From positions 3,480-67,479 of the forward strand of contig CAMJNS010000004.1 in NCBI GenBank assembly GCA_946407375.1: a stretch of 64,000 nucleotides of DNA, written 5' to 3'. Shown piece after piece: positions 1 to 64,000 of the stretch. A program made the translations under genes and the position numbers. Origin of the DNA: an uncultured bacterium. GTDB taxonomy: Bacteria > Muiribacteriota > Ozemobacteria > Ozemobacterales > Ozemobacteraceae. Every line of letters starts with the position of its first letter. Position 1 is the first letter of the stretch. A model generated the notes under the pieces. It searched no databases. It was not told where the DNA came from and saw nothing but the letters and a program-made list of their open reading frames with translations.

Positions 1-86
1 GAAATAGACATAAGTTTAACTTCTCTATCAGAGCTTTTTAGACCTTCAATAAGTTTTTCGAAACGTTTTTTAGAAGATTCAGTCAT
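1..86 (-). CDS. partial CDS, 5' end only (runs off window start), function unknown
   Basis: ATG at 86-84 with GAGGAAAG Shine-Dalgarno upstream, 18 nt after murA stop; open to position 1 (MTESSKKRFEKLIEGLKSSDREVKLMSIS...). Confidence 0.35.
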   Translation of the reverse strand, partial: MTESSKKRFEKLIEGLKSSDREVKLMSI

Positions 87-104
87 ATTCTTTCCTCTTG
101 TATT

Positions 105-1367
105 TTATTTGTATTCTTCAATTCGTGTTATATTTGCTCCAAGTTTGCTAATTCGACCAACTAAGTCTTCATAGCCTCTATCTATATGATAAATCTGGCT
201 AATTTCTGTATGACCATTAGCTACCAAACCAGCCAGAACCATTGCAGCTCCTGCTCTTAAATCTGTTGCTTCAACAGGTGCACCATTAAGGTTCTCAACT
301 CCATGAATTACCGCTGTTCGTTCATGAATATTAATATTTGCACCCATACGAGAAAGTTCAGAAACGTGCATAAACCTGTTTTCAAATATGGTTTCAGTAA
401 CAGACGAAGTTCCATTAGCCACACACATTGCTGTCATAAGCTGAGCCTGCATGTCTGTAGGGAAACCCGGATATGGCAATGTTTTAATATCAGTTGCTTT
501 TAATCTTTCATCAGCACTAGCAATAAGATAATTATCTCCGGTTTCTATTGTTGCACCCATTTCTCTTAATTTTGCAGTAAGTGCCAACAAATGATTTGGA
601 TCACAATTTTCAACTCTGATAGGACCCTTAGCAATAGCTCCAAGCACAGCAAATGTTCCTGCTTCAATTCTATCTGGCATTATGCTATATTCACCACCGC
701 CAAGTTCTTTTACGCCTTCAATTACAATACTTGGACTTCCAGCACCTTTAATTTTTGCACCCAAAGTATTTAAAAAATCAGCTAAATCTGAAATTTCAGG
801 TTCTTGAGCAGCATTTTCTATGGTGGTTTCACCTTCGGCAAGTGTGGCAGCCATAATCAAGTTTTCCGTAGCTCCAACAGAGGGGAAATCAAGATGAATC
901 TTAGTGCCCACAAGACGATCTGCAACAGCAACAGCACAGCCATTTTCTATAGATACTTTAGCACCTAATTCTTCAAAACCTTTTAAGTGAATATTTACAG
1001 GTCTAACTCCTATTGCACAGCCACCAGGAAGCGGAACTCTAGCCTTTTTTAATCTAGCTAGTAAAGGTCCCATAACAAAAAAACTCGCTCTCATTGTTTT
1101 TACTAATTCATAAGGAGCTTCTTCGCTAATTTGTCCTGAAGCATCAAATTCATAACAGTTATTAGATACACGAGATGCTTTTATTCCAATAGAACTTAAA
1201 ACTTTTGAAATTGTAATAACATCGTTAAGAGCTGGAACATTAGTAAGTTTAACCGGTTTGGTACTTAAAATAACGCCAGCAATAATAGGTAAAGCTGCAT
1301 TTTTAGCACCACTTACTTTTATTGTTCCAGAAAGGGGCTTGCCACCATCTATTAGGATTTTCGCCAT
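105..1367 (-). CDS. murA: UDP-N-acetylglucosamine 1-carboxyvinyltransferase
   Basis: 420 aa, full-length MurA-like; active-site Cys loop LPGGCAIGVRPVNIHL; typical N-terminus MAKILIDGGKPLSGTIKVSGAKNAALP. Confidence 0.95.
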   Translation of the reverse strand: MAKILIDGGKPLSGTIKVSGAKNAALPIIAGVILSTKPVKLTNVPALNDVITISKVLSSIGIKASRVSNNCYEFDASGQISEEAPYELVKTMRASFFVMGPLLARLKKARVPLPGGCAIGVRPVNIHLKGFEELGAKVSIENGCAVAVADRLVGTKIHLDFPSVGATENLIMAATLAEGETTIENAAQEPEISDLADFLNTLGAKIKGAGSPSIVIEGVKELGGGEYSIMPDRIEAGTFAVLGAIAKGPIRVENCDPNHLLALTAKLREMGATIETGDNYLIASADERLKATDIKTLPYPGFPTDMQAQLMTAMCVANGTSSVTETIFENRFMHVSELSRMGANINIHERTAVIHGVENLNGAPVEATDLRAGAAMVLAGLVANGHTEISQIYHIDRGYEDLVGRISKLGANITRIEEYK

Positions 1368-1370
1368 GAC

Positions 1371-1874
1371 TTAATCTATTTTTATCCTTTCAAGCTTCAT
1401 ATTTACTTCTTTTAACATTTCTAAAGAGAGTTCATCGGGATATTCGCCAAGAAATACTATTCGTTTAATTCCGGCGTTAATCAACATTTTACCGCAAGTT
1501 ACGCAGGGCTGATGAGTACAATATACAACACCATCTTTTAGGGAAACTCCAAATGCAGCAGCCTGCAAAATAGCATTTTGTTCAGCATGTAAGCCTCTGC
1601 ATAATTCTTGTCTCTGACCAGAAGGAATATGTTGTGCTTCTCTCAAACAACCTTCAGGTCTTTGGAAACAATGAGCAACCCCATTAGGAGCGCCATTATA
1701 ACCTGTTGCTAATATTCTGTTTTCTCTAACAATAACAGCTCCAACTTGTCTTCTCATACAAGTGGAACGTTGAGCAACCAATTTTGCTATACGCAAAAAA
1801 TAGGTATCCCAATCCGGTCTATCTGCAAATTCATGTTCTTTTGGAGAAACTTTGCTATTTTTATCTTCCATCAT
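1371..1874 (-). CDS. deoxycytidylate (dCMP) deaminase / ComEB-type cytidine-deoxycytidylate deaminase
   Basis: Zinc motifs LHAEQNAI and PCVTCGKML; AGGAG RBS before ATG at 1874. Confidence 0.88.
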
Positions 1875-1885
1875 ATCTCCTTATA

Positions 1886-2317
1886 TCAGCTCAATTCAAT
1901 TTTCTGAATACGTTTTTCGTGACGACCGCCTTCAAATTCAGTTGCTAAGAATTTGTCGAGAGCATCTTTAGCAATTTCTTCACCTATTATTCTTCCACCC
2001 ATTACAATAACATTAGCATTATTGTGTTTTCGAGCTAGTTCTGCTTCTAACGAACAGTGAACTAGAGCTGCTCTTATACCAGGATGACGATTAGCAGCAA
2101 TAGAAATACCTATCCCTGAGCCGCAAACTAAAAGACCTTTTGAATCTGAATCTTCTAATACTTTTTGAGCAACTTTGTGAGCATAATCAGGATAATCACA
2201 AGAATCAGAAGTGTAAGTACCTAAATCTTCAACCTGATAACCAGCTTTTTGAAGGTGTGCAATAAGAATATTCTTTAAGGATAAACCAGCATGGTCTGAC
2301 CCTGCATAAATTTTCAT
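1886..2317 (-). CDS. rpiB: ribose-5-phosphate isomerase B
   Basis: MKIYAGSDHAG... and LVCGSGIGISIAANR motifs; I prefer ATG at 2317 (GGAG 6 nt upstream) over the TTG at 2329 used by the ORF track. Confidence 0.9.
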   Translation of the reverse strand: MKIYAGSDHAGLSLKNILIAHLQKAGYQVEDLGTYTSDSCDYPDYAHKVAQKVLEDSDSKGLLVCGSGIGISIAANRHPGIRAALVHCSLEAELARKHNNANVIVMGGRIIGEEIAKDALDKFLATEFEGGRHEKRIQKIELS

Positions 2318-2490
2318 TTCTTTCTCCAAATATTTATTTCAAAAACATTATAACAATATTTATCTATTTTAACATAATAAACTATTTTTTGTGCAGTAGT
2401 CACAATAATCTAAAAAAAAATACCTCTTTTGCCGATAGGCTTATGCGTATATAGTCTAAATTTTTCTATTATAAAAATTAACGGAAAAAT

Positions 2491-4548
2491 ATGCAGAAAC
2501 AAATAAATATAAAAAGGCAAAACAAACAAATCCGAGGCATAATATTCCTCGCAATTTTCTATACCTTGTTTCAAATACCCCTTTTTGCATTTGAAGTTTC
2601 TGTTGACACACAAAAATATCCAGTAGAAGTTTACGGTGATTATCTTGAATACCGCACAAAAGATGAACAGGTTATAGCCAAAGGTAAGGCTTTTATTTCA
2701 TATCAAGATATGAAAATAAGCGGTGATAATATTCAAGCAAATACAGGAACAGAAGATATATTCGCACAGGGTGACGTAGACTTTTGGAAAGGCTACGATC
2801 AAGTTAGTGGCGATTTTATAGTATATAATATGAAAACTGGGCGAGGTTGGATGAGAAATGCAGAAGTTAGAAAAAGTCGTAACTATTTCAAAGCAAAAGA
2901 TGTTTATTTGAGTCCAGAACATACTTTGGCTCATGACATAATGCAAACGACCTGTGATAATATTGAACATCCTCATTATCGTTTGGAAGCTAAATTACTA
3001 GAAAGCTATCCAGGTCATTCAATGACAATGGAAGGACTACGTGCTAAATGGCGTGGGAAAACCATTTTTTATCAAGCTATCAATAGAAGCACTGAAAAAG
3101 ATAAAGGCGGAAAATTCTTTACATCTCGTCAGGGGTCTTCAGACATTGATGGTTACTATGTTAAGCTTGCCACAGATTTGTTTGTTAATGATTATTTGTC
3201 AGGTAAGCTTAATTATGATTGGTATGAAAAAAGAGGTTACGGCTATGGTTTCAATGGAACATACTCCGTTCCACACGACAAAGGTAGTGGTTCTCTGTAT
3301 TACTACGGTTTAAGTGAAACCAAAAGAGGACATTACAATAAACAAGTAAACCTTTCATACAATCTTACATTTAAAAGCGGCGAAACTTTTAGCACAACAA
3401 TAAATTATACTGGTGACAGATATAATGGTCAGCCAGAAAACCAGGATATGACTATTACTGCTATGTTCAGACCTGTTTTAAAATTTATTAATATGACAAT
3501 TAATATGAATAAATTTTATGATCTAGACAAGGATAAATATATTCTGGATAAAGCTTACCAATTCGTAAACAGATTGCCAGAAATCAATTTCAGCCTCCCA
3601 GCTTGGACAGCTCCATTAATTCCAATTACTATAAATTTCAGTGGAATGTATGGTCACTATGAAGAAAGTGAAGGCGAAGGGAAAAAAGATACAGAAAAGA
3701 AAGATGGAAGATTGACTTTCAGTTGCCCAGCAATAGAAATTCATCCCAAAACTCAAATAACTCCATCTTATAATTTTGAAAAGAGCTACTATACAGGTGA
3801 TATTGAACGTGAAAATGGTAATACAATGGTTCGCGCCAGCCATAAGTTTTCTAATGTAACAAATCTAGAATTCAACTACAACATCTCTACCTCAAAAGGT
3901 CGCTCACCATTCAAATTTGATAATGTTACAACTATAGATCAGACATCAACCAGACTTAGATTTGCAGAAAACTCCTGGATACTTAATCCTTTAAATTTCA
4001 ACTACAATAGGGCAACTCAAAGACTAGAACAGGTATATTGGGACTATACAAGACGCTCAACTACTGATGCTTACAGACCTTGGGAATTCTTTATGAGAAT
4101 GGATTATGTAGCAGACGCAAATACTCCGTTGTCTAAAATAAATTTTGGTGCTATTAGACCCAATAACTTTAATGCTCGTTACAGAATGTCTTCTCAATAT
4201 TGGTCCTTCGATACCAGTATTTCTGTTCCTCATCAATACAAGAAGATCTCTTCTACTTCTTTCAATTATTCAACAGTTATAAGACCTCTTTGGGCAATAA
4301 ATACATCTGGAACTTATAATAACATTAATCATAAAATGAGTCCTTTAACAATAGGACTTACAAGAGACCTACACTGCTGGGAAGCAAAAGCAGAATACAA
4401 CCACGAACGAAAAGAATTTTGGGTAGAATTCTATCTTAAAGCCTTTCCAAATGATAGTGGCCGCTTCAACTATGGTATGGATGACAATAAGCTTACTGCT
4501 AAACTAGCAGCTTATGACCAAATAGCTCAAAGATACGATAATTACTAA
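2491..4548 (+). CDS. lptD: LPS-assembly outer membrane protein LptD/OstA-like
   Basis: 685 aa. N-terminal hydrophobic signal. OstA-like N-domain (VYGDYLEYRTKDEQVIAKGKAFISYQDMKISGDNIQA...GDVDFW). Long aromatic-rich beta-barrel-like C-terminal part. Confidence 0.6.
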   Translation: MQKQINIKRQNKQIRGIIFLAIFYTLFQIPLFAFEVSVDTQKYPVEVYGDYLEYRTKDEQVIAKGKAFISYQDMKISGDNIQANTGTEDIFAQGDVDFWKGYDQVSGDFIVYNMKTGRGWMRNAEVRKSRNYFKAKDVYLSPEHTLAHDIMQTTCDNIEHPHYRLEAKLLESYPGHSMTMEGLRAKWRGKTIFYQAINRSTEKDKGGKFFTSRQGSSDIDGYYVKLATDLFVNDYLSGKLNYDWYEKRGYGYGFNGTYSVPHDKGSGSLYYYGLSETKRGHYNKQVNLSYNLTFKSGETFSTTINYTGDRYNGQPENQDMTITAMFRPVLKFINMTINMNKFYDLDKDKYILDKAYQFVNRLPEINFSLPAWTAPLIPITINFSGMYGHYEESEGEGKKDTEKKDGRLTFSCPAIEIHPKTQITPSYNFEKSYYTGDIERENGNTMVRASHKFSNVTNLEFNYNISTSKGRSPFKFDNVTTIDQTSTRLRFAENSWILNPLNFNYNRATQRLEQVYWDYTRRSTTDAYRPWEFFMRMDYVADANTPLSKINFGAIRPNNFNARYRMSSQYWSFDTSISVPHQYKKISSTSFNYSTVIRPLWAINTSGTYNNINHKMSPLTIGLTRDLHCWEAKAEYNHERKEFWVEFYLKAFPNDSGRFNYGMDDNKLTAKLAAYDQIAQRYDNY

Positions 4549-4582
4549 CTTTTCTAGAAATCAGAGTGAAATCTACTAATAG

Positions 4583-6394
4583 TTAGGAATAAATATCGTC
4601 TGAATCTGGCTCATAAGTGAAATAACTATGTGCTTGTTCCGCCATAGATTTAAAATGCGGTATTATTGTTACAACAAAGAAGAAAAAATTACAAAGAAAA
4701 GCTAAAGGCTTTTTAAAAAAGTGATAATCTATCAACGAAGGCATTGTGGGAAGAAAATAGTTAAATAAATTTAGATGTTTAGGTTCCTTAGGTAGTAAAC
4801 CAGTGCAAAAAGCTACTGCAACAATAAGTACAATTATAGTTGGTAAAACTTTATTATCTTTTGGGTCATATTTTAAGAAATTCTCAGCTATAAATCTTCC
4901 AACAAAACACCAGCTAGAAATATTTAGCATAAAACCAAGCATTACATAATAACCACCCGGTAATACATCTCTTGTATAATAAGCCATCCCGGCTCTAGGC
5001 TCAAACAACCCAAAGGTTATAAAAAGAACGAACATATAAGAAAAACCTATTAATGTAAGCCAAGCAATCCCGTTAACATATCCACTTGAGAATGGAAATC
5101 TAATTAATTTTTCCATCAAATTGGCTGGTATTTCTAATTTACTTCTATTGTCATAAATTTTATCTCTGCTATGTAAATATGCGGACAAAAATACAAATAA
5201 AAAGTAGTTTAAATGTATCAAGAGAAAAGCTATGAAAGTTTTTGTAAAAATCAAAAAGAGAGCAAATACCCATATTACAGTAAACAATATTTTAATTTGT
5301 GATTCAGGACTAGTTTTAGATTTTTTTGGTTTTCTTATTCTATTTCCAAGCTTTTGATAAACCTCTAAATCGGGTGAACTAATAATAGGTGAAGATTTTA
5401 TTTTTTTATCTGTATTACCTATATCCAGATTATCTATATTTGAAGTTTTATTTATTTTTTCTTTGTCTACAACAATGTCTACTGGTTCTTTTATCTCTTG
5501 ATGAACAACCTTCGGAGCTTCGTCTATTACCTTTTTATCTGAAACAATTGGAGAACTTATATTAATATCTAGATTACTGGATTTTTGGATTTTTGCTTTT
5601 ACTGGTTTATAACGAAAAGCTTTACGAATTTTGGTGGTATCATTAACGCTAGCTTCAGACAATGGATATGTCTTAATCAAATGAGAATACAAAAATAGAT
5701 ATGTAAATAAAGCAATTATTAAGCAAACAAATCCTAAACCTAAATCTATAAGAAGCAATACAGGCTTTGGATCTAAATCACGAATGAATTCAACCATAAA
5801 TAATCTTATATAGATTAACCCATCAAACAACATAGCCAAGAAAATCATTAAATTATTTGCAGAAATAGCGATTTTAGATCCTCGGCCATCTTTAACACCT
5901 TCGTAAATACAGAATAATATAGTAGGTATAGGTATCAAACAATTGAAAAAGAAAATCCTTAATAATCTAAAAAAATCTATCGCCCCAACTAAACATATAT
6001 AAAGGTAAACAGGAATGGCAAATATAATGAATATAAAAAGATAAATTAAACCCAAAAGCATTTTTCCTCTTATAAACTTAGAGGCTGTTATGTTAGACAT
6101 GAAAATAAAAAATATATTATCATTACTAACTTCAAACAATGATAATTTACGAATTTCTAAGGGTATAGCTATAATAGCTACAAGAGAAAAAAACGCTAAA
6201 ACTCTATAACAATTTAATATATATGGTTCTTGATGTTTTGATGTTCCAACTATTAATACAAAAAAAACAAACAAATAAACAGATAAAAGGAAAAGCAATT
6301 TCATCCAAAAATCATTTGCCTTTACGGTTTTTCTAATATCGTTAAAACAAATTGGATTAATAGAATCTTCTAGTTTATCCCAGTAACTCTTCAT
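4583..6394 (-). CDS. polytopic membrane protein, probable partner of the upstream ABC ATPase
   Basis: 603 aa with many hydrophobic helices split by a ~130-aa hydrophilic K/S/D-rich linker; ATGA start/stop overlap with the ABC ATPase gene at 6391-6394. Confidence 0.55.
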   Translation of the reverse strand: MKSYWDKLEDSINPICFNDIRKTVKANDFWMKLLFLLSVYLFVFFVLIVGTSKHQEPYILNCYRVLAFFSLVAIIAIPLEIRKLSLFEVSNDNIFFIFMSNITASKFIRGKMLLGLIYLFIFIIFAIPVYLYICLVGAIDFFRLLRIFFFNCLIPIPTILFCIYEGVKDGRGSKIAISANNLMIFLAMLFDGLIYIRLFMVEFIRDLDPKPVLLLIDLGLGFVCLIIALFTYLFLYSHLIKTYPLSEASVNDTTKIRKAFRYKPVKAKIQKSSNLDINISSPIVSDKKVIDEAPKVVHQEIKEPVDIVVDKEKINKTSNIDNLDIGNTDKKIKSSPIISSPDLEVYQKLGNRIRKPKKSKTSPESQIKILFTVIWVFALFLIFTKTFIAFLLIHLNYFLFVFLSAYLHSRDKIYDNRSKLEIPANLMEKLIRFPFSSGYVNGIAWLTLIGFSYMFVLFITFGLFEPRAGMAYYTRDVLPGGYYVMLGFMLNISSWCFVGRFIAENFLKYDPKDNKVLPTIIVLIVAVAFCTGLLPKEPKHLNLFNYFLPTMPSLIDYHFFKKPLAFLCNFFFFVVTIIPHFKSMAEQAHSYFTYEPDSDDIYS

Positions 6395-7329
6395 TGTACA
6401 TTTCCTTTTGTAATTTTCATAAAGACAGTTTCTAAATTTTCTTGTTTGAAACCAAATGAAGTAAAGCTATAACCTTCTGTTAACAACTTGCTTACTAATT
6501 CTGTTGCCTGTGCTTCTGAACCTGAATATTCAAATTCAATAATATTGCCCGTAAAATAAATATTAGAAACCATAGGTTCTAAGGAAATCTTTTTGATTAA
6601 TTCTTCTTTTGGTGGTTCAATTGTCTTTATTTGATAAATATGTTTGTTTTTCTTTATCTGTTCACCAACAATATCTTCTATTTTTCCTGATTTTAGCAAT
6701 CTTCCCTGTTCTATTATAACAGCAGATGTACATATTTCTTCAAGATCACTTAGAATATGAGAACTAATAAAAATTCCCTTGCCTTGTTCACAAAGAACTT
6801 TTAGCAAATCTCTTAATTCTATTCTTGCTCTAGGATCAAGCCCAGCAGCAGGTTCATCCATTATAATAAAATCTGGGTCACTAATTAAAGCCCTTGCAAT
6901 TGATACTCTTTGTTTCATCCCTTTAGACAAAGAATCTATTTTTTTCTCTTTTATACCTGTAAGATTTGTAAATTCTTCTATATTTTTAACTGTTTCTTGC
7001 CTTACTGGAGTTTTATAACCATAAGCACAAGCAAAAAAATCTAAGTATTCATGAACAGTCATGTCTTTATTTGAAGGCAAAGTATCTGGGACATAGCCAA
7101 TATGATCTCGAATTAATTCTGGATAATCTAAAAGCGATACTCCATCTAATTTAATATCACCTTCCGTACAATTTTCAATGTTAACAATAAGCTTCATTGT
7201 TGTTGTTTTTCCAGCCCCATTTGGCCCTATGAAACCAGTTATTTCACCAGTTTCAATAGCAAAAGAAAGATTTTTAACAGCAACACAATCTTTGTACTCT
7301 TTTCTTATTCTGATAACTTCTAATTTCAT
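6391..7329 (-). CDS. ABC transporter ATP-binding protein
   Basis: Walker A GPNGAGKTTT, signature LSKGMKQRVSIARAL, Walker B FIIMDEPAAGLD; extra ~90-aa C-terminal domain. Confidence 0.92.
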   Translation of the reverse strand: MKLEVIRIRKEYKDCVAVKNLSFAIETGEITGFIGPNGAGKTTTMKLIVNIENCTEGDIKLDGVSLLDYPELIRDHIGYVPDTLPSNKDMTVHEYLDFFACAYGYKTPVRQETVKNIEEFTNLTGIKEKKIDSLSKGMKQRVSIARALISDPDFIIMDEPAAGLDPRARIELRDLLKVLCEQGKGIFISSHILSDLEEICTSAVIIEQGRLLKSGKIEDIVGEQIKKNKHIYQIKTIEPPKEELIKKISLEPMVSNIYFTGNIIEFEYSGSEAQATELVSKLLTEGYSFTSFGFKQENLETVFMKITKGNVQ

Positions 7330-7561
7330 TTAGGAACCTTCCTGTTAATAATCCTTCGAACAACAAGGAAATCAATTATAAGATGGCTATATTTTTATTA
7401 ATTAAATATTAATATATTCATAAACTCAGATTAAGCAATCTGCTTTTTCTAAATAACGATAATAAAAGCAACCCAACCAAAAACAATCAAATCAGAGTTT
7501 TTAACCTCTGATTATTTCTGAAAATTTTCTATACTTATTTCTTATTCAAAGGGGAAACTCA

Positions 7562-8059
7562 TTATTTTTGAATTCCAACTTTATTATTGTCAAACTCAAC
7601 TTCTTCGTCTATATCATATAGACCAAAATCATCCATATCCTCTGTTTTAAATTTTTCATCGTTTGAATTAGAATTTTCTAGTTTTTTTGTTTCAGATGCA
7701 CTTTGGTTAACATCTATTGTTTCAGAAGCATATTTTTTCAAAAACTCTTCTCGCCTTCTTCTCATATTTTCTTTATTGCGGAAATATCCTTCGTTAGGCA
7801 CTACTCCCGGACAACTAAATATACGTTCAGGTCTTATTTTTTCTGTTTCAGAAGCATTCTTTTTAATTTCAGGTTTTGGTTTTTGTTCTTGTTTTAAAGA
7901 ACTAGATTTGCTTTCTTCTAATTTTACTGACGGCTCAATTTCAACATCATTGTCATCAAAAACATCAATAAAATCATCATCTTGAGCCACACAAATACAG
8001 ACAGATAAACATAACAAAATAAGCAAAAATAATGTTTTTTTCTTATTCATAAAAGCCAT
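7562..8059 (-). CDS. small secreted charged protein, hypothetical
   Basis: 165 aa; N-terminal signal-like LFLLILLCLSVCICVA followed by an acidic/lysine-rich low-complexity sequence. Confidence 0.45.
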   Translation of the reverse strand: MAFMNKKKTLFLLILLCLSVCICVAQDDDFIDVFDDNDVEIEPSVKLEESKSSSLKQEQKPKPEIKKNASETEKIRPERIFSCPGVVPNEGYFRNKENMRRRREEFLKKYASETIDVNQSASETKKLENSNSNDEKFKTEDMDDFGLYDIDEEVEFDNNKVGIQK

Positions 8060-8155
8060 GAGTTCTCTCCCCTAAAAGTTTCTTTTTTTATTATAAAGCT
8101 ATCAATACTTTAAGACAATAGAAGAGAAATAGTTTTTAGGAATTAAGATTGTTTC

Positions 8156-8417
8156 GCAAGAATTACTGTTGCGCCACCGCGAACGATGTCGCCATATGTG
8201 AAGTTTTTAGTTTTTGGTAATTGTTGTTTTTTATATAAGCTGTAAGCCTTAAGCTTAAAGCTATAAGCCAGTCATTTCAGTAATGCTTTTTTCTTGCTTG
8301 CAGCTTAAAGCTTATAACTTATAGTTTTTTTTACAATAACTACAATAAAAACTAAAAAATAAGCCTGATTGGATTCAGGATTTACTTCGATTGTGCCTTT
8401 CTTGCCCTGTTTGAGTT
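8156..8417 (-). repeat. fragmented copy of nfnB-like 3' end (two pieces, 8156-8206 and 8361-8417) interrupted by CTTNNAG heptamer repeats and a boundary (J) motif
   Basis: 8156-8199 matches 21020-21063 with 1 mismatch; 8361-8417 matches 21081-21137. Confidence 0.8.
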
Positions 8418-8418
8418 A

Positions 8419-9316
8419 TTATTTCCAGACTTTAGATTTATGTGACCAAGTTTGATTGAATTGATTATTATTGCTGTTTATAGAATTGACTATTGGTGAG
8501 AGAAAAGATTGTATTGCTGCTATTGTTTCTACTAGAGATATTTGGATAGAAGTCTTTTTCTTTTTTGCAAAGTTATTCCAGCGAGATTGTCTTGTTGATT
8601 CGCTGGCAAAATCAGGCTCAAAAGCAGCAATATCATTTAAAGCAGTATTACGGTAAGAGAAAGTTTTTTTACTGCCTTCAATAAAGTTTTTCCATCAAAG
8701 TCGAACTTAGCAAGAAAGACTATATGTCGTAGAAATCTTTGAAACGACTATTTCCATAACCTAAACTAACTATTGCTTCAAATTTTTCAGCAATGCATGA
8801 ATATATAGAATAAGCATATATATTAGGAACATCGCTATTATGCAAAAGTATCGGGTAATCTATTAATGTTTTGTCTGGGTGTATTACGTCACCAAAAGCA
8901 ATATCTATAGAAATAGGAATCTTGGTTTTATCTAAATAGGCGATAATTGAGATATTTATACCATGATACTTTCTTTGTTCGGTAATACTTTTGATTGTTA
9001 AAGTTTGTAAATTATAAATTAAAGGATCATCTGTTTTTATAGAGAAAATATTTGCAAAAGCAGATTCTATTACAGATATTTGATTACTTATATTTTGGGC
9101 GAGGAAATCAATGTCTGAGGTCGCTCGTGAGAAATTGCCATTTTCTAGTGCATATAGGAATATTCCTCCTTTTAGAATAAAATGCTCTTTGTAAGAAGAA
9201 ATAGTTAATCTGTAAATTGTTCTTTCAATGGCATAAGCAATTAGAAGCTCTTGTAGGGTTTTTCCCGAAGAAATAGATAGATTTTTTAGCTTTTCTTTTA
9301 CCGAAGTAGCATTCAT
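8419..9316 (-). pseudogene. AbiEii/AbiGii-family nucleotidyltransferase toxin, frameshifted
   Basis: ATG at 9316 overlaps the abiEi stop (TAATG). N-part has ILKGGIFLY...ATSDIDFL and stops at 8720 (..RFKDFYDI*). The expected C-terminal ~100 aa (VFLAKFDFDGKTLLKAVKKTFSYRNTA...WSHKSKVWK*) continues in another frame from 8720 to 8419. Confidence 0.7.
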
Positions 9317-9903
9317 TATAGCAACACCTCTAGATAGGTATTTATAATATTTTTGCAATTGAGTAGGTTTGCATAACGATAGAGCTTATTCAAATTACGT
9401 TTTGGAGATGCTAGATAATTTTTTAGAATTTCTTTGGTTTCTTCTATTCCTATTTTATTTCGATAGAAAATTATATCTATGACTGTTTTTTCAATATCAT
9501 AAACGTGAATTTCCTGGTTGGAATTAGTAATTGTCGTTATTCCTGTTTCAAATCTTTTTGGGGAAAAATATGTAATGTTTATAGGTGGCCAATCTGGGAG
9601 TTTAGATGTTTTGTGTGTTCTCTCTATTGCTATGTTAATTTCGTTTGGTCGTGTGGTTGTAAGATCATAATAGATTGCTGCACTGATAAGGCAGATAACG
9701 CCATTAGGAACGATAGCTGACGCATAGGCAAAGTCTGAATCTTCACCTAGATAGTTATTATTTATGTATAGGCTAGTATTAAGTTTAGACAATTTACCTT
9801 CAGCAATAAGCTTATGAGTTAGATAATTTGAGATAGATAGGTTTCTTAGCTCTTTTGTGGTATAGAATTTCTTCTTGTTAGAAAGCAAATTGTTGATATT
9901 CAT
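9316..9903 (-). CDS. AbiEi-family antitoxin/transcriptional regulator (type IV TA)
   Basis: 195 aa; N-terminal wHTH-like segment (YTTKELRNLSISNYLTHKLIAEGKLSKL); position and coupling upstream of AbiEii. Confidence 0.6.
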   Translation of the reverse strand: MNINNLLSNKKKFYTTKELRNLSISNYLTHKLIAEGKLSKLNTSLYINNNYLGEDSDFAYASAIVPNGVICLISAAIYYDLTTTRPNEINIAIERTHKTSKLPDWPPINITYFSPKRFETGITTITNSNQEIHVYDIEKTVIDIIFYRNKIGIEETKEILKNYLASPKRNLNKLYRYANLLNCKNIINTYLEVLL

Positions 9904-9953
9904 AGGTTACAACCTCTATAAATAATTATAATGAAAGCCACATAAATTTCAAT

Positions 9954-9987
9954 AATTTTCTGCACTTAATAAAATATGCAGAAAATT
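9954..9987 (-). promoter_or_regulatory. candidate AbiEi operator (inverted repeat) in the abiE promoter region
   Basis: AATTTTCTGCA-N12-TGCAGAAAATT, 50-85 nt upstream of the abiEi start; a third CTGCA half-site at ~9998. Confidence 0.25.
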
Positions 9988-10145
9988 TTTATAAAAACTG
10001 CATTATTATTTAGACAACAAAATTCTTATTCTCTAATCTCTTGGCTCTTATCTCAAAAAATACAAGGAACAATACGACGTAGTAATCTAAACTCCGATTA
10101 AACAATAACTACAACAAAAACCAACTACAATAAAAACTAAAAAAT

Positions 10146-10213
10146 AAGCCTGATTGGATTCAGGATTTACTTCGATTGTGCCTTTCTTGCCCTGCTTGAG
10201 TTCTGGCAAGCAA
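10146..10213 (-). repeat. partial copy of nfnB-like 3' end
   Basis: Matches 21081-21148 with 1 visible mismatch; preceded by the same J-motif junction (..CTACAATAAAAACTAAAAAAT|AAGCCTGATTGG) as the copy at 8361. Confidence 0.85.
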
Positions 10214-10424
10214 GATAGATATATTTGATGAAGATGTTACAAAAGGAGTTGTTAAGAGTTTAAACTTTATTATTCCATCAGTTGAATATAAGGGAGGAAC
10301 AAGCAATTTTTTTGCTGCTCGTTGTATTGACATAGACAGAGACGGAATTACAGAATTAGTATTTGAAGGTGATTATGATAATGAAACAACAAAAAACTCT
10401 GCTATTATCGTAAAATTGAAATAA
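10200..10424 (+). pseudogene. orphan 3' gene fragment (DxDxDG-loop containing), no start codon
   Basis: Open frame from an in-frame TGA (10197) to TAA (10422-10424): ..IDIFDEDVTKGVVKSLNFIIPSVEYKGGTSNFFAARCIDIDRDGITELVFEGDYDNETTKNSAIIVKLK*. No ATG/GTG/TTG. Followed by a terminator. Confidence 0.3.
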
Positions 10425-10455
10425 AAAAGCTAAAAAAATATTGTTTCCACTTATT

Positions 10456-10497
10456 CACCGCTTGGAGTTTAAATAACTTCGGGCGGTGTTTTTTTTT
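10456..10497 (+). terminator. rho-independent terminator
   Basis: CACCGC..GCGGTG stem followed by T9. Confidence 0.6.
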
Positions 10498-10573
10498 CTA
10501 TTTATTTTATTCTGCCATTTATATTGCCATTTGGTGGCGTAATAAATGGTGAGATAAATCAAGCTAATAAAAT

Positions 10574-10604
10574 TAATTTGTGTCACCACTGGTGACACAA
10601 ATTA
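10574..10604. repeat. perfect 14-bp-arm palindrome
   Basis: TAATTTGTGTCACC-ACT-GGTGACACAAATTA. Confidence 0.8.
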
Positions 10605-10700
10605 GTTGGACTAATCTTTTAATAATGCCAGTTGGTAACTCTTGTTTTGAAAGCTAATTAAGACAACAAAAACAAAAACTACCAACTACAATAAAAACAG

Positions 10701-10734
10701 AAAAAGCGGTTAGACTAATGCTAACCGCTTTTTC
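10701..10734. terminator. bidirectional hairpin terminator following boundary motif J3
   Basis: AAAA-AGCGGTTAG-ACTAATG-CTAACCGCT-TTTTT; near-identical copy at 20343-20371. Confidence 0.6.
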
Positions 10735-10741
10735 TCATGTT

Positions 10742-10987
10742 TCAATTTATATTTGCTTCGTCAAAGTCTTTTTCAGAAATTCCAGTTAAATCCATTATTT
10801 CTTTTTTGTTTTTTCCTTTTAAAAGCATATTTTTAATTATTTCTTTTATTCCTTCTTTTTTACCTTTCTCATAGGCACTTCCGCGCATAAGGCTAAGAGC
10901 TATAAGACTGTTTTCTCTGTCTTCCATTCTTGCACGCATTTCTTTATCTGAATTTGATTTTTTGACACAATTTACAACTTCTGTCAT
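10742..10987 (-). pseudogene. C-terminal remnant of an Rpn-family (PD-(D/E)XK, YhgA-like) recombination-promoting nuclease/putative transposase
   Basis: Tail ..EKGKKEGIKEIIKNMLLKGKNKKEIMDLTGISEKDFDEA resembles Rpn C-termini; far too short for a full gene; matching N-terminal remnant at 11483-11575. Confidence 0.4.
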
Positions 10988-11089
10988 ACCGTCCTCACTT
11001 TCAATTTCAGAAGGTATCTTTGAATCTTTTGAAGCAAATTTCTTACTATTATACAGCAGATAAACCCATTTCTAACAATAATTTTTATT

Positions 11090-11479
11090 CGTCATTGCGA
11101 GCAGTCGTAAGACTGCGTGGCAATCCAGATATTTACTATTTCAAATTATAGAATTTTCCAATATAAATCTACCCAATTAGGATTTAGGCTTTCGATAAGT
11201 TTCAATTTATATTTTCTTGATCTAGCTTTAATTTGTTTTTCTCGTTCAATGGCATTATTGATATTGTCGTATTCCTCAAAATAACCTAACTTATCGACAG
11301 AATATTTTTTAGTAAAACCTTCATATAGTTTATTTTTATGTTCATAGACTCTACGTATTAAATCAGAAGTTGCTCCTGTATAAAGAGTTCCATTTCTTTT
11401 ACTGAACAAGATGTAAATATAACTGTTTTTATTCATATTATTTTTATCTAGATTGCCACGCCTTCGGCTCGCAATGACG
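11090..11479. mobile_element. GIY-YIG cassette bounded by inverted hairpin repeats (candidate small mobile unit)
   Basis: Left end CGTCATTGCGAG-CAGTCGTAAGACTG-CGTGGCAATC (11090-11126). Right end GATTGCCACG-CCTTCGG-CTCGCAATGACG (11451-11479), in inverted orientation. The unit sits between the two remnants of one Rpn-like gene. Confidence 0.4.
11146..11436 (-). CDS. GIY-YIG nuclease family protein (small stand-alone, UPF0213/YhbQ-like)
   Basis: 96 aa; SYIYILFSKRNGTLYTGATSDLIRRVYEHK ... EREKQIK. Confidence 0.88.
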   Translation of the reverse strand: MNKNSYIYILFSKRNGTLYTGATSDLIRRVYEHKNKLYEGFTKKYSVDKLGYFEEYDNINNAIEREKQIKARSRKYKLKLIESLNPNWVDLYWKIL

Positions 11480-11482
11480 TTT

Positions 11483-11575
11483 TTAGTTTAAAGTGTTTTT
11501 ATTAGACTCTTGACCAAAAACAGCTTTGAATAGGAAATCATTTGTTAGTCCAAAAAATTTTGTTTCTTTTTCCAT
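11483..11575 (-). pseudogene. N-terminal remnant of the Rpn-family nuclease gene
   Basis: MEKETKFFGLTNDFLFKAVFGQESNKNTLN* matches the conserved Rpn N-terminus (..TND..FK..FG.E.NK..L); the frame is cut by the hairpin repeat at 11479. Confidence 0.4.
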
Positions 11576-11703
11576 AAGAAAACCTCTTTTGATTAAAAAT
11601 ACGTGCATAAAATTTTAATCTGCACATATAGTAATCAACCGAAAACGGAAAAATGGACAAAAAAAGTGTAAAAAAATAATTTTTTTTGTTGTGGTTGTTT
11701 TTA

Positions 11704-11898
11704 GTAAATAAAACCTATGAAAATTTTTGGGATTGCCACGTTACTACGCATACTACGTATGCTTGTAATGACATATGGCTTGCGGTTTCACAATGACGGT
11801 TACGGTAGAGACTAAGGTTTTCTTTGATTCGGTCATCCCTCCGACTTGCTACGCAAGTCACCTCAGCGACTCGCTGACCTCCTGTCGCTCGCTTGCAC
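11704..11898 (+). repeat. ~195-bp direct repeat, copy 1 (copy 2 at 20381-20573)
   Basis: Copies differ only by a 2-nt indel and one substitution that I can see; the repeat contains a GATTGCCACG hairpin module plus further short hairpins. Confidence 0.9.
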
Positions 11899-11952
11899 TC
11901 CCAACCTCCTGTTGGTCGTCTAATCTCTTATCTCTGCTCTCTTTAAAAACTG

Positions 11953-11987
11953 GATTGCCACGGCTTCTACGAAGCCTAGCAATGACG
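11953..11987 (+). repeat. hairpin repeat element (GATTGCCACG-GCTTCTACGAAGC-CTAGCAATGACG)
   Basis: Conserved ends with an element-specific inner 5-6 bp stem. Confidence 0.8.
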
Positions 11988-12051
11988 AAATGGCAGAGAC
12001 TATCTTTATCGACAATAAAAACAATAACTACCGACTACAATAAAAACATAT

Positions 12052-12091
12052 AAAAAAATAGGTTAAGCTGAAAGCTTAACCTATTTTTTTT
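12052..12091. terminator. bidirectional terminator just downstream of the displaced nfnB 3' fragment
   Basis: A7-ATAGGTTAAGCT-GAA-AGCTTAACCTAT-T7. Confidence 0.65.
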
Positions 12092-12096
12092 ATTAC

Positions 12097-12320
<224 letters not shown>

Positions 12321-12349
12321 TTGAAGAGGAAAAGTTGAGGTAAGTATTT

Positions 12350-15034
12350 ATGTCTGATTTGTCTGTTTTTTATATATTAGATCTTTCTGAAAGTATGAAA
12401 GGTGAAAAACTTGATATACTTAATCATACTGTTGAAGAATGTAACGAAACCTTATTAGAATTAGCAAATGAAAAGAACGCTGAATTAAAAGTGGCAATGA
12501 TGACATTCTCAGATGGCTGTGACTGGATAACTCCACACGGACCAGAACCTATAGAAGATTTTGCTTTTAATTATTTTCAAAATACAAGTGGCTTGAGTAA
12601 TCTAGGTATTGCATTATATGAATTAAATAAAAATATTACAGACATAAATTTTTATAATATTTCTTCAAAAGATTACTTACCAGTAATAATTATTATAACA
12701 GATAAAGACAATATAGATAATTATGAAAACATTCTAAAATTTGTTAAAACAAATAATATTTATGAAAACTCTATAAAAATAGCTTATACCATAGGCAACA
12801 ATCAAAATACAGAATTATTATCTTATATTACAGATAATAAAAATTCAATAATTACTAAAAGCAATGAGAATTTTAGGGAAATTATTAAAATATTTGGAAA
12901 AACTACAAGTCAAAATAATAAAGAAATAATAAAAAATCAAATAAGAAAATTAATTCAAAAAAAGCAGTATGAAGAAGCAAAAGAATTAACCAAAGAATTA
13001 GGTAACGAAAAAGAATCTTATGAAAATGTAATTCTTGGTTGTATGTATATTGTTGGCAAAGGTGTGGAAAAGAATTACGAAGAAGCAGTTAAATATGCCA
13101 AGTTAAGTGCTGAACAAGGAAACCCTCTAGGACAATGCTTGCTGGGGCAATGTTATTATTTTGGTAATGGTGTGGAACAAAATTATGAAGAAGCTTTTAA
13201 ATACTTCAAGTTAAGTGCTGAACAAGGAGATTCAGCAGGACAAATGCGGTTAGGAATTTATTATCTTTATGATAATGGGATAGAACAAAATTACGAAGAA
13301 GCTTTTAAATATTTCAAGTTAAGTGCTGACCAAGGAGATTCAGATGGACAATGGGCTCTTGCTAAATATTATTATGAGAACAGTGTGAAACAGAATTACG
13401 ATGAAGCTTTTAAATATGCCAAGTTAAGTGCTGAACAAGGAAACCCTCTAGGACAATGCTTGCTGGGGCAATGTTATTATTTTGGTAATGGTGTGGAACA
13501 AAATTATGAAGAAGCTTTTAAATACTTCAAGTTAAGTGCTGAACAAGGAGATTCAGATGGACAATGGGTTCTTGCTGAATATTATTATGGTAACAGTGTG
13601 AAACAGAATTACGAAGAAGCAGTTAAATATGCCAAGTTAAGTGCTGAACAAGGTAATTCAAATGCACAATGTTTGTTGGGGAAATGTTATTATTTCGGTA
13701 ATGGTGTAGAGCAAAATTACGAAGAAGCTGTTAAATATTTCAAATTAAGTGCTGACCAAGGTAATTCAAATGCACAATGGGCTCTTGCTGAATATTATTA
13801 TGGTAATGATGTGGAACAAAATTATGAAGAAGCTTTTAAATATGCCAAGTTAAGTGCTGAACAAGAGAATTCTCATGGGCAATGCTTGTTGGGGCAATGT
13901 TATTTATTTAGTAATAGTACAGAACAGAATTACGAGGAAGCTTTTAAATTATTCAAGTTAAGTGCTGAACAAGGAGATTCAGATGGACAAAAGTGGTTAG
14001 GTATTTGTTATCTTAATGGAATTGGTATAAAACAGAATTACGAAGAAGCTTTTAAAAATTTCAAGTTAAGTGCAGAAAAAGAAAATGCTCACGGGCAATG
14101 CTTGTTAGGGCAATGTTATTATTATGGGAATGGTGTAAAACAGAATTACGAGGAAGCTTTTAAATATTTCAAGTTAAGTGCAGAAAAAGGACACGCTCAC
14201 GGACAATGCATGTTGGGACAATGTTATTATTATGGTAATGGTGTTGAAAAGAATTACGAAGAAGCCTTTAAATATTTTAAGTTAAGTGCGGAACAAGGAG
14301 ATTCAGATGGACAAAAGTGGTTAGGAATCTGTTATTATGATGGTGATGGTGTAGAAAAGAATTATGAAGAAGCTTTTAAATATGCCAAGTTAAGTGCTGA
14401 ACAAGGGAATTCTCATGGGCAATGCTTGTTGGGGCTATGTTATTCTTTTGGTAATGGTGTAAAACAGAATTATGAAGAAGCTTTTAAATACTTCAAATTA
14501 AGTGCTGACCAAGGGAATAAACTAGGACAACGTTATGTTGGATTCTTATGTTACTATTATGGACAAGGCATTAAAGCAAATAATGAGGAAGCTTTTAAGT
14601 ATATGAAGTTAAGTGCTGACCAAGGGGATAGCTTTTCACAATATTGGATTGGATCAAATTATTATGATGGTTTTAATGTTAAACAAAATTTTGAAGAAGC
14701 TTTTAAATACTTAAAACTCAGTGCTGACCAAGGAGAAAATCTAGCGCAATATAATCTTGGTAAGATGTATTATAATGGCGATGGAATACCTAAAAATTAC
14801 AAAGAAGCATTTAAATATATGAAGTTAAGCGCTGACCAAGGTAATGCTGATGGACAATATGAAGTTGGAAAAATGTATTTAGATGGCATAGGTGTAAAAA
14901 GAAACCAGGAAGAAGGAATAAGATACATTAAATTAAGTGCAGATCAAGGTAATTTAACAGCAAAAGGGTATTTGATAAGATCAAATATAACCAAGGGTTT
15001 CTTAAATGCAATTGGTAATATTTTTAAAAAATGA
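12350..15034 (+). CDS. vWA domain protein fused to ~18 Sel1-like (SLR) repeats
   Basis: 894 aa. N-terminal vWA with MIDAS DxSxS (FYILDLSESMKG) and a VIIIITD strand. From ~aa 205, an array of 35-36-aa units (NYEEAFKYFKLSAEQGDSDGQ..LG.CYY.GNGVEQ). Confidence 0.85.
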   Translation: MSDLSVFYILDLSESMKGEKLDILNHTVEECNETLLELANEKNAELKVAMMTFSDGCDWITPHGPEPIEDFAFNYFQNTSGLSNLGIALYELNKNITDINFYNISSKDYLPVIIIITDKDNIDNYENILKFVKTNNIYENSIKIAYTIGNNQNTELLSYITDNKNSIITKSNENFREIIKIFGKTTSQNNKEIIKNQIRKLIQKKQYEEAKELTKELGNEKESYENVILGCMYIVGKGVEKNYEEAVKYAKLSAEQGNPLGQCLLGQCYYFGNGVEQNYEEAFKYFKLSAEQGDSAGQMRLGIYYLYDNGIEQNYEEAFKYFKLSADQGDSDGQWALAKYYYENSVKQNYDEAFKYAKLSAEQGNPLGQCLLGQCYYFGNGVEQNYEEAFKYFKLSAEQGDSDGQWVLAEYYYGNSVKQNYEEAVKYAKLSAEQGNSNAQCLLGKCYYFGNGVEQNYEEAVKYFKLSADQGNSNAQWALAEYYYGNDVEQNYEEAFKYAKLSAEQENSHGQCLLGQCYLFSNSTEQNYEEAFKLFKLSAEQGDSDGQKWLGICYLNGIGIKQNYEEAFKNFKLSAEKENAHGQCLLGQCYYYGNGVKQNYEEAFKYFKLSAEKGHAHGQCMLGQCYYYGNGVEKNYEEAFKYFKLSAEQGDSDGQKWLGICYYDGDGVEKNYEEAFKYAKLSAEQGNSHGQCLLGLCYSFGNGVKQNYEEAFKYFKLSADQGNKLGQRYVGFLCYYYGQGIKANNEEAFKYMKLSADQGDSFSQYWIGSNYYDGFNVKQNFEEAFKYLKLSADQGENLAQYNLGKMYYNGDGIPKNYKEAFKYMKLSADQGNADGQYEVGKMYLDGIGVKRNQEEGIRYIKLSADQGNLTAKGYLIRSNITKGFLNAIGNIFKK

Positions 15035-15071
15035 GTTTTATTAATTTGTTTTTTCATTAAGGATATATGAT

Positions 15072-18000
15072 ATGGCAAACGACTTAGTTAAACAAAATAA
15101 ACTTATAGATAATTTAAATAAAATAGCATACACCATAGATAAAGCATATATGGCAAAATTAGATTCTGAGTATGCAGTTATACCTTTTGATGTTTTACAC
15201 AATAATAAAGATAATAGTGTTTCCTATAAACATAATATTAGAGCCTTAAAAATAGACAAGTGGGTTTTTGATAGAGATGAAAACCCTGGCAAATGTTTTA
15301 AAAACGTATTAAATGCCTTTGCAGATGGTGATCATACATTAGCACTTGTAGTAAAAAGAACTCCAACAGAAACACAAATGTATTTTGTTGTTAAAAATGA
15401 AGGCGAAGGTAGAGCATTAACTACTAAAACCAATCTTAATCTGCTAGAAGATACTATTACTGGCAATTTTCAGGGAACAAAAGCAGAAAAAATAATTAAT
15501 GAAAATAAATTAGAAGATATTTTTTCTTTTGAAAAAAACATTAGTTCTATTGCCTTAATGACTAATACTCCATCAGAATATACAGAAGATTATATCGGTC
15601 AAGGTATAGACAAGCTTTTAAATGGCGTAGTTCCAGAAAATGAATTTGAAAGTTATACTGTTGTTTTTCTTGCTGAATCCTTATCTCCAGAAAGTTTAAT
15701 GCAAATATTGTCTGGTTATGAAGAAATGGCTACAGCTATAAGCCCATTTGAACAACAACAATTTCAAATAGGAAAATCGACAACTTCTACAAAAGGAGAA
15801 AGCTATTCTGAAACTATTGGTGAAATGACTTCTTTAACCAATTCAGAAAGTACTAGTGATTCTATTTCTAAGACACATTCTGTAAATATAGGTTTAAACG
15901 GTGGAATTAATTATGGTAATACTGAGAATCGCTCATTAAATTTAAGTAAAATTTGTGATGATATTAAAGATAATTGGGAAAAAAATAAAAGTAAAGGTTG
16001 GAAAACAGCTGTTATATCTGTAGCAGGAAGTGGTTTGATAACAGCTGTTATCAATAGTTTTAGTACAAATGTTGGTTTATCTGGTGGTTACGGATATAGC
16101 TGGGGTAATACAAAAACTGACACAACAGGTGTATCTAAAACCGTTGGCAACAACAATAGTGAGACAACAGGAACAAGCACTAGCCTTGCATTAGGAGAAA
16201 GCGAAAACACTACTTTTTCATATAAAAATTATAAAATAAGCAATATGCTTGAAAAGCTTAAACTTACAATGGACCGAATAAACAAAAGCAAGGCAACAGG
16301 CTTATGGAAGTTTTCCACTTATATTATGTCTGAAAAAGCTAAAACAACAAAAAATATAGCCAATATTTTAAAAGGCATTACCCAAGGGAAAAATTCATAT
16401 ATAGAACCTGCTTTTATTCAAGAATGGACAAATTTAAATCCTAAAAAAGAGATTTTTTCGGAAATAAGAAAATATTTACATTTTTTTACTCATCCTGTTT
16501 TCTTTACTGCAGACCAGGAACTGAATAACGCAATGGCTGTAACGCCAACTTCTTTTGTTGCTACAGACGAATTATCAAATGTTATAGTTTTCCCTAAAAA
16601 ATCATTACAAGGATTGCCTGTTTTGCAGGGAACACAATTTGGTCGAGAACCTCATTCTTTATTAGATGCAAAATACGATTTGCTTTTAGGAAAAGGTTAT
16701 CATATGCATCAAACTTATCAAAAGCAAGAAATTTCTATTTCTTCAAATGATCTGCTTAACCACACTTTTGTTACAGGCTCAACTGGTGCTGGTAAATCTA
16801 ATGCTATTTATCAACTTTTGGAACAAACAACAAAATTAGGAGTTCATTTCCTTGTTATAGAACCAGCTAAGGGGGAATATAAAAGCTTTTTCGGTAAAAG
16901 AGATGATGTAAAAGTTTTTGGAACAAACCCCTTATTAAAAGATATTCAATTATTAAGAATAAATCCGTTCAGTTTCCCTATAGAAAATACTCATATTTTG
17001 GAACATTTAGACAGACTTGTAGAAATATTCAATGTTTGCTGGCCTATGTATGCTGCGATGCCTGCTGTTTTAAAAGATGCCATAGAACAGGCTTACATAA
17101 ATGCTGGTTGGGATTTGACCAAATCTGAAAATAAATATGACAACAGAATTTTCCCGACATTTGCAGATGTTTTGAAAGAAATAAAAAATGTAATGAATAA
17201 TAGCGAATACTCTGATGAAAATAAGGGTAATTATTCTGGAGCATTACAAACGAGATTGAAATCTCTTACTAACGGTATAAACGGTCAGATATTCTCAAAT
17301 GATTCTATTTCTGATGAAGAATTATTCGATAAAAATGTAATAATAGATTTAAGCAGAGTTGGCTCTACAGAAACAAAAGCTTTAATAATGGGACTTTTGA
17401 TTTTGAAACTACAAGAACACAGAATGGCTAGTCCTGAAATTAACTCTGAATTAAAACATATTACTGTTATTGAAGAAGCTCATAATCTATTGAAGAGAAC
17501 ATCTACAGAGCAGGTTTCCGAAAGTTCAAATCTTTTAGGAAAATCTGTAGAAATGCTTGCAAACGCAATAGCAGAAATGAGAACTTATGGTGAGGCTTTT
17601 GTTATTGCTGATCAGTCACCAGGATTACTTGATATGTCTGTAATCAGAAATACCAATACAAAAATAATATTAAGACTTCCTGATTATTCTGACAGAGAGT
17701 TAGTAGGAAGAGCTGCTGGCCTTAACGAAGAACAGATAATTGAACTTGGAAGACTTGAAAAAGGTGTAGCAGTAATTAGACAGAATGATTGGCTTGAACC
17801 TGTTTTGTGCAAAATTGATAAATTTAATGAAAGCAAATATTCCAATAATAATAAATCTAACAATAGTTTTAATCTGTCTAATGATAGCATTAATGAATCT
17901 GTATCTAAAGCTCTTGTGGAAGCTATAATGACAGGTAAAATCAATAATATTGAAGAAAACGTATATGAGCTTAATGAATTAAAAGAACTTATAATAAAAT

Positions 18001-18323
18001 CAAATCTTGAGACTGCTATAAAATGTGAATTTATTAATTGTCTTTTAATAAAAGACCACAATTTATCTGCTTTAACAACTCTTTGTTATGACTTTTTTCA
18101 TGCTTCAAAAGCGGTAGAATTAGCAAAAAAATGTGGCAATATTGAAAGTTGGAGTCAGTGCTTAACTTCAAATCTTGTTCCGAATGTAGAAAGTTATAAT
18201 AATGAGCAAATAAACAGATTGTTAGCTTTAATTGTTATTGAAATCAAAAACAGAGACCCTTTTTACAATAAACTCTTTTGTCGATTTACTGAGGTTTATA
18301 AAGAAAGGGGTAGTATTTTATAA
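15072..18323 (+). CDS. large HerA/FtsK-superfamily (DUF87-like) P-loop ATPase with novel N-terminal region and one hydrophobic helix
   Basis: 1083 aa. Walker A FVTGSTGAGKSN, Walker B HITVIEEAHNLL, FVIADQSPGLLD and NTNTKIILRLP. S/T/G/N-rich segments (aa ~230-390) flank TAVISVAGSGLITAVINSF. Confidence 0.75.
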   Translation: MANDLVKQNKLIDNLNKIAYTIDKAYMAKLDSEYAVIPFDVLHNNKDNSVSYKHNIRALKIDKWVFDRDENPGKCFKNVLNAFADGDHTLALVVKRTPTETQMYFVVKNEGEGRALTTKTNLNLLEDTITGNFQGTKAEKIINENKLEDIFSFEKNISSIALMTNTPSEYTEDYIGQGIDKLLNGVVPENEFESYTVVFLAESLSPESLMQILSGYEEMATAISPFEQQQFQIGKSTTSTKGESYSETIGEMTSLTNSESTSDSISKTHSVNIGLNGGINYGNTENRSLNLSKICDDIKDNWEKNKSKGWKTAVISVAGSGLITAVINSFSTNVGLSGGYGYSWGNTKTDTTGVSKTVGNNNSETTGTSTSLALGESENTTFSYKNYKISNMLEKLKLTMDRINKSKATGLWKFSTYIMSEKAKTTKNIANILKGITQGKNSYIEPAFIQEWTNLNPKKEIFSEIRKYLHFFTHPVFFTADQELNNAMAVTPTSFVATDELSNVIVFPKKSLQGLPVLQGTQFGREPHSLLDAKYDLLLGKGYHMHQTYQKQEISISSNDLLNHTFVTGSTGAGKSNAIYQLLEQTTKLGVHFLVIEPAKGEYKSFFGKRDDVKVFGTNPLLKDIQLLRINPFSFPIENTHILEHLDRLVEIFNVCWPMYAAMPAVLKDAIEQAYINAGWDLTKSENKYDNRIFPTFADVLKEIKNVMNNSEYSDENKGNYSGALQTRLKSLTNGINGQIFSNDSISDEELFDKNVIIDLSRVGSTETKALIMGLLILKLQEHRMASPEINSELKHITVIEEAHNLLKRTSTEQVSESSNLLGKSVEMLANAIAEMRTYGEAFVIADQSPGLLDMSVIRNTNTKIILRLPDYSDRELVGRAAGLNEEQIIELGRLEKGVAVIRQNDWLEPVLCKIDKFNESKYSNNNKSNNSFNLSNDSINESVSKALVEAIMTGKINNIEENVYELNELKELIIKSNLETAIKCEFINCLLIKDHNLSALTTLCYDFFHASKAVELAKKCGNIESWSQCLTSNLVPNVESYNNEQINRLLALIVIEIKNRDPFYNKLFCRFTEVYKERGSIL

Positions 18324-18988
18324 TGTTTGAAAGTATTGGTAAAATAGTAGAAGTAGCTGAGACAGCAGCAAAAGAAGTTGCTGCTAATGTTGAAAAGATT
18401 GTTCCCGAAAGTGGTATTAGTCTAAAAGAAGCTGATGAATACTGGAACAAGTTTTTTGCTCCTAAAAACAATATAGAAAAGAAATCTACTGATAGTTTCT
18501 CTAATAACTATTATGATGATAACAATGAAGTTTATCGAAAAGGTAATGATTTGGTTCCCAATCATGATTATGAAATAAACGGATACAAATATCATACTGA
18601 TGAAATTGGTAGAATATCTTCGGCAGAGGGTAATTTACATTTAAAAGATAGAGAGGGGCGTCTTCCAATAAAAGATTCTATTGAAAACATTGGGAAAGGC
18701 TATGAATTACCTAATGATGATAGAGGGCATCTTATTGCCGACCAGTTTGGCGGCTCTAATGGCTTAGAAAATCTGATTCCACAAGATGCAGAAGTAAATA
18801 GAAAAGATTTTATGAATTTTGAAAACAAACTTGCTAATGAAGTTAAGAATGGTAATGAAGTTTATATAAAAAATGAGCCTAATTATGAAGGTAATTCTAG
18901 AAGACCAAGTGAATTTATTGTAACTTATTCTGTGAATGGCACTGAAAATATAAGGATTTTCCCAAATGGCAAGGAGATTAATAAATGA
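18323..18988 (+). CDS. DNA/RNA non-specific endonuclease toxin (Endonuclease_NS_2 type, EsaD/YeeF/YqcG-like) with short helical N-terminal region
   Basis: 221 aa; NDDRGHLIADQFGGSNGLENLIPQDAEVNRKDF motif; start overlaps the ATPase stop (TAATG at 18321-18325). Confidence 0.7.
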   Translation: MFESIGKIVEVAETAAKEVAANVEKIVPESGISLKEADEYWNKFFAPKNNIEKKSTDSFSNNYYDDNNEVYRKGNDLVPNHDYEINGYKYHTDEIGRISSAEGNLHLKDREGRLPIKDSIENIGKGYELPNDDRGHLIADQFGGSNGLENLIPQDAEVNRKDFMNFENKLANEVKNGNEVYIKNEPNYEGNSRRPSEFIVTYSVNGTENIRIFPNGKEINK

Positions 18989-19314
18989 AAAATATAATGA
19001 ACGAAGAAATATACCAAAAAATATGCGATATTTTAGTTAATGTGTTGCCTGAAAAATGGGAAAATATAGTTTTTAAAGCCGAATATGGTGAAGAAAGCTA
19101 TGAAATGAAATATTGGGTCGATTCAGGAAATGGAGAGCTTAAAGACTGTTTTGAGTTAGCTGTTGTTCCCAAATCACAGATGGTGAAAACTTTTATAGCT
19201 TTAAATAAAGTTATTGCACCAGAACGAAATGCATTAGAACCAAAGCACAAATGGAAAATAATGACACTAAAGGTTTCTTCAAAAGGGAAATTCAACGCTG
19301 ATTTTGAATATTAA
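18985..19314 (+). CDS. cognate immunity protein, DUF600 (EsaG/YezG)-like
   Basis: 109 aa; ATGA overlap with the toxin stop; AAGGAG RBS. The size and the WENIVF..EYGEESYEMKYWV...KWKIMTLKVSSKGKFNADFEY pattern resemble DUF600 immunity proteins. Confidence 0.55.
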   Translation: MKNIMNEEIYQKICDILVNVLPEKWENIVFKAEYGEESYEMKYWVDSGNGELKDCFELAVVPKSQMVKTFIALNKVIAPERNALEPKHKWKIMTLKVSSKGKFNADFEY

Positions 19315-19358
19315 ATGTGTTGTTAGAATAGAAAATATTTATTAGGAGAGCAAAATAT

Positions 19359-19796
19359 TTGAAAGTATATTTGGATAATTGTTGTTTCAATAGACCTTAT
19401 GATGACCAATCTTATATCAAAATATCATTAGAATCAAAAGCCAAGCTTTATATACAGAATTTAATAAGAAAGAAGAAAATAGATTTAGTTTCTTCATACA
19501 TGATTCTATATGAAAATGGTCTAAATCCATTTTCTATGAGGAAAAATCCAATAAAAGAATTTATCAATAAAAACACATCTCTTTTTATTCCTTATGAAAA
19601 ACATGTTATAATTGAAGAAATGGCATTAGAAATAATGAATACAGGAATAAAATATAAAGATGCCTGTCATGTCGCTTGTAGTTTGTTAGGACAATGTTCT
19701 TATTTTATTACTACAGATAATAGGTTACTTAAATACAAAAATAGTAATCTCAAACCGATTAATCCTATTGATTTTGTAAGAAATTTGGAGGAATAA
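19359..19796 (+). CDS. PIN-domain ribonuclease toxin
   Basis: 145 aa; TTG start with AGGAG RBS. Acidic residues are placed as in PIN (VYLDNCCF, ..EE.., KDACHVA, ITTDNRLL). Confidence 0.65.
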   Translation: MKVYLDNCCFNRPYDDQSYIKISLESKAKLYIQNLIRKKKIDLVSSYMILYENGLNPFSMRKNPIKEFINKNTSLFIPYEKHVIIEEMALEIMNTGIKYKDACHVACSLLGQCSYFITTDNRLLKYKNSNLKPINPIDFVRNLEE

Positions 19797-19797
19797 A

Positions 19798-20031
19798 ATG
19801 GAAGCTAATACTGTTGAAATTATGAATAAAGGTATGAAATGCTTACTTGATAATCTAGGAATAGTAGAAGCAGAATATTTTATTTCTACTGTTATTAGGG
19901 AAAAATTTGATTACACTAAGTGGCAACAAGAGTATTTTGATAAAATTCCACCAAATGAATTAAATGAGAAATTAGCTGATTTTGCTAAAAATTACAAATT
20001 TGAGGGCAATCCAGAAGTATTACTCAAATAA
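19798..20031 (+). CDS. small partner protein of the PIN toxin (putative antitoxin, downstream position)
   Basis: 77 aa; starts 1 nt after the PIN stop; LGIVEAEYFISTVIREKFDYTKWQQEYF pattern recalled from small proteins paired with this PIN subfamily. Confidence 0.4.
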   Translation: MEANTVEIMNKGMKCLLDNLGIVEAEYFISTVIREKFDYTKWQQEYFDKIPPNELNEKLADFAKNYKFEGNPEVLLK

Positions 20032-20194
20032 TTTTTTATTATCTAGATTGCCACGGCGTTTTCAACGCCTCGCAATTGACGCATGACAGAGACCAAGGGT
20101 TTACTCTAGTTCGGTCACCCTCCCTTTTATTACTTCCCTCAAGGGAGGGCTTATGACAATCACACCAACCACAGCCTACGCCAGTAAAACCAAA

Positions 20195-20223
20195 AGACAC
20201 TTGCGAGTAGCAAGTGTCTTTTT
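20195..20223 (+). terminator. hairpin terminator within the mosaic
   Basis: AGACACTTGC-GAGTA-GCAAGTGTCT-TTTT; variant copy at 20654-20683. Confidence 0.5.
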
Positions 20224-20342
20224 AAGATTAAACCTAAGTTATAAAAATCCCCCAGTCACCGATTGCTTCGCAATCACCCCTCCTCAAGGAGAGGCTTTAG
20301 GACAATAAAAACCACAAAAACCAACTACAATAAAAACAAAAA

Positions 20343-20371
20343 AGCGGTTAGATTAATGCTAACCGCTTTTT
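20343..20371. terminator. hairpin terminator after boundary motif J5
   Basis: AGCGGTTAG-ATTAATG-CTAACCGCT-TTTTT. Confidence 0.55.
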
Positions 20372-20380
20372 CTCTTCTAA

Positions 20381-20573
20381 GTAAATAACCTATGAAAATT
20401 TTTGGGATTGCCACGTTACTACGCATACTACGTATGCTCGTAATGACATATGGCTTGCGGTTTCACAATGACGGTTACGGTAGAGACTAAGGTTTTCTTT
20501 GATTCGGTCATCCCTCCGACTTGCTACGCAAGTCACCTCAGCGACTCGCTGACCTCCTGTCGCTCGCTTGCAC
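20381..20573 (+). repeat. ~195-bp direct repeat, copy 2
   Basis: See 11704-11898. Confidence 0.9.
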
Positions 20574-20653
20574 GCCGCCATCCTTGGCGGTAGCCCTCTA
20601 GTGGAGGCTTTAGGACAATCACACCAACAACACATAAAATCAATAAAAATAAA

Positions 20654-20683
20654 CGACACTTGCTATTTGCAAGTGTCGTTTTT
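20654..20683 (+). terminator. hairpin terminator within the mosaic
   Basis: CGACACTTGC-TATTT-GCAAGTGTCG-TTTTT. Confidence 0.5.
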
Positions 20684-20952
20684 GATTAAATCTAAGTTAT
20701 TAAAATCCCCCAGTCAGCAAAGCTGACATCCCCCTTTATGAAAGGGGGTAGATTGCTTCGTCGCTATGCTCCTCGCATTGACGTATTGTCTGGCTTAGAG
20801 CTTTATAGCTTGAAGCTTACAGCTAAATTTTAAAATCCCCCTGTCAGCAAAGCTGACATCCCCCTTTATGAAAGGGGGTAGATTGCTTCGTCGCTATGCT
20901 CCTCGCAATGACGTATTGTCTGGCTTAGAGCTTATAGCTAGAAGCTTACAGC

Positions 20953-22440
20953 TTATTTCAAGTATTTTTCCTTGAGGTATTTATCCATACCAGCGGCGGC
21001 TCGGCGGCCGTCACCCATGGCAAGAATTACTGTAGCGCCACCGCGAACGATGTCGCCACCAGCGAAGATTTCTTCCATAGAAGCCTGATTGGATTCAGGA
21101 TTTACTTCGATTGTGCCTTTCTTGCCCTGTTTGAGTTCTGGCAAGCAAGAAGGAATCAATGGATTTGGAGAAACGCCGATAGCAACTACTACTATATCTA
21201 CGTCTAGTTCTTCGATTGCGCCTGGGATTTCTACTGGTCTGCGTCTGCCAGAAGCATCTGGTTCACCCAATTCCATCTTCTGCAAGCGAACTTTGGCAAC
21301 TCTGCCGTTTTCGCCAGCGATGTATTCGATTGGGTTGTGAAGAGTCATAAATTCAACGCCTTCTTCTTCAGCGTGTTTGACTTCTTCAAGACGGGCTGGC
21401 ATTTCATCTCTAGAACGTCTGTAAACGATGATTGATCTATCAGCACCAAGTCTCTTAGAGGTTCTTACAGAGTCCATAGCGGTGTTACCACCACCAACGA
21501 CTACAACAACTTTGCCTTTAAGAACTGGAGTGTCAGTGTCTTCACGGTTAGCACCCATGAGGTTTACACGAGTGAGGTATTCGTTAGAAGACATAACGCC
21601 GTTGAGGTTTTCACCAGGAATATTCATGAAGTTCGGGAAACCTGCACCAGAACCAACATAGAAAGCCTTGAAGCCCTGAGCCTTCAAATCATCAAATGTA
21701 GCGGTTTTTCCAACAACGAAGTTCTTTTCGAACTTAACGCCCATCTTAGAAAGGTTGGCAAGTTCCAAATCTACGATTGAGTTTGGAAGACGGAATTCAG
21801 GAATACCATATTTGAGAACGCCGCCGATTTCGTGGAGAGCTTCGAATACAGTTACATCATAACCAGCTTTTGCCATATCGCCAGCAAAAGAGAGTGCTGA
21901 TGGACCTGAACCAACTGCGGCAACCTTGATGCCGTTTTTCTTTTCCATTTTTGGAAGTTTGGGTTCGATGCCGTTTAAGCGTTCATAGTCAGCAGCAAAT
22001 CTTTCAAGATAGCCAATAGCTACAGCTGGTTTCTTCATCTTGAGGTAAGTGCACTTGGATTCGCATTGTTTTTCCTGTGGGCAAACACGACCGCAAACTG
22101 CTGGAAGAGCACTGAATTCTTTTAATGTTGCAGCAGCTTCTTCAAATTCGCCGCGTTCAATGTTTTTAACAAACTTTGGAATGTTAATGCCTACTGGACA
22201 ACCTTCAGTGCAAGGGTGATTGGGGCAATCCATACAGCGGGTTGCTTCTAATACAGCCTGTTCTTTGGTTAAACCAGTGTTAACTTCGATAGTCTGTGAT
22301 TTAATGCGTTCTGCTGGAGCGATTTCGTTCATCTTCACTCTTTCAATAGCAGTGCGTTCTTTCATCGGAGTCTTGTTGCGGAGTTCTTCTCTCCAGGTTT
22401 CTTCTCTGTCTTTTGCAAAAATATCATTCATATCTGACAT
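20953..22440 (-). CDS. nfnB: NADPH-dependent glutamate synthase small-chain family oxidoreductase (NfnB/SudA-type; often annotated gltA/gltD)
   Basis: Two Cys clusters (CMDCPNHPCTEGCPVGINIP; CGRVCPQEKQCESKC). Two dinucleotide folds (VAAVGSGPSALSFAGD; VVVVGGGNTAMD). I prefer ATG at 22440 (MSDMNDIF..), 20 nt after the nfnA stop, over the ORF-track start at 22503. Confidence 0.85.
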   Translation of the reverse strand: MSDMNDIFAKDREETWREELRNKTPMKERTAIERVKMNEIAPAERIKSQTIEVNTGLTKEQAVLEATRCMDCPNHPCTEGCPVGINIPKFVKNIERGEFEEAAATLKEFSALPAVCGRVCPQEKQCESKCTYLKMKKPAVAIGYLERFAADYERLNGIEPKLPKMEKKNGIKVAAVGSGPSALSFAGDMAKAGYDVTVFEALHEIGGVLKYGIPEFRLPNSIVDLELANLSKMGVKFEKNFVVGKTATFDDLKAQGFKAFYVGSGAGFPNFMNIPGENLNGVMSSNEYLTRVNLMGANREDTDTPVLKGKVVVVVGGGNTAMDSVRTSKRLGADRSIIVYRRSRDEMPARLEEVKHAEEEGVEFMTLHNPIEYIAGENGRVAKVRLQKMELGEPDASGRRRPVEIPGAIEELDVDIVVVAIGVSPNPLIPSCLPELKQGKKGTIEVNPESNQASMEEIFAGGDIVRGGATVILAMGDGRRAAAGMDKYLKEKYLK

Positions 22441-22460
22441 AATTTTATTCTCGCTTTCTA

Positions 22461-23273
22461 TTAGAGTTTTGCCTTGGCTTCGTCTTCTTCTGCTTTGTAG
22501 CATCTTAAGCGAGAAAGCATTTCGTCAAAGTCGATCTGGTGAGCGTCAAATTCTGGACCGTCAACGCATGTGAATTTGGTCTTTCCGCCAACGGTAACAC
22601 GACAAGCACCGCACATACCTGTTCCATCAACCATAATAGTGTTAAGGCTGCACTGAGTTGGAACGTTGTATTCTTTAGTCTTGAGGGCTGCAAACTTCAT
22701 CATGATTGCAGGACCGATAGCGATACATTCATCAACTTTTTCGCGCTTCATGACCATTTCAGCACCAACAGTAACATTACCCTTATTACCATAAGAACCG
22801 TCGTCAGTCATTATTATAACTTCATCAGAGTATTTGCGAAGTTCATCTTCAAGAATGATGAGGCTTTTGGTTCTAGCGGCAAGAACAGTGATAACTCTGT
22901 TGCCAGCTTCTTTGAAGCCTCTGACTATTGGAAGCAATGGAGCGTTGCCAACACCGCCGCCAAGAGCCAAGAAAGTGCCGACTTTCTTGATATCAGTTGG
23001 TTTGCCAAGTGGGCCAACCAAGTCAGTTAAACAATCTCCAACTTTCATATCGCAGAATTTAGTGGAAGAATAACCAACTTTTTGAGCGATGAGCATAATT
23101 GTGCCTTTTTCTTTGTCGGTATCGACGATGGTAAGAGGCATTCTTTCGCCCTTTTCGCTGATTCTTAGAATGATGAAATTCCCTGGCTTGTGTGACTTAG
23201 CAATCAAGGGAGCTTCAACGATGAACTTGAAAACGTTTTCTGAAAGCTGTTCTTTTTCAACTATTTTATACAT
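22461..23273 (-). CDS. nfnA: sulfide/dihydroorotate dehydrogenase-like FAD/NAD-binding subunit (NfnA/SudB, PyrK-like)
   Basis: 270 aa; C-terminal 2Fe-2S motif DGTGMCGACRVTVGGKTKFTCVDGPEF; adjacent to nfnB. Confidence 0.85.
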   Translation of the reverse strand: MYKIVEKEQLSENVFKFIVEAPLIAKSHKPGNFIILRISEKGERMPLTIVDTDKEKGTIMLIAQKVGYSSTKFCDMKVGDCLTDLVGPLGKPTDIKKVGTFLALGGGVGNAPLLPIVRGFKEAGNRVITVLAARTKSLIILEDELRKYSDEVIIMTDDGSYGNKGNVTVGAEMVMKREKVDECIAIGPAIMMKFAALKTKEYNVPTQCSLNTIMVDGTGMCGACRVTVGGKTKFTCVDGPEFDAHQIDFDEMLSRLRCYKAEEDEAKAKL

Positions 23274-23471
23274 TTCGTTCTCTCAAACTAGTTTTAGTTT
23301 TTCTATAGTAACGAAAGCTAGATAAAGATTCTGTTAAAAGAATCTTTGAGGGCTAACGGATTTTTAGGGGTTAGGGAGAAGGGAGGAGGGAGGAGGGAAT
23401 TGTTTTAGCCAAGAATGTTTTTCGCTATTCTTGCTTTTTACTGTTAATTTTCTTTTTAAGACTAACCTCTA

Positions 23472-23570
23472 GATTGCCACGCCACCGACTGTTACACAGT
23501 CAGCCCCCTCAGTCACTTCGTGACAGCTCCCCCACAATTCGTTGGGGAGCATCTGAGACTCGCAATGACG
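23472..23570 (+). repeat. hairpin-bundle repeat element (conserved ends enclosing three short hairpins)
   Basis: GATTGCCACG..GACTGttacaCAGTC..GTCACttcGTGAC..CTCCCCAcaattcgtTGGGGAG..CTCGCAATGACG. Confidence 0.8.
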
Positions 23571-23901
23571 GTTACCTAAGAACTTTCGCAGTATTACATA
23601 CTAAACAATTCTCTTATCTCTTAACTCTTTTCTCTTACCTCTTACCTCTAATAAAAAGTCTTTAGCCTTTTATCTGGCTTGAAGCTTATAGCTTGTAGCT
23701 TAAAGCTTGTCAATCATTCCATAGAAACTAGTTTATTGTCTTTTTAGCTTAGAACATTCTGCAACTAAATTCAACAAAGATAATTATTTCACAAGGCTAA
23801 ACAAACAAAAAATAGAGATTAGAGACAAGAGCGAAAGAGAAAAGAAGAATGTTTTGACAAACAACTTTTTTAGAGTTTATCAAGACAAGATAATAAAAAA
23901 C

Positions 23902-24789
23902 TTAAATAAACTCTTTCCAGGCTGTTGGAATAAGTTCAGCAACATTAGCTATAGTCATTCCAGATTCTGTATAAAGTTTTTTCGCTTCTAAACCTGCTTG
24001 AGAATGTAAATAAACCCCTAAATTTGCTGCAAAAAGATTATTTTTACATTGTTTAGATGCCACTAACCCAGCTATTAGACCGGCAAGCAAATCCCCACTT
24101 CCTCCTTTTGCTAAACCGCTATTATGAGTATTGCAAATATAATGTTCCTTAGAATCTGTAACTATGGTAGAAGCAGATTTTTGTACAACAATAGTTTTAT
24201 GTTTCAAAGCAAAATTTTTAGCTAATTCTAATATATTTTCTAATTCTATATCTAAGAAAGACTGTTTCAGCAATCTTGTAAATTCGCCAATATGAGGTGT
24301 AATTATAGTTTTTGATTTGCAACTGTCTAATATTTCGTAAGCATTGTTTTCAGCAATAATATTCAATGCATCCGCATCAAAAATCAAAGAAGTTTCACAG
24401 GCTTGTGAAATATTATTTAAACATTCAAGTCTAGATTGACTTTTTCCCCAGCCACAACCGACCAAAATAGAATCATAATTGCTACACAAACCAACAGCTT
24501 GAGATAACGAGAAACTGAAGCCACCATTTTTTGAAGGGAAATAACGTAAAATTATTTCTGGAGATAAATTAAAAGGTAAAAGCCCTTTCAAAACATCTGG
24601 CAAAGCAAGAGTTACTATTCCAACTCCGGAACGTAAAGCCCCATATGCAGCCATAACACCAGCACCAGGATAAATATCGGAACCAGCTATAATTAAAACT
24701 TTTCCAAAGTTACCCTTGTGACCGTTTTCTTTTCGTCCTTTAAAATTTGCCAGGCACAAAGATTTAGTTATTTCTATCGTTTTTGTCAT
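23902..24789 (-). CDS. nnrD: ADP-dependent NAD(P)H-hydrate dehydratase (YjeF C-terminal type)
   Basis: 295 aa; GHKGNFGKVLIIAGS..YPGAGVMAAYGALRSGVG and AKGGSGDLLAGLIAGL. Confidence 0.85.
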   Translation of the reverse strand: MTKTIEITKSLCLANFKGRKENGHKGNFGKVLIIAGSDIYPGAGVMAAYGALRSGVGIVTLALPDVLKGLLPFNLSPEIILRYFPSKNGGFSFSLSQAVGLCSNYDSILVGCGWGKSQSRLECLNNISQACETSLIFDADALNIIAENNAYEILDSCKSKTIITPHIGEFTRLLKQSFLDIELENILELAKNFALKHKTIVVQKSASTIVTDSKEHYICNTHNSGLAKGGSGDLLAGLIAGLVASKQCKNNLFAANLGVYLHSQAGLEAKKLYTESGMTIANVAELIPTAWKEFI

Positions 24790-24963
24790 ATTCTTCTTAA
24801 GCGTTTCAAAAGAGATATTTTATTATACTTTTTTTAGCATTTAACAGCAAGATAGAATAGTTCCTGACTTCTCTAATTTCTTGCATAGAGTATAAAAAGA
24901 GTGTAAGATAAAAAAAGCATAAAATATTGTTAAATAATAAAACCATAATTCGAGGGATGTCTT

Positions 24964-25887
24964 ATGGCTCTGATATTGGTCAGAGAAATAGTACAAGATC
25001 AAAATCTTATAGTTGTCGCTGGAAAAGAAGGTCTTGATAGAAAGATTATATCTTCTGAAGTACATCGTCCTGGTCTAGAATTGGCAGGTTTTTTTGAACA
25101 TTTTGGTTACGAAAGAATCATTGTTCTTGGTCGTACAGAACTTGCTTATTTAGGTGAACAACAGGCTGAAACAAGAAAAGTCAGATTACGCCAGTTATTA
25201 TTTTTTAACATCCCCTGTATTATCATTACAGATGATTTGCTGGTATTAGATGAACTTATCGAGCTCTGTAACCAAAAGAGCATACCACTTTTAAGAACAT
25301 CTGTCAGAACAGGCGAGTTTATTTATGAACTTTCTCGTTATTTACACAATAGATTTGCACCACGTAAAAGCGTACACGGCGTTTTCGTAGAAGTATATGG
25401 TGTTGGTATTTTAATTATGGGGGCCTCTGGAATAGGCAAAAGTGAATGTGCTCTTGAGCTTATAAAAAGAGGTCATCGTTTGGTTGCAGATGATGCTGTT
25501 CAGCTTATGAAAATAAGCGATTCAAAAATTATGGGTTCACCAGACGATATGATTAGGCACCATATGGAAATCAGAGGCTTAGGCATTATTGATATTAGGT
25601 CACTCTTTGGTATAGCAGCAACAGCAGACGAAAAAAATGTCGATATGGTCATAAATCTAGAAAAGTGGGATGACAACAAAGAATATGATAGATTAGGCAT
25701 ATTCCAGAGAACTGTTAAGTTCTTAAAGGTTGAAATTCCATCAACTACTATTCCTGTTCGCGAAGGACGAAACCTTGCTGTAGTAGTAGAGACCGCTGCT
25801 ATGAATTTCTATTTGCGGCGAATGGGAATTATGAGTGCAGAAAGATTTTCAAGGCAACTTAAAGCAAAGATGGTTGGAGACATTTAA
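24964..25887 (+). CDS. hprK: HPr kinase/phosphorylase
   Basis: 307 aa; IMGASGIGKSECALELIKRGHRLVADD, HHMEIRGLGIIDI. Confidence 0.93.
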   Translation: MALILVREIVQDQNLIVVAGKEGLDRKIISSEVHRPGLELAGFFEHFGYERIIVLGRTELAYLGEQQAETRKVRLRQLLFFNIPCIIITDDLLVLDELIELCNQKSIPLLRTSVRTGEFIYELSRYLHNRFAPRKSVHGVFVEVYGVGILIMGASGIGKSECALELIKRGHRLVADDAVQLMKISDSKIMGSPDDMIRHHMEIRGLGIIDIRSLFGIAATADEKNVDMVINLEKWDDNKEYDRLGIFQRTVKFLKVEIPSTTIPVREGRNLAVVVETAAMNFYLRRMGIMSAERFSRQLKAKMVGDI

Positions 25888-27197
25888 TGTATTTCAGTTT
25901 CCGCCGAATGATAAATCATAGGGTCAGAGCACGAAGATGGGTTTTATACTTGCTCTTAGGCCTTTTGATTATGGGGTTTGGCTTTACCATTTTTTCATTA
26001 GCAGTATTAATGCTAGCTCCAGCAACAGTAGAAACATTAAGATCCTTTCATCCATTAGCATTAGCCTTTACAGCTTTTACAGCCCTGCTAATAAGCAGTT
26101 TTTGGTTCTATAAAGGTTTTAAAATTGCATTCGAAATGATGGACAGCCGTGATGCTGGACTTTCTACAAAAATAAAAGAATTTGTTTTTCATCGTAATAA
26201 AAAAGATGACAGACCTTATTTGGTGGCTTTAGGTGGTGGAACAGGCTTAAGTTCGCTTTTAAAAGGCTTAAAAGAAGTAGATGTTCGTTTAACTGCTGTT
26301 GTCACTGTTACAGACGATGGTGGTTCATCTGGTCGTTTACGTAAAGACTTACAAATTCTTCCTCCTGGCGATATAAGAAACTGTATTGTAGCATTATCAA
26401 GATCGGAAAGTTTGCTTTCTAGACTTTTTCAATATAGGTTTTCTGAAGGTGGAGATATAGAAGGTCACAGTTTCGGGAACCTCTTTATAGCTGCTATGAC
26501 TGGTGTAATTGGCGATTTTAGTAGTGCCGTTCGAGAAGTAAGTAGTATTCTAGCTATAAAAGGTCACGTTGTGCCTGTTACAACCGAAAATGTCCAGCTT
26601 CATGCCGACTTTGAAGACGGAACAGAAATGGTTGGAGAAACAGCTATTTGTGATGTAAAAAAACGTATAAAAAAATTGTCTCTTATTCCAGCTGCTCCTG
26701 AAGCGAACCAAGAAGCCTTAAGTGCTATTGATGATGCTAATATGATTATTTTGGGACCGGGAAGTTTATATACAAGCGTAATACCAAATTTACTTGTTCC
26801 CGGAGTAGTTGAACACATAAATAAAAGTGAAGCTACAGTAGTATATATCTGTAATGTTATGACTCAACCAGGTGAAACAGATGGTTTCAATGCTTTAGAC
26901 CACGTAAAAACTATTCTTGATAAAACAGGATTAGAAAAATTAGATATAGTAGTAGTTAATTCTAGAAGAGCTGCTAAGAATTTAATGAGCAAATATGAGG
27001 CAAAGAATCAATACTGGGTTCCACCTACAGTAAAAAAGATTGAAGAATTAGGAATTAGAGTCGTTTCTTCTGATTTACTTTCTGAATCTGATATGCTACG
27101 TCATAATCCAAATACTTTAGCCAATATTATTGCTAATCTAGTTTATGAAAAGAAAAGCAATGATAGCGATATAAAAGAATTTAGTGACGAAGACTAA
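25887..27197 (+). CDS. yvcK: YvcK/CofD-like gluconeogenesis factor family protein with N-terminal membrane segment
   Basis: VALGGGTGLSSLLKGLK and TVTDDGGSSGRLRKD; the first ~80 aa contain 2-3 hydrophobic helices; TAATG coupling to hprK. Confidence 0.85.
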   Translation: MYFSFRRMINHRVRARRWVLYLLLGLLIMGFGFTIFSLAVLMLAPATVETLRSFHPLALAFTAFTALLISSFWFYKGFKIAFEMMDSRDAGLSTKIKEFVFHRNKKDDRPYLVALGGGTGLSSLLKGLKEVDVRLTAVVTVTDDGGSSGRLRKDLQILPPGDIRNCIVALSRSESLLSRLFQYRFSEGGDIEGHSFGNLFIAAMTGVIGDFSSAVREVSSILAIKGHVVPVTTENVQLHADFEDGTEMVGETAICDVKKRIKKLSLIPAAPEANQEALSAIDDANMIILGPGSLYTSVIPNLLVPGVVEHINKSEATVVYICNVMTQPGETDGFNALDHVKTILDKTGLEKLDIVVVNSRRAAKNLMSKYEAKNQYWVPPTVKKIEELGIRVVSSDLLSESDMLRHNPNTLANIIANLVYEKKSNDSDIKEFSDED

Positions 27198-27213
27198 TTT
27201 TTCCAGTTAGTTT

Positions 27214-28263
27214 TTATAAATATCGTAAAATTTCTTTTAATCGTTCTTTCCAAGTGGGTATTTCAAAGAAGCAATATTCTTTTTTATTTTCATTGAGATT
27301 ATTTAATGCTTTATTAGCCGAATCAGCATCTTTTATAAAAGTATTTATATATTTGTTAGAATAAAGAGCTTTTATATCTGGAGCCCATATCTCTAGTCCA
27401 GCAGCAGCATAATCATAAACTTTTATGGGGTCTACACCCTTTATTAATTCAATATCTTTAAATGCTAATAAACCTACTTTACATACTTTCATTAATTCAA
27501 AAAGTTGATATGTATCCAATTCTCCATGAAACTTAACATTTTTCATAGAGATTAATTGCTTAAAACCTGGTCCACGACCTTTACCTGCAATATGTAACTC
27601 TACATTATCCAAACCAGCTATCATTTTTAGCCAATCTATATCAACCCATTCATAATGAGCACCAGAAGATAATATTTTTATCTTTCCATCATTTGCTAGC
27701 GATTCTTGCTTTTTTTCTACCTGGAAGAATGTAGCGTTTGGAATTAAAAGGCATTTCTTTTGTGTTTCTTTGTAAAAATGTTCTTTTATATATAAATGAG
27801 ATAGAGTTATTAAATTAGCTTTTTCAGTTATTTTTTCTTCATATTGCTGCCATATTCTTTTTTTCTGATTTGGGAAAAAGCCATGCAAATCACAGCAATC
27901 ATATATTATTTTTTCCCAATTATACTCTGTAAGCTTTGCACAAGAAGGCTCCGCCAGCCATAAAATATATTTTGCAGGGTCTATATGCAGTTTTTTCTTT
28001 AATAATTTGAAAGCTAAACTAACTGCAAAATTTTGTATTATTGGGTATGAGACAGCTTTAAATGGTATTTTGATGTCTATAATTTTAATATTTTTTGCCA
28101 ATTCATTTGTTTTTTCAACAAATTGAAACCCATTTGAAATTATAGGATTTAAAAAGTAAACAAAATAACCATTTTTAGATAGCTCTATTGATAGTCCTTG
28201 ATGTCGCTGTTTTAATGCGTCAAATCTAACTGGTGAAACAAATAATATCTTTTTCATAATCAC
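27214..28263 (-). CDS. glycosyltransferase (GT1/GT4-like)
   Basis: 349 aa; MKKILFVSPVRFD... N-terminal Rossmann-like start; C-terminal HIAGKGRG..PIKVYDYAAAGLEIWA pattern. Confidence 0.5.
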   Translation of the reverse strand: MIMKKILFVSPVRFDALKQRHQGLSIELSKNGYFVYFLNPIISNGFQFVEKTNELAKNIKIIDIKIPFKAVSYPIIQNFAVSLAFKLLKKKLHIDPAKYILWLAEPSCAKLTEYNWEKIIYDCCDLHGFFPNQKKRIWQQYEEKITEKANLITLSHLYIKEHFYKETQKKCLLIPNATFFQVEKKQESLANDGKIKILSSGAHYEWVDIDWLKMIAGLDNVELHIAGKGRGPGFKQLISMKNVKFHGELDTYQLFELMKVCKVGLLAFKDIELIKGVDPIKVYDYAAAGLEIWAPDIKALYSNKYINTFIKDADSANKALNNLNENKKEYCFFEIPTWKERLKEILRYL

Positions 28264-28383
28264 TTTCTAACAATAACACCTAGCATAATCATCAACAAGT
28301 AATAAGTATTTTTTTTCTAAAACCTTTTTTTAAGAATTAATAGTTTAGATGTCGATAAATAATATAAGCATTAGGAGGCAACC

Positions 28384-28938
28384 ATGAATTATCAGAAAAA
28401 TAAAAATAAAAGCAAATCCAGAACACAAATTGGTTTATTCCTGTTTTTTTTAAGCGGTTTATTCTTATTGCAGATTGTTTTTTCTTTTACAATACACGGT
28501 GATATTGGACCACGTACAGATATTATTCCTGGAATAGAAAAACCTGCTTCTCCTGTTCTAATTGGAAAAATAGACAGTTTAATAGACAAAAATTATAAGG
28601 TTTCTAGAGTAGCTCCAGAAGGTGCTTTTGCTCCAGCTACAAGAAATCTAGCTTCAGAAAATTTACAAGTTTCTGCCCATATAGATACTCATACAGCAGA
28701 AAGTCTCGAAAAAGAAAAGAACACTTTACATAGCACTGATATAGATAGATTTGCAGAATATCGTATACAAAAAGGCGATACTTTACAGAAGATATCTCGC
28801 AAGCTTTACGGAAATAACAATATGATTCAACCTATTGTTAGACTTAACAGAATTACTGATGAACGAGCATTAAAACTTGGTTCAACACTTAAGGTTCCTC
28901 GCACAGGTCTTGTTGCCTCTATAAAAGTAGAAGATTAA
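28384..28938 (+). CDS. LysM domain-containing membrane-anchored protein
   Basis: N-terminal TM helix; C-terminal LysM YRIQKGDTLQKISRKLYGNNNMIQPIVRLNRI..LKLGSTLKVP. Confidence 0.8.
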   Translation: MNYQKNKNKSKSRTQIGLFLFFLSGLFLLQIVFSFTIHGDIGPRTDIIPGIEKPASPVLIGKIDSLIDKNYKVSRVAPEGAFAPATRNLASENLQVSAHIDTHTAESLEKEKNTLHSTDIDRFAEYRIQKGDTLQKISRKLYGNNNMIQPIVRLNRITDERALKLGSTLKVPRTGLVASIKVED

Positions 28939-28960
28939 TTTAAGCGAGGAAAATTCTTTT

Positions 28961-30640
28961 ATGTTATCACGATTTCTAAAGCCCCATAACATAGTATGTT
29001 TTCTTTGTTACATATTATTTATGTGGTTTGCCTTTAATTCAAAAATAGTTGACGCCTTAGTCCTTTATGTTTCTGAAAAAAATGGCAAACCTGTTTATGT
29101 TACAAAAAAGAAAGAATATGCAGCTATAACAGGGCAAGATAAAAATTCAAGACCCATTTTGGCTATAAGATATAAAACCAAAAGACAAAATGAAGAAACA
29201 AACGAAGAATTGAATGAACAATCTTCTTTGATGAGTGGCCTAGAAGATAATGATGGAAAAGATTTAGTTGATAACGAAGAAGAAAACACTGATATTCCTC
29301 AAGACACAGAAGAAGACTCTACCTCTCCTAATGCAAAAGAGTCTTCGGTTCCAGCCATTGTTCCTGAAGATGAAATAAAATTAGAAAGCAGTATTACCAA
29401 ACTTCCAATATCAGAAAATAAAGAAAAAGAAAAGGAAGAAAAAGAAGAAGAAAAAGTAGAAAAGGTTACTTCCAAAAACCCAATTGATGAAATAAAAGAA
29501 GTAAAAATTGCCAAGAAAAAGAATGACTCTCCATCTGATGACACTCCTGCATCAGCTAAAGCTTATATAGATGCTATTTATAAAATGAAATGGGAATATT
29601 CTGAAATAAGTGACAAATATATTGTCGAATATGACCCAGATACTCAAATCGTTTTAACAATTAGACCTGGTCTTCAAAGAATGTTGGAAAACATCCTTGC
29701 AAAATATAGTACAAGAATATCTGCTGCTATTATTGAAGACCCCTATACTGGAGAAATTTTGGCTATTGCTTCAAGTCATAAAAATAAAGTTTTAAACATT
29801 CAAGATGAAGCTTTTAAAACAAATAACTGGGCTTTTAAAGCAACTTTCCCAGTTGCGTCTATTTTTAAGATAATTACAGCTTCTGCCGGAATAGATACAG
29901 GGAAAATAACTTCAAATAGCAATTTCTTAGCTTATAAGAAATCTTATATGAAAGTTTGGAAAGCATTTGCAAGCTCTCACAATGGTGTTTTTGGCTCTGT
30001 AGCTAAAAAAGCAGGAAGAGAAACAGTAAAGAAATACGCTTCTGCTTTTGGTTTCAATAAAAATTTCTTCTTCGACCTTCCAGTTGGGAAATCTATTTGC
30101 AGCCTTTCTACCAATAATGTAAAAATGGGACAGGATGCTGCAGGCTTAAATAAAGATTTCCTTGTTAGTCCTATGCACGTTGCAAGTATTGTTTCAACAG
30201 TATTAAATCGTGGAAAAACTTTGAAACCTTATCTTGTTGATTATGTTGAAAGAAAAGGAAAAGTTGTATTTAAACGTCGCCCATTCCAACTTGCTCAGCC
30301 TATAAAAGAATCTACAGCAAGAGAAATATATAAAATGATGTATGCAACTACTGCTGTTGGAACAGGCAAAAAAGGTTTCGGCGGCTACAAAAAATGCCCG
30401 AATCTTTCAAAATATTGCGGTGGTAAAACAGGAACTTTAACAGGAGATTCACCTAATTATTTATATACTTGGTTTGGTGGATTTACAAAAGTTACAGGTC
30501 GTGATCTTTGCATTGTTACTTTATCAGGACAAAAAGATCATTCTGGAACAAAAGCTGCTTCTATCGCAGGTCAAATTGCTTATGAACTTTATATGAAGCG
30601 TCACGAAGCCGAAGAAGAAGAAGTAATAGCTTCAAAGTAA
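28961..30640 (+). CDS. penicillin-binding protein, transpeptidase domain (class B-like)
   Basis: SxxK (ASIFK), SxN (SSHNG), KTG (GGKTGTL); N-terminal anchor; acidic E/K-rich insert. Confidence 0.82.
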   Translation: MLSRFLKPHNIVCFLCYILFMWFAFNSKIVDALVLYVSEKNGKPVYVTKKKEYAAITGQDKNSRPILAIRYKTKRQNEETNEELNEQSSLMSGLEDNDGKDLVDNEEENTDIPQDTEEDSTSPNAKESSVPAIVPEDEIKLESSITKLPISENKEKEKEEKEEEKVEKVTSKNPIDEIKEVKIAKKKNDSPSDDTPASAKAYIDAIYKMKWEYSEISDKYIVEYDPDTQIVLTIRPGLQRMLENILAKYSTRISAAIIEDPYTGEILAIASSHKNKVLNIQDEAFKTNNWAFKATFPVASIFKIITASAGIDTGKITSNSNFLAYKKSYMKVWKAFASSHNGVFGSVAKKAGRETVKKYASAFGFNKNFFFDLPVGKSICSLSTNNVKMGQDAAGLNKDFLVSPMHVASIVSTVLNRGKTLKPYLVDYVERKGKVVFKRRPFQLAQPIKESTAREIYKMMYATTAVGTGKKGFGGYKKCPNLSKYCGGKTGTLTGDSPNYLYTWFGGFTKVTGRDLCIVTLSGQKDHSGTKAASIAGQIAYELYMKRHEAEEEEVIASK

Positions 30641-30645
30641 TATTT

Positions 30646-31368
30646 TTACAATAAACCCGTTGCTTTTAACAAAGCTTTTTCTTCTTCTTCTGTTACAGGT
30701 CGTAACTTACCGGATTGTAAATCACCTATTTTAATAGTTCCAAAAGCAACACGGTGTAAGTTAATTACTTTTCTTCCAAAATAATCAAACATTCGTCTTA
30801 CTTGACGTTTTCTGCCTTCTTTTATTATTACGGAATAGGTATTTGGAGCTCTATGTGGTTTAATAATACATGGAGCAGTAACACCGTCTTCAAGCATAAT
30901 ACCTGAAGAAAAGAGTTTTAGCTCTTCTTTAGTAAGCATTTCTCCCTGTATTTTTACAATATATTCCTTTGGAATTTTATAAGAAGGATGCAAAAGCCTG
31001 TTTGTCAGTTCTCCATAATCAGTTACAAGCAAAAGACCAGAAGAATCGTAATCTAAACGACCTACAGGATATAAACGTTTATCTTTAGGCAGATAATCAG
31101 CTAAACAACAACGACCTTTTTCATCTTTTAAGCTCGTAATAACTAATTTAGGCTTATTAAACAATAAAATAGTATATTCTTTTTTTGCCGGAGGTGTTAT
31201 TTTCTTTCCATCTAAAAAAATAGAAGGAAGATTATCTTCATCAACGATAAAGCCTTGCTCTTCCAACTTTACGCCGTCAATAGAAATACGGCCATCTTCT
31301 ATATATTTTTCAATACTTCGTCTTGAAGCAACTCCCCAAGAAGCTAAAAGCTTTTGAATTCTTACCAT
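30646..31368 (-). CDS. rluB: pseudouridine synthase, RsuA/RluB family
   Basis: S4 domain RIQKLLASWGVASRR; catalytic VGRLDYDSSGLLLVTD. Confidence 0.85.
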   Translation of the reverse strand: MVRIQKLLASWGVASRRSIEKYIEDGRISIDGVKLEEQGFIVDEDNLPSIFLDGKKITPPAKKEYTILLFNKPKLVITSLKDEKGRCCLADYLPKDKRLYPVGRLDYDSSGLLLVTDYGELTNRLLHPSYKIPKEYIVKIQGEMLTKEELKLFSSGIMLEDGVTAPCIIKPHRAPNTYSVIIKEGRKRQVRRMFDYFGRKVINLHRVAFGTIKIGDLQSGKLRPVTEEEEKALLKATGLL

Positions 31369-32114
31369 TTACATCTCAGGGTAAAAACCATATATCTACC
31401 AACTTTAGAATTTTCCTTGTAAGTGCCACGTTCAAAAAACGGTTGACCATTTATTCCGGTATCGTTATCAGAATAGGTTTCTCTTGTAAACATTTTACTT
31501 CTATCAAAGTTACTTTTTGAAGCAAATCTATCTGAGTCAAGATTTTCTAAATCAGCACCAATTCTACTAATTTTAGGAGACAAATTTTTAAAAATAAGCC
31601 CAGATTTAACAGTTTCACCTTTTACGAGAAAATCTTCACCAAAATCTGTTTCTATATGAGTTACATAAGCATCTTTATCATCTAATTCAAGTGGTTTCCA
31701 AGGCAAAACTCCAGGAGCACAAAGCTTTCCTAATACTCTGAAATGTCTAGGAGAATCATTTTGTTTTTTTGACAACTTAAGATAAACTGCTACATTAGTT
31801 CCGTCTCCTACGCTTTGAATAACCAAAGATTTTGGATACCAACCATCTGTTAGAGACATATTTAACATACTTTCTATTTCTCCTCGAGGAACAGAAAGAG
31901 TCAGATTCACTGCCGATGGATCTTTGTCGCTTTCAACAATAACATTTCCATAGAGTTTTTTAAGAAAACTTGCTGCAGAACACTTTATAGATTCTTCAGC
32001 AAAACCCTCTTCGATAAATTCTTCTTCTAAATCGCTGTCATCATCCTGTGCATAAACAGAGGGTGACAAAGCAATCAAGCAAGCAAGAATCAAGGAAAGC
32101 TTATACTTTTTCAT
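31362..32114 (-). CDS. secreted hypothetical protein
   Basis: 250 aa; signal peptide MKKYKLSLILACLIALSPSVYA. Confidence 0.5.
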   Translation of the reverse strand: MKKYKLSLILACLIALSPSVYAQDDDSDLEEEFIEEGFAEESIKCSAASFLKKLYGNVIVESDKDPSAVNLTLSVPRGEIESMLNMSLTDGWYPKSLVIQSVGDGTNVAVYLKLSKKQNDSPRHFRVLGKLCAPGVLPWKPLELDDKDAYVTHIETDFGEDFLVKGETVKSGLIFKNLSPKISRIGADLENLDSDRFASKSNFDRSKMFTRETYSDNDTGINGQPFFERGTYKENSKVGRYMVFTLRCKW

Positions 32115-32153
32115 AATAATCTCCTTATTATCGGCAGATAAACAAAGCAGTTT

Positions 32154-35100
32154 TTATGCTGCTGCAGGTAATTCTATAGAAACAAGCGTACTTGTGTTTG
32201 GTGTGCTCTTTATTGTTATTTTACCTTTAAGAGCGGTCAATAACTTCTGTGCAACAGCCAAACCAAGACCTAAAGAATTTTTACCAGCACTACCAAAAGG
32301 TTTAAACAAAGTCTTCTGTTTTTCAAGAGGAATACCAGCACCGTTGTCAAAAATAACAAGTTCAACAATATTAGTTGTTTTTGGTTTCAATCTTGTTACA
32401 ACTTTAATTTCTCCACCCTTAGCTCCAAGACCTATAAGAGAATTAATAAAAACATTTGAAACTATGGTTGAGAAAGCTTCCATATCAACCTTTATCGGAG
32501 GAAGGTTTTGAGGAAGATTTTTTGATAATTTAAGATTCTTGCCTATTTCTTTTACGCCAGACAACAATCTTGCTGTAACTACATGACTTTTTACATTGGC
32601 AAATATTTCTTTTTCAACAAGCTGATTAATTTGGTATTTTGCAACCTTAGGTGCAAATTCAGAAAATTGAGAAATAAGGTTTTTAACATTATGTTCCATT
32701 TTCTGACCCTGAGCTTGTATTATAGGTAATACTTTTGTAGCTTCGTCAGATTTTGCTGCATAAGCTTTTATTGCATTTAATGGAGCAGCAATATTGCTTT
32801 TAAGAATAGTATCACTAACTTTTATGTTGGAAGAATCGCTAGAAGTCTGAACTCCTGAAACTTTGGCAAGTATAGAATTAAATTCGTGTAATTCTTTAGT
32901 TAAAGCATCTACGTTCGCAATACTTGTTGCTGAACCTGCTGTCAAAAGTGCTGCTCGTTCTTCTTCTAATCTAGCTTTTTCAGCAGCTTCTTTAGCTTTC
33001 TGGGAAGCAGCCATAGTTTTTTCATTTGATTCTTCGGCCATCTTTGGCTTTTTGTTATCTTCATCATCTTCGCGGCCACCAGAGTCAACTGTGGTTCCAA
33101 CAACTTCACTAACAGTTGTTCTTCCTGTAATTAACTTATATAAAGCAGATTCACGCAAAGAAAGCATACCGTCTTTTATTGCTTGACGACGCATTTCTTC
33201 AGTGTTGGCATTTCTTTCTATAAGTTCTCTGAATTTAGGTGTGATTTCAAGAACTTCGTAAATTCCCTGACGACCTTTTAATCCAGTATTGTCACAGTCT
33301 GGGCAACCTTTACCCTTCTTGAAAGTCAGTGTATCTATTGAATATTGATCAGCCAATCTTAATCTTTCAAGAGTCTTTTGATTAATATTCAATGACTGTA
33401 AAAGGTCTGGCTCTGGTTTGTATTCTTCAGCACAGGATTTACAAACACGTTTGACAAGACGTTGTGCCTGAACAATACGTAAAGAAGAGGAAAGAGAGAA
33501 AGGTTCAATACCCATATTAAGCAAACGGGCAACTGTTGCTGGAGCATCGTTTGTGTGCAGTGTAGAAATAACCAAATGCCCTGTTAATGCTGCTTTAATA
33601 GCTATGCTTGCTGTTTCAAAGTCACGAATTTCTCCGAGCATGATTACGTCCGGGTCTTGTCTCAAGAAAGAACGCAAGGCTGCACCGAAATCCAAACCTA
33701 TATCAGCATGACACTGAACTTGGTTTATACCCATCAAGTTGTATTCAACAGGGTCTTCTGCGGTCATAATATTTTCAGTTGGTTTATTCAACAGGAACAA
33801 CGAAGAATAAAGTGTTGTAGTTTTTCCTGAACCCGTTGGACCAGTAACAAGAACAATTCCGTTAGGAGACTGAACACCAGCCATGAATTTATCTAAAACA
33901 AAAGGTTCGAAACCAAGGTCTTTAAGGTCAACCTTCAAGTTACCCTGGTCACATATTCTCATAACTATTTTTTCGCCCCAAACGCATGGAATACAAGAAA
34001 CACGAAGGTCTATCTTTCTGTTCTGCATAGACAGCTTAATACGACCGTCTTGAGGTCTTCTTGTTTCTGCAATATCAAGGTTTGACATAACTTTAATACG
34101 GCTGACCAAACCTGAATGAGCTGCTCTTGCAGGAGTCATGAAGAGTTTCATTGTACCATCTTGTCTGAATCTGATACGGAATTCACTTTCATAAATTTCT
34201 ATGTGAATATCAGAAACATTCAGGACTACAGCTTGAGTTAAAATCATATTAACAAGCTTAATAATAGGAGCGTCATTTTCGCTTAAATCTCCTAAGCCTT
34301 CGTCCTCTTCCTTCTTTTCTTCTCCACCAATTGAATTAGCTAATGTATCAACGTTTTCACCAAAAAGTTTATCTAACGAGGCAATAATAGAAAGTTCTGA
34401 ACTAACAACAACAGAAACTCTCATACCTGTAATCATTTCTATCTGATCTATGGTAATAATATCTGTCGGGTCTGTTGTTGCTAAAACTAGTTTTCCATTT
34501 TCTTTCTTTACTGGACAAACAATATGATCTTGACAGAATTTTTGAGTTAAAAGACTACCAACAACTGGGTCAACAAGGCTTTCATCCAAGTCGATAAAAG
34601 GAACATCATACTGTTTAGACAAAGCTATTGAAAGCTGTTTGTTAGTAACTATATTATTTTTAACTAAGTAAACTCCCAATCTTAGTTTTTGTTCCTTAGC
34701 CTTTTTTAAAGCTTCATCGATTTGTTCAGCTTTACAATAATTTGATTCTACAAGGATGTCACCAATTCTTTTTCTTTGTTGTCTTTTTTTATGAACCTTG
34801 GCACCTGTTAATTGGGCAATTTTAGCTTCTAATTTGTCTCCTAATACTTTAGCAGGCTTTATAGCCATAGATGGATGAAGACCAGTTAAAATACTAGAAT
34901 CAGCAGGAGCTGTTGTACCTACCATTAATTCAGCGCCATTTAATTTTATAGGAATAACTTTGCGACTTTTTATAAGATTTACATCTATTAATTTAAAAAT
35001 TTCATTAGTTATCTGTGTTTCATCTACTTTAATAAATGGAACCTTCAGAATTTCTGCTTCAATATTAGCTAATAACTCAGGAGTAACTTTTTCTAGTTTT

Positions 35101-35267
35101 GCTACTGCTTCAACAAAATCAAGAGCTGTTTCTGATTTGCCTTGAAGATTATTTAATTCTTCTTCAGTAGATACTCCTTCCTTAACAATTAAAAGCTTCA
35201 AAGTATTAATAGATTCTTCATCTATCGGAAAAGCAGGAAATGATTGTTTAAATGTCGCTTGATCCAT
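32154..35267 (-). CDS. GspE/PilB-type secretion ATPase fused to a C-terminal histidine-kinase-like ATPase (HATPase_c) module
   Basis: 1037 aa. Two N-terminal MshEN/GspE_N-like segments. Core motifs VTGPTGSGKTTTLYS, DPDVIMLGEIRD, ISTLHTNDA, CKSC..CPDC. Coiled linker, then IFDNGAGIP and SLGLGLAVAQKL. Confidence 0.85.
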   Translation of the reverse strand: MDQATFKQSFPAFPIDEESINTLKLLIVKEGVSTEEELNNLQGKSETALDFVEAVAKLEKVTPELLANIEAEILKVPFIKVDETQITNEIFKLIDVNLIKSRKVIPIKLNGAELMVGTTAPADSSILTGLHPSMAIKPAKVLGDKLEAKIAQLTGAKVHKKRQQRKRIGDILVESNYCKAEQIDEALKKAKEQKLRLGVYLVKNNIVTNKQLSIALSKQYDVPFIDLDESLVDPVVGSLLTQKFCQDHIVCPVKKENGKLVLATTDPTDIITIDQIEMITGMRVSVVVSSELSIIASLDKLFGENVDTLANSIGGEEKKEEDEGLGDLSENDAPIIKLVNMILTQAVVLNVSDIHIEIYESEFRIRFRQDGTMKLFMTPARAAHSGLVSRIKVMSNLDIAETRRPQDGRIKLSMQNRKIDLRVSCIPCVWGEKIVMRICDQGNLKVDLKDLGFEPFVLDKFMAGVQSPNGIVLVTGPTGSGKTTTLYSSLFLLNKPTENIMTAEDPVEYNLMGINQVQCHADIGLDFGAALRSFLRQDPDVIMLGEIRDFETASIAIKAALTGHLVISTLHTNDAPATVARLLNMGIEPFSLSSSLRIVQAQRLVKRVCKSCAEEYKPEPDLLQSLNINQKTLERLRLADQYSIDTLTFKKGKGCPDCDNTGLKGRQGIYEVLEITPKFRELIERNANTEEMRRQAIKDGMLSLRESALYKLITGRTTVSEVVGTTVDSGGREDDEDNKKPKMAEESNEKTMAASQKAKEAAEKARLEEERAALLTAGSATSIANVDALTKELHEFNSILAKVSGVQTSSDSSNIKVSDTILKSNIAAPLNAIKAYAAKSDEATKVLPIIQAQGQKMEHNVKNLISQFSEFAPKVAKYQINQLVEKEIFANVKSHVVTARLLSGVKEIGKNLKLSKNLPQNLPPIKVDMEAFSTIVSNVFINSLIGLGAKGGEIKVVTRLKPKTTNIVELVIFDNGAGIPLEKQKTLFKPFGSAGKNSLGLGLAVAQKLLTALKGKITIKSTPNTSTLVSIELPAAA

Positions 35268-35294
35268 ATTTTATAACTCTTCTGATACGATACT

Positions 35295-36713
35295 TTAACT
35301 CAATTTTTCTTCTTTAAGAAATTGTTCAACTATTTTAACAAAAGATGGACGAAGATTCAACGTTAAAGCTTTTTTAAAATATTCCGCTGCTTGCTTTTTT
35401 GATTTTGATTTAGAAAGAAGTCCTAATTGAAAATAAGCATCAGCATAATTAGGATTTAACTCTATTGCTTTTTTCAATAATTCTTTTGCTTTTGTAGATT
35501 TTTTTACTTGAACTAAAGTAAGTGCTGTCCAGTAATAAGCATCGGGATAATTACTATTAATACGCATTGCTTCTTCAAAATGTCTCAAAGCATCAACCCA
35601 GAGGCAATCTTCAAAATATTTAATTCCGATATTAATTCTACTTGAAGCTATATCTAGTTCAACTACTGCAACTTTTTTTAATTCTGCAATTGCTTCTTCT
35701 ACGAAACCTTGTTCTCTAAGATTTTCATAGTTTTTATATTCAGAAGTGTTTTCCTTTTTTGCTTTCTTTACTAATTCAACATAGCATTCTATTGCATCAT
35801 CGAAATTGTGGTTGATTTCATAAATAGATGCTAAATAAAACCATGCCGCCAAAAGATTTGGGTTCTTTTTCAAAATACTTCTAAATACACTTTTAGCTTC
35901 AGAATAGAAACCTCTAAAAAATAGATTTTTGCCTAGATTTAAACCAATATCAAGATAATCAGGGTGTTTATGATACTCTTCTCTTATTTCCTCAATATTT
36001 TTCTCTAAGATTTCCATTCGTTTTGCAAGATGTTCAAGGTTCTTTCTTGGGGTTTTCCATTGAGGAACAAGCTTAGCTGCTTTTCTAAAAAGATTCTCTG
36101 CATCATCTAAATTGTTGGTTTGCATACGAAGAACACCTAAATTGTTTAACATTCTAGGGTCATCGCGCATTCCTCGCATAGCCGTTCTGTACGCTTCTTC
36201 TGCGTCAGTATACATACCTTTGGCCATATAAATATTACCTAAATTATTAAGCAATTCGCTGTCTTCTGGATAAATAACTCTAGCTCGCTTTAAGACCTGT
36301 TCGGCATCATCAAGCATACCAAGTCTTCTATAGGTATTTCCTAAAAGCATTAACAAAGGTCTAGAATCTGGAATAATAGATTCTGCAACTTTTAACTCTT
36401 TGAGAGCTTCATTAAATTTTCCAATTTTTAAAAGACGTTGAACTTTGGGACCTAAATGTGAGGAATTTTCAATATTCAATTCTTCAGAAAGCTCTTGAAT
36501 TTCTTTATCAAAATTCTCCTCAATGAAATTGCTGATTTGTCCAGCAACTTCATCATTCTTTTTTGTTGCAGCTTCAATAATATAATCAATATTAGGATAA
36601 TCTGGTTCGATTTTCTTAACTTGATAAAATTCGTTAAGTGCTGATGAGTAGAAACCTGCTCTGAAATAGTTTATACCACGGTCAAAAATTTCTTCTGATT
36701 CTTTAGAGTTCAT
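35295..36713 (-). CDS. tetratricopeptide (TPR) repeat protein
   Basis: 472 aa; repeated 34-aa A/Y/L-pattern units (e.g. LGNIYMAKGMYTDAEEAYRTAM). Confidence 0.8.
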   Translation of the reverse strand: MNSKESEEIFDRGINYFRAGFYSSALNEFYQVKKIEPDYPNIDYIIEAATKKNDEVAGQISNFIEENFDKEIQELSEELNIENSSHLGPKVQRLLKIGKFNEALKELKVAESIIPDSRPLLMLLGNTYRRLGMLDDAEQVLKRARVIYPEDSELLNNLGNIYMAKGMYTDAEEAYRTAMRGMRDDPRMLNNLGVLRMQTNNLDDAENLFRKAAKLVPQWKTPRKNLEHLAKRMEILEKNIEEIREEYHKHPDYLDIGLNLGKNLFFRGFYSEAKSVFRSILKKNPNLLAAWFYLASIYEINHNFDDAIECYVELVKKAKKENTSEYKNYENLREQGFVEEAIAELKKVAVVELDIASSRINIGIKYFEDCLWVDALRHFEEAMRINSNYPDAYYWTALTLVQVKKSTKAKELLKKAIELNPNYADAYFQLGLLSKSKSKKQAAEYFKKALTLNLRPSFVKIVEQFLKEEKLS

Positions 36714-36814
36714 ATTTATAGGTATTGCCTTGTTTTTATGTTAGTGATACAATAACTGTACTCTATTAACAGTTTACTTGTCAATGGGGAAAATGTACCC
36801 CTAGGAGGGTTCTC

Positions 36815-38281
36815 ATGGATTCCACAGTCGGAATCAAAATGAAATTCTGTGAATCACTTGATCGCTTCGTTTCAATCAGGGCTTTTACGCCTGAACAAAA
36901 ACAGCAGCTTTTTAAGAACGTAAAAATCACTGATAAAAAATCTTATAAGCGGCTAATAATAAATGCCTCAGTAGTCAATTATCTTGACGAAATTGCACCT
37001 TTGGTATTTGGAAACAACGAATATCCGCTTCTTGGCGAAATAATCGAACAAGAACTTTATAATCTCTGCGTAAAGGTTAATCCTTCGTTAGACATAAAAG
37101 AAGTTACTATTCAAATTGATGAACAAGAAGCCGCTGGTTCTTCTATTCCTGTTTTAAGTGCTGAAAGTGCAAAAAATTCAGGTCAAGATCGCTTCCTTGG
37201 TATAGAAGAACATTTGCGCAAACGCATTGTGGGACAAGATGAAGCTGTTTCTGCTGTAGCTCAAGCTATTCGTAAAGCTAAAGTAGGTTTAAAAAATCCC
37301 AAAAGACCTGTCGGAAGTTTTATTTTTGTTGGTCAAACAGGTGTTGGGAAAACAGAACTTGCTAAAGCTTTGTGCGAATTTATGACAGGCAGCGAAAATG
37401 ATATAGTTCGTATTGACTGTTCAGAATACGCAATGAGTCACGAATATGCTAAGCTTATTGGTGCGCCCCCAGGCTATATTGGCCATAGTGAAGGTGGTTA
37501 TCTTACCGAAGCTGTTAAAAACAAACCTAACGGTGTAGTTGTTTTTGACGAAATCGAAAAAGCTCATGAAAAAGTCCATAATCTTTTGCTTCAACTTCTT
37601 GACGAAGGTATTCTAACCGACAGCAAAGGTGAAACAGTAAGTTTTAGAGAAACCATTATTATTTTAACGACTAATATTGGTGTTTCTGATATTACTACAG
37701 AAGAAACCAAACCTGGTTTCAGAGTAGTAGATACTACCGCAGGAAAAACCACTGAAAAACTTGATGACCTTTCTCATGAAAAGAAAGTCAAAATTACTCG
37801 TAAAAGTCTTGAAAAAAGCTTTCCACCAGAATTTCTTAACAGAATTGATGATGTAATCGTTTTCAGACAGCTCGACAAAAATGATAATTTGCAAATTTTA
37901 AGCATATTACTCAAAGAAGTCTCTTCAAGAATAGAAGCTTTAAATATGCATCTTGATTTTGCAGATGAGTTAAAGAACTGGCTTGTAGACAAAGGCACAG
38001 ACTTAAAATATGGTGCAAGACCATTAAGAAGAACTATTCAAAGATATATTGAAAATCCTCTTGCAGAACAGATTCTTAAAGGTGATTTCAATAAAGGTGA
38101 CGACATTCTTGCTGAAGTAGGCAAAGATGAAGACGGTGATGAATGCACTGTTTTCAGAATAGTAGGCAAAATAGAAATCAAAGAAGCTAAGGTTGAAGAA
38201 CCACTTCAACTAGAAGCTCCTAAAAAACCTGCTAAAAAAACGAAAAAGAAAGAACCAACTAATCCTACAGAAATGGAATAA
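36815..38281 (+). CDS. Clp/Hsp100-family AAA+ ATPase with only the D2 module
   Basis: IVGQDEAVSAVAQAIRKAKVGL, FVGQTGVGKTELAKAL, VVVFDEIEKAH, YGARPLRRTIQ; the ~130-aa N-terminus is unrelated to ClpA/B N or D1. Confidence 0.8.
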   Translation: MDSTVGIKMKFCESLDRFVSIRAFTPEQKQQLFKNVKITDKKSYKRLIINASVVNYLDEIAPLVFGNNEYPLLGEIIEQELYNLCVKVNPSLDIKEVTIQIDEQEAAGSSIPVLSAESAKNSGQDRFLGIEEHLRKRIVGQDEAVSAVAQAIRKAKVGLKNPKRPVGSFIFVGQTGVGKTELAKALCEFMTGSENDIVRIDCSEYAMSHEYAKLIGAPPGYIGHSEGGYLTEAVKNKPNGVVVFDEIEKAHEKVHNLLLQLLDEGILTDSKGETVSFRETIIILTTNIGVSDITTEETKPGFRVVDTTAGKTTEKLDDLSHEKKVKITRKSLEKSFPPEFLNRIDDVIVFRQLDKNDNLQILSILLKEVSSRIEALNMHLDFADELKNWLVDKGTDLKYGARPLRRTIQRYIENPLAEQILKGDFNKGDDILAEVGKDEDGDECTVFRIVGKIEIKEAKVEEPLQLEAPKKPAKKTKKKEPTNPTEME

Positions 38282-38366
38282 GTAAAGTTCTTTTTCAAAG
38301 TATCGGCTCAAAAGTTCGGCCCTAAAAGTTCTTTAAGTTTGGCTCAAAAAGGACGGCTCAACAAAA

Positions 38367-38396
38367 ATGCGATGCTTTCTTAGCATCGCATTTTTT
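38367..38396 (+). terminator. rho-independent terminator
   Basis: ATGCGATGCT-TTCTT-AGCATCGCAT followed by a T-run. Confidence 0.75.
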
Positions 38397-38425
38397 GTAT
38401 AATAACAGCTTAAGGGAAATAACTA

Positions 38426-38860
38426 ATGGATAGAGTAGAAAAGGCTAAGGAACTCTTTTTAAAAGGATTTAATTGTAGTCAAGCAGTATTTGTTGCCTTT
38501 GCAGATAAATATAACATTCCAGAAGAAACAGCACTTAAACTTTCCGGAGCATTTGGTGCTGGTTTCGGAGGAACAAGAGAAGTTTGCGGTGCTGTTAGCG
38601 GTATGACTTTGGTTTGCGGGCTAGAATGTGGAGCCACAACAGGAGACCAAAGCGCAAAAAAGGCATGCTACCTAAAAGAACAGGAATTAATAGAAAAGTT
38701 TAAAAAGTTACATGGCACGATTATTTGCAAAGAACGTTTAAAAATAGGTAACACAAAAGAGTTTCCTATGGCTTCAGAAAGAACCATAGAATACTATAAA
38801 ACAAGACCTTGCTTAAAAGTAATAATGGATGCTGCTCAAATCATTGAAGAAACTTTTTAA
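38426..38860 (+). CDS. C_GCAxxG_C_C family protein
   Basis: 144 aa; GFNCSQAVFVAF and EVCGAVSGM motifs. Confidence 0.8.
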   Translation: MDRVEKAKELFLKGFNCSQAVFVAFADKYNIPEETALKLSGAFGAGFGGTREVCGAVSGMTLVCGLECGATTGDQSAKKACYLKEQELIEKFKKLHGTIICKERLKIGNTKEFPMASERTIEYYKTRPCLKVIMDAAQIIEETF

Positions 38861-38868
38861 TAAAAAAA

Positions 38869-38898
38869 GAAGCTCTTAACTAAGAGTTTCTTTTTTTT
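38869..38898. terminator. bidirectional terminator between convergent genes
   Basis: GAAGCTCTTA-AC-TAAGAGTTTC flanked by an A-run and a T-run. Confidence 0.65.
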
Positions 38899-38910
38899 GT
38901 TTAATTATTA

Positions 38911-39798
38911 TTAGTATCTAACTCTGCCATTAGCAACTGCTTTTAGGTGCAATCCATAAGGACTTTTCCCATATCGTTCAGAAGATTCAATAAGTTTTGT
39001 TTTGCTTATCCAATGATTTACATAAGCTATTTCTTCTGGAGCAGATATTTTTATGCCCTGTCTTTTTTCAATCATTCTAACATAATCTGCAGCTTCAACT
39101 AAGCTTTCAACAGTTCCAGTATCAAGCCAAGCAAAGCCACGACCCAATAATTGAACATCTAATTTTTCAGCTTTTAAATACATTTCATTTAAAGTTGTTA
39201 TTTCTAGTTCCCCTCTAGCACTGGGTTTTACTAATTTCGCAACTTGGCTAACACCTTCTGGATAAAAATATAATCCAGTAACAGCGTAGTTACTTTTTGG
39301 TTCTTGAGGTTTTTCTTCTATAGAAAGAACTTTACCACTTTCATCAAATTCAACAACCCCAAAACGTTCCGGATCGGTAACATAATATCCAAAGACTGTT
39401 GCTCGACCACGTTTTTCAGCATTTCTTACTGCTTCAACCAGTAACTTCTTAAAACCGTTTCCATAAAAAATATTATCACCCAAAATCATAGCACCTGCTT
39501 CACCAGAAAGAAATTCTTCGCCTAAAATAAAAGCTTGTGCTAGTCCATCAGGAGAAGGTTGAACTTTATAACTAAGTTTTATTCCAAATTGATTTCCACT
39601 ACCTAAAAGATTTTCAAATCTAGGAGTATCTTCAGGTGTTGAAATAATCAGTATATCTTTTATTCCCGCAAGCATTAATGTAGACAATGGATAATAAATC
39701 ATTGGTTTATCGTAAACCGGTAAAAGTTGTTTTGATGTTACCATCGTTAACGGATAAAGTCTTGTTCCTGCGCCCCCAGCCAATATAATGCCCTTCAT
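38911..39798 (-). CDS. rfbA: glucose-1-phosphate thymidylyltransferase
   Basis: 295 aa; [18 protein letters not shown]..; full-length RmlA-like. Confidence 0.93.
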
Positions 39799-39992
39799 TT
39801 ATATTCCCCCATAATTTTATTTTGATAATTATTATTCTAATTATAGTTAAAATAAAATCAAGCAATTTAGTTTTACAAATACCTATCTCTTGTCAACAAA
39901 AGTAAAAAACAACAATCGTTACTTAAAAGAATGGTTAAAATTCTTATGATTAGTTTAGTAAATGTCGATATTTAAGATAGAGCTAGCTAACT

Positions 39993-40673
39993 ATGAAAAA
40001 CGATTTATCAAAAAAGAACCATCAATCTTGTTCCGGATGGCATTGTAGCCACTGTGGAGCATTTAATAAATTAGTAGCCGCAAAGTTTTGCGGTAATTGT
40101 GGTTCTCCAAATGAAGCGAAGCAAGAAGAACAGCCTGTTTTAAAAGCTGTAAGCAAGAAAAAAAGCTTCAAAATTCGTTTACGTAAAGGATATAAGAAAT
40201 TATTAAAGTATATAAAATACTTATTATTACCCTCTAACGATAGATTCTTTAAAAGAGTTGTTGCCTCCGCTTTTTTATTGCTTGTTTTATCCGTAATTGT
40301 AGGTTACAGAATGTATACAAACATTAATACGATACATTTGGCTAAAGTAAAATTTTCTGATGTTTCTGTAGACCATCCTGTTTATGCTGTTTGTAAGAAT
40401 TTATTATGTATAGATGCTATTAGTTTCAGAAAAAATCTGGAATTGGCTCCCTATGAAAAAATATCTGCTACAGAATGGAATTATGCTTTGAATCAAGCCT
40501 CTAAGCATCTAAACCGTAAGTATTCTTCCTCAGCATATTTCTCTAAAAATGACCCTATTTCTGTAGAAAGCATTAATAATAAATTAAGAGCTCTAAATTC
40601 AAATTCATCTGACATTATAGATACTAGTCGCATACAGAGTTTTTATATATTAGAACAAACATTATTTAATTAA
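39993..40673 (+). CDS. zinc-ribbon membrane protein, hypothetical
   Basis: CSHCGAFN..CGNCGSPN ribbon followed by one TM helix. Confidence 0.5.
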   Translation: MKNDLSKKNHQSCSGWHCSHCGAFNKLVAAKFCGNCGSPNEAKQEEQPVLKAVSKKKSFKIRLRKGYKKLLKYIKYLLLPSNDRFFKRVVASAFLLLVLSVIVGYRMYTNINTIHLAKVKFSDVSVDHPVYAVCKNLLCIDAISFRKNLELAPYEKISATEWNYALNQASKHLNRKYSSSAYFSKNDPISVESINNKLRALNSNSSDIIDTSRIQSFYILEQTLFN

Positions 40674-40685
40674 AGGAACAAACAA

Positions 40686-41414
40686 ATGAAACACAAGTAT
40701 ATATATATGTTTTATCTTATAATACTTTTTTCAGCTATATCATGGCGTGTTACCAAAGCTTATCCTAGTCTTTCAGAACTAAAAGAAGTAAATATAGCAG
40801 AGTCAGAAAACCAAACAATGGTAACAATAAATCTATCAAAATCAACCAAAGTTGTTCCCTATTTAAAAGGGACGGAAAACTGCATAGTTCTTGAATTTGA
40901 TAAAGCTATAATTTCAGAAGACTTAAAGAAAAAAGCTTTTGCCAGTCGTGATATAAAATTAGCATACTTAAGCATAGCTAACAATGAATCTAATAAAGAC
41001 AAAGATAAAAATACAAAAATAAAACAGAATAAAAAAGTTAAAGCAAAGATTTTCTACAAAGCCGATTGTTTGCCATCTGTAAAATACTCAAAAGATAAAG
41101 TAGCATTAAAACTTTCTGTAAAAGACAATTTAGCTAAAGCTTTACAGAAACCATCCAACACATTGTTACATCCTAACGAAGAAAAATATGCTCCTGTAGT
41201 TATAAGTTTGGAAGATGCTCCATTTAAACCTGTAGTGTCTGAAATAGCATCTCAAGCAGGCATGGATTTGAAATTCAAAGGGAATATGCCTGAAACTTTC
41301 TCTATAGAATTACAGTCTGAAGATCCATTTGAAGCAATTTGTGCAATTGCAGTTAAAACAAAAATGAAATTTTATAGAGATGGGAAAATCTGGTATCTAG
41401 AAGGAGAAGCTTAA
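40686..41414 (+). CDS. secreted hypothetical protein
   Basis: 242 aa; N-terminal signal/anchor; no recognisable motif. Confidence 0.45.
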   Translation: MKHKYIYMFYLIILFSAISWRVTKAYPSLSELKEVNIAESENQTMVTINLSKSTKVVPYLKGTENCIVLEFDKAIISEDLKKKAFASRDIKLAYLSIANNESNKDKDKNTKIKQNKKVKAKIFYKADCLPSVKYSKDKVALKLSVKDNLAKALQKPSNTLLHPNEEKYAPVVISLEDAPFKPVVSEIASQAGMDLKFKGNMPETFSIELQSEDPFEAICAIAVKTKMKFYRDGKIWYLEGEA

Positions 41415-41421
41415 ATAAGCA

Positions 41422-42216
41422 ATGAATAAGCTTTCATTGAAAAACCATATTTCAAAAATAATTGCTGTGGTTTTTCTATGCCTAAGTTTCTTCTCTTTAT
41501 CTGCTTTTACCTACCAAAAAGAATCTAAATATCTAACTAGATTAGAATTAGCCATTTTATTTGAAAAAATATTAGATGACAATTCAATTAAAGTTGAACA
41601 AAACGCTTCCTTATCTTTTTCAGACCTTTCAAAGAACCAGTTTAAGACTATTGAAAAAGTAATGAAAAGCAAATTGATGGAAGGCTATCCAGATAATACA
41701 TTCAGACCCAATCAAGCTTTGCATAATTTAGAAGTAATTTCTTATTTACAGAAACTTACAGAATATTTGAGAAACAACAAACCTAATACTTATCAAGCTA
41801 AACAATTATTTAGATTTCTTTCCTATAGCGAAGATCCAACTATTGCTTTTGAATATAGTCCTCAGAACTTTCCTAAAGGATTAGAACAACCTAATGGATA
41901 CACACCAAAATCATTTTCAAAAGATATTTTAAATCTCTTGACTTCTAGTCAAAATGAAGCCTCTAATTTCGTATTTTCAGGGAAAATTATAGACAGTATA
42001 AATAATAAACCAGTGGGTAATGCTTATGTTTCAGCGAACAATAAAGCTATTGCTGCTGAAACAGATGGAAAATTCAGTTTTGTATTATCTAATGATACAA
42101 AAACTGCTGATATTTTCGCTGCTGCCGATGGATACCAACCCATGGAAATACGTAAAGACCTTAAATTTAGCAGAAATATAATTATAAGACTTAAGCCAAT
42201 AGTTGAAAAAAATTAA
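41422..42216 (+). CDS. SLH-domain-like secreted protein with C-terminal carboxypeptidase-regulatory-like domain
   Basis: LTRLELAILFEKIL and MEGYPDNTFRPNQALHNLEV (SLH-like); C-terminal SGKIIDSINNKPVGNAYV...TDGKFSF. Confidence 0.5.
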   Translation: MNKLSLKNHISKIIAVVFLCLSFFSLSAFTYQKESKYLTRLELAILFEKILDDNSIKVEQNASLSFSDLSKNQFKTIEKVMKSKLMEGYPDNTFRPNQALHNLEVISYLQKLTEYLRNNKPNTYQAKQLFRFLSYSEDPTIAFEYSPQNFPKGLEQPNGYTPKSFSKDILNLLTSSQNEASNFVFSGKIIDSINNKPVGNAYVSANNKAIAAETDGKFSFVLSNDTKTADIFAAADGYQPMEIRKDLKFSRNIIIRLKPIVEKN

Positions 42217-42941
42217 CTATTCCTCTTCTTTGCAATAGCTGCAACAGCTCCTAATACCAACAAACCAAGCACTTTCGAAACAATTTTCCAAAGAGCACCA
42301 CCATGAATATATGCATTTACAGTAGTTGGATTATAGTCTTTGGCTTTAAAAGAACTTACAAAATCTTTATAAGGTTTTAATGAATCTATATCTGTATTTT
42401 TAGCATAGGTAAATTCAATAACATAAGTATAATTTAACTTAACAACAACAAAACGCCTAATAAATATAGTTCCTATTAAAAATTCGATAGTATGTGCTTT
42501 TGAATTACCTATATTCTTATAAGAAGTTGATTTTATTCCAGAATCAGAAAAAATCTCCTTCACCATTTCTTCGCGTTGTTTTTTAGAAGAATTAGGTAAC
42601 CTATTTTCTAAAGATTCAATTACACCAGCTTTAAAATCGTTATAGTAATCTTTATATGCTTTTTTTTCTATTGATGATTTAAAAGTATTTAGTTCTTCTT
42701 GAGTATATTCAACAACAGTGGGTTTTTCATTTTTTTCTATTTTTACCCCCACATTAGGAACAATAAAATTTTCATTATCCTTTTCAAAATCTTCAATTTC
42801 AAAAAGAACAACTTCATCTGTTTTTTTAGTAATTTTCCAACCATTTTCTTTTACAGAAAAATGTTTATTGTCAAACGCATAAAGATTTGAATTAATTATG
42901 AAAACAAAAAGAATCAATAATAGGGGGAAAAATCTTTTCAT
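42213..42941 (-). CDS. secreted/anchored hypothetical protein
   Basis: 242 aa; signal peptide plus C-terminal TM helix. Confidence 0.45.
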   Translation of the reverse strand: MKRFFPLLLILFVFIINSNLYAFDNKHFSVKENGWKITKKTDEVVLFEIEDFEKDNENFIVPNVGVKIEKNEKPTVVEYTQEELNTFKSSIEKKAYKDYYNDFKAGVIESLENRLPNSSKKQREEMVKEIFSDSGIKSTSYKNIGNSKAHTIEFLIGTIFIRRFVVVKLNYTYVIEFTYAKNTDIDSLKPYKDFVSSFKAKDYNPTTVNAYIHGGALWKIVSKVLGLLVLGAVAAIAKKRNS

Positions 42942-42990
42942 CTATATATTCTCCAATATATTTTTTTTAATATATATTAAATTTTAGACA

Positions 42991-43024
42991 AAAAAAAGCC
43001 CTTTAACAATAAAGGGCTTTTTTG
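42991..43024 (-). terminator. rho-independent terminator after rplI
   Basis: GCCCTTTA-ACAA-TAAAGGGC flanked by A/T runs. Confidence 0.7.
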
Positions 43025-43045
43025 TTAATTTTACTACAAAAGAGA

Positions 43046-43504
43046 TTAGTCGACTTTAACTTCTTCTGCAACAACAACAACTTTAAGGTGAGCTTTTACA
43101 TCGCCAGTGAAGCGAATAGTAACTGCATGTTCACCAGTTTCTTTGATGTGGTCAGCAACGATAAGCTTTTTGTCAACATCAACTTTAGCAAGTTTGCTAA
43201 TTTCATCTGCAAGTTCTGCACTTGTAACAGAACCAAACAAGCGACCTTTGTCACCTGCTCTTTTAGTGATTGTAACAGTAAGACCTTCAATCTTAGCAGC
43301 CATATCACTATACATAGCTTTTTCACGAGCAGCTTGTTTTTCCCAAGATGTTTTCATTAATTGGAGATGCTTTTTAGCACCTTCAGTTGCTAATATAGCA
43401 AGATTTCTTGGGAATAGATAATTTCTAGCAAATCCTTCTGTAACGTTCTTTAATTCACCTTTTCTACCGACTCGGGGAACGGTATTTATCATTAATACTT
43501 CCAT
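43046..43504 (-). CDS. rplI: 50S ribosomal protein L9
   Basis: MEVLMINTVPRVGRKGELKNVTEGFARNYLFPRNLA; ATG at 43504 has an AGGAG RBS (the ORF-track start at 43528 is less likely). Confidence 0.92.
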   Translation of the reverse strand: MEVLMINTVPRVGRKGELKNVTEGFARNYLFPRNLAILATEGAKKHLQLMKTSWEKQAAREKAMYSDMAAKIEGLTVTITKRAGDKGRLFGSVTSAELADEISKLAKVDVDKKLIVADHIKETGEHAVTIRFTGDVKAHLKVVVVAEEVKVD

Positions 43505-43524
43505 TTTTTTCTCCTGAGTAATTG

Positions 43525-44352
43525 TCAATAATCAAAAAAATCATCGTCATCAGAATTGTCTGAGACTTCTGGCGTTGTCTTTTTCAATCTAAATTCAGCC
43601 CAAACATCTATTAGTCCAAGCCAAACTGTAAACTGAGAAAAAATCAACGCAATAACCGATAAACCAAATCTAGTTAATGGATCAATCTTATATTTGTCAT
43701 ACATGAAGAACAACAAAGAAAAGCCTATTATTAGATACAATATGTTGCTTATAATAAAACAATTGGCCCCAAAAATCTGTATAATTTTAGCTCCTGGAAT
43801 GTCTTTCATACTTCCGATAAGGAAATACATTGCCCAGCCCAAAATATAAAGCCATACCAAATTCCAATCGAATACCCAATCCTTAAATGCAGGAAAAGGC
43901 TCTATTTTGAAACCAACTAGTGACCCTATATGGACAGCTAGTGCGTATAACACACCAAGAGAGACCAAATGCCATAAAAACATCATCGTATTAGGAACTA
44001 GAAACAAAAATCTATCAGCCATTTCATTGTAATTACCATTGAAACTTTCTTTCAGAATCTGCATTGATTTCGAATAGTTCGCATGCATAATCCGATAAGC
44101 CTGACCATTTTTGCCTTCTTGTTCTTTTAGCTGCTGTTCTGCTATGACTAATTGCCTAGAAAACCATTCTTTAAAATACTTAGCACCATCTAAGACAGCC
44201 CAACAACCACTAGAAAAGGCTGTTGAAGTTAAAAGAGCTAAGCATACTGCATTAAGTGGTGCCAACTTAAGTCTAACAGCAATAAACAAAAATACTACAG
44301 GCATTATTATTAATGCTATAAGTATAAATAATGCAAAAAGACCTGTTGACAT
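43525..44352 (-). CDS. DUF2232 (YybS-like) membrane protein
   Basis: 275 aa polytopic; sits between rpsR and rplI as yybS does in Bacillus. Confidence 0.5.
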   Translation of the reverse strand: MSTGLFALFILIALIIMPVVFLFIAVRLKLAPLNAVCLALLTSTAFSSGCWAVLDGAKYFKEWFSRQLVIAEQQLKEQEGKNGQAYRIMHANYSKSMQILKESFNGNYNEMADRFLFLVPNTMMFLWHLVSLGVLYALAVHIGSLVGFKIEPFPAFKDWVFDWNLVWLYILGWAMYFLIGSMKDIPGAKIIQIFGANCFIISNILYLIIGFSLLFFMYDKYKIDPLTRFGLSVIALIFSQFTVWLGLIDVWAEFRLKKTTPEVSDNSDDDDFFDY

Positions 44353-44370
44353 ATTAATGAGTTTTAAGAA

Positions 44371-44598
44371 TTAAACGTTAGCAAAAGGAAGAAGAGCCAT
44401 ATTGCGAGCACGCTTAATAGCTGTGGTTAAATGCTTCTGATGAGCAGTGCAAGTACCAGTTGATCTGCGGCTAGTGATCTTGCCACGATCGTTGATGTAT
44501 CTTTTTAAGCGAGCAACGTCTTTATAATCGATAAATGTAACTTTGTCTTTACAGAAATGACATACTTTTCTGTGTCTATGTCTTTTAAATTCGGTCAT
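44371..44598 (-). CDS. rpsR: 30S ribosomal protein S18
   Basis: 75 aa; ..[32 protein letters not shown]. Confidence 0.93.
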
Positions 44599-44645
44599 TT
44601 TATTTCCTCCGATAAACCGTAAATAACATATAATTAATTGTCCAT

Positions 44646-45083
44646 TTAGAATGGAACAGCGTCATCATCATCTGTTGGTGCAAAATCTGCAGAGAATCCA
44701 ACTTCATCTCCACCAGCACTAGCTCCGTCATCTATAGTATCTCGACCAGAAGCGCCACTTAAGAATTGAACGTTATCTGCAACGATTTCTGTAACAGTAC
44801 GTTTTTGTCCATCTTGTGTTTCATAGGTGCGGTTTTGCAATCTTCCTTCAACAAGAACTGGTCTACCTTTTGAAAGGTATTTTGCACAATTTTCACCTAT
44901 TCTACCCCAAACTATAATGTTAAAATAACTGGTTTCTTTTTTGAAGTCACCGTCATTTCCTTTATAGGTTCGGTTAACAGCTATGCTGAAATTTGCAACG
45001 GAAGTGCCTTGCGCAGTATGTCGCAATTCTGGATCTCTAGTGAGATTGCCTAGTAAAAATACTTTATTAAGATTACCAGCCAT
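44646..45083 (-). CDS. ssb: single-stranded DNA-binding protein
   Basis: [19 protein letters not shown]-fold start; acidic tail DDDDAVPF. Confidence 0.93.
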
Positions 45084-45097
45084 AACAGATATTACTT

Positions 45098-45385
45098 TTA
45101 CTGACCGCGAACGGTAGTCATGAATCGAAGAATAGTCTGATTAATCAGATATGTTCTTTCTAGTTCTTTTAAAGCTTCGCCAGTAGCCTGGAAATTAATA
45201 AGAACATAATTTCCTTCAGTATGCTTTTCTACTGGATAAGCCAGAGGACGGCGACCCCATTTGTCGATTTTTTCGACTTGACCGCCATTTTTGGTAATAG
45301 CATTTTCTACTTTACCAATTAAGGCATCGAGAGCTTCGTTTTCGATACCGGGTTCGGTAAAAAACAATGTTTCGTAAGGTTTCAC
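45098..45385 (-). CDS. rpsF: 30S ribosomal protein S6
   Basis: 95 aa; GTG start with GGGAGG RBS; first gene of the rpsF-ssb-rpsR order. Confidence 0.9.
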   Translation of the reverse strand: MKPYETLFFTEPGIENEALDALIGKVENAITKNGGQVEKIDKWGRRPLAYPVEKHTEGNYVLINFQATGEALKELERTYLINQTILRFMTTVRGQ

Positions 45386-45533
45386 TAATAAAAACCTCCC
45401 TTCGGATAAATTTAGCCCTTGCTATTTTTCACGAGCAAGAGCAGGGATGTACCCTTTAATATACCATAGACCAAACATTAAATCAACAAATAAATTAATT
45501 AGCTACAGTATTTCTTGAATTTATCATTATTTA

Positions 45534-46664
45534 ATGATATTCTTTAACCCTTGGAGTTTAGAGAATATGATATTTCAAATTTTAAAAGCAATATTAGTAC
45601 TTACAGGCACAATTACTGGTGTTTCATTAGCCTATTCATTAGTAGACAAATATCCAGATGCTGTAAAAGAATTAGTTCCTTTTGATAATTCGTATTTAAT
45701 TTTGGCGGCTTTATTAGGTTGTATTGGTTATTTGATTTGTTCTTTACTTGGAAGAGGAATCAATGAATGGTTAGAAAAGAAAATAGAAGAAACCAATGTT
45801 TTTAATCTGACTTGGAGTGCCATGGGGTTTACACTTGGAACAATAGTTGCAAATCTATTGTTTATTCCTGTTTATATTCTTATGTTTAAAGGAATAGGCA
45901 AAATAGAAACTCAAGACCAATATTTAAATTCTCTTATATCTATGTTTTATTTGGTCTTTCCTTTAATTTTCAACCTTATTTTTGCATATATTGGTGTAAA
46001 AATCGTGCTTAGATATAAAAAGTATCAAAACATGGCAAAGGGTGAAGAAGTTAAGGTTTTGCCGAAGATTATTGATTCTGCCGCGATCATTGATGGTCGT
46101 TTTGCTGATTTGTTCAAACTCGGCTTTATCGAAGGCAATATTATAGTTCCTAATTTTATTATAAATGAACTTATGTATTTGAATAACTCTAACGACGTAA
46201 ATAAAAAGAATCGTGGGCAAAAAGGCTTAGAAACAGTTGAAAAGCTGAGAAAGACTTTCCCTGATAATTTTATGATTATCAACAATGACTTTGAAGATAT
46301 TAATGAAGTTAATAGCAAATTAGTCAAACTAGCAACAGAATTAAAAGCTTCATTAATCACTCAAGACTTTAACACAAAAAAGCTTGCCGAGCTAGAAAAC
46401 GTCAAGGTTTTAAATTTAAATGATCTTTCTAACGCCTTGAAACCAATATTTGTCAGTGGAGAAGATATAGAAATACAAATTGTTAAAAAAGGGAAGGAAT
46501 CATATCAAGGTGTTGGATTCCTATCTGATGGAACAATGGTAGTAATAGAAGACGGCGGAGACCATGTTGGTGAAATTGTTAAAACCAAAGTTAACAATAT
46601 TTTACAAACAGGAGCTGGTAGAATAGTCTTCTGTAGAATTGGCGATAAAAAAGAAAGTAATTAA
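45534..46664 (+). CDS. PIN/TRAM domain membrane protein (YacL-like)
   Basis: N-terminal TM helices, central PIN-like region, C-terminal TRAM (GEDIEIQIVKKGKESYQGVGFLSDGTMVVIEDG). Confidence 0.7.
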   Translation: MIFFNPWSLENMIFQILKAILVLTGTITGVSLAYSLVDKYPDAVKELVPFDNSYLILAALLGCIGYLICSLLGRGINEWLEKKIEETNVFNLTWSAMGFTLGTIVANLLFIPVYILMFKGIGKIETQDQYLNSLISMFYLVFPLIFNLIFAYIGVKIVLRYKKYQNMAKGEEVKVLPKIIDSAAIIDGRFADLFKLGFIEGNIIVPNFIINELMYLNNSNDVNKKNRGQKGLETVEKLRKTFPDNFMIINNDFEDINEVNSKLVKLATELKASLITQDFNTKKLAELENVKVLNLNDLSNALKPIFVSGEDIEIQIVKKGKESYQGVGFLSDGTMVVIEDGGDHVGEIVKTKVNNILQTGAGRIVFCRIGDKKESN

Positions 46665-46682
46665 TATTAAAGAGGAACTTAT

Positions 46683-47465
46683 ATGGGTTTACAGGTTAAA
46701 GAAATAATGGACAAAAATCCCATTGTCGTTACAGAAGATTATACAATATTTGGGATTCGAGAAATTATTATTCTAAGACAACCTGATTGTATTTTGGTTA
46801 CCAATGAAGAAAAAAAGCTAAAAGGAATACTAACAAATGCCCATTTAGCTGCTGTCGATGAAATAGATAGCAATGATAAAGTTTCTAGCATAATGATTCG
46901 CAATTTTATGCGTGTCGATTCAAATATGTCCGTAAGAGAAGCTGCAGCATTACTTTCTGCTAGTGAATTAGAAGCTTTGCCAGTAATTGACGAAAATGAC
47001 GAAATAGTAGGAGTTGTAACTTACAAAGATATTGTGAAAGATCTGGTAGAAGATCATGAAACAGCACTTACTCCTGAATCTGCAGTAATATACTTAGCTA
47101 TGACAAAAGATTCAGAACAAGAAGAATACTGGTTACAAAAAGTTACAAACAAAGGCTATAGAGCAGCTATAACTCAAGTAGGAGCTACAGCAGAAAAGCT
47201 TCCAATAAAATTAAGAGAAGCAGCAATCGTAGCATCAATTGCCCATTCTGTAATCAGAGAAGATGCCAGAGAAAAATATGCTGTTAGCACAGCAGTTCGA
47301 GATATTTACAGTCAATGTTATACTATTAACCCAGGTTTGGGTGGTGGTTTTAAAGTCGCAATAGTCCGTGGCGAAGGCAGAATAGCTGTTGCCGCTTTTG
47401 GTCGCTGCGGTCACGCTCTATCTAATGGTAATGAGCAAATTTTTATGGGGAGCAATATAATTTAA
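46683..47465 (+). CDS. CBS-pair domain protein with an uncharacterised C-terminal domain
   Basis: Two CBS-like units in aa 1-125; the C-terminal ~130 aa is unassigned. Confidence 0.6.
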   Translation: MGLQVKEIMDKNPIVVTEDYTIFGIREIIILRQPDCILVTNEEKKLKGILTNAHLAAVDEIDSNDKVSSIMIRNFMRVDSNMSVREAAALLSASELEALPVIDENDEIVGVVTYKDIVKDLVEDHETALTPESAVIYLAMTKDSEQEEYWLQKVTNKGYRAAITQVGATAEKLPIKLREAAIVASIAHSVIREDAREKYAVSTAVRDIYSQCYTINPGLGGGFKVAIVRGEGRIAVAAFGRCGHALSNGNEQIFMGSNII

Positions 47466-47466
47466 A

Positions 47467-48927
47467 ATGTCTGAAGAAATTCGTGTTCGTTTTGCACCAT
47501 CTCCAACAGGCTATTTACATGTTGGCGGAGCTAGAACAGCCTTGTTTAACTGGCTTTGGGCCAGAAAAACTGGTGGAAAGTTTGTTTTACGTATAGAAGA
47601 TACAGATGAAGCTCGTTCTACTGTTGAATCAGTTAACGGTATGCTTCATGATTTGAAGTGGCTTGGTTTAGATTGGGATGAAGGTCCTGAATATGGCGAT
47701 GGAATAGACCCATATAAACAGCAAAAAGGCGATAAAGGACCATATTTCCAGTCTCAGCGTTTGGAAATCTATCAAAAAATCGCTCATGAACTTATGGATA
47801 AAGGAATAGCTTATCCATGTTTCTGCACTGATGAAGAATTAGAAGAAAAACGTAAAAAAGCAGAAGAAGAACATAGAAGTGTTCATTATGATGGAACCTG
47901 CCGTAACCTCACCAAAGAAGAAGCACAAAGAAGAATTGATGCTGGTGAACCTTACACAATCAGAGTAAGAGTTCCTCAAAAAGACTACGTTCTAGAAGAT
48001 GAAGTTCGTGGTCGCGTTGAATGGAAAGCCGGCACTTTAGGCGATTTCATTATTCTTCGCTCAAGCGGAATGCCTGTTTACAATTTCTGCGTTGTTGTAG
48101 ATGATGCTCTTATGGGAATTACACACGTTGTCAGAGCAGAAGAACATCTTACAAACACTCATCGTCAGCTTATTCTTTATGAAGCTTTGGGAATGAAGCC
48201 ACCAAGATTCAGTCATGCTTCGTTAATTCTTGGTCCAGATAAGTCTAAGTTGTCAAAGCGTCATGGAGCTACTTCTGTTGGTCAATATGCAGAAGAAGGT
48301 TTCTTACCAGAAGCAATGATTAACTTCTTAGCTTTGTTAGGTTGGAACGAAGGCAACGATAGAGAAATATATTCTGTTAAAGAATTGATAGAATGCTTTG
48401 AATTAAGCCATATAAGCAAATCACCTGGCGTTTTCGATAAAGACAAGTTAGTTTGGATGAACGGTCAGCATTTACGTGCAATGCCTGTTGACGAACTTAT
48501 TCCATTGGTTGCTCCATTGCTGAAAAAAGCTATGCCAGACGATAAGCGTTTGGATGACCCAGTAATAATGCACAAGCTTGTCGAACTTATTCAGGTAAAG
48601 ATGACTCTGTTAACAGATGCTCCAGAAGTAGCTAAGACTTTCTTTGAAGCTAGTGAACCAGAAAACGACGAAGCTAGAGCAATGATTGAAACAGAAAAGT
48701 CTAAAAAGCTTTTCGAAGCCCTCGCTGCTGAATTTGAAAAGTGCGAATGGGTTAGAGAAGGCTATAATGCTTCAATAAAAGCTGCTAGTAAAATAGCTGA
48801 AGTAAAAGGCAAAGATTTGTATATGCCAATAAGAGTAAAAATTACTGGTTCTTGCCACGGCCCAGAATTAGTCGGAATCTTAGATGTTCTTGGACGTGAA
48901 GAAACCATAGCCCGTCTGAAAAAGTAA
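47467..48927 (+). CDS. gltX: glutamate--tRNA ligase
   Basis: HIGH (PTGYLHVGGARTAL) and KMSKS (KLSKRHG) motifs; 486 aa. Confidence 0.95.
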   Translation: MSEEIRVRFAPSPTGYLHVGGARTALFNWLWARKTGGKFVLRIEDTDEARSTVESVNGMLHDLKWLGLDWDEGPEYGDGIDPYKQQKGDKGPYFQSQRLEIYQKIAHELMDKGIAYPCFCTDEELEEKRKKAEEEHRSVHYDGTCRNLTKEEAQRRIDAGEPYTIRVRVPQKDYVLEDEVRGRVEWKAGTLGDFIILRSSGMPVYNFCVVVDDALMGITHVVRAEEHLTNTHRQLILYEALGMKPPRFSHASLILGPDKSKLSKRHGATSVGQYAEEGFLPEAMINFLALLGWNEGNDREIYSVKELIECFELSHISKSPGVFDKDKLVWMNGQHLRAMPVDELIPLVAPLLKKAMPDDKRLDDPVIMHKLVELIQVKMTLLTDAPEVAKTFFEASEPENDEARAMIETEKSKKLFEALAAEFEKCEWVREGYNASIKAASKIAEVKGKDLYMPIRVKITGSCHGPELVGILDVLGREETIARLKK

Positions 48928-48934
48928 AGACAAT

Positions 48935-48966
48935 AAAAAAGCTTGGGTTTATCCCAAGCTTTTTTA
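48935..48966. terminator. bidirectional terminator between gltX and radA
   Basis: A-run, GCTTGGG-TTTAT-CCCAAGC, T-run. Confidence 0.7.
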
Positions 48967-48968
48967 TT

Positions 48969-50324
48969 TTAGTCAAAAATATGTTTTATAGCATCTCTTA
49001 TTGTTCTGACTCTTATTATACCTTTTTCATCATTTAATTCTGTGCCCTGAGCAACTATAAACCGCTTGAAACCAAACCTTTTGCCTTCAGCTATTCTTCT
49101 ACTTATTTGTGATACAGGTCGGATTTCACCAGCCAATGTTATTTCACCAATTGGCATTACATCTGCCGGAACTGGTCTATCATGAAAGCTTGCAACCAAA
49201 GCCGCAGCTAATCCTAAATCACCACCAGGTTCATTTAATTTCATTCCACCGGCTACATTTGTAAAAACATCACGGTTGTAGAATTTCATTCCAGCATGCT
49301 TTTCTAATACCGCCAAAATCAAGCTAAGTTTATTATAATCAACTCCAGCAACAACTCGTCTAGGAACTTCCAAAAAAGATTGTGTGACCAAAGCTTGTAA
49401 CTCAGTTAAAATGCATCTAGAGCCCTGCATTACTGGTGTAACAATAACTCCAGAAGTTTCAGAACGATTTTGACTTACAAATAAGTCTGAGGGGTTGATA
49501 ACTGGTGATAAGCCTTTTTCTGTCATATTAAAAACCGCAACTTCGCCAGTAGCTCCATATCGGTTTTTAAAAACACGCAATATTCTAAAGTTTGAGTTTA
49601 CTTCACCCTCAAAATAAAGAACCGTATCAACAATGTGTTCTAAAATCTTAGGACCAGCTATAGAACCTTCTTTGGTAACATGACCAACAATAAAAACAGG
49701 TAAACCACGGTCTTTTCCATATTTAGTGATAATAGCTGCACATTCTCTGATTTGTGAAACAGAACCAGGTGTGGCTTCTATTTGAGGAGTATAAACAGTC
49801 TGAATTGAGTCTACTACAAGCATTCTTGGTAAATATGAAGCAAGACCGTTTAAGGCAGAATCAAGGTTTTGTTCCGCAACCAAAATAATATCGCTTCCGT
49901 TTCCGATTCTAAGCCTTTCGGCACGAAGTTTTATTTGAGTAGCAGATTCTTCGCCTGAAATATAAGCTACAGGTTTAATATTAACCCCTAATCTTGAAAT
50001 TAATTGTAACATAAAGGTTGATTTTCCAACCCCTGGTTCACCGCCTATAAGAGTTATTCCGCCAGGGACTAACCCACCACCAATTAATTCATCAAAAATA
50101 TCAATACCTGTCGGCCAGCGTTTGGTGTGTTCTACTGCTATATCATCTAAAGTTTGAATTACAGATAAACTACCAGTAGTCTGAACAGGCATACGTCTTG
50201 AAGAAGGCTGTTCTGGTTCTAATTCTAAAGTATTCCATTCTCCGCAGCCACTACACTGCCCTTGCCATTTAGGGAAACTCTGACCGCATTTTTGGCATAC
50301 ATATTTGCTTCTTGATTTTGCCAT
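48969..50324 (-). CDS. radA: DNA repair protein RadA
   Basis: Zinc finger CQKCGQ..CSGCGEWN, Walker A GEPGVGKST, KNRYG, Lon-like C-terminus. Confidence 0.95.
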   Translation of the reverse strand: MAKSRSKYVCQKCGQSFPKWQGQCSGCGEWNTLELEPEQPSSRRMPVQTTGSLSVIQTLDDIAVEHTKRWPTGIDIFDELIGGGLVPGGITLIGGEPGVGKSTFMLQLISRLGVNIKPVAYISGEESATQIKLRAERLRIGNGSDIILVAEQNLDSALNGLASYLPRMLVVDSIQTVYTPQIEATPGSVSQIRECAAIITKYGKDRGLPVFIVGHVTKEGSIAGPKILEHIVDTVLYFEGEVNSNFRILRVFKNRYGATGEVAVFNMTEKGLSPVINPSDLFVSQNRSETSGVIVTPVMQGSRCILTELQALVTQSFLEVPRRVVAGVDYNKLSLILAVLEKHAGMKFYNRDVFTNVAGGMKLNEPGGDLGLAAALVASFHDRPVPADVMPIGEITLAGEIRPVSQISRRIAEGKRFGFKRFIVAQGTELNDEKGIIRVRTIRDAIKHIFD

Positions 50325-50397
50325 ATTTACTATCCATATTTAATTTGCTAATAGATTAACATTTTTTATAAATTAAGTGAAGATTTCACCAATCTCA

Positions 50398-52020
50398 TTA
50401 CCCATTACTAATTTTAATAAGCTGCTCTTTTTCTTTTAAAATACGCTTCACAATCTGATTATCTACAGAGTATTCTGAAGGCAAAGCTGATTTATTTTCA
50501 AAAGCTAAGAGCCTCAAAAGCAGGTCTGGGTCTACAATACCCTCATTGCGATCAGTTGTTAAACTACGTGGCAATCCAGTATTACATTTTAAAAAATCTT
50601 TTTCTTCGATAATAGCTGTTGCTAAAGCAGCTTCTTCTAAACAACCCGTTTCTTTAGCCTTAATAAGCATAGATGCTAATCTAGGTTCTGCAGGAATAGA
50701 ATTTATTTTTCTGCCAAGTTCAGTTATAGAGCCTTTTTCATCAACAGCACCCAGCATTTTAAGCAATTCAATCGAGTGCTCAATACTTTCCTCGCTTGGG
50801 CTTTCAAACCAATTAAAATTAAATATGTCTTTTATTCCCCAAGAATAAAGTTCTAGGATAGATGATGTTGGGTCAGAACGTAGAATTTCAGGAATTTCAT
50901 TTTCTGCAAAGTTTTCAAATTCAGCTTTGCTATATAATCTTATAGCTCTGCCCGCTCTTAACCTGCCGGCACGTCCTGCACGCTGTTTTGCAGAAGCTTT
51001 GCTGATTCTTACCTTTTCTAGCTTATTTAATCCTGTTTCCGGATTAAACTTGTTTTGTCTTGCATAACCACTGTCTATTACTGTTGTAATGCCTTCTATG
51101 GTGATAGAAGTTTCGGCGATATTCGTGGATAAGATTATACGAGGTTTGTTAATATTACTGGATTGCCACGCCTCTATTAGAGGCTCGCAATGACGACTAC
51201 ACAAACCTGGTTTACCATTATTAAAACAACCTGTTACTAACACTCGTTGTTGGTCCTTTAAATTCATCGAGCCGTGAAGAATCAAAATATCGTGAGTCTG
51301 CCATAGAGAAGTACTATCTAAATAATCTTTAACTCTATTTATTTCTCCTATCCCTGGCAAAAAAACCAGATATTCTTCGGTTTTATCGCTAGAAGTCACA
51401 ATTTCATAAATTGCTTTGGCCGCATTATCAAAATAAGTTTTTCCTGCCCCAATACTCTTATATTCAATATTTACTGGGTATAAAAAGCCTTTTCCACTTA
51501 TGACTTCTGAGTTTTTCAAATAATTACTTATCAACTCAGTGTCAATCGTTGCAGACATCACCATAAGCCTTAAATCAGGTCGCACCTCTCTTTTTATTTC
51601 ATAACAAAGAGCTAAGCCCAAATCAGCATGAATACTTCTTTCATGAAATTCATCAAAAATTACTAAGCCAACATCTTCTAAAAATGGGTCTTTTTGTATG
51701 CGTTTAGTCAAAATGCCCTCTGTTAAAACTTCTATTTTTGTTGAAGGCTTAATATTTGAACTGAATCTTACCGAATAACCAATAATTTTTCCAGGTTCTG
51801 AGCCATGGGTTTCTGACATTCTGTTAGCTACGGCTACAGCAGCAACTCTCCTAGGTTGTAGCATTACTATCTTCTTGCCTTCCAACCAAGATTCATTTAT
51901 TAAAGATAATGGAACAACAGTAGATTTACCTGCACCCGGCTCGGCTGTTAAGATCAAATCTTTATTGGCTGCAAGAGCCTGTTTTATTACTTCTAAACTA
52001 GATTCTATAGGATATGTCAT
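50398..52020 (-). CDS. hrpB: DEAH-box ATP-dependent helicase, HrpB-like, short form (540 aa)
   Basis: AEPGAGKST, FDEFHERS, STNIAETSITIEG, QRAGRAGR; carries an in-frame hairpin-repeat insertion (see 51161-51195). Confidence 0.8.
   Translation of the reverse strand: MTYPIESSLEVIKQALAANKDLILTAEPGAGKSTVVPLSLINESWLEGKKIVMLQPRRVAAVAVANRMSETHGSEPGKIIGYSVRFSSNIKPSTKIEVLTEGILTKRIQKDPFLEDVGLVIFDEFHERSIHADLGLALCYEIKREVRPDLRLMVMSATIDTELISNYLKNSEVISGKGFLYPVNIEYKSIGAGKTYFDNAAKAIYEIVTSSDKTEEYLVFLPGIGEINRVKDYLDSTSLWQTHDILILHGSMNLKDQQRVLVTGCFNNGKPGLCSRHCEPLIEAWQSSNINKPRIILSTNIAETSITIEGITTVIDSGYARQNKFNPETGLNKLEKVRISKASAKQRAGRAGRLRAGRAIRLYSKAEFENFAENEIPEILRSDPTSSILELYSWGIKDIFNFNWFESPSEESIEHSIELLKMLGAVDEKGSITELGRKINSIPAEPRLASMLIKAKETGCLEEAALATAIIEEKDFLKCNTGLPRSLTTDRNEGIVDPDLLLRLLAFENKSALPSEYSVDNQIVKRILKEKEQLIKISNG
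51161..51195 (+). repeat. hairpin repeat element inserted in frame inside the hrpB-like CDS
   Basis: GATTGCCACG-CCTCTATTAGAGG-CTCGCAATGACG; translated on the minus strand as ..LCSRHCEPLIEAWQSS.. Confidence 0.85.
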
Positions 52021-52046
52021 GTAAGGCTTTAGGGTAACTCCACCTC

Positions 52047-52373
52047 TCAGTTTTCAACTTCCTCTTCCTCTTCTTCATCATCTTCATAACGACCTTCTAA
52101 ATGATCCTTTATTAAAGTATATAATCCGTAAAAATCTCTAAAAAAGGGTAATACAACAAGCCCAAGAATGAAAAAAATAACTGATACTAAAAGTATTACT
52201 ATTCTTAAAACAGTATATTCTGGCATTTTACCCAAATAAAAAACGAGTATAGCACCAGCAATAGCTATACCAAAAAAAACAATGCCTAACGAACCTATTT
52301 CTATAACAATTCTTCTTGCTTCGTTTAAGTCTTTTTCTGTAACTTTTTCATTATCCATGGATTTATTATACAA
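52047..52373 (-). CDS. small two-TM membrane protein with acidic tail, hypothetical
   Basis: 108 aa; two hydrophobic helices; C-terminal DDEEEEEEVEN. Confidence 0.45.
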   Translation of the reverse strand: MYNKSMDNEKVTEKDLNEARRIVIEIGSLGIVFFGIAIAGAILVFYLGKMPEYTVLRIVILLVSVIFFILGLVVLPFFRDFYGLYTLIKDHLEGRYEDDEEEEEEVEN

Positions 52374-52456
52374 GAAAATAGGATATTCGGTAAAGATGTA
52401 CTCTTTGAGATTAAATAAAGATACAACAAAGAAAACCCTAAGCTTAACTTAGTCTT

Positions 52457-53563
52457 TCAATACAATTTAAACTCAACAGAATTTTCCGATTCATCTATTT
52501 TAATCGGAATAAGTATTTTAGAAAGCATTTTCAAGGATATATCTTTTATTGATGCATTTTGTAATTTTTCAAAAATGTCTTTATTGAAGCCTTCTGAAAT
52601 AAATTTCATTTTAAGGTCTTTGCCTTCTTCTAATGCATTGATATAAATATAGATGTTGTGCTTATTCCCTTCTGAATCTGTTGGGAATAGTATATCTGTA
52701 GTAACTAATTCTTCGATTGCAAGTTTCAATCTATTTAAGCGCTTAGGAGTAAGATACTGTTTTATCGCAAAGTTTTCCAAAGAACCCATCATTGCGTGAT
52801 AATCATTGTCATTGCCATTTATAATCCATTCCCAGTTGCGTATTCTGAAAATAAATTTTTTTGTTAGTTCTTTTTGAGGATTTTCAAAAATCTGAGCAGG
52901 GGTACCTTCCTCATAAATAACACCTTCATCCATATAAAATACTCTGGTGGATATTTCTTTTGCAAAACGCATCTCATGAGTAACAATCATCATTGTTAAG
53001 CCCTGTTTAACTAACATTTTAATAACAGAAAGAACTTCGGAAACCATAGTAGGATCTAATGCTGAAGTAGGTTCATCAAATAGAACAATTTGAGGTTTCA
53101 TAGCCAAAGCTCTAGCAATAGCTACACGCTGATTTTGTCCGCCAGAGAGTTCATCGGGATAATTAAAAGCTTTGCTCTTTAAACCTACCATTTCAAGCAA
53201 TGATAAAGCTTCGTCGTAAGCTTCTTGAGGATTGATTCCGAGCAGATCTATAGGCGCCATCATAATATTTTCTATAACCATTTTATGAGGGAAAAGATTA
53301 AAATCGTGAAAAACCATCCCAATTTTTTGCCTAATTTTAGCCAAATCTACATCGGGAGATGTAATATTTACTCCATCAATAAATATTTCACCTTCGGTTG
53401 GAGCTTCGAGCATATTCAAGCAACGTAAAAATGTTGTTTTGCCTGTTCCTGAATATCCGATTATAGAAATAATATCACCTTTGTTTATTTCAGCGCATAC
53501 GTCTTTAAGAGGAATAACGCCATCATAAACTTTTTTCAAATGATTGACTTTTATTAATGCCAT
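52457..53563 (-). CDS. amino acid ABC transporter ATP-binding protein (polar amino acid type) with extra C-terminal domain
   Basis: [39 protein letters not shown]; ~120-aa C-terminal extension. Confidence 0.9.
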
Positions 53564-53568
53564 AATGT

Positions 53569-55491
53569 TTATGCCCTCCTACTCTTCTTTGACGAATGCT
53601 TCTTCTTGGTAGAATGTTTTTTATTTAGTGATTGTTTATTATCAGACAACTGCTTTTCTTCAGTTACTTGCTTTTCGTCAACTAATTTCTTTTCTTCGGG
53701 CAATTTCTTTTCTTCTTCTAATTTATTTTTAGATAACTGCTTTTCTACACTTAATTGCCTTTCATCAACCAAGTTTTTTTCTTCAGGCAATTTCTTTTCC
53801 TCTTCTAATTTTTTTTCAGATAACTGCTTTTCTACACTTAATTGCCTTTCATCAACCGATTTCTTTTCTTCAAGCAAATGCTTTTCCTTAGCAAATTGCT
53901 CTTCTTTCATTAATTTTCCAACATAATTAATTCCTGGCAATTTGCGTTCTCTGCGCTTAGGGTCTAAGCTGATTTCGAACTTATTTAGAGCTAAAAGCAT
54001 TAAGTTAGCTATTATAAAATAAATGATTGCTGTTATTATTAAAGGGAAAAATGCTTCCATTGTGCGCGCGCGAATGATATCTGATGCTTTGGTCAAATCT
54101 ATGCAGGATACATATCCTACAACAGCAGTAGATTTAACCATTGAAATAAACTCTCCTCTCACTAAAGGAAGAAAGTGTATTGTTGCCTGCGGAAATACTA
54201 TTTTATAAAATGATTGAAATTCATTGTAACCGAGAGCCTTAGCAGCTTCATCCTGACCTATATTTACAGCATCTAAGCCGTTTCCGATAAAACCATAACA
54301 AGCGGCACCAAAAGTTAAGGTAAAAGCTATAATTGAAACATATATTGGTGCTATATCTACAGAACCCAAAATAACATAATACAGTAGCAACAGCAAAACA
54401 ACAGAAGGTATTCCATTTATAAGAATAACAAAAGCATTAATTAACCAAGATATAAATTTTATGTTTTTCCTATAAATTGTTATTAATATGAAACCTAATA
54501 AAAATCCAAAACAGCCTGATGCTATAGAAATAGCTATAGTTACTCCTAACCCTTTTAAAACCAGCAACCATCTGTTTTCTTCAATAAAGGTTTTGTAGAA
54601 ACTATCTTTTAAGCTTTGGGAAAAGGTCATGTCGCTAACACTGAGTCCATCCTTAACAAGTGCTCTAAGCGAAGAATGGTAATAAGGAACCATATCCACA
54701 TTTCTTTGTCGTTCTTCAGTAATTGAAAGACAAGCAGCAACAACATCTGCTTTTCCGCATTGCAAAGCAGGAAGCAACGAATCAAACTGTGCAACGGTTG
54801 TTTCAACTTTCATATCTAGTTCTTTAGCAACCAGATAAATTAAATGAACATCGTAGCCTATTAAGGTTTGATTTTTCCCAAAATAGCATAAAGGTTCGGC
54901 GTCTGCACTAGTGTAATACTTTAATGTTCCGTTTTTTCCTTCCCAGTTTTGTACAGGAATGGATTCTATTGTTTTTTTACTATCATCTTTTCCAAGCCAA
55001 AGCTCTTTTAAATTATCAAGAACTCCCTGTTTTTCAAAATCAGATATGATTTTTGATATTTTCAAAGTTAGTGGGCTATCTTTTTTTAAAGCTATACCAA
55101 ATTCGAAATTATCTATAACAAGCGGAGCTATTTTTACTCCAATGTTTTGATTTGCAAAACCAGAAAGAACAGGCTCATCATCAATGTAACAGTCTATTTT
55201 ATTTGATCTTAATGCAGAAACCCCATCTACATTTGTATTGTAATAATAAAATTTATTGGCCTTAGGAGCTTTTTTAAGTAATATTTCTCTATTCACATAT
55301 GAAGACAAAACTCCTATGCGCATTTTTTCAATTTGTTCAAAAGTTGTCAGTTCTTGAGAGGAACTAGCATTAAAATTATCACTTTCGGCATAAAGAACAG
55401 AGTTTGTCAAAAAGATAAATAAAAAGAATAAAAACAAAAAAGCTTTTATTTCTATAGAAAAGAAATGCTTTTGTAAAAATAACCTACCCAT
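53569..55491 (-). CDS. fused amino acid ABC transporter: two substrate-binding domains + permease + K/E-rich repeat tail
   Basis: 640 aa. Signal peptide, two SBP type-3-like halves, permease with EAA loop ([22 protein letters not shown]). C-terminal 29-aa tandem repeats. Confidence 0.8.
53643..53880 (-). repeat. in-frame 87-bp tandem repeat (~2.7 copies) encoding the K/E/L-rich C-terminal tail
   Basis: Unit [29 protein letters not shown]; DNA units start near 53646, 53731 and 53818. Confidence 0.8.
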
Positions 55492-55585
55492 TTATAGTTT
55501 CTAACCGAATGTGAATTTTATCACTATAATAAATTAGAACAATACATATTTCAAGAAATATGTACCCTTCTTCCAAGTTAAAAGC

Positions 55586-55625
55586 AAAAAAAGAGAATTG
55601 AATCATTTCAATTCTCTTTTTTTTC
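55586..55625 (-). terminator. rho-independent terminator after aspS
   Basis: AAGAGAATTGAA-TCA-TTCAATTCTCTT flanked by A/T runs. Confidence 0.75.
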
Positions 55626-55639
55626 AGTTTTCAAAAAAC

Positions 55640-57406
55640 TCAGTCTTCGACTATCTTCAAGTGAAGTTCCTTTAGTTGTTTTTCTGTAGCTTCGGCAGGT
55701 GCTTGCATTAACAAGTCTTGAGCCTTCTGATTCAATGGGAAGCAGATAACTTCACGAATGTTCTGTTCGTTAGCAAGCAACATTGTGATTCTATCAATTC
55801 CAGGTGCAATACCGCCGTGAGGTGGAGCACCAAACTTGAATGCTCTAATCATGCCGCCAAATTTTTCATCAACAACTGATTTGTCATAACCAGCAATTTC
55901 AAAAGCCTTATACATGATTTCTGGCTTGTGGTTTCTTATAGCACCGGAGCTTAATTCGATACCATTGCAGACTATATCATACTGATATGCCTTGATTGTT
56001 AATGGATCTTGATTTAAAAGAGCATCTAAGCCACCTTGTGGCATTGAGAATGGGTTATGGCTGAATATTGTCTGACCAGTTTCTTCGTCTTTTTCAAACA
56101 TTGGGAAATCGTTAACCCAGCAGAATCTGAAAGCATTCTTTTCACGCAAATCAAGTTCGTCTGCAAGTTTTATTCTCAATTTTCCTAAGATTACAGAAGC
56201 TTTTAGCTTTTCGTCTGCAACCATCAATATTGCAGAACCTGCTTCTGCTTTCATTCTCGCTTTAAGTTCAGCTTTAACTTCATCATTTAAAAGCTTTGTT
56301 ACTGTGCCTTTAACTTCGGTATCAGTATAAATCAAAGTTGCAAGGCCAGCAGCACCGTTTTCTTTGCAAGAAGCTTCTAAGTTAGAATAGAACTTTCTAG
56401 ACTTGTCACCAACATTGTTAACGCAAATTGCTCTAACTGCTTTACCGCTATCAACAGCACCTTTGAGGAAATTTCCTTCGGTTTTTGCGATTATATCAGA
56501 GACATCTTCGATTTCGAGACCATAGCGAAGGTCTGGCTTGTCGCAACCCCATCTGTTCATAGCCTGTTCATAGCTGATACGTGGGAATGTCGGACCAGTA
56601 ACTTTAGCCCCAGGAGCGAGTTCTGTGAACAAGCTTACAAAGAGTTTTTCCATAGCTTCAAAAACTTCGTCCTGAGTACAGAAAGACATTTCAACATCTA
56701 ACTGGTAGAATTCTCCAGGAGAACGGTCTGCACGAGCATCTTCGTCTCTGAAACATGGAGCAATCTGGAAATATTTGTCGAAACCAGAAACCATAAGCAG
56801 TTGTTTGAACTGTTGTGGAGCCTGTGGTAATGCGTAGAATTTGCCAGGATAAAGTCTTGAAGGAACAAGATAGTCTCTAGCACCTTCTGGAGAGCTGCTT
56901 GTTAAAATAGGAGTCTGAAATTCTGTGAATCCCATTTCAATCATGCGCTTACGAATTCCAGCTATAACTTTAGAACGTAAAAGAATGTTCTTGTGAAGCT
57001 TTTCACGGCGCAAATCCAAGAATCTGTAAGTAAGTCTAGTTTCTTCTGGAGCGTTGTCATCATCAGCAACCTGCATTGGAAGAACATCTGCAGCACTCTG
57101 AACAATAACGGAAGTAGCTTCTACTTCAATTTCGCCTGTTGGCATATCTTTGTTAATGTTTTCGCCACGGCTTAAAACCTTGCCTTCAACAGTTACTACT
57201 GATTCAATTCTAGTATCGTTAAAAACTTTATATGCATCTGTGCCTGGGTTGGCAAGAACCTGAGTAATACCATAATTGTCACGAAGAGTAACAAAAAGCA
57301 TACCGCCTAAGTCACGTTTGCGGTGTATCCAGCCGGATAGTTTTACTTCTTTACCGACATCTGAACCACGAAGTTCACCACATGTATGGGTTCGATAAAT
57401 ATTCAT
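55640..57406 (-). CDS. aspS: aspartate--tRNA ligase
   Basis: 588 aa; class II motifs incl. CFRDEDARADR and GGIAPGIDR. Confidence 0.95.
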   Translation of the reverse strand: MNIYRTHTCGELRGSDVGKEVKLSGWIHRKRDLGGMLFVTLRDNYGITQVLANPGTDAYKVFNDTRIESVVTVEGKVLSRGENINKDMPTGEIEVEATSVIVQSAADVLPMQVADDDNAPEETRLTYRFLDLRREKLHKNILLRSKVIAGIRKRMIEMGFTEFQTPILTSSSPEGARDYLVPSRLYPGKFYALPQAPQQFKQLLMVSGFDKYFQIAPCFRDEDARADRSPGEFYQLDVEMSFCTQDEVFEAMEKLFVSLFTELAPGAKVTGPTFPRISYEQAMNRWGCDKPDLRYGLEIEDVSDIIAKTEGNFLKGAVDSGKAVRAICVNNVGDKSRKFYSNLEASCKENGAAGLATLIYTDTEVKGTVTKLLNDEVKAELKARMKAEAGSAILMVADEKLKASVILGKLRIKLADELDLREKNAFRFCWVNDFPMFEKDEETGQTIFSHNPFSMPQGGLDALLNQDPLTIKAYQYDIVCNGIELSSGAIRNHKPEIMYKAFEIAGYDKSVVDEKFGGMIRAFKFGAPPHGGIAPGIDRITMLLANEQNIREVICFPLNQKAQDLLMQAPAEATEKQLKELHLKIVED

Positions 57407-57560
57407 TTGATCTTCCTTACTATATAAGATTAGTAATAGATTAAAGTATTATAAAGCTATTATAATAACAAATACATTTATAGCTTTACTCTAAGCTATA
57501 AAGATGAGAAATTCTACCTCAACCCTAATAAAACTTCAAGAGGTTAAAGAAAAGAGGGCA

Positions 57561-57849
57561 GGGCAAACGCAAACTTTTTTAGCTACTAATCTATATTTTA
57601 GAAGTAGCGTCCTTTTTGGACGCTTTAGTTTTTTAGTATCTATTCCTAGGGCATCTTCGATGCCCTAGGTTATTAATGTAGTGACCTTTCGGTCACTTTA
57701 TATGTCCGAAAGGACATTACTTTATTAACCTAGGGCGTTGAAAACGCCCTAGGGACAGATGATATATACCCACTCGTCCGATAAGGACGACACAAAAAAC
57801 AGATACTTTATAACACTGATCAATAAACGAAAAAAGTTTGCGTTTGCCC
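57561..57849. repeat. 289-bp element: 20-bp perfect terminal inverted repeats enclosing six short stable hairpins (MITE-like or structured RNA)
   Basis: GGGCAAACGCAAACTTTTTT (57561-57580) and its complement AAAAAAGTTTGCGTTTGCCC (57830-57849). Hairpins at 57606-24, 57645-69, 57681-96, 57702-17, 57729-53 and 57775-89. Confidence 0.7.
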
Positions 57850-57935
57850 TAGAAAAGATGGAACTAGATTCTTGATAAAAAATGAATAACAATTATACTA
57901 ATAATATATTCTTTAATATTTGAGAAAAACTATAT

Positions 57936-58445
57936 ATGAAAAAAATAATAATACTCTGTTTTTTATATTTATTGACTCTTACTTCAATAGCATTAGCTTA
58001 TAAACCATATCGTCCTCTTTCAAGATATAAAGCCTGCTTGTCTAACATACATGTTATACAAGGAGCTGTAGAAATGTACAATATGGATTCACCATTGATG
58101 TTAAAAGATTTGAATGAAAAATCTCTAGATAATTTAGTAAATGGTCATTATTTAAAGCAAGTTCCTATGGGACCAGATTATTCTTGCAAATATTCTTCTA
58201 AAGGTGATCTTTCAGAGGATGGCGAGGTTTATTGTGAATATCATGGAGGACTAGATAGAAACAAAATAAGACCTTCTTCTATTGTTGAACAAGAAATAGA
58301 AGAATATCTTGATGGTGAAAGAAAAAAAAGAATAATTACAAATATTTTTTATAGCATTCTTGTATTGCTTATCCTGTATTGTATTTATAGATTTTTTAGA
58401 TTTATTTGTCCACCAAAAGAAAAAAGAATTATTGATAAGAATTAA
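57936..58445 (+). CDS. hypothetical protein with N-terminal signal/anchor and C-terminal TM helix
   Basis: 169 aa; the segment KACLSNIHVIQGAVEMYNMD is faintly pilin-like but lacks a prepilin cleavage motif. Confidence 0.45.
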   Translation: MKKIIILCFLYLLTLTSIALAYKPYRPLSRYKACLSNIHVIQGAVEMYNMDSPLMLKDLNEKSLDNLVNGHYLKQVPMGPDYSCKYSSKGDLSEDGEVYCEYHGGLDRNKIRPSSIVEQEIEEYLDGERKKRIITNIFYSILVLLILYCIYRFFRFICPPKEKRIIDKN

Positions 58446-58651
58446 ACTTTTAGCCATTAATAAGAACATGGCAAAAAGAATGTTGCTCTTGATATTTAAA
58501 TTAAATTATGGCATATTAACGCAAAGCTTTTGCTTTTAAATAATAGTAAATATACTTAAAATAGCTTATGTAGATAAAATTGTTAGATAATAACACTTTT
58601 ATTAAGATAGGTTATTCTAAAAATAATAAATAATAAGGTTGGCACAAATTC

Positions 58652-61600
58652 ATGCATCTAAAGTCACTAGAGCTGATGGGCTTTAAGTCTTTTGGCCGCA
58701 AGACTGTTTTTGATTTTACACCAGGACTTACTGCTATAATAGGTCCAAATGGCTCAGGAAAGAGTAACGTATGTGACGCAATACGTTGGGTTTTAGGAGA
58801 ACAAAGCGCGAAAGCTCTTCGTGGCACAAAAATGTCCGAAGTAATTTTTGCTGGTTCTTCTGAATATAGACCATCTGCTTTTGCTCAAGTAAAGCTGATT
58901 TTAGACAATGAAGACCATTCGATGCCCGTTGATTTCTCTGAAGTAGGAATCGGCAGACAACTTTTCCGTTCTGGAGAAAGCAATTACATTCTAAACAACA
59001 CCAGAACCACCATGAGCAGTATCAAAGAACTTCTCATGGATACAGGCATAGGGAAAGACGGCTATTCAGTAATTGGTCAAGGCGATATAGATGACATTAT
59101 TTTCCAAAGAACTCAGCCTAGGCGAGTATTAATAGAAGAAGTCGCAGGAATCACAAGATTTAAGCATCGCAAAGAAAACGCTTTAAAGAAACTAGACCAT
59201 ACTCGTGTTAATATGACCCGTATAACAGATATTATTTCTGAAATAGAAAGTCAGTTGGGTCCCTTAGCTGAACAAGCTGAAAAGACAAGACAATATCAAG
59301 CGCTAGCTGCAGAAATACGCCAACTAGAAATAGATTTGATTCTATTTGATCTTAACTCTCTTTATGGAGAAAGAGACAACATCAATTCAATGAGAGTTGG
59401 TCTTTTAGCCAGAATTGAAGAAATTGAAAAATTTATAGCTGAAGTTGATGAAAAGAAAGCTGGAGCAAAAATTAAATTTGATGATTTTGACTCAGTTTTA
59501 AAAAGTCGCCAAACAGAAGTAAATAGCATAAACACAGAAATTGAAGGTCGTCGTGACAACATAAATCAGCTTTTGCAGGAAATCAAAGAAAAACAAGCTC
59601 GTAGTGGCAGACTTAAAGAAGAATTAGATGAAATTGAAAAATACCTATTAGACGGAAATGCAGAAATAACTGATGCTGGCAATAGGTTAAGAGATGAAGA
59701 AACCCAGGAATCAGAGCTTTCTGAAAAATTAGAAGAACTCAACGCTAATGTTTCGAGTGTAAAAAAAGAATATGATTCACATATTGCAGCTCTTGCCAAA
59801 GATAAAGACACTTCTGTAAAACTTGCTTTCAAAGTTGCTGAATTAAGATCTAGCAACAACATAGCTCAACAGCAGATATCTTTATACGAACAACAATTAG
59901 CAAGAGGCGAATCTAATGTTGCCAATGCTCAAGCTAATATCGATAGTATAAAAGAAAAAATAGCTAAGATAGAAAAAGAAATAGCAACGATTGAGTCAGA
60001 AATAGAACTGAATAAAAATCAGTTGAATAATGATTTCACAAGACTTGCAACAGTAGAAAAAGAATGCAAAAGCACAGAAGAAGAACTTAATTCCATTGCT
60101 GACCAAATAAAAATAAACAATAGCCGTAAAGCAATTACCGAAGAATTAATGCACAACGACAAAAGTGGCATTTATAGAGGTGTTCAAGCAGCTTTAGCAC
60201 TTAAAGATTCAGGAAGATTACCTGGTATTTGTGGCATAGTTGGAGAATTAATTAAGGTTCCAAACGGTTATGAAGTTGCATTAGAAACAGCATTAGGCGG
60301 AAGTATTCAGAGTATTATCACTCGAGATGCAGAAACAGCAAAATCAGCTATTTCCATATTAAAACAGAATAAAGCTGGTAAAGCTACTTTCTTGCCATTA
60401 GACTTAATGAAAGCTCCTCCAACAGTAGACAAGCCAAATTTCAAAGGCTGTCTTGGCGTAGCTCTTCAGATAATTCAATTTGATGCTAAATACTATACCG
60501 CTTTAAGCAATCTGTTAGGTCGTGTTCTAGTTTTTGATAACATTGACAATGCAGTTGCCTATACAAGAGTTAGTAGAAACTTTAACAGAATTGTTACTCT
60601 TGATGGCGAAACAGTCAGTGCCTCTGGTGCTATGACAGGCGGCGGAGAAGAAAAGAAATCTTCTGGTATTTTAAGCCGTAAAAGAGAGTTAGAAAATCTT
60701 ATTTCTTTGATTACTTCTCTGGAAAGCAAACAGAGAAATGTTAAAATTCAGTATAGCAAACTTACTGCTGAACGACAGAAACTTTCAGAATCTGTCAGAA
60801 CAAGAGAAACAACTATTGCTCAACGCGAAAACTCTCTTAGTTTCTTCAAGAGCCAATATGAAGTTTCTTCTTCAGAACTTAGTTCTAAGCAAAATGATTT
60901 TAATAATATCACAGCAGACCGTGAAGCTATTATAGAAGGTCTTTCTCGCTATAAAAAGGAATTATCCGACAATACTGCTGAATTATCTAATTTGGAAAAA
61001 CAGGATAAAGACTTAAAAGAAGCCTTAGAAAGCCAAAAAGATGCAGAAAATGCTATTTTAGCTAGATTGAATGCTCTTAACGAAATGATTAGCAACAAAA
61101 AAATTGAATTAGCCCAAGTTTCCGAAAGGAAAAAAGCTATTCAAAAAGAAATTGATGCTGCTAATAGACGTAGACGAGACAATGAAGGTCGTAAGAAACG
61201 AGCTACAGACGAAGCAACAGAATTAGACCAACAAAGTCAGGAAAGTCAACGAAGCGTTACTGCTTTACAAGCTGAAATAGATGAACTTACTAAAAAACGT
61301 GACACCATTACTCAAGCTATTGAAGCTGTTCAAGAGGAATATTCCAGAATGTCCAAAGAACTGGAAGTTTTGGATAGAACTTATCAAAGTAGAGTTAAGA
61401 TTATTGAATCTACTAGGAAAAAGCTTAGCGAGCTTGATGTAAAACTTGCTGAAATAAATACTCATATCAGCACAAAAGAAGGTATTCTCAATGGAGATTA
61501 CGCTTACAATCAAGATCCTGCTTTGTTCAATCCTAAAAAATATGAAAGTCGTGAAGATTTAGCTGGAAGTATTAATAGCAAACATTTTGAACAAATGGCT

Positions 61601-62278
61601 TTAGGTACAGTAAATCCTCTTGCTATAGAAGACTATGAAAAAGCTAAAGAAAGATTTGATTTCTTAAATTCACAGCTTTCTGATTTAAAAGAAGCTGCAA
61701 CTTCCTTAGAAGACCTAATTGATGAGATAGAAAAAACTTCTTCAGAAAAATTCTTAGAAGCTTTTAATCTTGTTAACACTGCTTTTGAACATATTTTTGA
61801 AATTCTTTTCCCTGGTGGAAGTGGAACATTAAAGCTTTCTAATAAAGAAGATGTTTTAACTTCAAATGTTGATGTTGTATGTAAGTTGCCAGGTAAAAAA
61901 CTCACCACTCTAGAATTATTCTCTGGTGGTGAAAAATCTATGATTTCTTTAGCTTTACTTTTCTCTATATTAGAAGTTAAACCACCCGCTTTCTGTTTGT
62001 TAGACGAAGTTGAAGCTGCATTAGATGAAGCAAATGTTAAGCGATTTAATAGAATGCTACGTAATTTTGCCGATAAAACTCAATTTCTTGTTATTACTCA
62101 TAACAAAGAAACAATGCAGACTGTTGACGTTATTTACGGTGTTACTATGCAAAAAGGCGGTATATCTAAGCCAATATCTATCAGACTTGAAGATAACGAT
62201 AAAATTAAAGAATTTTCATTTGATGGCAAAGGATCACCCAAAGAACGCAATATAAAACTCACAGAAAAAGCGGCATAG
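58652..62278 (+). CDS. smc: chromosome segregation protein SMC
   Basis: 1208 aa; GPNGSGKSNV, long coiled coils with central hinge, FSGGEKSMISLALLF, CLLDEVEAALD. Confidence 0.95.
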   Translation: MHLKSLELMGFKSFGRKTVFDFTPGLTAIIGPNGSGKSNVCDAIRWVLGEQSAKALRGTKMSEVIFAGSSEYRPSAFAQVKLILDNEDHSMPVDFSEVGIGRQLFRSGESNYILNNTRTTMSSIKELLMDTGIGKDGYSVIGQGDIDDIIFQRTQPRRVLIEEVAGITRFKHRKENALKKLDHTRVNMTRITDIISEIESQLGPLAEQAEKTRQYQALAAEIRQLEIDLILFDLNSLYGERDNINSMRVGLLARIEEIEKFIAEVDEKKAGAKIKFDDFDSVLKSRQTEVNSINTEIEGRRDNINQLLQEIKEKQARSGRLKEELDEIEKYLLDGNAEITDAGNRLRDEETQESELSEKLEELNANVSSVKKEYDSHIAALAKDKDTSVKLAFKVAELRSSNNIAQQQISLYEQQLARGESNVANAQANIDSIKEKIAKIEKEIATIESEIELNKNQLNNDFTRLATVEKECKSTEEELNSIADQIKINNSRKAITEELMHNDKSGIYRGVQAALALKDSGRLPGICGIVGELIKVPNGYEVALETALGGSIQSIITRDAETAKSAISILKQNKAGKATFLPLDLMKAPPTVDKPNFKGCLGVALQIIQFDAKYYTALSNLLGRVLVFDNIDNAVAYTRVSRNFNRIVTLDGETVSASGAMTGGGEEKKSSGILSRKRELENLISLITSLESKQRNVKIQYSKLTAERQKLSESVRTRETTIAQRENSLSFFKSQYEVSSSELSSKQNDFNNITADREAIIEGLSRYKKELSDNTAELSNLEKQDKDLKEALESQKDAENAILARLNALNEMISNKKIELAQVSERKKAIQKEIDAANRRRRDNEGRKKRATDEATELDQQSQESQRSVTALQAEIDELTKKRDTITQAIEAVQEEYSRMSKELEVLDRTYQSRVKIIESTRKKLSELDVKLAEINTHISTKEGILNGDYAYNQDPALFNPKKYESREDLAGSINSKHFEQMALGTVNPLAIEDYEKAKERFDFLNSQLSDLKEAATSLEDLIDEIEKTSSEKFLEAFNLVNTAFEHIFEILFPGGSGTLKLSNKEDVLTSNVDVVCKLPGKKLTTLELFSGGEKSMISLALLFSILEVKPPAFCLLDEVEAALDEANVKRFNRMLRNFADKTQFLVITHNKETMQTVDVIYGVTMQKGGISKPISIRLEDNDKIKEFSFDGKGSPKERNIKLTEKAA

Positions 62279-62290
62279 GAGTGTTTTATT

Positions 62291-63748
62291 ATGAGTGAAG
62301 ATCCCAAGATAACTGAAAAATCAGAAAATAAAGAAATTGTTAATACTGTTGAAAACAAAAGAGTTCCTGTTCCTGAAAAACCTTGGGATGAAGCTCGAGT
62401 AGTCGTCTTTTTAATTGGTATATGTTTATTAATTGAAGGCTTACTTATATTTTATCAAGCAGGCTCTTCACAGGTATTAGTTGCTTCTGTTACTGGCTTA
62501 GGCGGTCTAGTTATGATGCTCATGGCTTGGTTATTGCCTTTTGACATCGAACAACTAGAAGAAGTCGATGAAGAAATAATAGAAGAAAAAGAAACAAAAG
62601 CCATTTCCGAAGAAAAGAAAGTCAAACTTACCCAAGAAGTAAAATCCGAACAACAAACAACAGCTCCACCTGAAACTAAAAAAGCTGAAACAAAAGAAGA
62701 AGTAACCGAAAAAAAAAATCTAGAGACTAAAAAAGAAGATTCCTCTGCCACTTCAGAAAAAGCGGAAACAGAATCTAAGCCAGAACCAGAACTAAGCTGG
62801 TTCCAAAGGCTTACAAATGGTTTAGCGAAGACTAGAACAGGTTTTATCGGGAAGTTAAAAAAGCTTGTTCTAGGTTCAACAAAAATAGATGATGATTTAA
62901 TTGATGAAATTGAAGAAACCTTATTTGAAGCAGATGTTGGAGTAAAAACAACAGAAGAGGTTTTAAATAACTTACGTAAAAAAGTTGAAGAAGAAGACAT
63001 AAAAGATTCAAAACTAATCTATGATGACCTTCGAAATCAACTTAGAAACAAGTTAGCCAAGTATACTGAACCCCCGAGAATGAATCCTAACGGTTTAACC
63101 GTTTTCATTATTATCGGCGTTAATGGTGTTGGAAAAACTACAACAATTGCAAAACTTGCTAATAAATACAAGAAAGACGGCAAAAAGGTTATTTTAGCCG
63201 CAGGCGATACTTTTAGAGCTGCAGCTATCGATCAAATAGGTATTTGGGGCGAACGAGCCGGAGTAGAAGTCATCAGAGGCCAAGAAGGTGGAGATCCTGG
63301 TGCTTTAGTATTTGATGCAATACACGCAGCAAAGAAACGTGAAGCAGAACTTCTAATAATTGACACCGCCGGAAGAATGCACGTAAAAGCCAATTTAATG
63401 GCTGAACTGAACAAAGTTATGAAGATAGTTCAGAAGGAAAGCGATGGCGGTCCACACGAAATATTCTTAGTATTAGATGCTACTACAGGTCAGAATGCTG
63501 TCCAGCAGGCAAAACAGTTCAATGAAATACTTCCTATTACTGGTTTAATCGTTACCAAACTTGATGGAACAGCTAAAGGTGGAGTGTTATTCGCAGTTGA
63601 AGAAGAGCTTAACGCCCCAGTTAAATTCATTGGTGTTGGTGAAAAAATGGAAGATTTGATGCCATTTGATCCAGAAAAATTCTTAGAAGCTCTATTTGCT
63701 GACGAAACAGACAAAAAGAAAGAAAGCGACTATAAAGTAGTTAAATAA
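62291..63748 (+). CDS. ftsY: signal recognition particle receptor FtsY
   Basis: N-terminal TM plus acidic A-domain; NG domain with IGVNGVGKTTTIAKLA, IIDTAGR, VTKLDGTAKGG. Confidence 0.95.
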   Translation: MSEDPKITEKSENKEIVNTVENKRVPVPEKPWDEARVVVFLIGICLLIEGLLIFYQAGSSQVLVASVTGLGGLVMMLMAWLLPFDIEQLEEVDEEIIEEKETKAISEEKKVKLTQEVKSEQQTTAPPETKKAETKEEVTEKKNLETKKEDSSATSEKAETESKPEPELSWFQRLTNGLAKTRTGFIGKLKKLVLGSTKIDDDLIDEIEETLFEADVGVKTTEEVLNNLRKKVEEEDIKDSKLIYDDLRNQLRNKLAKYTEPPRMNPNGLTVFIIIGVNGVGKTTTIAKLANKYKKDGKKVILAAGDTFRAAAIDQIGIWGERAGVEVIRGQEGGDPGALVFDAIHAAKKREAELLIIDTAGRMHVKANLMAELNKVMKIVQKESDGGPHEIFLVLDATTGQNAVQQAKQFNEILPITGLIVTKLDGTAKGGVLFAVEEELNAPVKFIGVGEKMEDLMPFDPEKFLEALFADETDKKKESDYKVVK

Positions 63749-64000
63749 ATCTGGTATTTCTAAATATTGTTAAGCCTAACAAAATGAAAACAGGAGAAAA
63801 AAAGAATTCAAAATATTTTTCTGGGAAATCATGAAATATTTTGGTTTTCAAAACCTCATCTCTTTTTTCTTCTGTTAATCTTACTACATATTTTCTGTGT
63901 TTTTCACTAAAAGGGCTAGAACTATCTCCTGGACTAACACCCATAACTTCATAGTTCCACGGCTGAGATGAACTACCGTGCCAAGTACAATAAACTTCAG
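63741..64000 (-). CDS. partial CDS, 3' end only (enters from beyond the window end), function unknown
   Basis: The frame of the listed 67-aa ORF stays open upstream to position 64000 (..EVYCTWHGSSSQPWNYEVMGVSPGD..); convergent with ftsY, 8-nt overlap. Confidence 0.35.
   Translation of the reverse strand, partial: EVYCTWHGSSSQPWNYEVMGVSPGDSSSPFSEKHRKYVVRLTEEKRDEVLKTKIFHDFPEKYFEFFFSPVFILLGLTIFRNTRFI

Follow-up and report, generated by a model that had tools for sequence, protein, structure and literature searches.

Exported polymorphic toxins are recognized by a conserved N-terminal tag, a swappable warhead, and immunity proteins of the SUKH or YezG type (PMC3482391, PMC3113570), and papers from the Aravind laboratory mention HerA/FtsK ATPases only in the context of the type VII secretion system (T7SS). 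The EssC/YukB ATPases of the type VIIb system are characterized by N-terminal FHA domains, two membrane helices, and three tandem FtsK-like ATPase domains. Dynamins are known in defense systems such as Eleos (LeoA/LeoBC), which, to our knowledge, contains neither a HerA-type ATPase nor a toxin-immunity pair.

Here we describe P0001, a 1083-aa VirB4/HerA-class ATPase encoded at 15072..18323 (+) in a 64,000-nucleotide stretch of DNA from an uncultured bacterium (the window; GCA_946407375.1 CAMJNS010000004.1:3480-67479, positions counted from its first letter). The gene belongs to a cassette that is widespread and apparently unnamed: full-text literature searches found no account of it. On balance we lean toward the view that P0001 acts as the hexameric motor within a mobile conflict cassette and is itself assembled from exchangeable modules around a VirB4/HerA-class core.

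Results

Architecture of the ATPase

The open reading frame list and translation place the gene at 15072..18323 (+), and all of the peptides quoted in the original prediction occur in this 1083-aa product. The four parts that had been proposed (N-domain, Ser/Thr/Gly-rich region, ATPase core, and helical tail) are real. A DUF87/HerA domain (PF01935) at aa 549-776 scores 53.7 bits against a Pfam cut-off of 23.2, placing the protein in the HerA/DUF87 clade. The ATPase core, aa 556-916 (16737..17819, +), is the most conserved part of the family; with intact Walker A (GSTGAGKS, 16776-16799, +) and Walker B (ITVIEE, 17460-17477, +) motifs, both read from the translation and invariant in the family, it is very conserved and predicted to be catalytically intact. 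In Foldseek comparisons the core matched the VirB4 C-terminal domain (TM 0.75-0.77), DndH-C (0.72), and Sulfolobus HerA (0.54-0.56).

Outside the core, similarity to known proteins is sparse. Pfam yielded no match in aa 1-235 or aa 930-1083 of the ATPase, and nothing credible when the N-domain, the tail, and the toxin tag described below were searched in isolation; a sequence profile search of solved structures returned HerA cores only, leaving the N-domain, insert, and tail unmatched. The N-terminal alpha/beta domain, aa 1-232 (15072..15767, +), is modeled by AlphaFold2 (AF2) with a pLDDT of about 80-95 and belongs to no known family, in agreement with the original prediction, which had recognized nothing in residues 1 to ~225. 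Its residues F133, G135, and Q177 are invariant family-wide, as are G410, G439, W452, H474, P475, and F523 of the middle domain (alpha/beta plus beta-rich, aa 377-555, 16200..16736, +), which precedes the core and is also modeled confidently. A Foldseek search of the N-half against the PDB produced one marginal match, to VirB4/TrwK (8rtd_g, E = 2e-3, probability 0.97). The other matches (BBE-like oxidases, AcrB, ESX-3) had E >= 0.06, resembled generic alpha/beta sandwiches, and were rejected.

A fixed cassette with exchangeable parts

More than 249 full-length homologues of the ATPase were found, and the family comprises 2339 cluster representatives at E <= 1e-30. Members occur in Streptococcus sanguinis, S. 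salivarius, S. suis, Lactococcus dairy plasmids, and an E. coli IncI plasmid. The database records examined name family members only 'ATP-binding protein'. Since just 2 of 50,697 phage genome records match, both of them short unannotated metagenome pieces, this is not a phage-borne gene. The cassette is common to monoderms and diderms (the query host has Omp85) and its locations include a conjugative dairy Lactococcus plasmid as well as islands, frequently with a WYL regulator next to it.

The cassette has a fixed order: an upstream partner, the ATPase, a DNase toxin of ~200 aa, and an immunity protein. Nearly all of the 78 species loci keep this arrangement, in which the partner and ATPase genes are followed by an overlapping gene of ~200 aa and then one of ~125 aa. 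In the usual case a dynamin-like GTPase is the partner, sometimes accompanied by a small membrane protein: among relatives, Dynamin_N was detected in 37 of the 74 immediately upstream genes, and a small product bearing a strong membrane helix is encoded beside the ATPase in many cassettes. In the query, the upstream gene (12350..15034, +) encodes a probable von Willebrand A (vWA) domain, with a DLSES motif, and about 18 Sel1 repeats (Sel1 x18); its VWA_2 match (E = 3.4e-4, 21.6 bits) falls under the cut-off of 27. This putative vWA-Sel1 protein takes the place of the dynamin-like GTPase in the query cassette. A further, small upstream ORF (11775-12053) was considered as the counterpart of the cassette's small membrane protein but was discarded, since no alignment was obtained and hairpin repeats overlap it.

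Family-wide comparison shows that the type of N-domain goes with the kind of upstream partner. N-domains like that of the query (similarity >= 0.34) had a dynamin plus a small membrane protein upstream in 13 of 13 loci with a called upstream gene; a further locus, L062, also has such an N-domain, and its upstream ORF is uncalled, which puts it outside the 13. The query locus itself is without the dynamin and small membrane protein usual for its N-domain type, and this counts against our preferred explanation.

Downstream, the start codon of the 221-aa DNase toxin gene (18323..18988, +) overlaps the stop codon of the ATPase gene. The toxin carries an Endonuclea_NS_2 domain at aa 79-205 (Pfam, 3.5e-31) behind a cassette-specific, conserved N-terminal tag (aa 1-55, 18323-18487, +), and is followed by a 109-aa YezG-like immunity protein (18985..19314, +; Pfam, 3.3e-9). 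Across the family, the N-terminal ~50 aa of the toxins are conserved and the C-terminus is swapped. Recurrent families of the first downstream gene among 69 loci were Colicin-DNase (23), WHH (23), Endonuclea_NS_2 (17), and LHH (12); the second downstream gene in other loci encodes SUKH, YezG, or DUF6985, and toxin type pairs with immunity type (ARI 0.78). These genes thus have the shared N-terminus, varied C-terminal toxin domains, and matching immunity gene of polymorphic toxins, and the comparison of loci shows the predicted nuclease end and the immunity gene to be freely swapped.

The query cassette lies in an island whose left edge is a copy of the 3' end of a Fer4_20/Pyr_redox_2 oxidoreductase gene (12106..12276). 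A second copy of this 171-nt direct repeat, 97% identical over its length, lies on the right at 20962-21132. GC content is about 30% within the island versus 42-47% in the flanking gene. None of the genes neighboring the ATPase is matched by a PADLOC model.

The Ser/Thr-rich insertion

Residues 233-376 make up the Ser/Thr/Gly-rich region, which is inserted between two beta-strands; every one of the 226 relatives analyzed has such an insertion, and strands at 228-238 and 377-385 flank that of the query in both AlphaFold monomer models. Its composition in the query is 16.7% Ser, 14.6% Thr, and 13.2% Gly, with 0% Pro. Family insertions average 32% Ser+Thr versus 13% in the rest of the protein, and 0.5% Pro versus 3.3% in the core, at sizes of 42 to 270 aa (family-wide figure, ~150 residues). 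Ser/Thr autocorrelation is +0.15 to +0.18 at all even lags <=10 and negative at odd lags, a long-range period-2 pattern that is missing from shuffled inserts and recurs, with the composition, throughout the family. Mean net charge is -3.0 in the first half and +1.6 in the second.

Arm 1 of the insertion, aa 233-285 (15768..15926, +), is net acidic, 38% Ser+Thr, and free of Pro; its residues G250, E251, S254, S264, T268, and S270 are invariant or nearly so. Arm 2, aa 334-376 (16071..16199, +), is net basic, 35% Ser+Thr, and 21% Gly, and contains the motif GYGYSWG; Y340, G341, Y342, and G345 are invariant in an alignment of 120 sequences. Neither arm diverges more quickly than the folded domains: in pairs with cores 0.8-0.9 identical, the arms were 0.71 and 0.74 identical and the N-domain 0.72, compared with 0.45 for the tip between them. 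The original prediction had asked whether such blocks might be lineage-specific filler; because they are conserved in homologues, slow to diverge, and of a recurrent pattern family-wide, they are not. It had also called the two blocks similar to one another. Both exist, but their mutual similarity is weakly supported (Smith-Waterman z = 1.9; score 49 versus 36.3 +/- 6.6 for shuffles, 4.75% of which reached it). The corresponding z ranged from 0.95 to 5.0 in 20 homologues, and a profile-profile comparison scored 20.1 over 22 columns (P = 1e-3; 20 column-shuffled controls scored <=10).

Between the arms lies a hypervariable tip, aa 286-333 (15927..16070, +), consisting of a charged stretch and a hydrophobic segment. 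Query DNA at 15899-16072 is unalignable with locus L004, whereas the flanks are 86-94% identical. The tip is the fastest-evolving part of the protein (identity 0.45 where the core is 0.83) and in a relative of 89% identity an entirely different sequence stands in its place. A frameshift behind that difference was rejected, no alternative frame resembling the other sequence. The segment TAVISVAGSGLITAVINSF, aa 312-330 (16005..16061, +), is the most hydrophobic 19-mer of the protein; its description as strongly hydrophobic in the original prediction was an overstatement, because its Kyte-Doolittle (KD) mean of 1.58 falls just below the classical membrane-helix cut-off of 1.6. Nor is it a conserved helix, as it sits in the hypervariable tip, which is absent or different in close relatives. 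Only 15-28% of the family have a hydrophobic tip: an insertion 19-mer reaches KD >= 1.6 in 33 of 226 members and KD >= 1.2 in 63, and 141 have none above 1.0. Where present, the hydrophobic core is centered at 0.52 +/- 0.07 of insert length. Neither the family nor the query has a conserved 19-mer with a KD mean >= 1.6, and the tip segment is, by this measure, not a conserved transmembrane anchor. A convincing membrane segment is missing from the ATPase insert and from the products of the two preceding genes in 33 of 78 cassettes; all 33 'dynamin-direct' cassettes are without a hydrophobic tip or a strong membrane segment in these three products, and their inserts are the longest.

Together, these comparisons indicate that the Ser/Thr-rich region is a conserved projection, putatively two-armed and beta-prone, whose tip changes rapidly, and that it is not filler. 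Two observations weigh on the idea that the arms form a stalk: both AlphaFold monomer models have pLDDT values of only 24-50 over aa 236-377, which we count against it, and a hairpin test based on arm lengths gave no significant correlation across the family (rho 0.19, p = 0.13).

Three other accounts of the insertion deserve consideration. Upon ring assembly, the Ser/Thr-rich hairpins could form a beta-barrel pore, or line a pore, in the cytoplasmic membrane, with a hydrophobic or glycine-zipper tip leading the way in, and serve as a toxin conduit or lethal pore. The stem loops of beta-pore-forming toxins resemble the insertion in their period-2 Ser/Thr pattern and Gly-rich center, 63 of 226 members (KD >= 1.2) have a glycine-zipper-like central hydrophobic stretch, invariably in the middle of the insert, and many cassettes include the small protein with a strong membrane helix as well as membrane-remodeling dynamins; an insertion that folds only on assembly would also be expected to go unmodeled in a monomer. 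We nevertheless regard this as unlikely. Although Ser and Thr alternate with period 2 in the arms, the hydrophobic residues recur with period 4, so a lipid-facing beta-barrel is unsupported: half of the face opposite Ser/Thr consists of charged residues or Gly, which is incompatible with lipid. The 141 of 226 inserts without a 19-mer above KD 1.0, the 33 of 33 dynamin-direct cassettes that lack a hydrophobic tip yet have the longest inserts, and the sub-threshold query segment (1.58 < 1.6) speak against it as well. A flexible, disordered entropic spacer between the N-domain and the remainder, its blocks conserved by descent only, would account for the low confidence in both models, the low-complexity composition, the 42- to 270-aa length range, and the absence of sequence conservation beyond the subfamily. 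It is less probable still, as typical disordered linkers are not so poor in Pro (0.5%), shuffling abolishes the period-2 pattern, the arms diverge no faster than folded domains while the tip does, motifs with invariant aromatic and Gly residues (for example, Y340-G341-Y342 and G345) are present, and charge runs systematically from acidic to basic. That charge asymmetry better fits pairing of the arms within a molecule than the prion- or amyloid-like polymerization suggested by a Pro-free, Ser/Thr/Gly/Asn/Tyr-rich, period-2 sequence with [G/S]Y[G/S]-type motifs such as GYGYSWG. Cross-beta stacking between rings, comparable to NLR-type amyloid signaling motifs, would then activate the machine and build a higher-order assembly, and HerA-based defense complexes do act as large assemblies (PDB 8wld, 8sub, 8zir); but the insertion is internal, not a terminal motif, and no matching short motif was noticed on a partner protein, in a non-systematic inspection. 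We consider this the most improbable of the three.

The C-terminal tail tracks the toxin tag

The C-terminal tail, aa 917-1083 (17820..18320, +), is variable and helical (AF2 confident helices, 936-1078). Its described richness in Cys and Asn over ~180 helical residues was borne out, at 14.4% Asn and 3.6% Cys over aa 917-1083. Tails are exchanged independently of N-domains. Tail similarity instead follows similarity of the toxin N-terminal 55 aa (rho 0.74, with linkage possibly adding to the co-variation, the two segments being adjoined on the DNA, and with the significance from Mantel and Wilcoxon tests overstated by the use of related sequences). Control comparisons gave a rho of 0.18 for core and tail and 0.20 for the tail and toxin C-terminus, and two equally adjacent junctions (core/tail; toxin N-terminus/C-terminus) reached only 0.18. 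Cluster agreement between tail and toxin N-terminus was likewise higher (ARI 0.50 vs 0.00). Because of this co-variation, the tail is probably a toxin-docking module.

Discussion

If P0001 is the motor of a conflict cassette, the tail would capture the toxin by its N-terminal tag, and ATP hydrolysis would pull the toxin off its immunity protein and move it through the ring. At the N-terminal face of the ring, the two arms may come together as a long stalk resembling a beta-hairpin, presenting the variable tip to partner proteins or to the membrane; the query tip, with its charged stretch and marginally hydrophobic segment, would at most dip into the inner leaflet. For the output of such a motor, we set export of the toxin against rival bacteria and release of the DNase inside a phage-infected cell at close to level odds, tilted slightly toward export.

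A cassette acting in abortive infection or other anti-phage defense, whose ATPase senses infection and strips the immunity protein from the DNase inside the cell, is a serious candidate, if somewhat short of an even chance. All of the recurrent effector families are DNases; the cassette is unchanged between monoderms and diderms, including a query host with Omp85; it occupies a conjugative dairy Lactococcus plasmid and islands, often near a WYL regulator; structural matches link it to HerA ATPases of defense systems, where dynamins are also found; and in 33 of 78 cassettes neither the insert of the ATPase nor either of the two genes before it provides a convincing membrane segment. Set against this are the absence of a PADLOC model on any neighboring gene, the closeness of the core and N-half to the secretion ATPase VirB4, and the combination of conserved N-terminal tag, swappable warhead, and SUKH/YezG immunity that is a hallmark of exported polymorphic toxins (PMC3482391, PMC3113570). 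A bolder form of export, in which six Ser/Thr-rich hairpins form a long beta-barrel-like tube at the N-terminal ring face and the ATPase is a self-contained, protein-threading injector, strikes us as a long shot. The tail would grip the tag, immunity would be stripped, and the toxin would be unfolded and driven along the tube to the outside, the membrane being dealt with by dynamin or vWA-Sel1 partners; were this true, it would constitute a new type of secretion machine common to monoderm and diderm bacteria.

The family is very large and present in well-studied bacteria, and the motor we propose has testable wiring: N-domain to upstream partner, tail to toxin tag, and conserved arms with a variable tip as a structured element, not a linker. 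Toxin export would represent a new delivery route for interbacterial DNases, and defense a new coupling of a HerA/VirB4-type motor and dynamin to a nuclease held in check. With either output, the putative Ser/Thr-rich hairpin would be a structural element without a solved counterpart.

Comparison with known systems

Most family cassettes open with one or two dynamin-family GTPases, as in the anti-phage system Eleos (LeoA/LeoBC), whereas the query cassette contains no dynamin gene and its neighboring genes have no PADLOC match. With the type VIIb LXG/EsaD-YeeF (EssC/YukB) systems and polymorphic toxins the cassette shares Endonuclea_NS_2 paired with YezG and HNH/WHH/LHH paired with SUKH (Zhang et al. 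2011, 2012; PMC3113570, PMC3482391), conserved N-terminal regions with swappable C-terminal warheads, and an FtsK-HerA-superfamily ATPase alongside. However, Pfam detects no LXG or WXG domain on cassette toxins, the cassette is without EsaA, EssA, and EssB genes and occurs also in diderms, and the query, with one ATPase domain, no FHA match, no N-terminal membrane helices, and no segment of KD >= 1.6, differs from EssC/YukB.

Resemblance to HerA systems (archaeal HerA-NurA, Sir2-HerA/Nezha, and DUF4297-HerA) extends to a DUF87 score above cut-off, PADLOC HerA models (E = 1e-18), structural matches (4d2i, 8wld, 8sub, 8zir), and the pairing of a ring ATPase with a nuclease. The query is nonetheless not an orthologue by the NCBIfam equivalogs NF040819, NF040937, and NF042943 (39-43 bits versus cut-offs of 800-970), and it has about 550 extra N-terminal residues, insert included, and a 170-aa tail. 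Its nuclease is a polymorphic-toxin-type DNase with an immunity protein, not NurA, Sir2, or DUF4297; unlike in Sir2-HerA and DUF4297-HerA, the neighbors are vWA-Sel1, Endonuclea_NS_2, and YezG. A catalogued relative is NCBIfam NF033849 ('ser_rich_anae_1, serine-rich protein'), to which query residues 232-920 align over model positions 470-1151 of 1163. The alignment shows a sister subfamily with the same serine-rich plus ATPase layout; at 93.5 bits against a cut-off of 650 the query is not a member, and the model name is descriptive, without a function.

VirB4 (TrwK) of type IV secretion systems (T4SS) is the best whole-protein structural match (8rtd_O, E = 1.4e-14, about 1000 aligned columns) and the sole structural match of the N-half (8rtd_g), and its C-terminal ATPase domain superposes at TM 0.75-0.77 (4ag5, 4ag6). 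Both proteins join an N-terminal domain to an ATPase, and a gene for a small membrane protein often precedes each of them directly, that of the cassette presumably paralleling VirB3. The query matches neither of the VirB4 Pfam models AAA_10 (16.1 bits versus a cut-off of 27.5) and CagE_TrbE_VirB, and its operon is without other T4SS genes, leaving a likeness in fold only; what it has in addition to VirB4 is a Ser/Thr-rich insertion, a toxin-matched tail, a dynamin or vWA-Sel1 partner, and a toxin-immunity pair.

Domain organization and fold of the ATPase

The open reading frame at window positions 15072..18323 (+ strand) encodes a 1083-aa VirB4/HerA-class ATPase, P0001, whose translation contains every peptide quoted in the original prediction. 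The HerA-like core proposed there was recovered as Pfam DUF87 (the HerA central domain; aa 549-776, 53.7 bits); the only other Pfam hit in P0001 was a short match to TrwB_AAD_bind over the Walker-A region. The Walker A and Walker B motifs are both intact, and they are invariant in the family. The N-terminal domain, said to match nothing recognizable, gave no credible Pfam match when aa 1-235 were searched in isolation. Neither did the tail (aa 917-1083), which is as rich in Asn and Cys as described (14.4% and 3.6%).

An AlphaFold model of the full protein (pLDDT 76.9) matched best to TrwK/VirB4 of the R388 type IV secretion system (E = 1.4e-14, ~1000 aligned columns), followed by HerA, Sir2-HerA, DUF4297-HerA and DndH-C. 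For its ATPase domain, the closest superposition was with the C-terminal domain of VirB4 (TM 0.75-0.77); Sulfolobus HerA gave TM 0.54-0.56. Modeled alone, the N-terminal half had a single marginal PDB match, to VirB4 (E = 2e-3), and more clearly resembled structures predicted for large proteins of Bacillus phages, namely phage G (Gp156 and Gp155), JL and Slash (BFVD G3MBM2, G3MBM1, S5MSQ0 and U5Q0H6; E = 1e-6 to 2e-3, ~480-546 aligned columns). No detectable sequence similarity behind this likeness was found in a phage genome collection.

P0001 is one of a large family and no oddity. In a single search, over 249 relatives matched at full length with 50-57% identity, and an exhaustive search yielded 2339 cluster representatives at E <= 1e-30. 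Relatives occur in species genomes that include Lachnospiraceae, Treponema, Carnobacterium, Bifidobacterium, Paenibacillus, Selenomonadaceae, a planctomycete and the streptococci Streptococcus sanguinis, S. salivarius and S. suis; others are plasmid-borne in Lactococcus cremoris, Bacillus, Exiguobacterium and E. coli, where they are annotated merely as 'ATP-binding protein'. The NCBI naming model NF033849, 'serine-rich protein', represents a sister subfamily; its alignment to P0001 begins where the insert begins and extends across the ATPase, and P0001 scores far under its cut-off.

The Ser/Thr-rich insert

The insert of P0001 (aa 233-376; 16.7% Ser, 14.6% Thr, 13.2% Gly, 0% Pro) sits between strands 228-238 and 377-385 in both AlphaFold models, with a pLDDT of 24-50 in each. 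Over 226 family members, the insert averages 154 aa (range 42-270) and contains 32% Ser+Thr, compared to 13% in the remaining protein, together with 12% Gly, 0.1% Cys and 0.5% Pro (versus 3.3% Pro in the core). At all even lags to 10, the autocorrelation of Ser/Thr lies between +0.15 and +0.18, and at odd lags it is negative; hydrophobic, charged and Gly residues recur with a period of four positions. None of these periodicities appears in the controls, which were shuffled inserts and the ATPase core. The two periods together imply a repeat unit of [S/T]-hydrophobic-[S/T]-charged/Gly, a pattern that reads as the signature of a predicted extended beta structure with one face all Ser/Thr. Mean net charge is -3.0 in the first half and +1.6 in the second (-4/+3 in P0001), the acidic-then-basic order occurring in half of the members and the reverse in 11%.

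Within the close subfamily (pairs with cores 0.8-0.9 identical), the two arms that flank the tip of the insert (aa 233-285 and 334-376) diverge just as the folded domains do, with identities of 0.71 and 0.74 compared to 0.72 for the N-terminal domain, whereas identity in the segment between them drops to 0.45 with many indels. Across 120 sequences, the motifs KTHS-N-G-N (arm 1) and GYGYSWG (arm 2) are kept, and Y340, G341, Y342 and G345 of arm 2 are strictly invariant. Because of the measured composition, periodicity, charge asymmetry, slow arm divergence and conserved motifs, we rejected the notion that the insert is low-complexity filler. The similarity of two blocks, corresponding to the arms, was upheld in part: the likeness is weak (z = 1.9 in P0001; 0.95-5.0 in 20 homologues), yet it consistently exceeds that expected from composition, and in profile-profile comparison it reached P = 1e-3, with column-shuffled controls attaining at most half the score of the real comparison.

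The only strongly hydrophobic helix of the original prediction, TAVISVAGSGLITAVINSF (aa 312-330), is the protein's most hydrophobic 19-mer, although its Kyte-Doolittle mean of 1.58 lies just below the classical threshold of 1.6. The segment falls within the hypervariable tip and is not conserved in homologues. L004, a metagenome relative inserted at the same chromosomal site, encodes a protein 89% identical to P0001, and its DNA is 86-94% identical on either side of the tip, but no alignment to L004 is possible for window positions 15899-16072 (aa 276-334), where L004 has a Gly/Ala-rich segment. A frameshift origin of this difference was ruled out, since the two sequences have no frameshift relation. 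Family-wide, a 19-mer scoring >= 1.6 occurs in 33 of 226 inserts and one scoring >= 1.2 in 63, whereas 141 remain below 1.0. Where present, the hydrophobic stretch is glycine-zipper-like and central (0.52 +/- 0.07 of the insert), between arms of ~65 and ~60 residues. None of the 33 loci with a dynamin gene directly before the ATPase has a hydrophobic tip, nor did we find a strong membrane segment in their ATPase inserts or two upstream genes; these loci have the longest inserts (median 208 aa). From the replacement in L004, the family-wide counts and the dynamin-direct loci, we conclude that this helix is one lineage-specific form of the tip, and not a defining anchor.

Cassette layout and genomic context

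Gene layout was constant across 78 related loci. Immediately 3' of the ATPase lies a gene for a protein of 190-250 aa; the families that recur among these proteins are DNases (in 69 loci: Colicin-DNase 23, WHH 23, Endonuclea_NS_2 17, LHH 12). The gene after that belongs to SUKH, YezG or DUF6985. Of 74 loci, 37 have a dynamin-family GTPase gene immediately before the ATPase; in others, dynamin and ATPase are separated by a ~130-aa protein that carries a strong membrane helix at its C-terminus, and four loci have upstream Sel1 repeats, as in the window. At least 10 related cassettes carry a ~225-aa zincin-like metallopeptidase (DUF6782/SprT-like) after the toxin-immunity pair (L020:7659-8626, L024:8397-9385, L034:11364-12337, L080:11433-12415 and six more), followed in nine by a ~97-aa protein of unknown family. 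WYL-domain regulator genes (L001:4140-5096, L086:618-1544) occur just upstream of dynamin genes in several cassettes, including that of Lactococcus plasmid pB26B.

In the window, the P0001 gene lies in a low-GC island (~30% GC). An oxidoreductase gene (Fer4_20 plus Pyr_redox_2; 20953-22503), which itself has 42-47% GC, supplies the island's boundaries: each is a 171-nt copy of its 3' end, and the two are 97% identical. Three copies of this 3' end in all (10146-10215, 12106-12276 and 20962-21132; 97-99% identical) indicate repeated cargo insertion at one site. GC-rich hairpin elements at the island borders (11451-11479, 11953-11987, 20046-20081 and nearby) start with GATTGCCACG and finish in a CAATGAC-like sequence, and 190-nt direct repeats (99% identical) occupy 11712-11901 and 20387-20576. 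The host genome encodes Omp85 and is thus that of a diderm. Among 40 relatives searched, even a distant homologue was present in only 5. In the upstream partner, a probable vWA domain is joined to 18 Sel1 repeats. Its Sel1 array (13046-14959) comprises 13 overlapping copies of a 300-nt DNA unit spaced ~108 nt apart and, being so repetitive, is likely prone to expansion and contraction. Downstream, overlapping start/stop codons connect a 221-aa Endonuclea_NS_2 nuclease and, next, a YezG-like immunity protein. After the immunity gene come two small genes (145 and 77 aa; 19359-20031) that are also present in L004; for the 145-aa product, the sole resemblance was a faint one to PIN (E = 0.017).

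Modular exchange and possible function

Comparison of module similarity matrices across 65 loci gave a Spearman correlation of 0.74 between the ATPase tail and residues 1-55 of the toxin (the toxin tag). Correlations were low for core versus tail (0.18), tail versus toxin C-terminus (0.20) and toxin N- versus C-terminus (0.18), so DNA adjacency does not explain the coupling; cluster agreement was 0.50 versus 0.00 (ARI). Tail and toxin tag travel as one unit that recombines away from motor and warhead alike. N-domain type tracks the kind of upstream partner, and tails assort independently of N-domains. Fourteen loci have an N-domain resembling that of P0001 (similarity >= 0.34); in one of them, L062, no ORF was called upstream, and the other 13 all have dynamin plus a small membrane protein there. 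The window is an exception because vWA-Sel1 stands in for these partners.

We propose that P0001 would act as a ring-shaped motor in which the N-domain docks the partner and the tail docks the toxin tag, and that a two-armed structured stalk would display the variable tip. Most plausibly, the motor would dissociate the DNase-immunity complex and move the DNase. The polymorphic-toxin layout of the cassette, the VirB4-like fold of its ATPase and the membrane partners that many cassettes encode point to toxin delivery against rival bacteria. The restriction of toxins to DNases, the occurrence of the cassette in monoderms and diderms alike and on dairy plasmids, the nearby WYL regulators and the existence of cassettes that carry no convincing membrane segment point instead to an abortive-infection type of defense.

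Relationship to known systems

We found no description of the cassette in the literature. P0001 fails the curated HerA equivalogs and matches none of the definitions of VirB4, EssC, Sir2-HerA or Eleos; by Pfam, it belongs to the DUF87/HerA clade. The modularity of the cassette is a new result of this analysis.

Follow-up and report, generated by a model that had tools for sequence, protein, structure and literature searches.

An EsaD/EsaG-like nuclease/immunity pair as a swappable effector cassette of a widespread ATPase-centred four-gene module

Polymorphic toxin/immunity pairs are usually interpreted as weapons that depend on a known secretion system. A pair of this kind, with a nuclease of only 221 residues, lies within the 64,000-nucleotide stretch of DNA analysed here (the window), which comes from a Riflebacteria-like genome (2.97 Mb, 86% complete), and raises the question of what such a toxin serves and what handles it. 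The features of the pair are as follows.

18321-18325, plus strand: TAATG, overlap of the ATPase stop and toxin start codons, read from the sequence
18323-18988, plus strand: EsaD/EssD-type toxin open reading frame, 221 aa, with the ATPase gene directly upstream
18557-18937, plus strand: EsaD/EssD-type His-Me nuclease domain, toxin residues 79-205, from Pfam and PDB profile matches
18728-18730, plus strand: codon CAT of the predicted catalytic His136 of the toxin, in the DDRGH motif
18985-18988, plus strand: ATGA, overlap of the toxin stop and immunity start codons, read from the sequence
18985-19314, plus strand: YezG/DUF600-type immunity protein, 109 aa, from Pfam and structure-profile matches

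The open reading frames and both junction overlaps are as the original prediction gave them, and the nuclease fold and catalytic histidine that it proposed to check were both recovered. Residues 79-205 of the toxin match the Pfam family Endonuclea_NS_2 (E = 3.5e-31; 108.6 bits versus a cut-off of 27), a profile of toxin homologues matches Staphylococcus aureus EssD/EsaD in the PDB (8GUO, E = 4.5e-22), and Foldseek pairs the toxin with 8GUN (E = 3.6e-9). In the alignment with EsaD, His136 of the DDRGH motif falls on the residue that was replaced in the H528A crystal form 8GUN, and it is invariant among 24 toxin homologues. The toxin is confirmed as a predicted EsaD/EssD-type nuclease with His136 as its predicted catalytic residue. 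The protein encoded downstream matches the Pfam YezG-like family (E = 3.3e-9; 37.5 bits, cut-off 21.7) and the DUF600 structure BH3703 (E = 1.4e-4), and is a predicted YezG/DUF600 (EsaG-like) immunity protein. The pair thus resembles S. aureus EsaD(EssD)/EsaG in its homologous nuclease domain (34-38% identity to 8GUN, with the catalytic histidine aligned) and in the DUF600/YezG-type immunity protein encoded directly downstream, but the toxin lacks the long N-terminal T7SS targeting region of EsaD and instead carries a leader of ~45 residues unrelated to LXG. As claimed beforehand for this EsaD/EsaG-like pair, a Pfam search of residues 1-78 revealed neither LXG nor WXG, nor any other Pfam domain.

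The host encodes BamA and LpxC and is therefore a diderm, as had been proposed. In agreement with the view that it has no canonical T7SS or other export locus matching the toxin, no WXG100 protein, EssC or TssC (the T6SS sheath) was found in the 86%-complete genome, where the sole strong FtsK/SpoIIIE match is an 800-aa frame. Unlike T7SSb, the module here occurs in a diderm without WXG100/EsxA; EssC, which combines three ATPase domains with transmembrane segments and an FHA domain, was not found in this genome, and the ATPase adjoining the toxin has a single HerA/VirB4-like ATPase domain and no conserved transmembrane helix. That the toxin is a substrate of conventional export encoded elsewhere, by a T7SS in the unassembled 14% of the genome or by two-partner secretion loci, is highly improbable. 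The incompleteness of the genome and giant TPS-domain proteins on contigs C104, C87, C107 and C155 speak for it, but the toxin lacks a signal sequence as well as TPS, LXG and PAAR, and its leader is a member of an ATPase-linked family. Assignment to the type VIIb substrates is contradicted by this ATPase-linked N-terminus and by the lack of WXG100 and EssC matches in the 86%-complete genome, and assignment to CDI or two-partner secretion by the toxin being only 221 aa long and devoid of a TPS domain. T7SS, T6SS or CDI acting in trans was rejected, as the 86%-complete genome yielded only the TPS giants, which are unrelated to the toxin. Overall, no polymorphic-toxin delivery route, that is, no known trafficking domain in the toxin and no secretion locus in a genome search for WXG100, FtsK/SpoIIIE, TssC and TPS, could be identified.

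The region preceding the nuclease domain contains the following element.

18323-18457, plus strand: leader, toxin residues 1-45 (MFESIGKIVEVAETAAKEVAANVEKIVPESGISLKEADEYWNKFF), from a leader HMM match

The N-terminus had been described as helical over ~60 aa. In the AlphaFold model of the toxin, a helix is present at residues 34-45, but residues 1-30 are a low-confidence coil, so that the description was too strong. A leader HMM built from 39 other loci, with this locus excluded, matches only this toxin open reading frame in a six-frame translation of the 2.97-Mb genome (E = 1.4e-7), and across 1.5 Mb of related loci the leader occurs only on genes directly after the ATPase gene or on a second effector ~1 kb further. 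Among 1.84 billion proteins it is present in 273 representatives, and in the 150 matches listed, all in short proteins, it is N-terminal or nearly so. A single leader heads at least 4 unrelated DNase families and a metallopeptidase. The N-terminus of the toxin is, as judged by these profile matches, a conserved, family-wide leader of ~45 residues; the prospect that the region is unconserved among homologues was not borne out, with the leader being kept across ATPase-linked homologues.

The domains behind the leader are exchanged. Loci L032 and L034 encode ATPases that are 94% identical and share the leader, but their nucleases are from different families, and in these loci, as well as in L013/L015 and L042/L066, a constant N-terminal region is joined to non-homologous C-terminal toxin domains. 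The sequences thus display the defining pattern of polymorphic toxins, a constant N-terminus with toxin domains swapped between close relatives. The module resembles the polymorphic toxin systems described by Zhang, de Souza, Anantharaman, Iyer and Aravind in 2012 (PMC3482391) and in the SUKH paper (PMC3113570) in this architecture, in the immunity gene immediately downstream, in the toxin families (WHH, LHH, AHH-like, Colicin-DNase and Ntox15) and in the immunity families (SUKH and Tdi1). It differs in that none of the trafficking modes given in the two papers fits the module, the toxins are very short (~190-330 aa) and the recognised repertoire consists only of DNA-directed enzymes. In both papers, HerA/FtsK terms appear only for YueA/T7SS and type IV ATPases, and "dynamin" is absent from the 2012 paper (PMC3482391).

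The ATPase encoded directly upstream is the constant core of the module.

15072-18323, plus strand: HerA/VirB4-like ATPase, 1083 aa (DUF87, E = 3.9e-14)
15771-16211, plus strand: Ser/Thr/Gly/Asn-rich insert, ATPase residues 234-380, pLDDT <50
16677-17831, plus strand: P-loop ATPase core, residues 536-920, from columns invariant in 81 sequences and the AlphaFold model
17880-18320, plus strand: C-terminal helical domain, ATPase residues 937-1083, the putative receptor of the toxin leader
18303-18310, plus strand: Shine-Dalgarno-like GAAAGGGG, within the last ATPase codons

Walker A (GSTGAGKSN) occupies residues 569-577, and the AlphaFold model (pLDDT 78.4) retrieved VirB4/TrwK, HerA, HerA-NurA, SIR2-HerA, DUF4297-HerA and DndH in Foldseek searches. 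Among family members the insert is between 63 and about 270 aa long; here it contains the sole moderately hydrophobic 19-mer of this ATPase (TAVISVAGSGLITAVINSF, residues 312-330, Kyte-Doolittle mean 1.58); a Gly-rich hydrophobic segment is present in the insert of only about 10 of the 81 family members. The possibility that the ATPase is a membrane-embedded translocon was rejected, since no transmembrane helix is conserved in the 81 members. Named defence systems were likewise rejected: PADLOC produced only generic HerA and mad8 matches at the locus and no system-specific model matched.

We identified at least 545 related ATPase loci, with ATPases of ~1,100 aa, and in every homologue context inspected a nuclease gene directly follows the ATPase gene. 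Recognised effectors are Endonuclea_NS_2, Colicin-DNase/WHH, LHH, an AHH-like cluster, Ntox15 and a SprT-like metallopeptidase, with no RNase, deaminase, NADase or pore-former among them; about a third of the effectors have no recognisable domain. The cognate immunity genes encode SUKH, YezG, DUF6985 and Tdi1 proteins. The module is found in both monoderms and diderms, its carriers including streptococci, gut Lachnospiraceae, spirochaetes, a lactococcal dairy plasmid and a conjugative Escherichia coli plasmid, NZ_CP035852.1, whose copy is of the dynamin type, and is sporadic within the phylum of the host (6 of 87 genomes). Full-text literature searches revealed no paper describing it, and the S8-PTS system (PMC9424270), considered as the same module, is a different system. 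The nuclease/immunity pair is a swappable effector cassette of this widespread, ATPase-centred four-gene module.

Comparison of the loci pointed to the part of the ATPase that may read the leader. When the C-domains were clustered, the leader was present in 52 of the 53 loci of one cluster and in none of the 25 others. In the streptococcal pairs L059/L061 and L049/L076, the ATPase cores are 97-98% identical, the C-domains are 13% identical and the leaders are different; the leaders are dissimilar in every one of the 47 pairs whose C-domains share less than 30% identity. The Spearman correlation with the leader is 0.79 for the C-domain and 0.25 for the core, the compared pairs not being independent of one another. 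On the ATPase tree, leader class changes 9 times (versus a mean of 22 in shuffles) and toxin family 34 times (versus 43.8). The co-inheritance of C-domain and leader is partly simple linkage, since the two adjoin on the DNA. Because leader class co-varies with the C-domain, as the original prediction of a handle for the ATPase anticipated, the leader would be the handle that the ATPase reads, and recognition by its C-terminal helical domain is supported by this covariation. The alternative reader named in that prediction, the Sel1 array, was rejected, because the same leader also occurs in dynamin-type loci that have no Sel1 protein.

A HerA/FtsK-superfamily ATPase with a C-terminal region that varies with the effector set also adjoins EsaD/EsaG in T7SSb (PMC9484751, PMC5994694), and here too a HerA-superfamily ATPase adjoins the toxin, its C-terminal region varying with the effector leader. 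Variants of the secretion ATPase EssC have a variable C-terminus tied to downstream effectors (PMC4788903, PMC5994694), the C-domains of EssC1-4 varying with the effectors (PMC5994694, PMC10327511). This parallel speaks for the main rival of the reading that we prefer below, namely that the module exports toxins for competition: the C-domain would recognise the leader, strip the immunity protein and drive the DNase out of the cell, killing neighbours that lack the immunity gene, with the membrane step carried out by dynamin-like GTPases and the tail-anchored protein or by vesicles, that is, T7SS-like logic with different parts. We regard export as possible, if doubtful. It would account for the polymorphic-toxin architecture with cognate SUKH, YezG, DUF6985 and Tdi1 genes, for the exchange of toxins just behind a retained leader and for the tandem effectors of some loci, each with the leader and its own downstream gene, and the best fold matches of the ATPase include VirB4 of type IV secretion. 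On the other hand, the effectors are of ~200 aa without receptor-binding or translocation domains, the repertoire is restricted to DNA-directed enzymes, and one-to-one translational coupling (the ATPase and toxin genes overlap by a 1-nt or 4-nt stop/start in 71 of 83 loci) is more in keeping with a stable complex than with a relation of enzyme and substrate.

Membrane components also bear on export, and here the locus departs from its relatives upstream of the ATPase.

12350-15034, plus strand: vWA-Sel1 protein, 894 aa, with vWA at about residues 8-118 (MIDAS DLSES) and ~18 Sel1 repeats

This partner matches Sel1 with E = 2.6e-164 and VWA_2 with E = 2.2e-4, which is below the Pfam cut-off, and has neither a signal peptide nor a hydrophobic 19-mer of at least 1.4. 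It occupies the position of a dynamin-like GTPase in most related loci: most relatives encode one to three of these GTPases just upstream of the ATPase, and Dynamin_N is present in 54 of 57 upstream ~850-aa partners of other loci. Upstream inputs thus vary among loci (dynamin, Sel1/TPR-S or vWA-Sel1), and Sel1 partners arose in at least 2 ATPase lineages, with N-domains only 19-22% identical, which also speaks against recognition of the leader by the Sel1 array. A dynamin acting in trans was rejected, as Dynamin_N matches across the genome fall in frames of 297-476 aa, small-GTPase-sized and mostly matching in the P-loop only. In 33 of 73 loci, the gene just ahead of the ATPase specifies a single-pass membrane protein, and bacterial dynamin-like proteins have been tied to vesicle release (PMC10240201), both of which would suit export. 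No component that would form a channel or span the envelope was identified, however; the ATPase lacks any conserved transmembrane segment, and the vWA-Sel1 form in the window comes with neither dynamin nor an encoded membrane protein, yet in its diderm host a toxin would have two membranes to cross.

The module and its neighbours are inherited as a block.

12093-20123, plus strand: whole cargo block, 80-91% identical by blastn to metagenome locus L007:4118-11799
19359-20031, plus strand: gene pair of 145 aa and 77 aa, within the 8-kb block and inherited along with the four genes of the module

In both records the block is flanked by copies of the 3' end of an nfnB/gltA-like gene (12093-12197 and 20953-21056 in the window). 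The 145-aa/77-aa pair, conserved along with the block in L007, has no Pfam, NCBIfam, PADLOC or PDB match, and a "PIN-like" assignment of the 145-aa protein was discarded for want of a match in any library or the PDB. No terminator-like hairpin is present on the plus strand between 12243 and 20192; a scan for promoters returned 41 sites in this AT-rich DNA, against 42.5 expected, and was uninformative. The locus lies in an accessory block beside AbiEii. Gene overlap, the mobile 8-kb block and other toxin-antitoxin-like pairs adjoining it would fit an autonomous toxin-antitoxin or addiction pair that merely sits beside the ATPase and stabilises the block, its N-terminal region having no partner. 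We consider this improbable, because the nuclease directly follows the ATPase in every inspected homologue context, leader class follows the ATPase C-domain, and the leader was found neither on other open reading frames of the genome nor away from ATPase-linked effectors in 1.5 Mb of loci, where leader-bearing nucleases with immunity genes but no nearby ATPase were also not found.

Our best guess, to which we assign a probability of roughly 0.4, is an intracellular motor with a docked DNase that acts against invading DNA. The module would be built round a HerA/VirB4-like hexameric ATPase and, because the two genes are translationally coupled, one toxin would be made per ATPase subunit and dock on the ATPase, where the YezG-type immunity protein may keep the DNase inactive. 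The soluble vWA-Sel1 protein would serve as input or sensor, replacing the dynamin-like GTPases of the relatives, which often come with a tail-anchored membrane protein. Upon a trigger, the motor might engage invading phage or plasmid DNA or detach the toxin from its immunity protein; the nuclease would then cut DNA within the producing cell. Such an arrangement would amount to a HerA-NurA-like motor-nuclease with a safety catch, and inhibitors captured by invaders could drive the swapping of nuclease/immunity pairs. Action on intracellular DNA is favoured because every recognised effector is a DNase or SprT-like metallopeptidase, because the folds nearest to that of the ATPase belong to DNA motors and HerA-effector defence complexes, because the ATPase has no conserved transmembrane helix and the locus no membrane protein, and because the module occurs in monoderms and diderms with an interchangeable upstream input. 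It is favoured further because WYL regulators are encoded upstream in many loci, AbiEii is a neighbour, some relatives adjoin BREX, CBASS, restriction-modification or Abi genes (no background rate being set beside this) and the module is sporadic in the phylum. Against defence, cognate SUKH/YezG/Tdi1 proteins and a leader with swappable toxins are a hallmark of toxins delivered between bacteria, and about a third of the effectors lack a recognisable domain. To our knowledge, no phage-defence system with cognate immunity proteins and a leader-plus-swappable-toxin architecture has been described. An ATPase C-terminus tied to effectors is, moreover, also the logic of EssC (PMC4788903, PMC5994694), which counts against defence.

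Among known defence systems, SIR2-HerA/Nezha, DUF4297-HerA and archaeal HerA-NurA share with the intracellular motor the HerA-like fold, an adjoining gene for an effector enzyme directed at nucleic acid or a cofactor, and the model of a hexameric motor with docked effectors. Here the effector, a His-Me nuclease, is paired with an immunity protein; their effectors are SIR2, DUF4297 or NurA, which lack both an immunity protein and a swappable cassette with a leader tag, and the ATPase here is about 2 times as long, with extra N-terminal, Ser/Gly-rich and C-terminal domains. Eleos (LeoA/LeoBC), a two-gene dynamin system not known to include an ATPase, toxin or immunity gene, shares dynamin-like GTPases with most module relatives, but the window encodes vWA-Sel1 instead of dynamin. 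We tentatively suggest, as a somewhat doubtful generalisation, that the module represents an undescribed class of conflict machine, in which interchangeable DNases, each guarded by an immunity protein, carry a ~45-residue leader that is read by the C-domain of a HerA/VirB4-like hexamer, and in which the inputs are interchangeable too (mostly membrane-bound dynamin-like GTPases, here soluble vWA-Sel1), the vWA-Sel1 form being wholly intracellular.

Across hundreds of species, toxin/immunity pairs of the types known as weapons are thus joined to another motor, and the matching of leader and C-domain offers a concrete, testable specificity code, from which one can predict the toxins that each ATPase is able to handle. 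If export is true, the module would be a toxin-export route without T7SS parts; if defence is true, it would be a DNA-directed defence using immunity-guarded DNases and, being intracellular, the first defence system shown to have bacteriocin-type toxin/immunity pairs as its effector stage. Either outcome would alter how short "orphan" nuclease/immunity pairs, of which there are thousands in genomes, are annotated.

The ATPase, toxin and immunity genes belong to a run of six genes on one strand, delimited by terminator-like hairpins at 12052-12090 and 20192-20372 of the window, and no such hairpin was found inside this run. The block and its surroundings comprise the following:

8720-9903, gene for an AbiEii nucleotidyltransferase toxin, overlapping a partner gene on its 5' side; lies 5' of the block, with which it shares a low-GC island
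11146-11436, GIY-YIG protein, 96 aa, also 5' of the block in this island
12093-12197, copy of an nfnB/gltA-like gene 3' end
12350-15034, vWA-Sel1 protein
15072-18323, HerA/VirB4-like ATPase, 1083 aa
18323-18988, toxin, 221 aa, Endonuclea_NS_2
18985-19314, immunity protein, 109 aa, YezG-like
19359-20031, gene pair encoding 145-aa and 77-aa proteins
20953-21056, further nfnB/gltA-like 3'-end copy

An 8-kb block (12093-20123) was found again, at 80-91% identity, in the metagenome locus L007, including the 145-aa/77-aa pair, which had no match in Pfam, NCBIfam, PADLOC or a PDB sequence search. Because approximately 100-bp copies of the nfnB/gltA-like 3' end, 93-96% identical, flank the block in both the window and L007 (4118-4221 and 12005-12096 of the latter), the six genes look like a cargo module inserted at the end of that gene. 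In L007, the block is present at this site without the AbiE and GIY-YIG modules.

The original prediction of a T7SSb-type nuclease/immunity pair was borne out. The toxin matches Endonuclea_NS_2 (E 3.5e-31, residues 79-205), a profile built from 24 of its homologues matches Staphylococcus aureus EssD/EsaD (8GUO, E 4.5e-22), and His136 of the DDRGH motif aligns with the residue altered in the H528A crystal form of EsaD, the PDB entry of which also ranks first for the AlphaFold model of the toxin. For the immunity protein, matches were obtained to YezG-like (E 3.3e-9) and to the DUF600 structure BH3703. The gene junctions overlap as described, with TAATG common to the ATPase stop and toxin start and ATGA to the toxin stop and immunity start. 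The sequence GAAAGGGG is present at 18303-18310, in the last ATPase codons (KERGSIL), 12-13 nt 5' of the toxin ATG. Residues 1-78 of the toxin match no LXG, WXG or other Pfam family, consistent with the proposed lack of a delivery domain. The N-terminus had been depicted as approximately 60 helical residues, of which the AlphaFold model retains a single helix at residues 34-45 but leaves residues 1-30 unstructured. Lack of conservation of this region had been set beforehand as an argument against its importance; however, many of the 398 toxin homologues have a length of approximately 224 aa and alignments covering 97-99% of the query, N-terminus included.

All toxin-homologue contexts inspected showed one gene order: a DUF87 ATPase gene (1,025-1,118 aa), the nuclease gene beginning on its stop codon, and then a YezG-like gene. 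When one genome was scanned per species, at least 545 loci encoding this ATPase family were obtained, with hosts including Lachnospiraceae, Streptococcus, Treponema, Bifidobacterium, Thermoguttaceae, Selenomonadaceae and Paenibacillus. Overlaps of 1 or 4 nt join the ATPase stop to the downstream gene in 71 of 83 loci, and the GG conserved family-wide near the ATPase C-terminus may in part be a ribosome-binding site for the coupled toxin gene. This downstream gene is polymorphic: among 78 loci, it encodes Endonuclea_NS_2 (24), Colicin-DNase/WHH (24), LHH (12), Ntox15 (1) or a DUF6782 metallopeptidase (1), sequence clustering yields a further AHH-like cluster, and about one-third of the effectors carry no recognised domain. 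The gene 3' of the effector encodes SUKH, YezG, DUF6985 or Tdi1. Complete dynamin-type modules are also carried by conjugative plasmids, namely, Lactococcus cremoris p158B (NZ_CP016686.2; WYL, two dynamin genes, two small genes, ATPase, HNH nuclease and a small gene, with an adjoining Abi gene) and Escherichia coli TW10590 plasmid pTW10590_133 (NZ_CP035852.1; two dynamin genes, a hypothetical gene, ATPase, HNH/EndoVII nuclease and an SMI1/KNR4 gene), the latter copy being present in 1 of 5,426 complete E. coli genomes.

Residues 1-45 of the toxin form a leader that recurs across these effectors. An HMM built from 39 loci, leaving out the window locus and its near-twin L007 (consensus MNEIKKTEVNEIKKPEVENYKEIKPEGGMTVEEAKDFWDNLFK), matched a single ORF in the six-frame translation of the whole 2.97-Mb genome, the window toxin (E 1.4e-7). 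Its matches across 1.5 Mb of related loci were confined to the first gene after the ATPase (51/78 loci) or to a second effector approximately 1 kb beyond (L038:9071-9757, L047:5554-6240 and about 8 more loci). In the loci where it was scanned, this second gene encodes a DUF6782/SprT-like Zn-metallopeptidase of 229 aa and precedes a 98-aa gene; thus, leader use extends beyond nucleases. Searched against 1.84 billion representative proteins, the profile matched 273; the 150 listed are no longer than 332 aa and have the leader at the N-terminus or close to it, and the domains recognised in 46 near-full-length matches are DNases, one metallopeptidase and one PhoU match.

On the ATPase tree, leader class changes 9 times (shuffle mean 22, minimum 17) and toxin family 34 times (shuffle mean 43.8), indicating that the toxin is shuffled almost freely while the leader goes with the ATPase. 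Accordingly, the leader is retained and the nuclease family differs in L032/L034, with ATPases 94% identical, as well as in L013/L015 and L042/L066. Conversely, in L059/L061 and L049/L076, the ATPase core (residues 536-920 in the window ATPase) is 97-98% and the N-terminal domain 95-99% identical, the C-terminal helical domain (C-domain, residues 937-1083 in the window ATPase) only 13%, and the leaders differ. Among 242 locus pairs, related to each other, with cores at least 75% identical, C-domain identity was below 30% in 47, and leaders were dissimilar in all 47; leader similarity correlated more closely with that of the C-domain (Spearman 0.79) than with that of the core (0.25). Single-linkage clustering of C-domains from 78 loci gave one cluster of 53, with the leader in 52, versus 0 of the 25 remaining loci, and no locus combined a matching C-domain with a foreign leader class. 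The window ATPase obeys the same rule: its N-terminal domain is nearest to those of L009-L019, and the leader is present only in those with a C-domain of the matching class, L009-L011 (34-37% identity), and absent from L012-L020 (8-18%). As a caveat, the C-domain and leader coding regions are neighbours on the DNA, even though the gene boundary falls exactly between them. Comparison among loci thus shows the toxin, at the level of sequence, to be a leader-tagged, swappable effector tied to the ATPase, with its leader class matched to the ATPase C-domain, and supports the suggestion that its N-terminus may be a handle for that protein.

The alternative that the leader is read by the Sel1 array was rejected. 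Upstream of the ATPase, 54 of 57 loci encode an approximately 850-aa dynamin-like GTPase, and the vWA-Sel1 partner occurs in the window and L007 only. Sel1 partners whose N-terminal domain differs are found in the Lachnospiraceae-type loci L039 (5927-8245) and L063 (7841-9808) and, judging by its sequence, probably in L028 (8057-9958). These partners have in common a distinct N-terminal domain of approximately 100 aa and no vWA; the hydrophobic C-terminal motif VL[IV]P[IV].N occurs in those of L063 and L028 and in a separate 97-aa ORF in L039. The ATPase N-domains of the three loci are 19-22% identical to the window's, yet all five unlike Sel1 loci use one leader class.

In 33 of 73 loci, the ATPase gene is directly preceded by one for a single-pass membrane protein (approximately 120-290 aa, one C-terminal transmembrane helix), and the product is tail-anchored in the 18 sequences examined singly (L009-L020, L026, L027, L050, L058, L072 and L075; also L095:6938-7498 on p158B and L096:5603-6475 on pTW10590_133). 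No membrane protein is encoded in the window locus, where hydrophobicity is confined to one weak 19-mer (mean 1.58) within a Ser/Thr/Gly/Asn-rich ATPase insert (residues 226-385; 15747-16226). This insert spans 63 to about 270 aa across relatives, has conserved, amphipathic beta-like flanks (e.g., SSATVGVNVGASAGIQNG) and long low-confidence hairpins in the AlphaFold model, and contains a Gly-rich hydrophobic segment in approximately 10 of 81 members.

The genome encodes BamA and LpxC, confirming the diderm markers, and its HPr kinase groups at 90% identity with proteins of Candidatus Riflebacteria/Ozemobacteraceae. At 86% completeness, it yielded no WXG100, no TssC and no second ATPase copy, and its sole strong FtsK match is an 800-aa frame. 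Very large TPS-domain open frames (823 to 4,082 aa; contigs C104, C87, C107 and C155) indicate that the genome has a type V export route for such giant proteins; they are unrelated to the toxin. Across the phylum, 6 of 87 genomes had any match to the ATPase core, at 33-38% identity save one 67%-identical fragment.

Despite its EsaD/EsaG-family nuclease and immunity domains, the system does not qualify as a T7SS, since searches for a targeting domain in the toxin and for WXG100 and EssC in the 86%-complete genome found none of them. Nor is it Eleos, because the window locus lacks a dynamin, and it does not correspond to a described HerA-effector defence system. In the 2011 and 2012 polymorphic-toxin surveys, the HerA/FtsK terms searched for apply only to YueA/T7SS and type IV ATPases (PMC3113570, PMC3482391), and further full-text searching turned up no description of the module.

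Toxin export for competition between bacteria is the somewhat less probable of the two main readings. Three features favour it: the immunity families of the loci, their polymorphic-toxin architecture, and a resemblance to EssC, whose C-terminal variants specify substrates (PMC4788903, PMC5994694, PMC10327511). We tentatively favour, with a probability of about 0.4, an intracellular, DNA-directed role, because every effector recognised targets DNA or DNA-bound protein, the folds nearest to the ATPase are those of DNA motors and of HerA-effector defence complexes, a conserved membrane channel is absent, the input module may be membrane-bound or soluble in monoderms and diderms alike, and WYL regulators are common upstream, with defence genes near some loci. 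Under the mechanism proposed for the module, the leader would dock on the ATPase C-domain, and translational coupling would provide one toxin per ATPase subunit.
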